Positions 1 to 27,530 of a stretch of 27,530 nucleotides of DNA are shown here, piece by piece. Where the stretch lies: the IMG/VR virus record IMGVR_UViG_3300012041_000057, positions 1 through 27,530 of that record; one strand, given 5' to 3'. The notes under the pieces are model-generated. The model was not told the origin of the DNA. It was given only the letters and a program-made list of their open reading frames with translations, and made no database searches. Source of the stretch: a virus (Duplodnaviria; Caudoviricetes). A program made the translations under genes and the position numbers. The stretch's first letter is position 1, and each line of letters starts with the position of its first letter.

Positions 1-2318
1 CATAGGCGCCAGTTGGGATCGTAGTCAGGTTTGAAGTACACCGAGAAAGTGACATCATCTTGAATGTCCTCCACCATGATTTCGCCGTCCTTGAGCCGCA
101 ACAGTTGACGAGTGGCGGTATTTGGTTGGTAGCACAACACTGGCATCTCAAATTCCATCTCGATGGGTTTACCGTCGTCGTCAATGGCAGAGCCTTGTCC
201 CTCTGATGGAAGAATCTCAAACAGTTCGACTGTGAGGGTTGTGGTGTTGTAGCAAAATGCGAAACAGCGGTCCAAGCCTGACACTGTTCCGGTGACTAAT
301 TTGAACACGTTCAACCCGTTCCATTCACCGTCGTAAATGTCCGGCTGCTTTCCCCTCAGGCTGGAACTAGGGTCGAGATTTCTCACGGCCAGTGCAGTGT
401 GATAGATGCCCCTGGTTGACAGGATTGGGGTAGCAGTCTGGAGGTGGCGGTTATCGAACACCACAGCACTTCCGTAATTGAGCAAATTGCGGTCGTCCAT
501 CAACAGAAGTCGGTTCATTTCCACACTTTGAGGTGTGTTACTGAACGACACTTGAAAATCCTGACGCGCCAGCTTCAGGCTGCGAATTCCGTCAATGGAG
601 CGGAACCAAAGGTCGCCATTTACCGCTACGCAAGACTCGTGCGATAGTGCGCCGCCGCCGATGAGTGATTGGGTTTGTAACGGGTTTACCACGTCCTGCC
701 AAGTCTCGCGGTCCACTGGAGCATTGCATGAAAATGTAAGCAACTGCGTCATGATCTGGAGTGGACCTTGACCCAATGAAGAATCAAGTGTCGCCGGGAA
801 TCGCATGGCCTGGATTGTTTGACCAGATGCCGGAACTCGGAATGCGCCGCCACCGGCAAGATAGTAGTTTTCCAAAGTCCGCATCGGCGCATCTCGGAAG
901 TTGTTCACTGGAGTACCGGAGCTGCCACCAACCAGATCGCTTCCCATGTAAGTAACCCCATCAGCCAATGCGACCCAATTTCTTCCCATGCCGTAACATC
1001 CCATTCTTCCGATTGGTAATTCTGGAATGTTGGTTATGTCTCCAAACTCAGTGAGTCTATTGTCGTTGATGTTCTTGAGCGTGACGGTGGACCCGACTGG
1101 TGCCGATGGAACTTTTGCAATAGTCCATTGTCGGTCGTTAATCCACACACTGGCATTGTCATTTCCGGTGTATGGAGCCGTCACGGTCAATTGACCTGAT
1201 TCTCCAATAGCCGGAACTGTAAATGGAGCCGACGCCACGGCACAAAGATCGGTTACAATGTCAACTCCGCGATACATGATTGTAAACTGGGGAATGGTCC
1301 ACACGTCACTGGTTCTCTCTTGGGTCCAAAAAGTTATGTACCCGGGGTAAGATGGGGTTATCATACCTCCAGGAAAGTTGCTGCCGGGGGCTATCGCAAG
1401 AGACGCTGGAGGTCCTTCGTAGTGAGAGGGTGGATCGGTTCCCGTAAGAGCACCTGAATTGGCCCCAGGTCCGACTGTGTAAACAGTGCCGTCAAAAGTA
1501 AATACTCCGGTCACTCCCTGAATCGGCCCTACAATCTTGATCGACACCAGCATGTCAGCGTTATCAGGAATCGGCCCAAAGGTTTTTTGCACCTGAGACT
1601 GACACACTCTGGCTGGATGTGACTCTATGACAGTTCCAACCGCCAGGCTTGGCGCTGTCTCGCAAAGATTGGTCAGGATTATTTGATAGGTGGAGGACGC
1701 ATTCGGAACCACCTCGTACTGCGCCCCATTGATGAGCACAATGTCACCAATCACGCCGATGAAATCGCCGGTCAAAGGCACAGTTACTGTGCCCCCAATC
1801 GGGGGCACGGTGAATGACGCTGCGGTGGTGCCCTTGATGATGCGCTCTCCCTGGGACCTGCGACTGGAGTTTCCGTCAAAGAAAATGCACTGACTCTCGC
1901 CGTCGTTACACGCCACGAACTTCTCGAACTGCCAGAGCCATGCCTGAGTTTTGGATGCGGAATTCGGGTCACCAGGAATGGAGATGTCTTCCACAGTCGC
2001 GGTGTTTGTGCTCGGCGTGACTCGGAACAGCCTTCCTCCAATTGAAGCGATAAGACATTCGGGGTCTGTGTCCGGTTGGTAAAAGCAGCAACCCTGGAAA
2101 ATTCCAGTCTCGAAGTTGGTTTGAATTTCCGGCGTGGCAAACGTCAGCGAGATTTGGCGATAGGCACTGCGATTGATGACGTAGTTTCCACGCAGGGTGC
2201 AATTCTTGGCATAGGCAAGCTGAGTCTTTTGCAGCAGCTCTGGCGGAATGTCGGAGTTCATCCCGCCTGGGAAAAACGAAACCGCATCGAACAGAGAGCC
2301 TGGGCTAAAAGTTTTCAT
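1..2318 (-). CDS. Virion protein, probable tail nozzle / packaged-DNA stabilisation protein (P22 gp10 / T7 gp12-like); 3' end runs off the window
   Basis: Absent from the ORF track because it has no stop in the window. Manual translation from ATG 2318 (SD-like GAGGGAG upstream) reads MKTFSPGSLFDAVSFFPGGMNSDIPPELL...AKNCTLRG...GDLWFRSIDGIRSL...YFKPDYDPNWRL, open for about 772 codons. The beta-rich content, N-terminal FxGGMN and 'DLWFRSxDGIRSL' resemble podovirus beta-propeller nozzle proteins. Confidence 0.7.
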   Translation of the reverse strand, partial: MKTFSPGSLFDAVSFFPGGMNSDIPPELLQKTQLAYAKNCTLRGNYVINRSAYRQISLTFATPEIQTNFETGIFQGCCFYQPDTDPECLIASIGGRLFRVTPSTNTATVEDISIPGDPNSASKTQAWLWQFEKFVACNDGESQCIFFDGNSSRRSQGERIIKGTTAASFTVPPIGGTVTVPLTGDFIGVIGDIVLINGAQYEVVPNASSTYQIILTNLCETAPSLAVGTVIESHPARVCQSQVQKTFGPIPDNADMLVSIKIVGPIQGVTGVFTFDGTVYTVGPGANSGALTGTDPPSHYEGPPASLAIAPGSNFPGGMITPSYPGYITFWTQERTSDVWTIPQFTIMYRGVDIVTDLCAVASAPFTVPAIGESGQLTVTAPYTGNDNASVWINDRQWTIAKVPSAPVGSTVTLKNINDNRLTEFGDITNIPELPIGRMGCYGMGRNWVALADGVTYMGSDLVGGSSGTPVNNFRDAPMRTLENYYLAGGGAFRVPASGQTIQAMRFPATLDSSLGQGPLQIMTQLLTFSCNAPVDRETWQDVVNPLQTQSLIGGGALSHESCVAVNGDLWFRSIDGIRSLKLARQDFQVSFSNTPQSVEMNRLLLMDDRNLLNYGSAVVFDNRHLQTATPILSTRGIYHTALAVRNLDPSSSLRGKQPDIYDGEWNGLNVFKLVTGTVSGLDRCFAFCYNTTTLTVELFEILPSEGQGSAIDDDGKPIEMEFEMPVLCYQPNTATRQLLRLKDGEIMVEDIQDDVTFSVYFKPDYDPNWRL

Positions 2319-2346
2319 GCTCCCTCAAGCAAATTCCTGGATTCCA

Positions 2347-3243
2347 TTAGATGGCGATTGGCACCAAAGCTAGACTTGCCGACGACACTCTGGATGTTCC
2401 TTGGGACTGAACAGTGTCAAATGAAATCCAGAGCTGAATTGAATCCGAGGCCGTCAGGCTTTGTGTGGTGAATGGCAAAACGTAGTCTTGGCTGGGTTGA
2501 GTCAGAAGTGTGAAAATTCCAGAGCTTCTTACACAAGTAACAAGGTTAGCTCCGGCAGTGACGTTCCTGATTGAAATGGTAAGGGTTCGGTTTGACAGAA
2601 ACGTGGCTGCCGCGTAATCCACCGTCACATGAGCGAGAATCAAATAAAGTCCGGTTGTCGGACATGTCGCAGCAACTCCGGTAATTGCTGTGGCTGCGTT
2701 GAGAATGTCGTAAACCAGGCCGGCACTGGTGTCAACCGTGGCATCCTGGCCGACCCCTAATGCAGCCAATGCAAGCGGCGCTGTGATTTGGCCGGTGCCA
2801 CCGTTGGCAATCGGCAGCGGGGCACCGCTTAGTATGGCAGCCAATGCAAGCGGCGCTGTGATTTGGCCGGTGCCACCGTTGGCAACAGAGATTGGAAATG
2901 TGATGGCTTGCTGGGTGCCGGACGGAACTACTCTTGAGCCGCTGTCGATGACCGCTCCTGGCGATCCGTCGCCCTCGTTTCCAAGAAATACCAGAGTCAC
3001 TTGAGTGACGCTGCCGATGGACTGGACTTGAAAGTGCCCCCAATCAATGTCGTCGCTGGCGAAAATTACTTCGCCAACTGCCATCCAGTTGGTGTTGGTA
3101 ACATTGGCTACGACAGTCGCGTTTACTGCCGGAAGCGTAAGATTTGCCGAGAGGGTGGCAAAAGCATTTCCGCCCTCAGTGCCAGGTATGTTGGTCGTAA
3201 CGGCTTCAACGCAGCAAGGAGTACAGGAAGATGGAGCTGGCAT
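2347..3243 (-). CDS. Tail fibre / virion structural protein
   Basis: 298 aa, rich in A/T/G/V, with two P(I/L)xxANGGTGQITAPLALAA repeats. GGTG repeats are typical of phage tail fibres. Lies directly upstream of the nozzle-like gene. Confidence 0.65.
   Translation of the reverse strand: MPAPSSCTPCCVEAVTTNIPGTEGGNAFATLSANLTLPAVNATVVANVTNTNWMAVGEVIFASDDIDWGHFQVQSIGSVTQVTLVFLGNEGDGSPGAVIDSGSRVVPSGTQQAITFPISVANGGTGQITAPLALAAILSGAPLPIANGGTGQITAPLALAALGVGQDATVDTSAGLVYDILNAATAITGVAATCPTTGLYLILAHVTVDYAAATFLSNRTLTISIRNVTAGANLVTCVRSSGIFTLLTQPSQDYVLPFTTQSLTASDSIQLWISFDTVQSQGTSRVSSASLALVPIAI
2762..2885. repeat. 49-bp perfect direct repeat (2762-2810, 2837-2885), period 75 bp
   Basis: GCAGCCAATGCAAGCGGCGCTGTGATTTGGCCGGTGCCACCGTTGGCAA occurs twice and encodes the GGTG repeat. 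Confidence 0.95.
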
Positions 3244-3323
3244 AAGTAATCACTTTCGTCAAAGGGATATTCAGCGCAAAAACCCGGTTGTCAATCATGT
3301 TTGTTGATGATTAGCTTTGGCTT
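3244..3323. promoter_or_regulatory. Divergent promoter region between the virion genes and terL
   Basis: TTGTCAA at 3288-3294 gives TTGACA leftward and TTGTCA rightward. TTGTCA-N18-TAGCTT (3312-3317) lies 6 nt before the terL GTG. Confidence 0.45.
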
Positions 3324-6215
3324 GTGGAAAACATCATCCGCTACGGCTACACATTTCCCATCGATGAGGAGGACGAAAATGGCCATCAGCGGTGGGATGA
3401 TCTTGGGATTGAAATGTTCATGATCCGAAAGAATCAGGGTAATCCACAGGCACTCTCGGTTCATTTTGAAAATGCCCGCAAACTTCTGTGGCCTGAATTG
3501 GACGACCACCGATGGCACCGGCTCTGCCGGGATGAAATTCTAAGTCACAAGGTTTGCGTCCTTATGGGGCCGGGAAGCTCTGGGAAAACTCACGAAGCCG
3601 CGTGGATTTCATTACTCGACTATTGGTGCTTCCCTGATGAAACTTGCGTCCTTGTTTCATCCACCGATATTCGAGGATTGAAGAAACGTGTGTGGGGTGA
3701 AATTACTGACCTGTGGGAGCGCGGTATAAATAAATACCCCAAGCTCGCTGGACACTTACTGGACAGCGCCATCGCAATCACCACAGATGACATTGAAGAC
3801 TGCGAACCAGGGAAACGAAAGATGCGCGATATGCGGAAGGGAATTTTCGGGGTCCCATGTTTTCCTTTTGGAACTTTAGTTGACACTCCTTCTGGAACAA
3901 TCCCAATCGAAGCCGTAAGGGAAGGCGATCTAGTTCTGAATGCTTGTGGCATTGGAGTGGTGACGCGAACCCATGAAAGCGTAGCTCCAAGATTGGTAAG
4001 AGTCACTTTGTCAGACGGCAGGATTATTGATTGCACGGAAAACCATCCTTTTTTTACCGACCGGGGATGGGTTAATTCAATTGACCTCGAGGCTTGCGAT
4101 ATGGTATTTTCGGCGCATGAAACTTTGCGCATCATGCAATCGCCCGATTGGCCCGGGTTATCCAAACAGAAAACACTGCTCGAAGACCTGCCGCATTTTT
4201 GCATGGGAAAAGAAAAAGTGTGTCCATTGCGGAAATCTATTCCGGCCAGCCAAACGCTCGGCAGGCAGATTTTGCAGCACGGCCTGCGCTGGAATATGGG
4301 CGTCAATGAACCCGAAATGCCGGAGGTTGGTTTCAAGGAAATGCAAGCACTGTGGAAAGCAGATGGTAAAAGTTTACGCTACGAGAAAATTTTGTTCGAT
4401 TCGATGCCGGAATCAAACTCTATGGAAGCCGTGCAAGCAATGCGGGAAGGGGTTCAATTCCACAAGAGAGTCTCCAAAGAAACCAAGGACTCTTTTCTGC
4501 GGGCCATCTTGCAGGAGGAAATCGGCTGGTCGGTCGAGTGCAAGGCACCACTACAAACCCACTCAGGAGGAGATGAATGTTTGGGAATTATTCCCAACGT
4601 CAATCCTGCATCACCACATCAGGACAGGACTCAAAACTTCAGACGGGAAGTCTCATTGGTATCAACCGGACATTTCGTTCCCAAACATAAAACTTATCGT
4701 CGAGGTGGATGGAGGAATTCACAGGATACCTCAAAGGTTGAAGAAGGACAAAACAAGGACGGCGATTCTAAACAGGCTAGGGTGGAGAGTGTTAAGATTC
4801 TCGAACACTTTGGTGACGCGAGATATTCAGAGCGTGAAGGAGGTTATAGAGTCCGAAATCTTGAAGTTGACGGCCATCCCAGCTACTCAGTAAACAAGGC
4901 TATTGTTCACAACTGTGTGCAAGGTGGCAGCTTCGTAGGCCTCTCAAAATTTCTAGGTATCAAGCAAAAGCGAATGCGACTCGTCGCTGATGAAGCCAGC
5001 ATGATGGGGCAGAATTTTTTGTCAGCCTTCGCAAACCTGAACAAGAACGAGGATTTTCGAGCCATCGTGTTGGGTAATCCCAACGACCCACTTGATCCAC
5101 TTGGTCGAGCCGCCGAACCCGCAGGTGGTTGGTCGGATGATTTCATGGAGCCAACCAAAACAACCTGCTGGGATACTCGATTCATGAACGGTCGATGTGT
5201 AAATCTCATTGGAACTGATTCTTGTAACTTCGACTTTCCGGCAGACAAGCCCACGCGATACAAATACCTTATTAGTCGGGAAAAGATTGCAGATACTCTC
5301 TCCTTCTTCGCCAAGGACTCGATTGAGTTTTACTCACAGTGCGTCGGCACGATGAAGATTGGAACGATGGCCAAGCGGATATTGAGTCGTAAGATGTGCC
5401 TTCTCAATAAAGCTCAGGAGCAGGTGATTTGGGAAGGTTCTCCGAGAACCAAAGTCTATTTCGTAGATGCTGCTTATGGGGGCGACCGTTGCGTTGGCGG
5501 TTCTGCTGAATTCGGGACCGACATCAACAATGTCCAGATTCTCAGCTTCAATGAACCAAGAATTATTCCAGTGACGGTGGGTTCTGACATGGAGCCGGAA
5601 TACCAGATTGCTCACGCTGTCCGGGAGGATTGTGAGGCAGAGGATATTCCGGGTGATTCAATGGGACATGACGCTACGGGACGTGGCAGCCTTGGAACTG
5701 CTTTAGCTAAAGTCTGGAGCGCAGACACTCACCCGATTGACGCGGGCGGACGACCAACTCCCCGCCCCGTCAGTCTGGATATTACAATCCTAGATGAGCA
5801 AACCCAACAGAAGCGGCTGAAGCGTTGCGATGAGGAATATGACCGCCTGACATCGGAGTTTAATTTTCAAGTGGCTCTCGCAGTCGAGTCGGGTCAAATC
5901 AGGAATCTTCCCGAAGAAGCTCTTGAAGAATTCTCATTGCGCCGATGGACTCGCGTGAAAGGCGATAAGAAGTCGGTTGAGCCGAAGGACAAGCCGCATA
6001 CTGACCCGCAAAAGCAGGGATTCAAACAGCGCGTAGGAAGGAGTCCCGACGTATCCGATTGGGCTGCCGGGATAGTTGAGATGGCGAGGAGAAAGGGATT
6101 CATCGTGAACAAAATTGGCAAGCCTCAGGCAGAAAAGACAGATGAGGATTTCTGGGAGCGAGAACAAAAATCCCTAGACAAAACGATGGCCAGCTATCAG
6201 CTTTCACATCAATAA
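3324..6215 (+). CDS. terL: Terminase large subunit, intein-containing (963-aa precursor, 611 aa after splicing)
   Basis: Walker A GPGSSGKT, Walker B RLVADEA, coupling motif LGNP, RNase H-like nuclease motifs VYFVDAAYGGD, HDATGRG and GRSPDxxD; upstream of the portal gene. Confidence 0.93.
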   Translation: MENIIRYGYTFPIDEEDENGHQRWDDLGIEMFMIRKNQGNPQALSVHFENARKLLWPELDDHRWHRLCRDEILSHKVCVLMGPGSSGKTHEAAWISLLDYWCFPDETCVLVSSTDIRGLKKRVWGEITDLWERGINKYPKLAGHLLDSAIAITTDDIEDCEPGKRKMRDMRKGIFGVPCFPFGTLVDTPSGTIPIEAVREGDLVLNACGIGVVTRTHESVAPRLVRVTLSDGRIIDCTENHPFFTDRGWVNSIDLEACDMVFSAHETLRIMQSPDWPGLSKQKTLLEDLPHFCMGKEKVCPLRKSIPASQTLGRQILQHGLRWNMGVNEPEMPEVGFKEMQALWKADGKSLRYEKILFDSMPESNSMEAVQAMREGVQFHKRVSKETKDSFLRAILQEEIGWSVECKAPLQTHSGGDECLGIIPNVNPASPHQDRTQNFRREVSLVSTGHFVPKHKTYRRGGWRNSQDTSKVEEGQNKDGDSKQARVESVKILEHFGDARYSEREGGYRVRNLEVDGHPSYSVNKAIVHNCVQGGSFVGLSKFLGIKQKRMRLVADEASMMGQNFLSAFANLNKNEDFRAIVLGNPNDPLDPLGRAAEPAGGWSDDFMEPTKTTCWDTRFMNGRCVNLIGTDSCNFDFPADKPTRYKYLISREKIADTLSFFAKDSIEFYSQCVGTMKIGTMAKRILSRKMCLLNKAQEQVIWEGSPRTKVYFVDAAYGGDRCVGGSAEFGTDINNVQILSFNEPRIIPVTVGSDMEPEYQIAHAVREDCEAEDIPGDSMGHDATGRGSLGTALAKVWSADTHPIDAGGRPTPRPVSLDITILDEQTQQKRLKRCDEEYDRLTSEFNFQVALAVESGQIRNLPEEALEEFSLRRWTRVKGDKKSVEPKDKPHTDPQKQGFKQRVGRSPDVSDWAAGIVEMARRKGFIVNKIGKPQAEKTDEDFWEREQKSLDKTMASYQLSHQ
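4081..4116 (+). promoter_or_regulatory. Candidate internal leaderless promoter for the nested endonuclease
   Basis: TTGACC (4081-4086)-N18-TATTTT (4105-4110) with extended -10 TG at 4102-4103, 6 nt before ATG 4117; no SD. Confidence 0.55.
4117..4893 (+). CDS. Putative homing endonuclease: tandem CxxC...(F/H)CSxxC zinc-finger repeats plus Vsr/DUF559-like nuclease, nested in the +1 frame inside the intein
   Basis: 258 aa from ATG 4117 (track ORF 4027..4893). Four CxxC-x(10-16)-C(S/G)xxC modules, then PTQEE...YQPDISFPNIKLIVEVDGGIH...KDKTRTAILNRLGWRVLRFSN, the DUF559/Vsr signature. Confidence 0.88.
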   Translation: MKLCASCNRPIGPGYPNRKHCSKTCRIFAWEKKKCVHCGNLFRPAKRSAGRFCSTACAGIWASMNPKCRRLVSRKCKHCGKQMVKVYATRKFCSIRCRNQTLWKPCKQCGKGFNSTRESPKKPRTLFCGPSCRRKSAGRSSARHHYKPTQEEMNVWELFPTSILHHHIRTGLKTSDGKSHWYQPDISFPNIKLIVEVDGGIHRIPQRLKKDKTRTAILNRLGWRVLRFSNTLVTRDIQSVKEVIESEILKLTAIPATQ

Positions 6216-6220
6216 GGTTT

Positions 6221-6526
6221 ATGCTTCAACTTCGCTCCTACACCACTTTCCCGCCAGATGGTTTCTGGTATCGTGACAACAATGGCCCGGGTCGCACCTT
6301 TCCTGCCGAGGGTGGAATGCGCCATATCACTGGGCGTGTGCATGACTATCGCACGGCCAATAACTTTCCGAACAAGGATTGGGAATCCTGCTGGCGTGAC
6401 ATCGAGAACTTCACCGTCGCACGACTCAATGGCGATCCGAAGTGGGTTCAGGATACTGATGTGGCAAATTACGTGGCGCCGGTTCGCAGTCGTGGGGGCG
6501 GGTGTTGCGGGGCAAAGGTGCCGTGA
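6221..6526 (+). CDS. Hypothetical protein
   Basis: 101-aa ORF packed 5 nt after terL; ends GGGCCG. Confidence 0.7.
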   Translation: MLQLRSYTTFPPDGFWYRDNNGPGRTFPAEGGMRHITGRVHDYRTANNFPNKDWESCWRDIENFTVARLNGDPKWVQDTDVANYVAPVRSRGGGCCGAKVP

Positions 6527-6855
6527 ACCCTCTCATCGAATGGCTTGGAGAAGGCGGCGTTCCGGTCGCTCAAGAGCTGGCCGAGAGTCGCTCTAAAGCC
6601 TGCGAAGCCTGCCCTGAGAACCGGGCGCCGCGCTGGTGGGAGATAGCTCTCGATCCTATTGCGTATTGCATCCTTAGGCTTTTGGAGGTAAAGAACGCCA
6701 TGAATTTGGTTGTGGCGAACGAGGACAAATTGCATATGTGCCGCGTCTGTGGCTGCTGTAATCGTCTCAAAATCTGGACTCCACTCTCTCATATCGTGAA
6801 GCATGATGCTCCTGAAAAATTCCATGTGAACTGCTGGATTCGGAGGGAATCGTGA
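6523..6855 (+). CDS. Cys-rich putative metal-binding protein
   Basis: GTG overlaps the upstream TGA (GTGA); CEACP...CRVCGC...CW pattern. Confidence 0.7.
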   Translation: MNPLIEWLGEGGVPVAQELAESRSKACEACPENRAPRWWEIALDPIAYCILRLLEVKNAMNLVVANEDKLHMCRVCGCCNRLKIWTPLSHIVKHDAPEKFHVNCWIRRES

Positions 6856-7166
6856 TTTTCAATGGTGAAATACCTAATTCCATTGGAACTATTTTCACAG
6901 TTCCAGTGGCGACTCAGGGTGATCGTAACAGTGGTTCCGATGTTGGCTTTAACTTGTTCCGAATTGTCAATGGAACAGCCGGCACAATCACTTTCACGAT
7001 CTATCTCAATGTTAATGGACTTGATGTTCCGATTACGCCCATCAGTCGTGAATTGATTGCTGGCGCTGCCTACGATGATATTCCTGAAATCACACTTCCT
7101 GCTGGTGGTAGGATTCGCGGGATAGCGGATACTGCCGGAGTGTTTTGGACAGTGAATACGCTATGA
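6852..7166 (+). CDS. Small beta-rich protein, possibly virion-associated
   Basis: 104 aa, GTGA-coupled, alternating beta-strand pattern, lies between terL and portal. Confidence 0.65.
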   Translation: MIFNGEIPNSIGTIFTVPVATQGDRNSGSDVGFNLFRIVNGTAGTITFTIYLNVNGLDVPITPISRELIAGAAYDDIPEITLPAGGRIRGIADTAGVFWTVNTL

Positions 7167-7609
7167 GGATAATGACTCCCACTGGATTTGGTCCCGAGGT
7201 TATGACTCCGAACAGCTATGGTGACAGTCTGACGACTGCGGCGATTCTGGATCAGACCGTCACCATCAATGCCGATGTCGCTGCCGTTCCTGTAACATTC
7301 TGGACGGCCTCATCTGGCAATGCCCTGGCAGGAGCCTACATGATCGTTGTGTTTTTTGAGATTGTGTCCACGAGCCTTAACGCGGGATGCGGACTTAATC
7401 CTGATTTTACAATAGATGGCACTGCCAACTCGACTCCAGTTGCTTTCGCAGCGGGGGCTGGTCCTCTGGATGCTCTAGTGGCGGATGCGTCGTACAATAA
7501 TTCCCTGCTCGACAATGGCACCGCCGTTCAGTGGTCCTACGGCGTCACAGGTTACGTTTCGGGTACAGCCCAAGTGAGATTCAAGACCTCAATTCTAAGA
7601 CTGGCTTGA
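7163..7609 (+). CDS. Beta-rich protein, possibly virion-associated
   Basis: ATGA-coupled start at 7163; rich in A/T/G/V; immediately before portal. Confidence 0.65.
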   Translation: MRIMTPTGFGPEVMTPNSYGDSLTTAAILDQTVTINADVAAVPVTFWTASSGNALAGAYMIVVFFEIVSTSLNAGCGLNPDFTIDGTANSTPVAFAAGAGPLDALVADASYNNSLLDNGTAVQWSYGVTGYVSGTAQVRFKTSILRLA

Positions 7610-7611
7610 TT

Positions 7612-9834
7612 ATGAACTTCAAAGAACCCGGAAAAATTCTCTCCACCATCCAGTATGGAGACAACGTGGAATGGGTGAGGTCCAACAACCGCCGCAAGGT
7701 CAACGATGGATTCAATGGGGTGCCTCCGCTATCGCCAGCCGATGCCGAGAAGATGGGCGTAAAGATCAATTTCAACTCCGGAGAGATGGCGGTGCTTGGT
7801 CAACAGGCAAGGCGGCAGTATGGAAATGCTTTTGGAAAGCCGTCCAACTTCTTCAAAGTAAAGCTCCCGACTGCTCCTCCAGAAGTCCGGGTTGATTGGG
7901 AGAACAAACTGACACGACTTATCAACGAACCAATCAAAGACTCACTGGAGTATTTCGAGACGCAGTGTGAAACTTTCGCCAGTGTTGTGGCTCATGGCAT
8001 CGGTCCCAAGATGTGGCTGGATGAAGATAGCTGGCTGCCTGAGATGGTGGCCCTGGAAGATTTACGGGTTCCGACCGATACCAGGACCAGCCTCAAGAAT
8101 CTTTCGTGGTTTGCGCTCCGCAAGAAATACACTGTTGGAGAGTTGGTCCGTAAATCCGTCGGACACTGGGATGAGGGCTGGCAGAAGGAGCAGGTGTTGG
8201 CTATTCTGAAAGAATACAAGGGCGACACCACTCAAGTCACAGACAGCACGGTTTACGAGAATCCTGAGTACTGGGCTGACCTCATCAAGCAGAACGGTGG
8301 CTTTTACATCAGCGATGCCAGCCCGAGCATTCCACTCTGGCACTTCTATTTCGTAGATGAAAAAGGCCGATGGTTTTTGCGCGTAGTTGCTGCCAAGGAA
8401 TGTCGCGGTGCTGCGGCTGATAAGTTCGTTTTTGATAATGGAGAAACTCCCGTTGCTCCCAACCTTCGCCAGTTGCTCCATGTCCAGTTTGGAGACTTGA
8501 ATAGCAAGGCGCCATTCTTGTGGCATTCAGTTCGCAGCTTTGGATTACTTCTTAAAGAACCCTGCTTCTGGCTGGACATAATGAGAAATCGCGTCATGTC
8601 GCATTGCATGGAGAACATGAACATCGGATTCCGGGTGAGCAACCCAGCCGACCGTGGGCGCGTTCAAAAGCTGCAACTGATGGACAAGTTCATTCTGGAT
8701 TCCGGGGTGTCTATTATTCCAAACACCGAGCGTCATCAGATTGATGCTGGCCTGATCGAAACCACGATGGCTCAACTGAAGCAGTTGCAGGGTGAGGCAT
8801 CTGTCAGCTTCACACAGGATTTGGAGACAGGCAGCAAAAAGGAAATGACCGCCACAGAAACGATGGCTCGCGTTTCCCAAGTGAACGCTCTGATGAGTGG
8901 CCTTATTCTCAAGGCGGTCACCTACGCCAAGTTTGAGTACAAGGAAATCTGCCGAAGGCTTACCAGGAAAGGAACGGAAGACCCGGACGCGAAGGAATTT
9001 CAAGAGGCAGCCTTGCGTGAAGGCGTACCCCCAATGTTCATCGACAGCAAGCACTGGCGTATCGAGCCGGAAGTTCCGCTGGGATCGGGCAATCCAACAA
9101 TGGAGATGGCCCAAGCTCAATCGTTGATGAGCGTGCTGCCGCAATTCGCACCCGAGAAACAGGAATATGTTAAGCACATTTACGTCGAGGCCGTTACGGG
9201 CGATGCTACGATGGCGGAATTCATTGTTCCAACTGCGCCGAAGCCGGTGGTTACTGATGCGCAGACGGCGGCGCAGTTCGCATTCCCGGTGTTGATGCAG
9301 GGAGTTCCGGTCAATCTTCCTGAACGCTTCAATCCAATCGAGCAAATTACCACGCTAATGGGGATGCTGTCAGCGGCGCTTACACCAATCATGGAAGGTG
9401 CCCAGATGCCGGCCATGCAACAGGTGAATGGTTACAAGAATGTCATTGGTCATATCGCCACTCTGCTGGATCGCGTTGCCCAAGACGATCAGATGATGCC
9501 GTTCGTTACCGATGTCGCCAAGGACCTTGGAGAACTCACCAACTTCGTCAAGCAGATGGAGCGCGAAGTGATGAAGCGTGACGAGGAAATGAATCAGGCT
9601 GGTGGTGTCTCTCCCGAGGCGCAGGCCAAGATTCTGGAGACAGGCATCGTGGCCAACTTCAAGGGAAGCAAGGACGCTGAAACTCACAGCCGAAAGCTCG
9701 CGCAAAAAGAACAGCAGTTCCAGGCAAACGAAGCCCGAAAGGATGCCCAGACTGCTGCCGAGATTCAGCGCCAATTACTCAAGGCCAAGGTGGAACTTTC
9801 CACAACTCCACCACCCGCCGCTGCCGAGCAATAA
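7612..9834 (+). CDS. Portal protein (podovirus-like, with long helical C-terminus)
   Basis: 740 aa from ATG 7612, 2 nt after the upstream stop. MTATET motif of T7/P22-type head-tail connectors, Q/E/A-rich coiled-coil C-terminus, position downstream of terL. Confidence 0.82.
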   Translation: MNFKEPGKILSTIQYGDNVEWVRSNNRRKVNDGFNGVPPLSPADAEKMGVKINFNSGEMAVLGQQARRQYGNAFGKPSNFFKVKLPTAPPEVRVDWENKLTRLINEPIKDSLEYFETQCETFASVVAHGIGPKMWLDEDSWLPEMVALEDLRVPTDTRTSLKNLSWFALRKKYTVGELVRKSVGHWDEGWQKEQVLAILKEYKGDTTQVTDSTVYENPEYWADLIKQNGGFYISDASPSIPLWHFYFVDEKGRWFLRVVAAKECRGAAADKFVFDNGETPVAPNLRQLLHVQFGDLNSKAPFLWHSVRSFGLLLKEPCFWLDIMRNRVMSHCMENMNIGFRVSNPADRGRVQKLQLMDKFILDSGVSIIPNTERHQIDAGLIETTMAQLKQLQGEASVSFTQDLETGSKKEMTATETMARVSQVNALMSGLILKAVTYAKFEYKEICRRLTRKGTEDPDAKEFQEAALREGVPPMFIDSKHWRIEPEVPLGSGNPTMEMAQAQSLMSVLPQFAPEKQEYVKHIYVEAVTGDATMAEFIVPTAPKPVVTDAQTAAQFAFPVLMQGVPVNLPERFNPIEQITTLMGMLSAALTPIMEGAQMPAMQQVNGYKNVIGHIATLLDRVAQDDQMMPFVTDVAKDLGELTNFVKQMEREVMKRDEEMNQAGGVSPEAQAKILETGIVANFKGSKDAETHSRKLAQKEQQFQANEARKDAQTAAEIQRQLLKAKVELSTTPPPAAAEQ

Positions 9835-10079
9835 ATGATTGACATCTTCAAGTGAATCTGGGAGGGTGGTCCGTGTGAACGCATGGCGGAAAGAACGCAT
9901 CTCAATAAGTCCAGAAAAGAGTTGGATTCCAGGACATCACGTAAAATCCATGCAGGCATCGACTCCTGCTGCGGTCACCTCGGCAGTCAATTGCGGGTCT
10001 TGTATTTTTTCAACCGCTAAAGCGCGATTCGGTGGGCTAACTACCCGCATCATGTCGTTGCTGCTGCCGGTTTAATTTT

Positions 10080-10226
10080 ATGAAAATTCTGTTCGACCAC
10101 ATTCGCCCCGTCATCATCACGGCGATGATCTGTCTAACCGCTTATCTTTGCGTCCGCGAAATCTGCTTCTCGATGGTGGCAATCAATGGGCTGTTGGTTG
10201 GAAAGGCGTTGACGGTGAAGAAATGA
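10080..10226 (+). CDS. Small membrane protein (48 aa)
   Basis: MKILFDHIRPVIITAMICLTAYLCVREICFSMVAINGLLVGKALTVKK; below the track cutoff; ATGA-coupled to the next gene. Confidence 0.5.
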   Translation: MKILFDHIRPVIITAMICLTAYLCVREICFSMVAINGLLVGKALTVKK

Positions 10227-10477
10227 ATCATGAGTGTCTCAAGTACGGGTTTGAATTTAAGGCTGATGACAAGTTGAAGGCTGTTTACCAATCCGACATC
10301 TGGAGGCTTAAAAGGCGAGCATGTCTCGTGACCATTGCAGGAGACTTCAAAATCTTTAATGTAAATGGTTTTTACTGGTGGGCCTCTCCTGCTGGATTGG
10401 AAGATGACAGAATTGAAGTCTTGGTGGCTGCCGACAACATTTTGGAACAGGAAAACGCAATGGTGAAGAAACCATGA
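10223..10477 (+). CDS. Hypothetical protein
   Basis: ATGA-coupled start within track ORF 10148..10477. Confidence 0.55.
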   Translation: MNHECLKYGFEFKADDKLKAVYQSDIWRLKRRACLVTIAGDFKIFNVNGFYWWASPAGLEDDRIEVLVAADNILEQENAMVKKP

Positions 10478-10544
10478 CCACTCTCGCTGTCTTCGCGCTA
10501 GGAGTCTCTGCAATTGCTCTCATTGTCTGGAGGATTTTCAAACG

Positions 10545-10751
10545 ATGTCCGAGGATATGATCTACCAATGCCAGTGTTGCGGTCGGCCACTCAGGGCGCA
10601 TCTTGAGGAAGACGCCGTTCGTCTTTTCTGCACCTTCCGAAGCTGCGGCTGCAATGAGATGCAGACCGGCGAGCGCGGTGGCACTGCTTGGGAAGCCTAC
10701 CAAAATCTGGTCGCGCAACATGAGCTTTGGGCAATGCAGCACAATATATGA
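10545..10751 (+). CDS. Small zinc-ribbon protein
   Basis: CQCCG...CTFRSC; GGAGG SD upstream. Confidence 0.6.
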   Translation: MSEDMIYQCQCCGRPLRAHLEEDAVRLFCTFRSCGCNEMQTGERGGTAWEAYQNLVAQHELWAMQHNI

Positions 10752-10984
10752 ACATCCCCTGTCGCTTATGTCAAAATGGCATGATGCCATTGCAACCCCA
10801 CCTGCAAGACGTGGTGGACGTTTTCGATGAGCACGTTCAGCCAACGGCGAAAGAGATTCTTGACAGCCTTCCAAGAGGAACTCAATTGACGGCAGTTCAT
10901 CAGAGGTTGCAACGCCTTAGAAATCTCAAGATCATAAAGCGGGTTGCCAAGACGTACCCTGCGAAGTATGATTTATGCCAGTGA
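10748..10984 (+). CDS. Small winged-helix-like DNA-binding protein
   Basis: ATGA-coupled; TAKEILDSL...TAVHQRLQRLRNLKIIKR pattern. Confidence 0.55.
   Translation: MNIPCRLCQNGMMPLQPHLQDVVDVFDEHVQPTAKEILDSLPRGTQLTAVHQRLQRLRNLKIIKRVAKTYPAKYDLCQ
10944..10972 (+). promoter_or_regulatory. Sigma70-like promoter upstream of the lipoprotein gene
   Basis: TTGCCA-N17-TATGAT. Confidence 0.5.
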
Positions 10985-11016
10985 ACATTCAACACGTCTG
11001 GGCTGAGAAAATCAAA

Positions 11017-11364
11017 ATGAAAACACTACGAATCCTGATCGCGTGCCTCCTAATGGCCATTCCGGTTTCGCTGCCACTGGTCGTCACCGGCTGCAAAAAC
11101 ACCACCAAGGAAGCGGTCGTTTATTACACAATCAAGGATAGTTACACGCTCACGCACGAGGCGTACAAGTCGTGGAATGAGCTGGTCGTCCAAAAGAAAG
11201 TGTCCAAACAGGCCGAGGCCGAAGTTGATGCGGCATGGAATAATTACCGAGGTGCTTACGCCATCGCCGTCCTCGCGGCTCGAACCTCAACCTCGCCAGC
11301 CGGCACGAACCTTGTCACCATCCAGACCGAAACCATCTCCCTGATTAGAAAGCTCTCCAAATGA
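11017..11364 (+). CDS. Lipoprotein
   Basis: MKTLR + hydrophobic stretch + VTG-C lipobox; helical mature part. Confidence 0.75.
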   Translation: MKTLRILIACLLMAIPVSLPLVVTGCKNTTKEAVVYYTIKDSYTLTHEAYKSWNELVVQKKVSKQAEAEVDAAWNNYRGAYAIAVLAARTSTSPAGTNLVTIQTETISLIRKLSK

Positions 11365-11567
11365 ACCAAGTCACCACCGCCGCCGTCATCGGGTTAGTAA
11401 ACGCAGTCTTTGAAATACTCCGGACTCACCTTGGAAAGCCGGAAGGCTGGCGCCCCACTGAACAGGATTGGGATGATCTAGTGATTGCCAACGCGGAAGC
11501 TACTCCGGAGAAGGAGAAGGCGGATGCGGCTGCACGGCTTGGGATTCCTTGGCCTCCAGTTGAATAG
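11361..11567 (+). CDS. Hypothetical protein coupled to the lipoprotein
   Basis: ATGA overlap; amphipathic N-terminus. Confidence 0.65.
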   Translation: MNQVTTAAVIGLVNAVFEILRTHLGKPEGWRPTEQDWDDLVIANAEATPEKEKADAAARLGIPWPPVE

Positions 11568-11922
11568 CCTCCCGAAATTGCTCCATGTTTCTGACCACAG
11601 AATAAACGTGGCCCAACTTTTCGAGATGGCATTTCATCGCCAGTTGCGCGGGGGATAATTTCCCGATTTTTGATTTGCACTCGACGAAGAATACTCGGCC
11701 ACCATCTGCACAGATTACAAAATCCGCTTCACCGGAAGTTCTGTGAGTTGCCTCTGCCATTGAGCCATGCAGATATACCCAGCCACTAGCGCGGCAGTAA
11801 TCTATGATAGCGTGATGAAGGTCGGATTCACGATTAACACCCTCGGTCACGTCCTGTTCAACCTGTGACCTCTTTTGAGTGCGGGTCAACATTTCTATGT
11901 ATTGCGCCTGGGTGATGCCCAT
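11500..11922 (-). CDS. VRR-NUC domain nuclease / Holliday junction resolvase-like
   Basis: ESDLH...GEADFVIC...VFFVECKSKIGKLSPAQ...LGHVYSVVR; start placed at ATG 11922 (GAGGT SD). Confidence 0.88.
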   Translation of the reverse strand: MGITQAQYIEMLTRTQKRSQVEQDVTEGVNRESDLHHAIIDYCRASGWVYLHGSMAEATHRTSGEADFVICADGGRVFFVECKSKIGKLSPAQLAMKCHLEKLGHVYSVVRNMEQFREAIQLEAKESQAVQPHPPSPSPE

Positions 11923-12000
11923 ATCATTTACCTCATTGGAATGGTCGACCCATTGCCACTTTCCGTGCAATGGTTTTAGTAATGACCACGGTATTGACAT

Positions 12001-12324
12001 TTATTTTGATTCGAGCACCACCTGGGTTTCATTTAATCCCGAAATGCCATTGTCCTCACCAATAGGAATCGTTCTGATTGCCGCCAGCGCATTGCCCAGC
12101 TTGACGAGTCGTGTTTCGCGCAATCGTTTTATCTTTCCCAGCAACAGGTCGGCTTGCTCTCGGGCCAATCGGCAGGCAGTTGTGTCGCAGCCTCGCGCCA
12201 GAGCCTCGGAATCGGGTTCGATCTGGGCCAGACTCAAGAGCTTGTCAATCTTGCGATGCGCCCGGTCGATGGCTTTTAACAGCTCGGCCTCGGATTGAAA
12301 TTTGTGCTGGCGCTTGGGCTTCAT
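12001..12324 (-). CDS. Hypothetical helical protein
   Basis: 107-aa ORF in a tightly packed minus-strand operon. Confidence 0.6.
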   Translation of the reverse strand: MKPKRQHKFQSEAELLKAIDRAHRKIDKLLSLAQIEPDSEALARGCDTTACRLAREQADLLLGKIKRLRETRLVKLGNALAAIRTIPIGEDNGISGLNETQVVLESK

Positions 12325-12515
12325 ACTCTCTCAATGTTTATTTCCGGATGCGGAAAGGCCGTGAGGTTTTCGATCTCATGATCCTCGTCGTAATCCTCGA
12401 CCGGGTTTTCTTGAAGCAATCTACCCATGCAGTCGGCGCTGATGCGGACGCGCACTTGAATCTCGGAATTGTAAGGCAGCTTCTTAAGTTCTTCAATTAG
12501 CTGGTCGCGGGTCAT
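12321..12515 (-). CDS. Hypothetical acidic protein
   Basis: MTRDQLIEELKKLP start, a common small phage protein N-terminus; stop overlaps the next ATG. Confidence 0.6.
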   Translation of the reverse strand: MTRDQLIEELKKLPYNSEIQVRVRISADCMGRLLQENPVEDYDEDHEIENLTAFPHPEINIERV

Positions 12516-12843
12516 TGGGTCGATCTCCGGTTTCTCTCCGATGCTTGATGTCGTCAAGACATTTTTGGACCTCGGCGTTCATGGCAGTCATGGTCAACTC
12601 GCTTGCTTCGAGCATTGCCTTGTGGATTTTCGTGTACTGAATGTCTCGCGCCTTTTCCAGGATTTCGCGTTGGCAGAAGTCGAAAGCGAGCGCCTTTATT
12701 TGAAACTGAATATCCATAAGCACTGCCGATCTGGTTTCTGTCATTTCAGAAACACAGGTTGTCTTGGAATCGTCGTCACAGCGACGGCAGTAGGGCACAT
12801 TGGTCACCAGATCGCGGATGCCGTGTTTGCATGTTCCGTTCAT
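12493..12843 (-). CDS. Hypothetical protein
   Basis: CKHG...CRRC N-terminus; coupled to neighbours. Confidence 0.55.
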   Translation of the reverse strand: MNGTCKHGIRDLVTNVPYCRRCDDDSKTTCVSEMTETRSAVLMDIQFQIKALAFDFCQREILEKARDIQYTKIHKAMLEASELTMTAMNAEVQKCLDDIKHRRETGDRPNDPRPAN

Positions 12844-13049
12844 TTCTCAAACACTAGTCTCAAGATGGTTTCTTTTGGTCCGCACGGCTGGCCTACGCTC
12901 GTATCTGATGGCGACTCGCACCAGCTATCGCAGACGACAATGTTGCCCGCCTCAATAGGTTCGCCGGGCTTGAGCAGTTCCACTCGCGGGATTTCGCCGC
13001 GCTTGAGGTGGTGTCTTATGCGGGAAACATTCATTTTAGTACGGTCCAA
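12840..13049 (-). CDS. Hypothetical protein
   Basis: Fills the operon gap with ATGA coupling; start uncertain. Confidence 0.5.
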   Translation of the reverse strand: MDRTKMNVSRIRHHLKRGEIPRVELLKPGEPIEAGNIVVCDSWCESPSDTSVGQPCGPKETILRLVFEK

Positions 13050-13050
13050 A

Positions 13051-13404
13051 TCATTTTGTTAAGGCCCATTGCAGCTGTTTCTCCGTCCACGCCTCCAGCT
13101 TCATGCCGGTTGGTTTTACGTGCTTCTTGATTCTGGCGTGCAGCCTTTCACAGATGCGCAATGTCTTTCTGTTGGGGTCTGATTTGCCCCTCATTTCGGG
13201 GTTGTGGATTCGCGTCAACTCGATCTCAAGTCGGCGCCTATGATGTCTGTTTTCGCAGACAGTAAACTTCACATCATCGAATGGCCTTACTCGGTGTCCT
13301 TTTATTCTCTGACGTAGATTTCCCGTTTGCCCGACGTAAATAACAACACCGTTTCTGATGAGCAAGTAAACTCCGCCTGTTTCTGGGATTGTGTTTTTAT
13401 TCAT
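13051..13404 (-). CDS. GIY-YIG domain protein with C-terminal ribbon-helix-helix-like segment
   Basis: GVYLL...IYVGQTGNLRQRIKGH...LE...HNP; tail RKTLRICERLHARIK. Confidence 0.82.
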   Translation of the reverse strand: MNKNTIPETGGVYLLIRNGVVIYVGQTGNLRQRIKGHRVRPFDDVKFTVCENRHHRRRLEIELTRIHNPEMRGKSDPNRKTLRICERLHARIKKHVKPTGMKLEAWTEKQLQWALTK

Positions 13405-13589
13405 ATCGCTGACACCTTGAATCCATTTCCGTTCTCGCGGGTGACTACTGTGAAATCAATCTCACCGATGTCACGCAGAAACTTCCCCGTTCGCAGCGCC
13501 AGCATTCGCTCGGTCGCGTTGGGGACGATGAAAAACTTCCCTGGTTTGAGGCGCTTGATCTTATGAACCATCTCAACTTGCTTGCTCAT
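13401..13589 (-). CDS. Small basic putative DNA-binding regulator
   Basis: 62 aa from ATG 13589 (IKRLKPGKFFIVP...); first gene left of the divergent promoters. Confidence 0.6.
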   Translation of the reverse strand: MSKQVEMVHKIKRLKPGKFFIVPNATERMLALRTGKFLRDIGEIDFTVVTRENGNGFKVSAI

Positions 13590-13668
13590 TTGAGAGACTT
13601 TTATCACGCCCGCACAAGTTGTCAACAAAAATGTTGACAATAGTTGAATCCAGTGTTTTACTCCCCTC
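13590..13668. promoter_or_regulatory. Back-to-back promoters within a perfect inverted repeat
   Basis: TTGTCAACA-AAAA-TGTTGACAA (13619-13640). Rightward TTGACA-N17-TTTACT-N6-GTG; leftward TTGACA-N17-AAAAGT-N7-ATG. Confidence 0.7.
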
Positions 13669-13887
13669 GTGCCGAAACCATATTTCGCTTTAGTCGTTAA
13701 GCCGGATTCTCCAGTGTTTCCGGTGGGGAGTTGTGTCGTGACAAGGAAGTCTCACCTTCACGGTGGCGAACGCGGTGAAGTTGTAAAGGTTACCGACGGC
13801 ATCCACACCATCAAGATCGCCGCGAAGAATGGTCCGGGATTCTGGCATACGGCAAGTGCGGGAGATTACATCAAATTAGATTTGTAA
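13669..13887 (+). CDS. Small KOW/SH3-like protein
   Basis: FPVGSCVV...GERGEVVKV pattern. Confidence 0.55.
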   Translation: MPKPYFALVVKPDSPVFPVGSCVVTRKSHLHGGERGEVVKVTDGIHTIKIAAKNGPGFWHTASAGDYIKLDL

Positions 13888-13899
13888 GGAGAAGAACAA

Positions 13900-14007
13900 A
13901 TGACCGACGACATCATCCAACGTCTTGGGTCGTGCTTCGTCATCTACGTCATCGCCTTCATCTTTGGCGTTGTGGAAATGGTGGTGCTGAAGTTGGGGGA
14001 TGACTGA
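13900..14007 (+). CDS. Small membrane protein (35 aa)
   Basis: AAGGAG SD; MTDDIIQRLGSCFVIYVIAFIFGVVEMVVLKLGDD. Confidence 0.5.
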   Translation: MTDDIIQRLGSCFVIYVIAFIFGVVEMVVLKLGDD

Positions 14008-14154
14008 AACAACTCCAACTCCTCGATATGATACGTCAAAATCCATTCCGAATTCGTTCGCCCCACATCCAGCCGCGTGACAAAGGCGCCCATCGCCTTC
14101 AACTCGGGAAGACGCACCAGGAGTTGCGGCCCGATGAGGGTTTCGGAGGTTAAC

Positions 14155-14670
14155 ATGATTGGACCGGAATATAGAGGCAGGGATAGATTCCCAGCAAGGC
14201 AGGAGCGTGGAATTTGCCGTGGCTGTCGCGGACTCATTACTGACAAGCGCCGGCAAACTTGGTGCTCCCAGGAGTGCCAGGAAAAGTTTCATCCATTCTA
14301 TGTGAAGCAAGCCGTCCGTGAGCGTGACGGGAATAAGTGCCAGCAGTGCGGCAAGGATTGTTCACGGCAAGCTGGTTGGGATTACAGCAAACTGCTGCCA
14401 CAGCCGCCAAACTACACAGATTGTGGATTGCAATACCCATACGACCCGCAGGCGCATTACATCAGTCCGCTATATTTGCAATACGTGGCTGCTCTAAAGG
14501 AATGGAAACGCAATTCACCACGTGCCGAGTTCGATCACATTGTGCCGCACTCAGAAGGAGGCTTGTTCGTGTTGGAAAACATCCGGTTGCTTTGTCGTGC
14601 CTGCCATCTTGAAAGAACCAGGCAATGGCGCAAGGAGCGGAAAAAAAACCCCGGCGTGAACCGGGGCTGA
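14155..14670 (+). CDS. HNH endonuclease with N-terminal zinc finger
   Basis: GGAGGT SD before ATG 14155; CRGC..WCSQEC, RDGNKCQQCG, EFDHIVPHSEGG...ENIRLLCRACH. Confidence 0.9.
   Translation: MIGPEYRGRDRFPARQERGICRGCRGLITDKRRQTWCSQECQEKFHPFYVKQAVRERDGNKCQQCGKDCSRQAGWDYSKLLPQPPNYTDCGLQYPYDPQAHYISPLYLQYVAALKEWKRNSPRAEFDHIVPHSEGGLFVLENIRLLCRACHLERTRQWRKERKKNPGVNRG
14641..14666 (-). terminator. Rho-independent terminator
   Basis: Minus strand CCCCGG-TTCACG-CCGGGG-T8, 18 nt after the stop of 14685..15047. Confidence 0.8.
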
Positions 14671-14684
14671 AATGAGAGAGGGTC

Positions 14685-15047
14685 TTAAACCGGAGTCACG
14701 GGCTTGTCCGCATGAAGATCGTCGAACGCCTGAAGCTCAACCTTTAATTCGTCCTTGATCGAAACCAGATCGGCAGACGCTTCGCCGGTGTTGCCCGCCG
14801 CGATAACGTCTTCGAGGCGCTTGATAGTCGCCGCGAGATCATTCTTCGCGTCGACGACTTCCTGTTTGATTTTCTGGAGCTGCACTTTAGAATCGCGCAG
14901 TTCAACTACTACTTCAGCTTGTGTTGCCATGATTCTGCTTTCCATTTGGGAAATCCGATTAAGGACTTCCAGTTTGAGATCGGTCATCCGCGACTCACTT
15001 AATACGTGAGTCAACTGACGAATGGCTTGGATCAGTTCCTTGAACAT
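14685..15047 (-). CDS. Coiled-coil protein, stand-alone transcription unit
   Basis: 120 aa, heptad-like; has its own terminator. Confidence 0.75.
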   Translation of the reverse strand: MFKELIQAIRQLTHVLSESRMTDLKLEVLNRISQMESRIMATQAEVVVELRDSKVQLQKIKQEVVDAKNDLAATIKRLEDVIAAGNTGEASADLVSIKDELKVELQAFDDLHADKPVTPV

Positions 15048-15166
15048 CCGGGAACGTGCACTCGCCAGAGAGAAAAGACAAGTGGGGTGTTCTCCTGAGT
15101 TTTTTCTGGACAGGGGAATTTTGGGTGGTAAAGGTAGAGAGATTTCCGCTGATTATTTGGGAAGTC

Positions 15167-15314
15167 CGGCGCTTGGACCCGCCGAAACCAAAAGTGCAGT
15201 AACAATTCCATGACAACAACGAACCTTCCGTGCTCCCGTAAGTGCCCATTGGTTCCAGCTGAGCGCCCGCCGCGCTGCACTCCAAGGTCCACGCTTGCGG
15301 GAGCACCGAGGGTT
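15167..15314 (+). ncRNA. C4/CI-like structured antisense RNA with upstream target boxes
   Basis: 23-bp stem 15222-15244/15292-15314 with three G-U pairs and one mismatch. Interior CTGCACT and GGTCCA are complementary to upstream AGTGCAG (15193-15199) and hairpin-loop TGGACC (15174-15179). Confidence 0.6.
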
Positions 15315-15327
15315 TGGAAAGGGCGTT

Positions 15328-15792
15328 ATGTCTTGCGAGCATGAGAATAAAATTCCCACATTAAGACTGGTTGGGATAAACCAGACAGTTGCGTTGCAGT
15401 GCCAGCAGTGCGGTTCTGGGTTTGCAGTTAAGAAGTCTCTTTACGATCTATCAAATCTCCCGCCGTTTGATGAAACTCTGAGGCAGCGATTCTGGGAGGA
15501 GAGAAGCCGGGAGCGAGAGAAAATCGAGGCTGAATTCCAGCAGAAAATGGCGGAAAGGTCTGAGGAGTGGTGGGAGCAGTATAACGCCTACCTTGGAAGT
15601 CGAGAGTGGCTGAATGTTCGCTCCTTGGTCTTAAACCGTGACCGAGTTTGCCAGAGGTGCTTTGTGAGGGGCGCACGCCATGCACACCATCTCAGTTACG
15701 AGACTTACAATAAGTATGGTTTTACATTCCCGGCTGAATGCGTCGGTATGTGCGAGGACTGCCACAAATCCCTTCACCCCGAGATGGTATGA
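15328..15792 (+). CDS. HNH-family endonuclease-like protein
   Basis: YLGSREWLNVRSLVLNRDRVCQRC...HAHHLSY...MCEDCHKSLH. Confidence 0.82.
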   Translation: MSCEHENKIPTLRLVGINQTVALQCQQCGSGFAVKKSLYDLSNLPPFDETLRQRFWEERSREREKIEAEFQQKMAERSEEWWEQYNAYLGSREWLNVRSLVLNRDRVCQRCFVRGARHAHHLSYETYNKYGFTFPAECVGMCEDCHKSLHPEMV

Positions 15793-16730
15793 AGAAAGAA
15801 CCGGCAACCTTACTAGACCGGGCCCGTGCTTATGTTGAGGCAATGGCTCCGGCGGTGTCCGGCGATGGTGGGGATAAACAAACCTTCAAGGTGGCGTGCC
15901 GTCTGGTTGAGTTCGGGTTGAAGCGGTCGGAAGCGGAAACTCTGATGAACGAGTATAATGCCCGCTGTCAGCCCTCGTGGTCAGCTAAGGCAATTGAGCG
16001 AAAACTGAAGTGTGCATTCCGTAAGGCCAAGCCTAACCCGAAATATACCACCCAGGAGAATAAAGAAGCAGAGGAAGAATCAAAGCTGCCACCGCTCTGG
16101 CCTAAGCCATCGGAGTGTGCCCGCAGTAAGGCGATTGCCAAGGTTGGAATTGGGTTGTCGGACTTGGCAGAGCTTTCGCCCATACGGTTTGAATTGCCGA
16201 ACACCTACGCCGTTCTTCAGATTCTATTCCCCGGCGACCCGCTGATCTGTGTTGGCAAATCCTCGTCCCAGTTCTGGACGCGAAAGCTGAGTCGCATTGG
16301 CGCCAGAGCTGAGTTTGTTCAATTCATCGTTCCCAGTCCGATGTCCAAGCAGTGGGGTAAAATCCAAGACCCCGACTCAGAAGGCCCATTCTGGAGTGAG
16401 CACACCAAGGACAACACCGGAGACAGGAGATTTGCCGTCATTGAGTTTGATACTGGCACCTCAGACGATCATGCCTCCCTACTGTGGCATCTTTCTGACT
16501 TCTACCCCCTGATAATGGCGGTCCATTCCGGTGGAAGGTCGCTTCATGGATGGTTTTATGTTCCGGGAGAGCCTGAACAGGAGATCAACAGCTTTTATCG
16601 TTACGCCGTATGGCTCGGGGCCGACCGCGCCACCCACCTCAAAAGCCAGTTTGTGCGAATGCCCGACGGCAGGCGTGATAATGGAAATCGGCAGTCAATT
16701 CACTACTTCAATCCTTCACCAATTAAATGA
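15789..16730 (+). CDS. AEP-superfamily (RepB-like) primase with N-terminal PriCT-like domain
   Basis: ATGA-coupled start. Helical ARAYV...SGDGG...CQPSWS domain, then VIEFD, HSGGRSLHGWF and GADRAT...RMPDG motifs; directly before the helicase. Confidence 0.75.
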   Translation: MKKEPATLLDRARAYVEAMAPAVSGDGGDKQTFKVACRLVEFGLKRSEAETLMNEYNARCQPSWSAKAIERKLKCAFRKAKPNPKYTTQENKEAEEESKLPPLWPKPSECARSKAIAKVGIGLSDLAELSPIRFELPNTYAVLQILFPGDPLICVGKSSSQFWTRKLSRIGARAEFVQFIVPSPMSKQWGKIQDPDSEGPFWSEHTKDNTGDRRFAVIEFDTGTSDDHASLLWHLSDFYPLIMAVHSGGRSLHGWFYVPGEPEQEINSFYRYAVWLGADRATHLKSQFVRMPDGRRDNGNRQSIHYFNPSPIK

Positions 16731-17929
16731 CAACCAAGTTGCGAGCGGTGCCAATTCCAGAGGAGACGGAAATATGGCCGGACGGCACGCCGGTTTGCGA
16801 GGAAAATGGCAACGGCGAGTACCTTGCCGGAGAGGACGAGAAGCCTGCCAAAGAAAGCATGGGCACTCGAATCACGATCAAGGAATTACTCTCCTTCGTT
16901 CCCGCCGAGGACGGCAGTACAGTGCTTGGTAATCGCTACCTTTGTAAGGGCGGAAGCTGTGTCATCATCGCCCAGACTGCCGCAGGCAAATCCTCCCTTG
17001 GGATGCAGATGGCCGTATGTTTTGCAATAGGCATCCCATTCTTCGGACTAAAACCCAAACGCCCTTTGAAGTCCGTTTATATCCAGGCTGAAAACGACCC
17101 CGGCGATACTGCTGAAATGTTCCAAGGTGTCTTAGCTGGCATGGGCCTCGTTCCCGACCCATTTGATGAGGAGGCAATTGCTCATTTGGTGGGCATTCTG
17201 GAAAAGAACCTCATTATCATCCGGGATCAAACTCACGTCGGTCCCGGCTTCGCAGCGTACGCCCGGAAACTTGTCGAAGAACACCACCCCGACCTGTTCT
17301 GGATAGACCCCATGCTCTCTTTTTACGGCGACGACATAAATGACCAGAAAGCCATGAGTCGATTTCTTCGCGCCAGCCTTAATCCCATCTCTGAAGAGAC
17401 GGGAATTGTGTGGATGTTACTCCATCACACAGGGAAGCCATCAAAAGACGCAGCCAAAACCCAGAAAAACTGGTCCTCTCGTGATTTCTCCTACATGGGC
17501 ATTGGTTCGAGCGAACTTTCCAACTGGGCCAGGGCGATCATTTGCCTCACCGCCACCTCAGAAGACGAATTCCGAATGATATTCGCAAAGCGCGGCTGGC
17601 GTGCCGGCCTTATGGATGGGCAAACCCCTGTTTCCGAGCTTAATCTGGCCTATTCCACAGACCATATTTGCTGGCGACAAATACCTAAGCCAAAAGCTAC
17701 TGAGGAAATGGAGGAGCAAATCATGGCTTTTTCCATTTTAGTCACTGAACCTATGAAAGCTTCAGCTATTGTCCGGTGGGCGTCAGAACACTTGAAGCGG
17801 GGATCGAGAACTTGCTGGTCTTTGTGGGACTCCGGGAACGGACAAATGGGCAAATACTTTGTTTGTGACGACAAAGGGCTGTATCAATGTCGCAAGCTTC
17901 AGGAGAATGTCCCATATCGGGATGATTAG
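16727..17929 (+). CDS. RepA/AAA_25-type SF4 replicative helicase
   Basis: Walker A AQTAAGKS, YIQAEND, Walker B LFWIDP, LLHHTGK, GSS..NWAR. Confidence 0.88.
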   Translation: MTTKLRAVPIPEETEIWPDGTPVCEENGNGEYLAGEDEKPAKESMGTRITIKELLSFVPAEDGSTVLGNRYLCKGGSCVIIAQTAAGKSSLGMQMAVCFAIGIPFFGLKPKRPLKSVYIQAENDPGDTAEMFQGVLAGMGLVPDPFDEEAIAHLVGILEKNLIIIRDQTHVGPGFAAYARKLVEEHHPDLFWIDPMLSFYGDDINDQKAMSRFLRASLNPISEETGIVWMLLHHTGKPSKDAAKTQKNWSSRDFSYMGIGSSELSNWARAIICLTATSEDEFRMIFAKRGWRAGLMDGQTPVSELNLAYSTDHICWRQIPKPKATEEMEEQIMAFSILVTEPMKASAIVRWASEHLKRGSRTCWSLWDSGNGQMGKYFVCDDKGLYQCRKLQENVPYRDD

Positions 17930-17934
17930 GGGTT

Positions 17935-18183
17935 ACTGCAACCACTGCAAAAGTACTGCAACAGTGCCATTGCAGTGAATTTTGTTTCTTCGTAAGTCGT
18001 TGACTATCTTCACTGCAAGGCACTGCAACGCTTGTGCAATTGCAGTGCAGTAAAAAATATCCTCCGAAAAAAAGCGCGTTTCCACCTTTAGAATCAGGCA
18101 ATTGCTCATTTTGCACAAACACTGCAGTGAGCAAAAACTCGGCTATCTGAAATATTGGGGGGCCCCCTGCACCCCCAATATTT
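17935..18183. repeat. Putative replication origin: ACTGCA/TGCAGT iterons plus inverted repeat
   Basis: ACTGCA at 17935, 17944, 17955, 18012, 18022, 18121; TGCAGT at 17971, 18041, 18046, 18123; A/T runs between; AAATATTGGGGG...CCCCCAATATTT at 18150-18183; immediately after the helicase stop. Confidence 0.7.
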
Positions 18184-18684
18184 TTACAGTAGCCTCGTTT
18201 GCTTCAACGTGTCAAGAGCAGAAATTCAAGAAAGTTTGTAATCAGTATGAGAAGCACCTAGAACCCCCTCTAAAACTCGATTTGCGCGTTTGACCCCTCC
18301 ACACAGACCCCATCCCGAAAGCGCCTAGAATCGACAGCTAGAGGGCAACGCGCCCTATTGGCGTAATCACCGACCAAAAATTCTAAGGTCTGAATTTAGC
18401 CTCGGAATGACCGGATCGGTCTTCGAACCCGACTTTTTGGAAAACTTCCCAAAAACCAAGCGCTGTTAAAAGGGGAGGGTACCCCTTATCGCATCACCCC
18501 GTCAAAAAGCCCCCTGCCGGGTAGGGGGTGTGGGGTGGTCTTGGCCTGGGAAAAGGATTGTTATTTTCACGCAATGATCTGGTGAATAGCCTTTTGCGTC
18601 GCGCGGTCCGATCCGCATATCGTTTCTCAATATGTATGCACAACAATGATTATGGTTAATCGGCAGTATCTCCAGCTTAACAAC

Positions 18685-19152
18685 TTACGTAGAACTTGAT
18701 AAGTCAGGCTGAATCAGCACCTCACTGAACGGGTCACAAGTCACAGGCTGAGGTGTTGCTAGCTCGACCTGAGGCTGCGCCGGCTGTGGCTCAGCGTAAA
18801 TCCGGTCGCGTTTGGGCTTTCCTATTGCTGGTTTGGCCACGCTTGGCTTGTGTCGGTTGGATAAGCTCCATTCCTGGGCGTCAAGGCGAGTTCCAGCCTC
18901 GACCAACTCCTTTAACCTCTTGCCATCAGGGTTCTTGGCTGCTTCTTTTGTTACTTCCGCATCGATCATGTCCAATTGTTTCCTAACGCGCATGAGTCTG
19001 GTCTTACGATAGTCATCAGACTCATCGGCAGGCAGCGTGCTAATTTCTTGCCTTTGCTCGCATGGCTTTGGTTTGTTTCTGGCAGACTCAGGACTGTGCG
19101 ATTTCAGAGCGTGGATTCTGGCAGTTTCCGGCGTGAACAGCAACGTTGGCAT
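18685..19152 (-). CDS. Putative terminase small subunit
   Basis: 155 aa; N-terminal FTPETAR motif, helical core, disordered P/Q tail; followed by a noncoding G/C-tract region. No decisive motif. Confidence 0.45.
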   Translation of the reverse strand: MPTLLFTPETARIHALKSHSPESARNKPKPCEQRQEISTLPADESDDYRKTRLMRVRKQLDMIDAEVTKEAAKNPDGKRLKELVEAGTRLDAQEWSLSNRHKPSVAKPAIGKPKRDRIYAEPQPAQPQVELATPQPVTCDPFSEVLIQPDLSSST

Positions 19153-19262
19153 ATCTCCGCTAAAATGCCGCTATTTCGTGCAGAATCAAGCTAGAACGTG
19201 TTATGCCATGATTTTTGCGGGATTCTTGCATGGAAACATTGGGGTTTCTGCGGGAGAACTGC

Positions 19263-19298
19263 ACAACAAAAGTCCCCCGAGCTTTCGGCAACGGGGGA
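19263..19298 (-). terminator. Rho-independent terminator
   Basis: Minus strand TCCCCCG-N12-CGGGGGA-CTTTTGTTGT downstream of 19339..19581. Confidence 0.6.
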
Positions 19299-19338
19299 TC
19301 GTGGAAATTGTTAGTCTACTGTCACCGAGCGGCGGGAT

Positions 19339-19581
19339 TCATGCCGGGAGTGTGTAGCAGCCGGTTTCTTCCCCGCCAGTGTTCACGCCTTTGATTGTCA
19401 CCAGCCCGAAGTTGTCCCGGCAGAGTCCGGCGACACAGGCAGCCATTCCGCCTTGGATTGCCATGCTCCAGTTCGCTGCTGTGCCTCGGCTGATTTTGCC
19501 AGTAGCGAGCAGATGGTTTGCGACTTGTGCGATTGATTTGAATTGTTTCGTTTTCATGGCTACAGACATCGCGCTTTTCAT
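19339..19581 (-). CDS. Hypothetical protein
   Basis: AAAGGA SD upstream; lies between promoter and terminator. Confidence 0.6.
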   Translation of the reverse strand: MKSAMSVAMKTKQFKSIAQVANHLLATGKISRGTAANWSMAIQGGMAACVAGLCRDNFGLVTIKGVNTGGEETGCYTLPA

Positions 19582-19629
19582 ATACTCTTTTCCTTTTCGT
19601 TTTTGGGGTGGTTGGTTTGTGCGCCCTTC

Positions 19630-19722
19630 GCCACTCTATACTTTCACCCACTCATGTCAACATCTATTTTACATCCTATGTGAAATACTTGTTGACACAT
19701 TCACTGTGTGCTGTCAAAGTCT
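19630..19722. promoter_or_regulatory. Back-to-back promoters within a long imperfect inverted repeat
   Basis: TGTCAACA-TC-TATTTTACAT-CCT-ATGTGAAATA-CT-TGTTGACA (19655-19697); TTGACA points outward on both strands. Confidence 0.7.
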
Positions 19723-19745
19723 TTGGTGAAAGGGAAAACTAGAAT

Positions 19746-20027
19746 ATGACAAAACTTCTAAAGCCGGTATCCCGCGAGACTGCCAAGCGTTACGGTTCGC
19801 GGAATGTGATTGTGACACTCGCTCCGGCTGGTAGTCAGTCGGAAGCCCTGATCGGACTACGCCTCAAGGGCAAGCGCACGCAATACGTATGCGCCCTGTC
19901 GGACATTTATCGCATGGCTGCCCTGTGGTATGGGCAGAAGCTTGCAGCAGCCAAGCGCGCGGCACGCGAGGCTGGCGTGTCGTGGAAGATTGCAAAGCGG
20001 CAATTCAACAACTCGAATTCAATATGA
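19746..20027 (+). CDS. Hypothetical basic protein
   Basis: 93 aa, first gene after the promoter. Confidence 0.7.
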   Translation: MTKLLKPVSRETAKRYGSRNVIVTLAPAGSQSEALIGLRLKGKRTQYVCALSDIYRMAALWYGQKLAAAKRAAREAGVSWKIAKRQFNNSNSI

Positions 20028-20067
20028 AGATCATCAACCATAACCCGGTCCGAAACGAAAGAAACAA

Positions 20068-20301
20068 ATGAAATACTCAGTCAAGACACTACGCGAAGCC
20101 GGACTCGAAGCCCGGTGGACTCACAACCGCAACGGTGCTCCCATCATCGTCGCCCGTGACCCGCAAGCCCGCAGTGAACACCAGCGCAAGACGTGGTGGC
20201 ACGTCGGGCAAACCATGTGGGACACGATGAAGGAAGTCGGCATCAAGGAAGCGTTCGACCGGCACACGCTGCTGGGCGACATCTTTAGCGTCCCGGCATG
20301 A
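20068..20301 (+). CDS. Hypothetical protein
   Basis: 77-aa ORF with an A-rich leader. Confidence 0.7.
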   Translation: MKYSVKTLREAGLEARWTHNRNGAPIIVARDPQARSEHQRKTWWHVGQTMWDTMKEVGIKEAFDRHTLLGDIFSVPA

Positions 20302-20375
20302 TACCCTGGCCAGGGCGTCCGCCCGGCGTGCTAACAGCTAACCCAATCACTCTAAAAAGGAAACATGAAAACTTC

Positions 20376-20445
20376 CCCCGCTCCGTGCATCCTCTCCTTT
20401 CCCCGGGATTGTCAGCCTGGGTTTTACGGGGTGCGCGGTGCGGGG
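20376..20445 (+). ncRNA. Structured intergenic RNA hairpin with internal loop
   Basis: 18-bp stem 20376-20393/20428-20445 with three G-U pairs and one mismatch; inner stem CCCGGG/CCTGGG. Confidence 0.5.
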
Positions 20446-20464
20446 TTAAAGGATTAAAACAGCT

Positions 20465-21325
20465 ATGAATAACCAAGAAGTGGCCCACTTGTGGGCTAAC
20501 CAGTCACGGGAACGCGCGAAAGGTTCATCCTTCTATTTTGAAGGCGACACGATCTACAGCTATGGCAGTCACTTTCCGATTGCCCGGCATTACAAGGGAG
20601 TGATCCTGTTCACAACCAAGGACTATTCCCGCACGACGGCCAGGCACAAGTCAGAAACGCTTTCCGCTTGTTCGCACAAAACCGTGTTTCAAGTGGTCAA
20701 TCCCGCAAGCGACCCGAGCGGCGCGGATGTAAAAAACTACGCTGGGCAAATTGCCGATCTTTCCACGAAGGCAGCCAGAGCGAGAACCTCCGACTTCGTG
20801 CTTAAGATGCTACAAAGCGAAGTGGACGAAGCGAATTCATTTTGTGAGCGGTTTGGTTTCAAGACTCGCTTTACGATGCCGGATAACATTGATGAGTTGA
20901 AAGCGAAAGCCAGGGCATCGGCAGAGCGTGAGCGGAAACAAAAGGCGGCAGCCGATGCAAAGTTTGAACGTGAGGCGCAAGAAGTAATCGCCCAATGGAA
21001 AAGCGGCGAATTGACCGGCTCGCTTTCACACAGGATTGAAAAGGTTTATCTGCGAGCCTTGGCCGTCCTTGATGATTCACTTCCGCTTGGTGGCTCAATG
21101 AACATGGAAACCAGCAAAGGCGCCCGCGTGGCACTCAGCGAAGCCGAACGCGCTTTCCGCTTTTGCATCATCGCCCGCGCCCGTGGCTGGCATCGCAACG
21201 GGGATCAGTTCAAGGTTGGCGACTACCAACTGGACGCGGTAAACGAGCAAGGCGTTGTCGCCGGGTGTCATCGCATCGGCTGGGATGAAATTGAACGATT
21301 TGCCAAAACACAAGGCTGGCTATGA
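20465..21325 (+). CDS. Phage early-region hypothetical protein
   Basis: 286 aa; AAAGGA SD; IYSYGSHFPIA and YSRTTARH N-terminal domain, coiled-coil middle. Confidence 0.85.
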   Translation: MNNQEVAHLWANQSRERAKGSSFYFEGDTIYSYGSHFPIARHYKGVILFTTKDYSRTTARHKSETLSACSHKTVFQVVNPASDPSGADVKNYAGQIADLSTKAARARTSDFVLKMLQSEVDEANSFCERFGFKTRFTMPDNIDELKAKARASAERERKQKAAADAKFEREAQEVIAQWKSGELTGSLSHRIEKVYLRALAVLDDSLPLGGSMNMETSKGARVALSEAERAFRFCIIARARGWHRNGDQFKVGDYQLDAVNEQGVVAGCHRIGWDEIERFAKTQGWL

Positions 21326-21537
21326 GACTGTTTCCGATTACCAGCAAGAAGTACAAGTGTGACCGCTGCGGGCACATTGAGGAGAAGTCAACGAATCACT
21401 ACGGCGATACATGGAGCAGTGGACGGTTTAACACCTGCCCCCAATGCCCACCTTGGGCCAAGTATCCGGAATTTGGAGGAGCTACAACTTGGACGTGTCT
21501 AGAGGAGCCGCCAGAGTCACAATCCATAAGAATATGA
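21322..21537 (+). CDS. Zinc-ribbon protein
   Basis: CDRCG...CPQC; ATGA-coupled. Confidence 0.7.
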   Translation: MRLFPITSKKYKCDRCGHIEEKSTNHYGDTWSSGRFNTCPQCPPWAKYPEFGGATTWTCLEEPPESQSIRI

Positions 21538-21686
21538 CCGCTCAACTTCCGATCTGGGCCGAACTAATCGCCCTGGTATTCAGTGGCGTTCTGATCTCGC
21601 TGTTTCTAGGCGGCTTGATGGCCTGCAAAAAGTGTTCCGACTGTGGACGGCAGATGTGCAAGTGTAAACGAAAGGCAACGAAATGA
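21534..21686 (+). CDS. Small membrane protein with Cys-rich tail
   Basis: ATGA-coupled at 21534; one TM segment then CKKCSDC..CKC. Confidence 0.6.
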   Translation: MTAQLPIWAELIALVFSGVLISLFLGGLMACKKCSDCGRQMCKCKRKATK

Positions 21687-21991
21687 AAAACATTGGAGGC
21701 TCAATACTGCCGTCAAGTTCCCCTGAAATCCTGAAACCGCTTAAATTCAAAAGCGCAGTGTGGGCTGGCAATCTTCAGGTGACACCCAACGAGAAAAAAG
21801 ACACTCATGAATTATTTCTTATCAACGGCGACGAGCGACAGCTCTTAGCGTCACACCCAAATGGCTTCTCATGCTTTGAACTAGCCAAGCGGATGGCTGC
21901 CCGCGAAAGGATGCGATCGTGTGAGCAGGCTACTTATATCATTGCGTGCGGTGGAAGCGTAACCGCGCTAGGAGCGTCATTATCCTTATGA
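21683..21991 (+). CDS. Hypothetical protein
   Basis: 102 aa, ATGA-coupled at both ends. Confidence 0.65.
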   Translation: MKNIGGSILPSSSPEILKPLKFKSAVWAGNLQVTPNEKKDTHELFLINGDERQLLASHPNGFSCFELAKRMAARERMRSCEQATYIIACGGSVTALGASLSL

Positions 21992-22152
21992 TCTACCGCC
22001 ATAGCAGCCAACGCCGTCTGGTCAGAATGTGGGGCAAGCTTTGGCGCACCATGAAGCAACGCAGGGACCGCAAGGGCATGGCCTTCGCAAAAGAGCGTGC
22101 CGGAATCTGGCGGGAGTATGTTAACCGTATGGAAGCGATGGAAAAGAATTGA
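21988..22152 (+). CDS. Small basic protein
   Basis: ATGA-coupled start at 21988. Confidence 0.55.
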   Translation: MIYRHSSQRRLVRMWGKLWRTMKQRRDRKGMAFAKERAGIWREYVNRMEAMEKN

Positions 22153-22199
22153 CACCCCATGAGATAGTTATTGACACTGAGCGGTGAAACATGCAGACT
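22149..22199 (+). promoter_or_regulatory. Promoter with tandem TTGACA boxes
   Basis: TTGACA at 22149 and 22171; the second is followed by N17-CAGACT, 10 nt before ATG 22210. Confidence 0.55.
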
Positions 22200-22209
22200 C
22201 TTAAAGAAT

Positions 22210-22824
22210 ATGACAACGATCCAACCAACGAGAGAAGTTGCAATCAAAGTAAATCGGCTTTTGAGCCACGGTCTGGTAAAGGGAATGGGGGTTCAAGAAC
22301 CCGGCAAAATGTGTATTGAGGCTGCTGTGTGCTGTGCCCTTGGCCTCCCACATTCCGACGATCCGGCATGCGTCTCACGCGCTGTTCGTTCCTTCAAAAT
22401 CACACTCAACGACGCCAATTGGTCGGGCAATATAGCCCGAGCGAAAGGCTTGCAAAGGATGGCAGTCGCCCAGCTTGGCAGCGACGGAATAGACGAATCT
22501 CTGTTCGTCAAAGAACTGGCCTTGTCATGTGTTCGCAAGATTGTTCCAATTGCGCTCCGAGCGGCTGCAAGGCTTCAAAACACAGAGCATTGTGAAAAGC
22601 TCAATGCGGAGGCTTTGAAGTGTGAAGCGGCCACAGTGGATAATATGAAAGACGCTGCTTACTCTGCTGCTCGCGCTGCTGGCGCTGCTGCTTACTCTGC
22701 TGCTGACGCTGCTGACGCTGCTGCTGACGAAGTTCTTTCACTCATGGCTGAATGTGGAGTTGAAGCCCTGATTAAGTGCAAATCACCGGGCTGTGAATGG
22801 TTGGATGTTTGCAAACCTTTTTAA
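22210..22824 (+). CDS. Hypothetical protein with Ala-rich xAA repeats
   Basis: MCIEAAV...HSDDPACV...LND N-terminus; DAAYSAARAAGAAAYSAADAADAAAD tract. Confidence 0.8.
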   Translation: MTTIQPTREVAIKVNRLLSHGLVKGMGVQEPGKMCIEAAVCCALGLPHSDDPACVSRAVRSFKITLNDANWSGNIARAKGLQRMAVAQLGSDGIDESLFVKELALSCVRKIVPIALRAAARLQNTEHCEKLNAEALKCEAATVDNMKDAAYSAARAAGAAAYSAADAADAAADEVLSLMAECGVEALIKCKSPGCEWLDVCKPF

Positions 22825-22825
22825 T

Positions 22826-23044
22826 ATGACCGACAATTTCATTTTGAAACAACGCATGGTTCGCCGTCTCAAGGCGACGGACGCAGGAAATGGGAGGCCG
22901 ATGACCTGCGATGCAATCGCCAGGGAGATGGGCCTGTCGACTGGCAAGAGCGCACACTATTACGCGGGCGACATGAAAGGCCGGTGTCCGTGTTGTTGCA
23001 GGCCATTAGTGAAGATCACGGCAAGAAAAGAAATCAAATTATGA
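22826..23044 (+). CDS. HTH protein with C-terminal Cys cluster
   Basis: MTCDAIAREMGLSTGKSAHYY, then CPCC. Confidence 0.65.
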   Translation: MTDNFILKQRMVRRLKATDAGNGRPMTCDAIAREMGLSTGKSAHYYAGDMKGRCPCCCRPLVKITARKEIKL

Positions 23045-23853
23045 GTAATGAAACCACCACCGCAGTCGTCAAGGCTGCCCCACGAGAGGTCAAAATCGTC
23101 CAAGACAACAGCGAGATTGCCTATTTGATGGACTCGGCCCGCTTTGAACACGTCTATCGCATCGCCGGCGCCATGGCTCGCGCCAGCCTGATCCCCAAGC
23201 ACCTCAAGGGTGACAGCTTCGAGCAAACCCAGGCAAATTGCTTCCTGGTCGTCAACCAAGCAATGCGCTGGAGGCTTGACCCATTCGCCATCGTTCCCGA
23301 GACTTACGAGGTGGGTGGGAAGCTGGCGTTTCAAGGCAAGCTGGTGGCAGCGGTCATAAACGCTCGTGGTGGCCTTGCAGAGCGCCTAAGCTACACTTTT
23401 AACGACGCCAAGGGCGACGGGCTGGAGGTGACGGTATCGGGCAGGCTGGAGGGCGAAGAAAAGGCCAGAACCGTCACTGTGAATGTCGGGCAGGCCAAGA
23501 CGACGAATCAGATGTGGTCAAAAGACCCTCACCAAAAGCTGATCTACACTGGGGCTGTAAAGTGGGCACGACGGCACAAGCCAGAGGTGATTTTGGGGGT
23601 GCTGACCGACGACGACGCTGAGGTTATTCGTGAGGAACAGCGGTTTATCGCAGCGACCCCAATAATCAAGACACCAGAGTTCCCCGAGCCACCCATGCTG
23701 ACCGCGCCAACCCCTGCCGCCAAGCGCAAGAGTGCCGAAAAGGCACCTGAACCGATGGTTGCGACTCCAAAACCAGAAACCGATTCTATTCCACCTAAGG
23801 AAACCAATGATGGCCGAGACGAATCAAGATCGGAAAGGAAGGTGGATTTATGA
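23041..23853 (+). CDS. recT: RecT/Red-beta-like single-strand annealing protein
   Basis: IPKHLKG...ANCFLVVNQAMRWRLDPFAI...GKLAFQGKLVAAVIN...WSKDPHQKLIY...WARRHKPEVILGV; ATGA-coupled. Confidence 0.85.
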   Translation: MSNETTTAVVKAAPREVKIVQDNSEIAYLMDSARFEHVYRIAGAMARASLIPKHLKGDSFEQTQANCFLVVNQAMRWRLDPFAIVPETYEVGGKLAFQGKLVAAVINARGGLAERLSYTFNDAKGDGLEVTVSGRLEGEEKARTVTVNVGQAKTTNQMWSKDPHQKLIYTGAVKWARRHKPEVILGVLTDDDAEVIREEQRFIAATPIIKTPEFPEPPMLTAPTPAAKRKSAEKAPEPMVATPKPETDSIPPKETNDGRDESRSERKVDL

Positions 23854-24014
23854 AACCAATCCCCCGCGACTTCTGGTATCTTCTCGTCATCGCTTTATTG
23901 GTGGCGCTGATAGTCAGCCTGTCCCTTCAACTTCACACCTCCCGCCTGAACGAACTGGAATTGTCGCGGAAGCTCTATCAAGCCGTAAGAAACCAAAGGA
24001 TTGTTGTGCCATGA
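23850..24014 (+). CDS. Small membrane protein (54 aa)
   Basis: MKPIPRDFWYLLVIALLVALIVSLSL...; ATGA overlaps at both ends. Confidence 0.6.
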   Translation: MKPIPRDFWYLLVIALLVALIVSLSLQLHTSRLNELELSRKLYQAVRNQRIVVP

Positions 24015-24241
24015 GCGAACTGAAAATCTGGCCCAGCGATTTGTTAGATGACATGGTGCGAAAACTCCACCATGTCGCAACAATAGACGACACTGTAAGA
24101 CTGCTGGTGCAACAACACGGAGTCGGTGCTCTGAACGATCCCGATGCGATGGCATACCTCGTGAGCTACCTGCTCGACCAGCGCACAAACCAAATCAACC
24201 ATGAAAACAAAGTGGCCGAAGCATTTAGCCGCCACCGCTAA
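24011..24241 (+). CDS. Hypothetical protein
   Basis: ATGA-coupled start within track ORF 23732..24241. Confidence 0.55.
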   Translation: MSELKIWPSDLLDDMVRKLHHVATIDDTVRLLVQQHGVGALNDPDAMAYLVSYLLDQRTNQINHENKVAEAFSRHR

Positions 24242-24250
24242 TCCGGGCTA

Positions 24251-24421
24251 ATGAAACACATCGAATGGCAGGACGCAATGCGGATACTCCGAAATATGAA
24301 AGAGATTCTGTGCCGAGATGCTGGAATAAAAGGACACATTGTTCCAGAATACATCGAAAATGAGATTGATGAATTGATGTGGCAAATCTTCCCAAAAGGA
24401 AGCCGCTCAATCTTCGATTAA
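24251..24421 (+). CDS. Hypothetical protein (56 aa)
   Basis: MKHIEWQDAMRILRNMKEIL...; fills the gap; below the track cutoff. Confidence 0.5.
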   Translation: MKHIEWQDAMRILRNMKEILCRDAGIKGHIVPEYIENEIDELMWQIFPKGSRSIFD

Positions 24422-24438
24422 AATCAAACGATTAAGCT

Positions 24439-24762
24439 ATGCGCTTTCGTATATTAGCCCTAACTCTCGCTGCCTTAATCGGCAGCCCAGCGGCATACTC
24501 CGACGAGCAACCGCCCAAGTCAGAGTCGTGGCTGGCCATCTGCGTCGTCGCTGTTTGCGGAGTCCAAGATGCACCCGCACAGCATCCAGACCCCACCAAC
24601 CGGGTTGAGCTTGCCGCGAGCGAGCCGTTAAAGATCAAAGTCCAAGCCTCTCAGGATGGCAGGAATTGGGCTACAGTCAACGAGCAGGTTTGTGACTTGG
24701 AAGATTTCGTTTATTACCCGACGAACGCCGCAATGTATCGGTTGGAGGTGAGAATAAGATGA
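24439..24762 (+). CDS. Secreted protein
   Basis: Sec-type signal peptide MRFRILALTLAALIGSPAAYS; C-terminal VQASQDGRNW...YRL motif. Confidence 0.7.
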   Translation: MRFRILALTLAALIGSPAAYSDEQPPKSESWLAICVVAVCGVQDAPAQHPDPTNRVELAASEPLKIKVQASQDGRNWATVNEQVCDLEDFVYYPTNAAMYRLEVRIR

Positions 24763-25323
24763 GCGACTGCGCCCCATCCAAACCGCCCGAACTCGCCCGC
24801 AGCGTCGCGGCTCGGCTGACTGCGAAAATCGAACGCGAACTCGGCCAGATAGCTGCCGGTCCAACGGAAATCAATCGAGGCTACTGGGCTTACAACTCTG
24901 ACGTGTTCCGCTGGTGCGTGGCCATCAACGAGGACGGCCATCAACGCTACTACGGCTGCTCGACCGCGATGGTGAACTGCCTCAAAGGAAAACTCACTCG
25001 CTGGAAAAACAGAGGCCACGGCGAGTGGGAGATAATCGTAGAGCACGTCCGCAGGCGGAGAGGGTGTCCGACCTGCGAAAGAATATCGGCGGCACTGGCG
25101 GAAAGCTCATTCGCTCCAGCGACCTTGTTAGAAGGCGTGGAACGGGCGCTCACAAAAATCAATGAAGCCGAGGGATACTTGCTACTCGGGAAAATCGCCA
25201 GTGGTAAAAACATGCTTGGAGACGGCAAGGCCATTCTTGAGAAAGTGGTAGAGCGGTGGCCCACGTCTTCTGGAAGATTTCGTTTATTACCCGACGAACG
25301 CCGCAATGTATCGGTTGGAGGTG
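24698..25323. repeat. 53-bp perfect direct repeat (24698-24750, 25271-25323)
   Basis: TGGAAGATTTCGTTTATTACCCGACGAACGCCGCAATGTATCGGTTGGAGGTG occurs twice. Confidence 0.97.
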
Positions 25324-25370
25324 TCCGGCGACTCAAACCAGAAATCAAAATGAACAGCAGCGCGGAATGA
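24759..25370 (+). CDS. Hypothetical protein between the direct repeats (possibly a fusion)
   Basis: 203 aa, ATGA-coupled; the C-terminus reads repeat copy 2 in a shifted frame. Confidence 0.6.
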   Translation: MSDCAPSKPPELARSVAARLTAKIERELGQIAAGPTEINRGYWAYNSDVFRWCVAINEDGHQRYYGCSTAMVNCLKGKLTRWKNRGHGEWEIIVEHVRRRRGCPTCERISAALAESSFAPATLLEGVERALTKINEAEGYLLLGKIASGKNMLGDGKAILEKVVERWPTSSGRFRLLPDERRNVSVGGVRRLKPEIKMNSSAE

Positions 25371-25798
25371 TAGACAACAGACTACAGCCAGGAACGGAAG
25401 AACCAGCAATGCCAGCGACAACATGGGATGGCGAGCCTCCAGTTGCGGGTTCAGCCGCAACGGTCGTGTGGTCAGTCCAAGAACTGAACTACCTGCTCGC
25501 TGCCTGCATGATCGCCGACCGAGAAACAGTGACCGGAGGAATAAAAGACGACGAAGGAGTAAAGGCTGCGCTGCCGCTCCTGAAGCAAAAACTATCCGAT
25601 GCCTGCGCCTCCAAAATTATGAGTGACTCGAAACTAAAAAGGGCCGGTTCGGCGGACTTTGCGATGTGGCTCTGTCCTCGCTGCCGAAGAACGGTGCAAT
25701 GTCCGAATCCAAGCACAAGCCAGCCTGACACAACCTGTCGCTGCGACTTCCCGCGCTCCGTCACAATCATGGCGCTCGTCTGGCCCGCCGCCGAATAA
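25367..25798 (+). CDS. Hypothetical protein (possibly two fused small genes; second ATG at 25619)
   Basis: ATGA-coupled start; C-terminal CPRC...CRC. Confidence 0.5.
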   Translation: MIDNRLQPGTEEPAMPATTWDGEPPVAGSAATVVWSVQELNYLLAACMIADRETVTGGIKDDEGVKAALPLLKQKLSDACASKIMSDSKLKRAGSADFAMWLCPRCRRTVQCPNPSTSQPDTTCRCDFPRSVTIMALVWPAAE

Positions 25799-25799
25799 T

Positions 25800-27023
25800 A
25801 TGGACGATCTAAAGCAAGACACGCTCGACTCGAAAGCAGTGCCAGCCGAAGCCCTGGAGCGCATGGTTAGACCGCTGACACACCACGAAGAATCTGCCGG
25901 GTTGGTTTCAGCCAGCAAGTTTGAGATGGTTGCCGCCTGTGAGGGGCAACCTCAATTCGAGGCGCAATTGCGAGAACAACTCATGATCGAAGAACTTCCT
26001 GCTGACGAGCAGGCCGAGCGTGGAATTAGAATTCACCGCGCCTGGGAAACCAATGACACATCTGGACTATCTGAAGAAGAGATTGCCGATTTCGAGCGCA
26101 CCAAGGAGATTGACTTGGAACTGATGGACCAGTGGCTTAACGATAAAGGCCCAATTGATGTCGATAAGACCGAGGAGCGTCTTTGGCTTAGGGATGACGA
26201 CGGAAATGGACTCGCATCCGGACGTTACGACCGGCTCTCCATCTCTGGCCACCATGCCTTCGTACGCGATCTCAAAAGTGGCTGGTGCAAGCGCCTCACT
26301 CCATCACAGCAGTCTTGGCAGCTTCGTTTACTTGCTGTGCTGGTCTGGTTGGAATACGGACCACGATATGGCTTCGAGAGTGTCCGCGTGGCATTCGTGA
26401 AGCCGAAGCTTCGCAACGCTACCGACGTTGCAGAATACTCACTTAATGACCTGCATCGCAGCATGGTGTCGGTGCGACAAATCCTTTGGCGATCACAACA
26501 GCCCGATGTGAAGAGACAGGCTGGCGACCATTGTTTCTATTGCGTGTGTCGCAAGTGGTGCCGCGAAGCCGCCGCTTACTCCATGCTCCCCTCCGTCATT
26601 GCCGGGGCGCAATCGCCAGTCAAGAAGGCTGAGGTCGAGATCATGGTTCAGCGCTTGACGCCAGCCGACTGGGTGAAAATCCATCAAGTTGGCACGATGA
26701 CGGCGAACATTGTGGCTGAGGCGAGACGATGTTTGAAGACCCTCACTGCCGACGATCTGCGGAAGTTTGGACTTCAAGTAGGCGAAGGTCGACGCTTGGA
26801 TCCCATCACGAATGTCATCGGCGCTTACAAGGCATTGGAGCACTCTTTACCACCAGAAGCCCTGTGGGATTGCCTCTCATTCGAGAAGGGCAAGATTGTG
26901 GAGGCCGTTCAGACCTCCACAAACATGACCAAGAAAGACGCACAGCAATGGGTCAGAGAAACCTTGTCGCCGTTTGTGACTGAGGAGAGGGCGAGCGGGA
27001 GTTTGGAGGAGACTGACGATTAG
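25800..27023 (+). CDS. Cas4-like PD-(D/E)XK exonuclease (DUF2800-like), probable RecT partner
   Basis: SASK...C, ERGIRIH, TEERL, SGRYD, VRDLKSG, QLRLLA, CFYC...C; ATG 1 nt after the upstream stop. Confidence 0.85.
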   Translation: MDDLKQDTLDSKAVPAEALERMVRPLTHHEESAGLVSASKFEMVAACEGQPQFEAQLREQLMIEELPADEQAERGIRIHRAWETNDTSGLSEEEIADFERTKEIDLELMDQWLNDKGPIDVDKTEERLWLRDDDGNGLASGRYDRLSISGHHAFVRDLKSGWCKRLTPSQQSWQLRLLAVLVWLEYGPRYGFESVRVAFVKPKLRNATDVAEYSLNDLHRSMVSVRQILWRSQQPDVKRQAGDHCFYCVCRKWCREAAAYSMLPSVIAGAQSPVKKAEVEIMVQRLTPADWVKIHQVGTMTANIVAEARRCLKTLTADDLRKFGLQVGEGRRLDPITNVIGAYKALEHSLPPEALWDCLSFEKGKIVEAVQTSTNMTKKDAQQWVRETLSPFVTEERASGSLEETDD

Positions 27024-27032
27024 TGTACGATT

Positions 27033-27119
27033 ATGGGATACTGCAAAGACTGTAAATTTCGAGACGCGGAGAATGCAACCCCGACGACCTCGTGGTGGCC
27101 TAACGGTCGGGATCAGTGA
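27033..27119 (+). CDS. Very short or truncated ORF ending inside the attC-like site
   Basis: MGYCKDCKFRDAENATPTTSWWPNGRDQ; CxxC start suggests a truncated gene. Confidence 0.4.
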   Translation: MGYCKDCKFRDAENATPTTSWWPNGRDQ

Positions 27120-27208
27120 CCCGGCGCGAAAACCAAAATCTAAAATATGCCAACAATTCATCAAACTGCCCAACACTCCGCCGGGTTCACTGCATCCCGT
27201 GGTTCGGC
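27098..27208 (-). mobile_element. attC-like recombination site A (inverted relative to the genes)
   Basis: Minus strand: GCCGAAC-CACGG-GATGCAGTGAACCCGGCG...CGCCGGGTCACTGATC-CCGACC-GTTAGGC; a 19-bp arm pairing with two single extrahelical bases. Confidence 0.75.
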
Positions 27209-27437
27209 ACTGCTACCGTGTCCGTTCTGCGGTGGTGAAGCTGAATCCGACATGCAGCAAGCCTTCCGCACACTCTCTGGCGGATACCTGTCAAACGCCG
27301 TCGCGATCTACTGCACTAAATGCACGGCCCAAGTCAGCATGTGCCACGACGACCACAAGGAATACGCGCCAGAAGACCTGATGACGATACTCGCCGAGGC
27401 GTGGAATCTGCGTGTGCCTAACGAAAAGGTCAGCTAA
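27147..27437 (+). CDS. Lar-family (restriction alleviation-like) zinc-ribbon protein
   Basis: LLPCPFCGGEA...IYCTKC...AEAWNLR signature. Confidence 0.8.
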   Translation: MPTIHQTAQHSAGFTASRGSALLPCPFCGGEAESDMQQAFRTLSGGYLSNAVAIYCTKCTAQVSMCHDDHKEYAPEDLMTILAEAWNLRVPNEKVS

Positions 27438-27530
27438 GTGGCTGGCCGGAAAGACCAAATGCACCCAACTGAATTTGAACGCCGGGCGAAGCAATTCGCG
27501 TCCGAAAAACCCAAGAGCGAAGCCACTTTA
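27416..27530 (-). mobile_element. attC-like site B, truncated by the window end
   Basis: Plus strand GCCTAAC-GAAAAGG-TCAGCTAAGTGGCT...AGCCACTTTA at 27521-27530 (complement of TAAGTGGCT with one extra T, as in site A). Confidence 0.6.
27459..27530 (+). CDS. Partial CDS starting in the loop of site B
   Basis: ATG 27459, MHPTEFERRAKQFASEKPKSEATL..., open to the window edge. Confidence 0.45.
   Translation, partial: MHPTEFERRAKQFASEKPKSEATL

Follow-up and report, generated by a model that had tools for sequence, protein, structure and literature searches.

Why a phage gene should be enclosed by two hairpins that resemble integron recombination sites, and yet be read from the strand opposite to that of an integron cassette, is the question raised by the 3' end of a viral record of 27,530 bases, which was analyzed in full (the window) and is approximately 49% complete. 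Integron cassettes are regarded as promoterless genes located on the top strand, upstream of their attC, whereas the gene considered here lies on the bottom strand and starts inside its site. On the basis of our analysis, we conclude that the unit is an attC-bounded cassette that is reversed and adapted to phage, and as such a variant of integrons. We are confident that it represents the first unit of a phage-borne, integron-type array, in which the genes lie opposite to the bacterial strand and the units are likely exchanged by the integron integrase (IntI) at AAC. This unit likely belongs to a widespread phage gene-swapping system, whose probable driver is an integron integrase; genes for such an enzyme are present in some related phages. 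The features needed for the argument are as follows:

22984-23853: RecT-like gene (profile match)
25800-27023, + strand: gene for a PD-(D/E)XK exonuclease, directly upstream of the array
27033-27119, + strand: 28-codon ORF, in which the R' box of site A is translated as Pro-Asn and whose stop lies in the left arm
27098-27208, + strand (here the bottom strand): site A, a complete attC (hairpin detector, covariance model, independent contig)
27104-27421, + strand: predicted cassette of 318 bp, crossover to crossover (attC geometry and tail breakpoints in relatives)
27147-27437, + strand: Lar-like zinc-ribbon protein of 96 amino acids (PF14354, phrog_599)
27416-27530, + strand: site B, truncated where the contig stops (with R' box, left arm, loop and first 10 nt of the right arm)
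27459-27530, + strand: opening 24 codons of a further, presumed cassette gene (ORF open at the contig end)

Structure and strand of the two sites

Site A is 111 nt long and ends in GCCTAAC and GTTCGGC. Every element of the design described in the earlier note (111 bp, these two ends, 19-bp arms and two extra bases) was found again. The R' box (27098-27104) agrees exactly with the RYYYAAC half of the consensus, and the R'' box (27202-27208) differs from GTTRRRY at one position. The hairpin has an L box and central spacers of 6 and 5 nt, three bases of which are able to pair, and these add to 16 inner pairs to give 19 in total. The right arm carries two single extra bases, C27193 and T27186/7, which are extrahelical at arm positions 4 and 10-11, and the ATG at 27147 lies in the loop. 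According to the available part of PMC5027507, cleavage of the attC bottom strand falls between A and C in the AAC of R', and the opposite arm carries the extra bases, near L''. Crossover in site A is therefore predicted between A27103 and C27104.

Site A is the sole attC-like hairpin that our detector finds in the window (score 14, runner-up 6.5), the top score on 100 order-1 shuffles of the window being 10. A covariance model, which we built ourselves from 71 sites drawn from bacterial genome loci only, matches site A with 55.5 bits (E approximately 2e-11) on the strand that the earlier note had predicted and on that strand only, with the next match at 8.1; this score is not fully independent because the pattern that fetched the bacterial training loci was partly modelled on site A. 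In the alignment underlying the model, 92.6% of cells pair, compared to 27-45% in slid controls, in part by construction because the training sites were chosen for hairpins. The model recovers TJE1_attC2, which is recombined by IntI1, on its published bottom strand. Moreover, the hairpin detector recovers all three TJE1 sites, with the strand as published for the two that have been cloned, and gives no convincing site on P12002L. A contig from a second study spans 27073-27231 with 0 differences from the window. The layout of site A, together with a model match on the + strand alone, therefore indicates that the bottom strand, on which attC recombines, is here the coding strand of the phage, and the proposal that the extra bases place the site on the strand opposite to the usual one is upheld. 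Judged by sequence and structure, site A is a real attC, for which recombination itself is a prediction.

The presence of stop and start codons inside the structure would also be expected if these hairpins acted as RNA, in the regulation of translation or transcription, and their likeness to attC were accidental. Such a chance likeness is hard to reconcile with a 55.5-bit match of site A to a model of bacterial sites. In addition, no terminator-like hairpin was found on the + strand at either site, and an Rfam scan of the window gave nothing at either site and one weak, unrelated match elsewhere. We regard this explanation as the least credible of those considered here. A Shine-Dalgarno motif was sought in the loop of site A and is absent, the leader being A-rich.

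The claim that site B repeats the design of site A holds for the R' box, for the left arm and for the 10 nt with which the right arm begins, where 27521-27530 pairs with 27435-27443 (9 pairs and one extra T), but the covariance model gives no match to the site as truncated at 27530. The left arm contains the TAA of the Lar-like gene and the loop contains the ATG at 27459. No extension beyond 27530 was obtained, as the best-matching run stops at this base too and a metagenome scan yielded one record, equal in length to the window. Sites in relatives that start like site B are 74-131 nt long, and the full size of site B would be approximately 135 nt. The inventory of the window accordingly consists of one complete attC (site A) and one cut site (site B). 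The protein records P0001 and P0029 come from a contig of 27,848 bases, which exceeds the window by 318, the size of the predicted cassette; this agreement may be coincidence.

The predicted cassette and its relatives

The protein encoded by the gene between the two sites matches PF14354 with 39.9 bits (curated cut-off 28.6) and phrog_599 with an E value of 1e-9. On these profile matches it is a member of the restriction alleviation family (PF14354), to which a role in alleviation is ascribed by the family name. The ATG at 27147 is the sole ATG, GTG or TTG ahead of codon 36, is preceded by an in-frame TAA two codons upstream, and is the only common start that retains the first CxxC. Approximately 20 residues at the start of the protein are encoded by the loop and right arm of site A, and its last 4 residues and stop are supplied by site B. 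Both loop ATGs of the earlier reading (27147 and 27459) were confirmed, and translation also gives the peptides PNGRDQ and PNEKVS, each followed directly by its stop (27117-27119 and 27435-27437). Consequently, the picture of the cassette as a coding core with signals supplied by the sites stands for the tail and stop, which come from the next site, but not for the other end, as the unit carries its own site A and start. The predicted cassette comprises site A and the Lar-like gene through its Asn codon, with the start inside and the stop outside. Its R'' matches the far R' at 3 of 4 bases, and its own R' equally well. The 28-codon ORF at 27033-27119, for which a PHROG search gave no match, may possibly derive from a gene that was shortened when the array was founded.

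Relatives of the gene locate the breakpoints. Alignment of 19 of the 20 homologs found shows a conserved core with heads and tails that vary. Within the 90% cluster of the Lar-like gene, all five members keep the core to ...WNLRVPN and then continue into five different tails, P0024 also retaining the head; in a second cluster, a shared core runs to ...RAAN in all four members and the tails differ. Asn is present at the crossover position in 13 of the 19 aligned homologs and absent in 6. When homolog tails are compared with a profile of site left arms, 14 of the 23 that can be scored lie above the 95th percentile of the control and 9 lie below. These are comparisons at the level of protein, which include no DNA of close gene relatives. 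At that level, tails switch exactly after AAC/Asn, as had been anticipated for gene-content breakpoints in related phages. Exchange appears to be recent in this lineage because the proteins of a single 90% cluster have five different neighbors. As in the classical integron cassette, the unit appears to move as one block between two AAC crossover points, on the basis of the protein-level tail breakpoints and array-wide signatures. The Lar-like protein has no match in GenBank phages, an alignment-based scan for its relatives found one distant locus, and a hairpin scan of 80 distant Lar loci gave 2 matches, neither of which is attC-like, with no attC site in the 9 of these loci that were rescanned.

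We propose that IntI would excise 27104-27421 as a single-stranded circle, which would then reinsert at another attC or at attI. The moved gene would retain its start and head and gain a new short tail and stop from the neighboring site, where a stop would usually follow after a few codons, since phages of this group translate AAC in a single fixed frame, as Asn. Cassette genes might be transcribed from the upstream phage recombination/replication operon (RecT, exonuclease) rather than from an integron Pc, and this would explain why the gene strand is reversed.

A search of viral contigs gave no close relative of the exonuclease at 25800-27023. Several other features of the window were observed. 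A 53-nt exact direct repeat (24698-24750 and 25271-25323, 573 bases apart) is located near the ends of two adjacent ORFs and forms a separate contig of higher depth in run X1. Short-period repeats at 22654-22731 encode an Ala-rich stretch of the ORF at 22171-22824, and the ORF of 963 amino acids at 3324-6215 has weak Hint/intein matches below the cut-off and a weak helicase match.

Gene orientation and site reuse across arrays

One search pattern returned at least 120 viral and at least 132 bacterial stretches, with flanks for 80 of each. Among the matches listed, 80 of 119 viral loci and 86 of 130 bacterial ones contain sites according to the hairpin detector. Genes lie mostly on the bottom strand in 16 of the decidable viral loci and mostly on the top strand in none, with one tie; the corresponding numbers for bacterial loci are 1 and 22, again with one tie. 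The reversed orientation noticed at this locus is, among the matches listed, systematic in phages (16 versus 0) and nearly absent in bacteria (1 versus 22).

The codons built into the sites follow the same division. Of 130 sites in phage arrays, 104 have an AAC that the longest open frame from upstream translates as Asn (the remaining 26 comprise 9 and 2 in the other frames and 15 in none), although TAA in the box often closes one of the three frames. The upstream frame stops within the site at 101 of these 104. The Asn frame is not universal, as a second viral site family is, among the matches listed, often in other frames. A loop ATG opens at least 50 codons at 83 of 130 phage sites versus 7 of 67 bacterial sites. 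In addition, 162 of 202 viral segments have an R'' that matches the R' found where the next gene ends, and 32 of 202 one that matches the R' of its own hairpin (shuffled mean 10); in bacterial arrays the far R' is matched in 64 of 82 cases. Such matching is the hallmark of units that have existed as circles.

Sites are also reused. Near-identical site pairs with a single flank in common number 6, and in all of them it is the downstream one; both flanks are shared in 28 other pairs, neither in 215, and 3 are intermediate. The 215 pairs that share neither flank can be read as one site attached through its GTT box to unrelated cores, R'' being matched each time to the far end of the new gene. One pair from the records G001 and G003, for example, is near-identical from just within the left box to GTT and unrelated beyond. 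The region at L455:7232 and the stretch L457:8787-8899 carry, in two phages, one site and head peptide on unrelated genes, identity stopping at the GTT box. Approximately 17 reversed cassettes are present at L257:1773-8000, in a record of 46.6 kb with no IntI above the cut-off, and the cargo of the G003 array includes DNA methylases and Mom.

Many sites are near-identical across phages, RecT and exonuclease genes lie just upstream of the present array, and the context in G001 is alike, with ERF and YqaJ genes upstream of its array. The arms could on these grounds be short homology blocks for RecT/exonuclease recombination between phages instead of IntI substrates. Homology blocks of this kind, however, would not pin the break at AAC, nor would they preserve two extra bases on one arm or the R''/far-R' match seen in 162 of 202 segments, and arrays adjoin IntI in integron geometry. 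Recombination through homologous arms is thus a very improbable account, and exchange by IntI at AAC is the reading that we retain.

Integrases, attI-like motifs and known systems

No tyrosine recombinase was found in the 27,530-base window of this record, of which about half is represented, and no attI-like motif there is significant. The earlier note was correct that the window lacks an integrase, but a host IntI is not required, as related phages encode their own IntI downstream of arrays. G001, whose site is the closest to site A among the matches listed (55 of 64 arm bases), and G003 both have an IntI above the TIGR02249 cut-off; G002, G004 and G005 have none. In G001 and G003, intI is located downstream of the array on the same strand as the genes, which is the side on which the present contig ends. 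The IntI of G003 matches PDB 2a3v (VchIntIA) with an E value of 4e-42, the next match being at 2e-20, and capsid, portal or terminase genes identify G003, L480 and L512 as phages.

When the G003 protein was used as a query, 47 viral IntI loci were obtained, a number that includes duplicates of one phage, with sites at 33 and none at 14. At least two sites lie upstream of intI, all on the intI strand, at 25 of the 47, and genes at the viral loci are mostly on the bottom strand in 16 cases and on the top strand in 1. Six of the seven distinct bacterial IntI loci with sites likewise have the array upstream of intI, arranged just as the phage arrays are; only the genes are therefore reversed. The array of the seventh, L331, is downstream and on the other strand. 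An attI-like motif that begins with AAC is found 23-65 nt ahead of the intI start at 23 of 25 loci examined. This motif scores outside its training set in L204, L267 and L277, but not in G001, and a by-eye comparison suggests that it resembles the reverse complement of the Shewanella attI given in the available part of PMC9892861. At L277:4086-4127 (G005, 97% complete), an attI-like motif is located at the downstream end of the array and no IntI match was obtained for the record, perhaps because the integrase has been lost. A 'phage clade' of IntI is weak because the tree was made by a quick method, with 7 bacterial rows and a viral-only search; a further 1153 close homologs are without context.

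Two candidates were set aside. The stretch 24430-24455, which overlaps the ATG of the ORF at 24439-24762, shares 24 of 26 bases with a stretch before intI in L473, but its score as attI falls within the shuffle range and AAC at the correct spacing is missing. Phage Rctr41k (L518, KX853513) has, at 4680-10101, an IntI-like gene annotated as xerD with several attC-like sites downstream; it was excluded as a case of a reversed array, the model and the detector being in conflict over the strand.

Records reached via the site patterns have, among the matches listed, an IntI above the cut-off in 3 of 54 cases and a partial copy in 1 of 54, and 1 of 13 near-complete records has one. Most carriers therefore either borrow the enzyme or are inactive, because so few of them encode it. 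For this phage, we favor an integrase that acts in trans, from the host or another phage; that the phage has its own integrase beyond the contig end is less likely, at roughly one chance in three. The array could also be a frozen relic, with true attC sites on which no integrase now acts and hairpins kept for their start and stop codons, as the contig has neither integrase nor attI, the R'' match of this cassette is imperfect, the 28-codon upstream ORF resembles a leftover and the majority of near-complete carriers lack IntI. Nevertheless, site A is intact, with 19 pairs and both extra bases, and five different neighbors within one 90% protein cluster speak for recent exchange, which makes a relic unlikely and leaves the array as one whose units are likely exchanged by IntI.

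Integrons, as well as clusters of attC without an integrase (CALINs), have been described in phage genomes by Qi et al. 2023, and the available part of that article (PMC9892861) reports complete integrons of Vibrio, Shewanella and class 1 types and recombination by IntI1 of 5 of 6 phage attC sites tested. As here, the phage arrays described there have attC between small phage genes, and those genes are often methylases. The same portion of PMC9892861 does not describe bottom-strand genes, starts in the loop or tails from the next site, which are features of the present array. TJE1, as presented there, has the classical orientation, unlike this array, and MW202573 (Fig. 2D of PMC9892861) is reversed according to our covariance model, on which that portion of the text makes no comment. 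In a literature search with little coverage of subscription journals, Qi et al. 2023 was the only paper identified on attC in phage genomes, and none was found on the reversed phage cassette design. Further literature, also available in part, comprises PMC8618304 and 10.64898/2026.03.17.712381.

Comparison with sedentary chromosomal integrons, with the attC anatomy taken from Nivina et al. 2016 (PMC5027507), reveals shared site geometry, a crossover at AAC that is predicted here, and R''/far-R' matching. In phage loci with intI, as in bacterial ones, the array is upstream of intI and the intI strand is also the bottom strand of the sites. In phage arrays, however, the genes are on the other strand, co-oriented with intI and running towards it, the site heads the gene, and an attI-like motif lies just 23-65 nt before the intI start, which would leave no space for the usual Pc/Pint region. 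Co-orientation of intI with cassette genes is also seen in the Treponema inverted-integrase integrons, on the part of Cury et al. 2016 (10.1101/030866) available and if the Treponema genes follow the classical layout. In Treponema it is intI that is flipped relative to attC, whereas in phages the relation of intI to the sites is the usual one and it is the genes that are reversed. Recombination sites also aid cassette translation through signals known from attI1 and attC (ORF-11 and short ORFs in attC; PMC8876359, in the part available), but those signals are short helper ORFs on the top strand, while here the cassette protein itself spans from the loop to the next site on the bottom strand.

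A more tentative proposal, which we put at somewhat below an even chance, is that tailed phages run their own mirror-image integrons, with an IntI lineage of their own, a compact attI located just ahead of intI, and a common cassette pool in which a few reusable attC sites serve as plug-in translation starts. If this is true, the arrays are places of cassette formation and offer a handle on the origin of cassettes. More generally, phages use integron recombination sites with the genes reversed, and the sites themselves contain the start and stop codons; an integrase and an attI-like site are additionally carried by some phages. Since a reversed cassette in a bacterial integron would point away from Pc, the cassette pools of the two are predicted to be largely separate. 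If active, such arrays would provide a site-specific path to the mosaicism of phage accessory genes, and the reuse of one site on unrelated genes offers concrete material for studying how cassettes arise.
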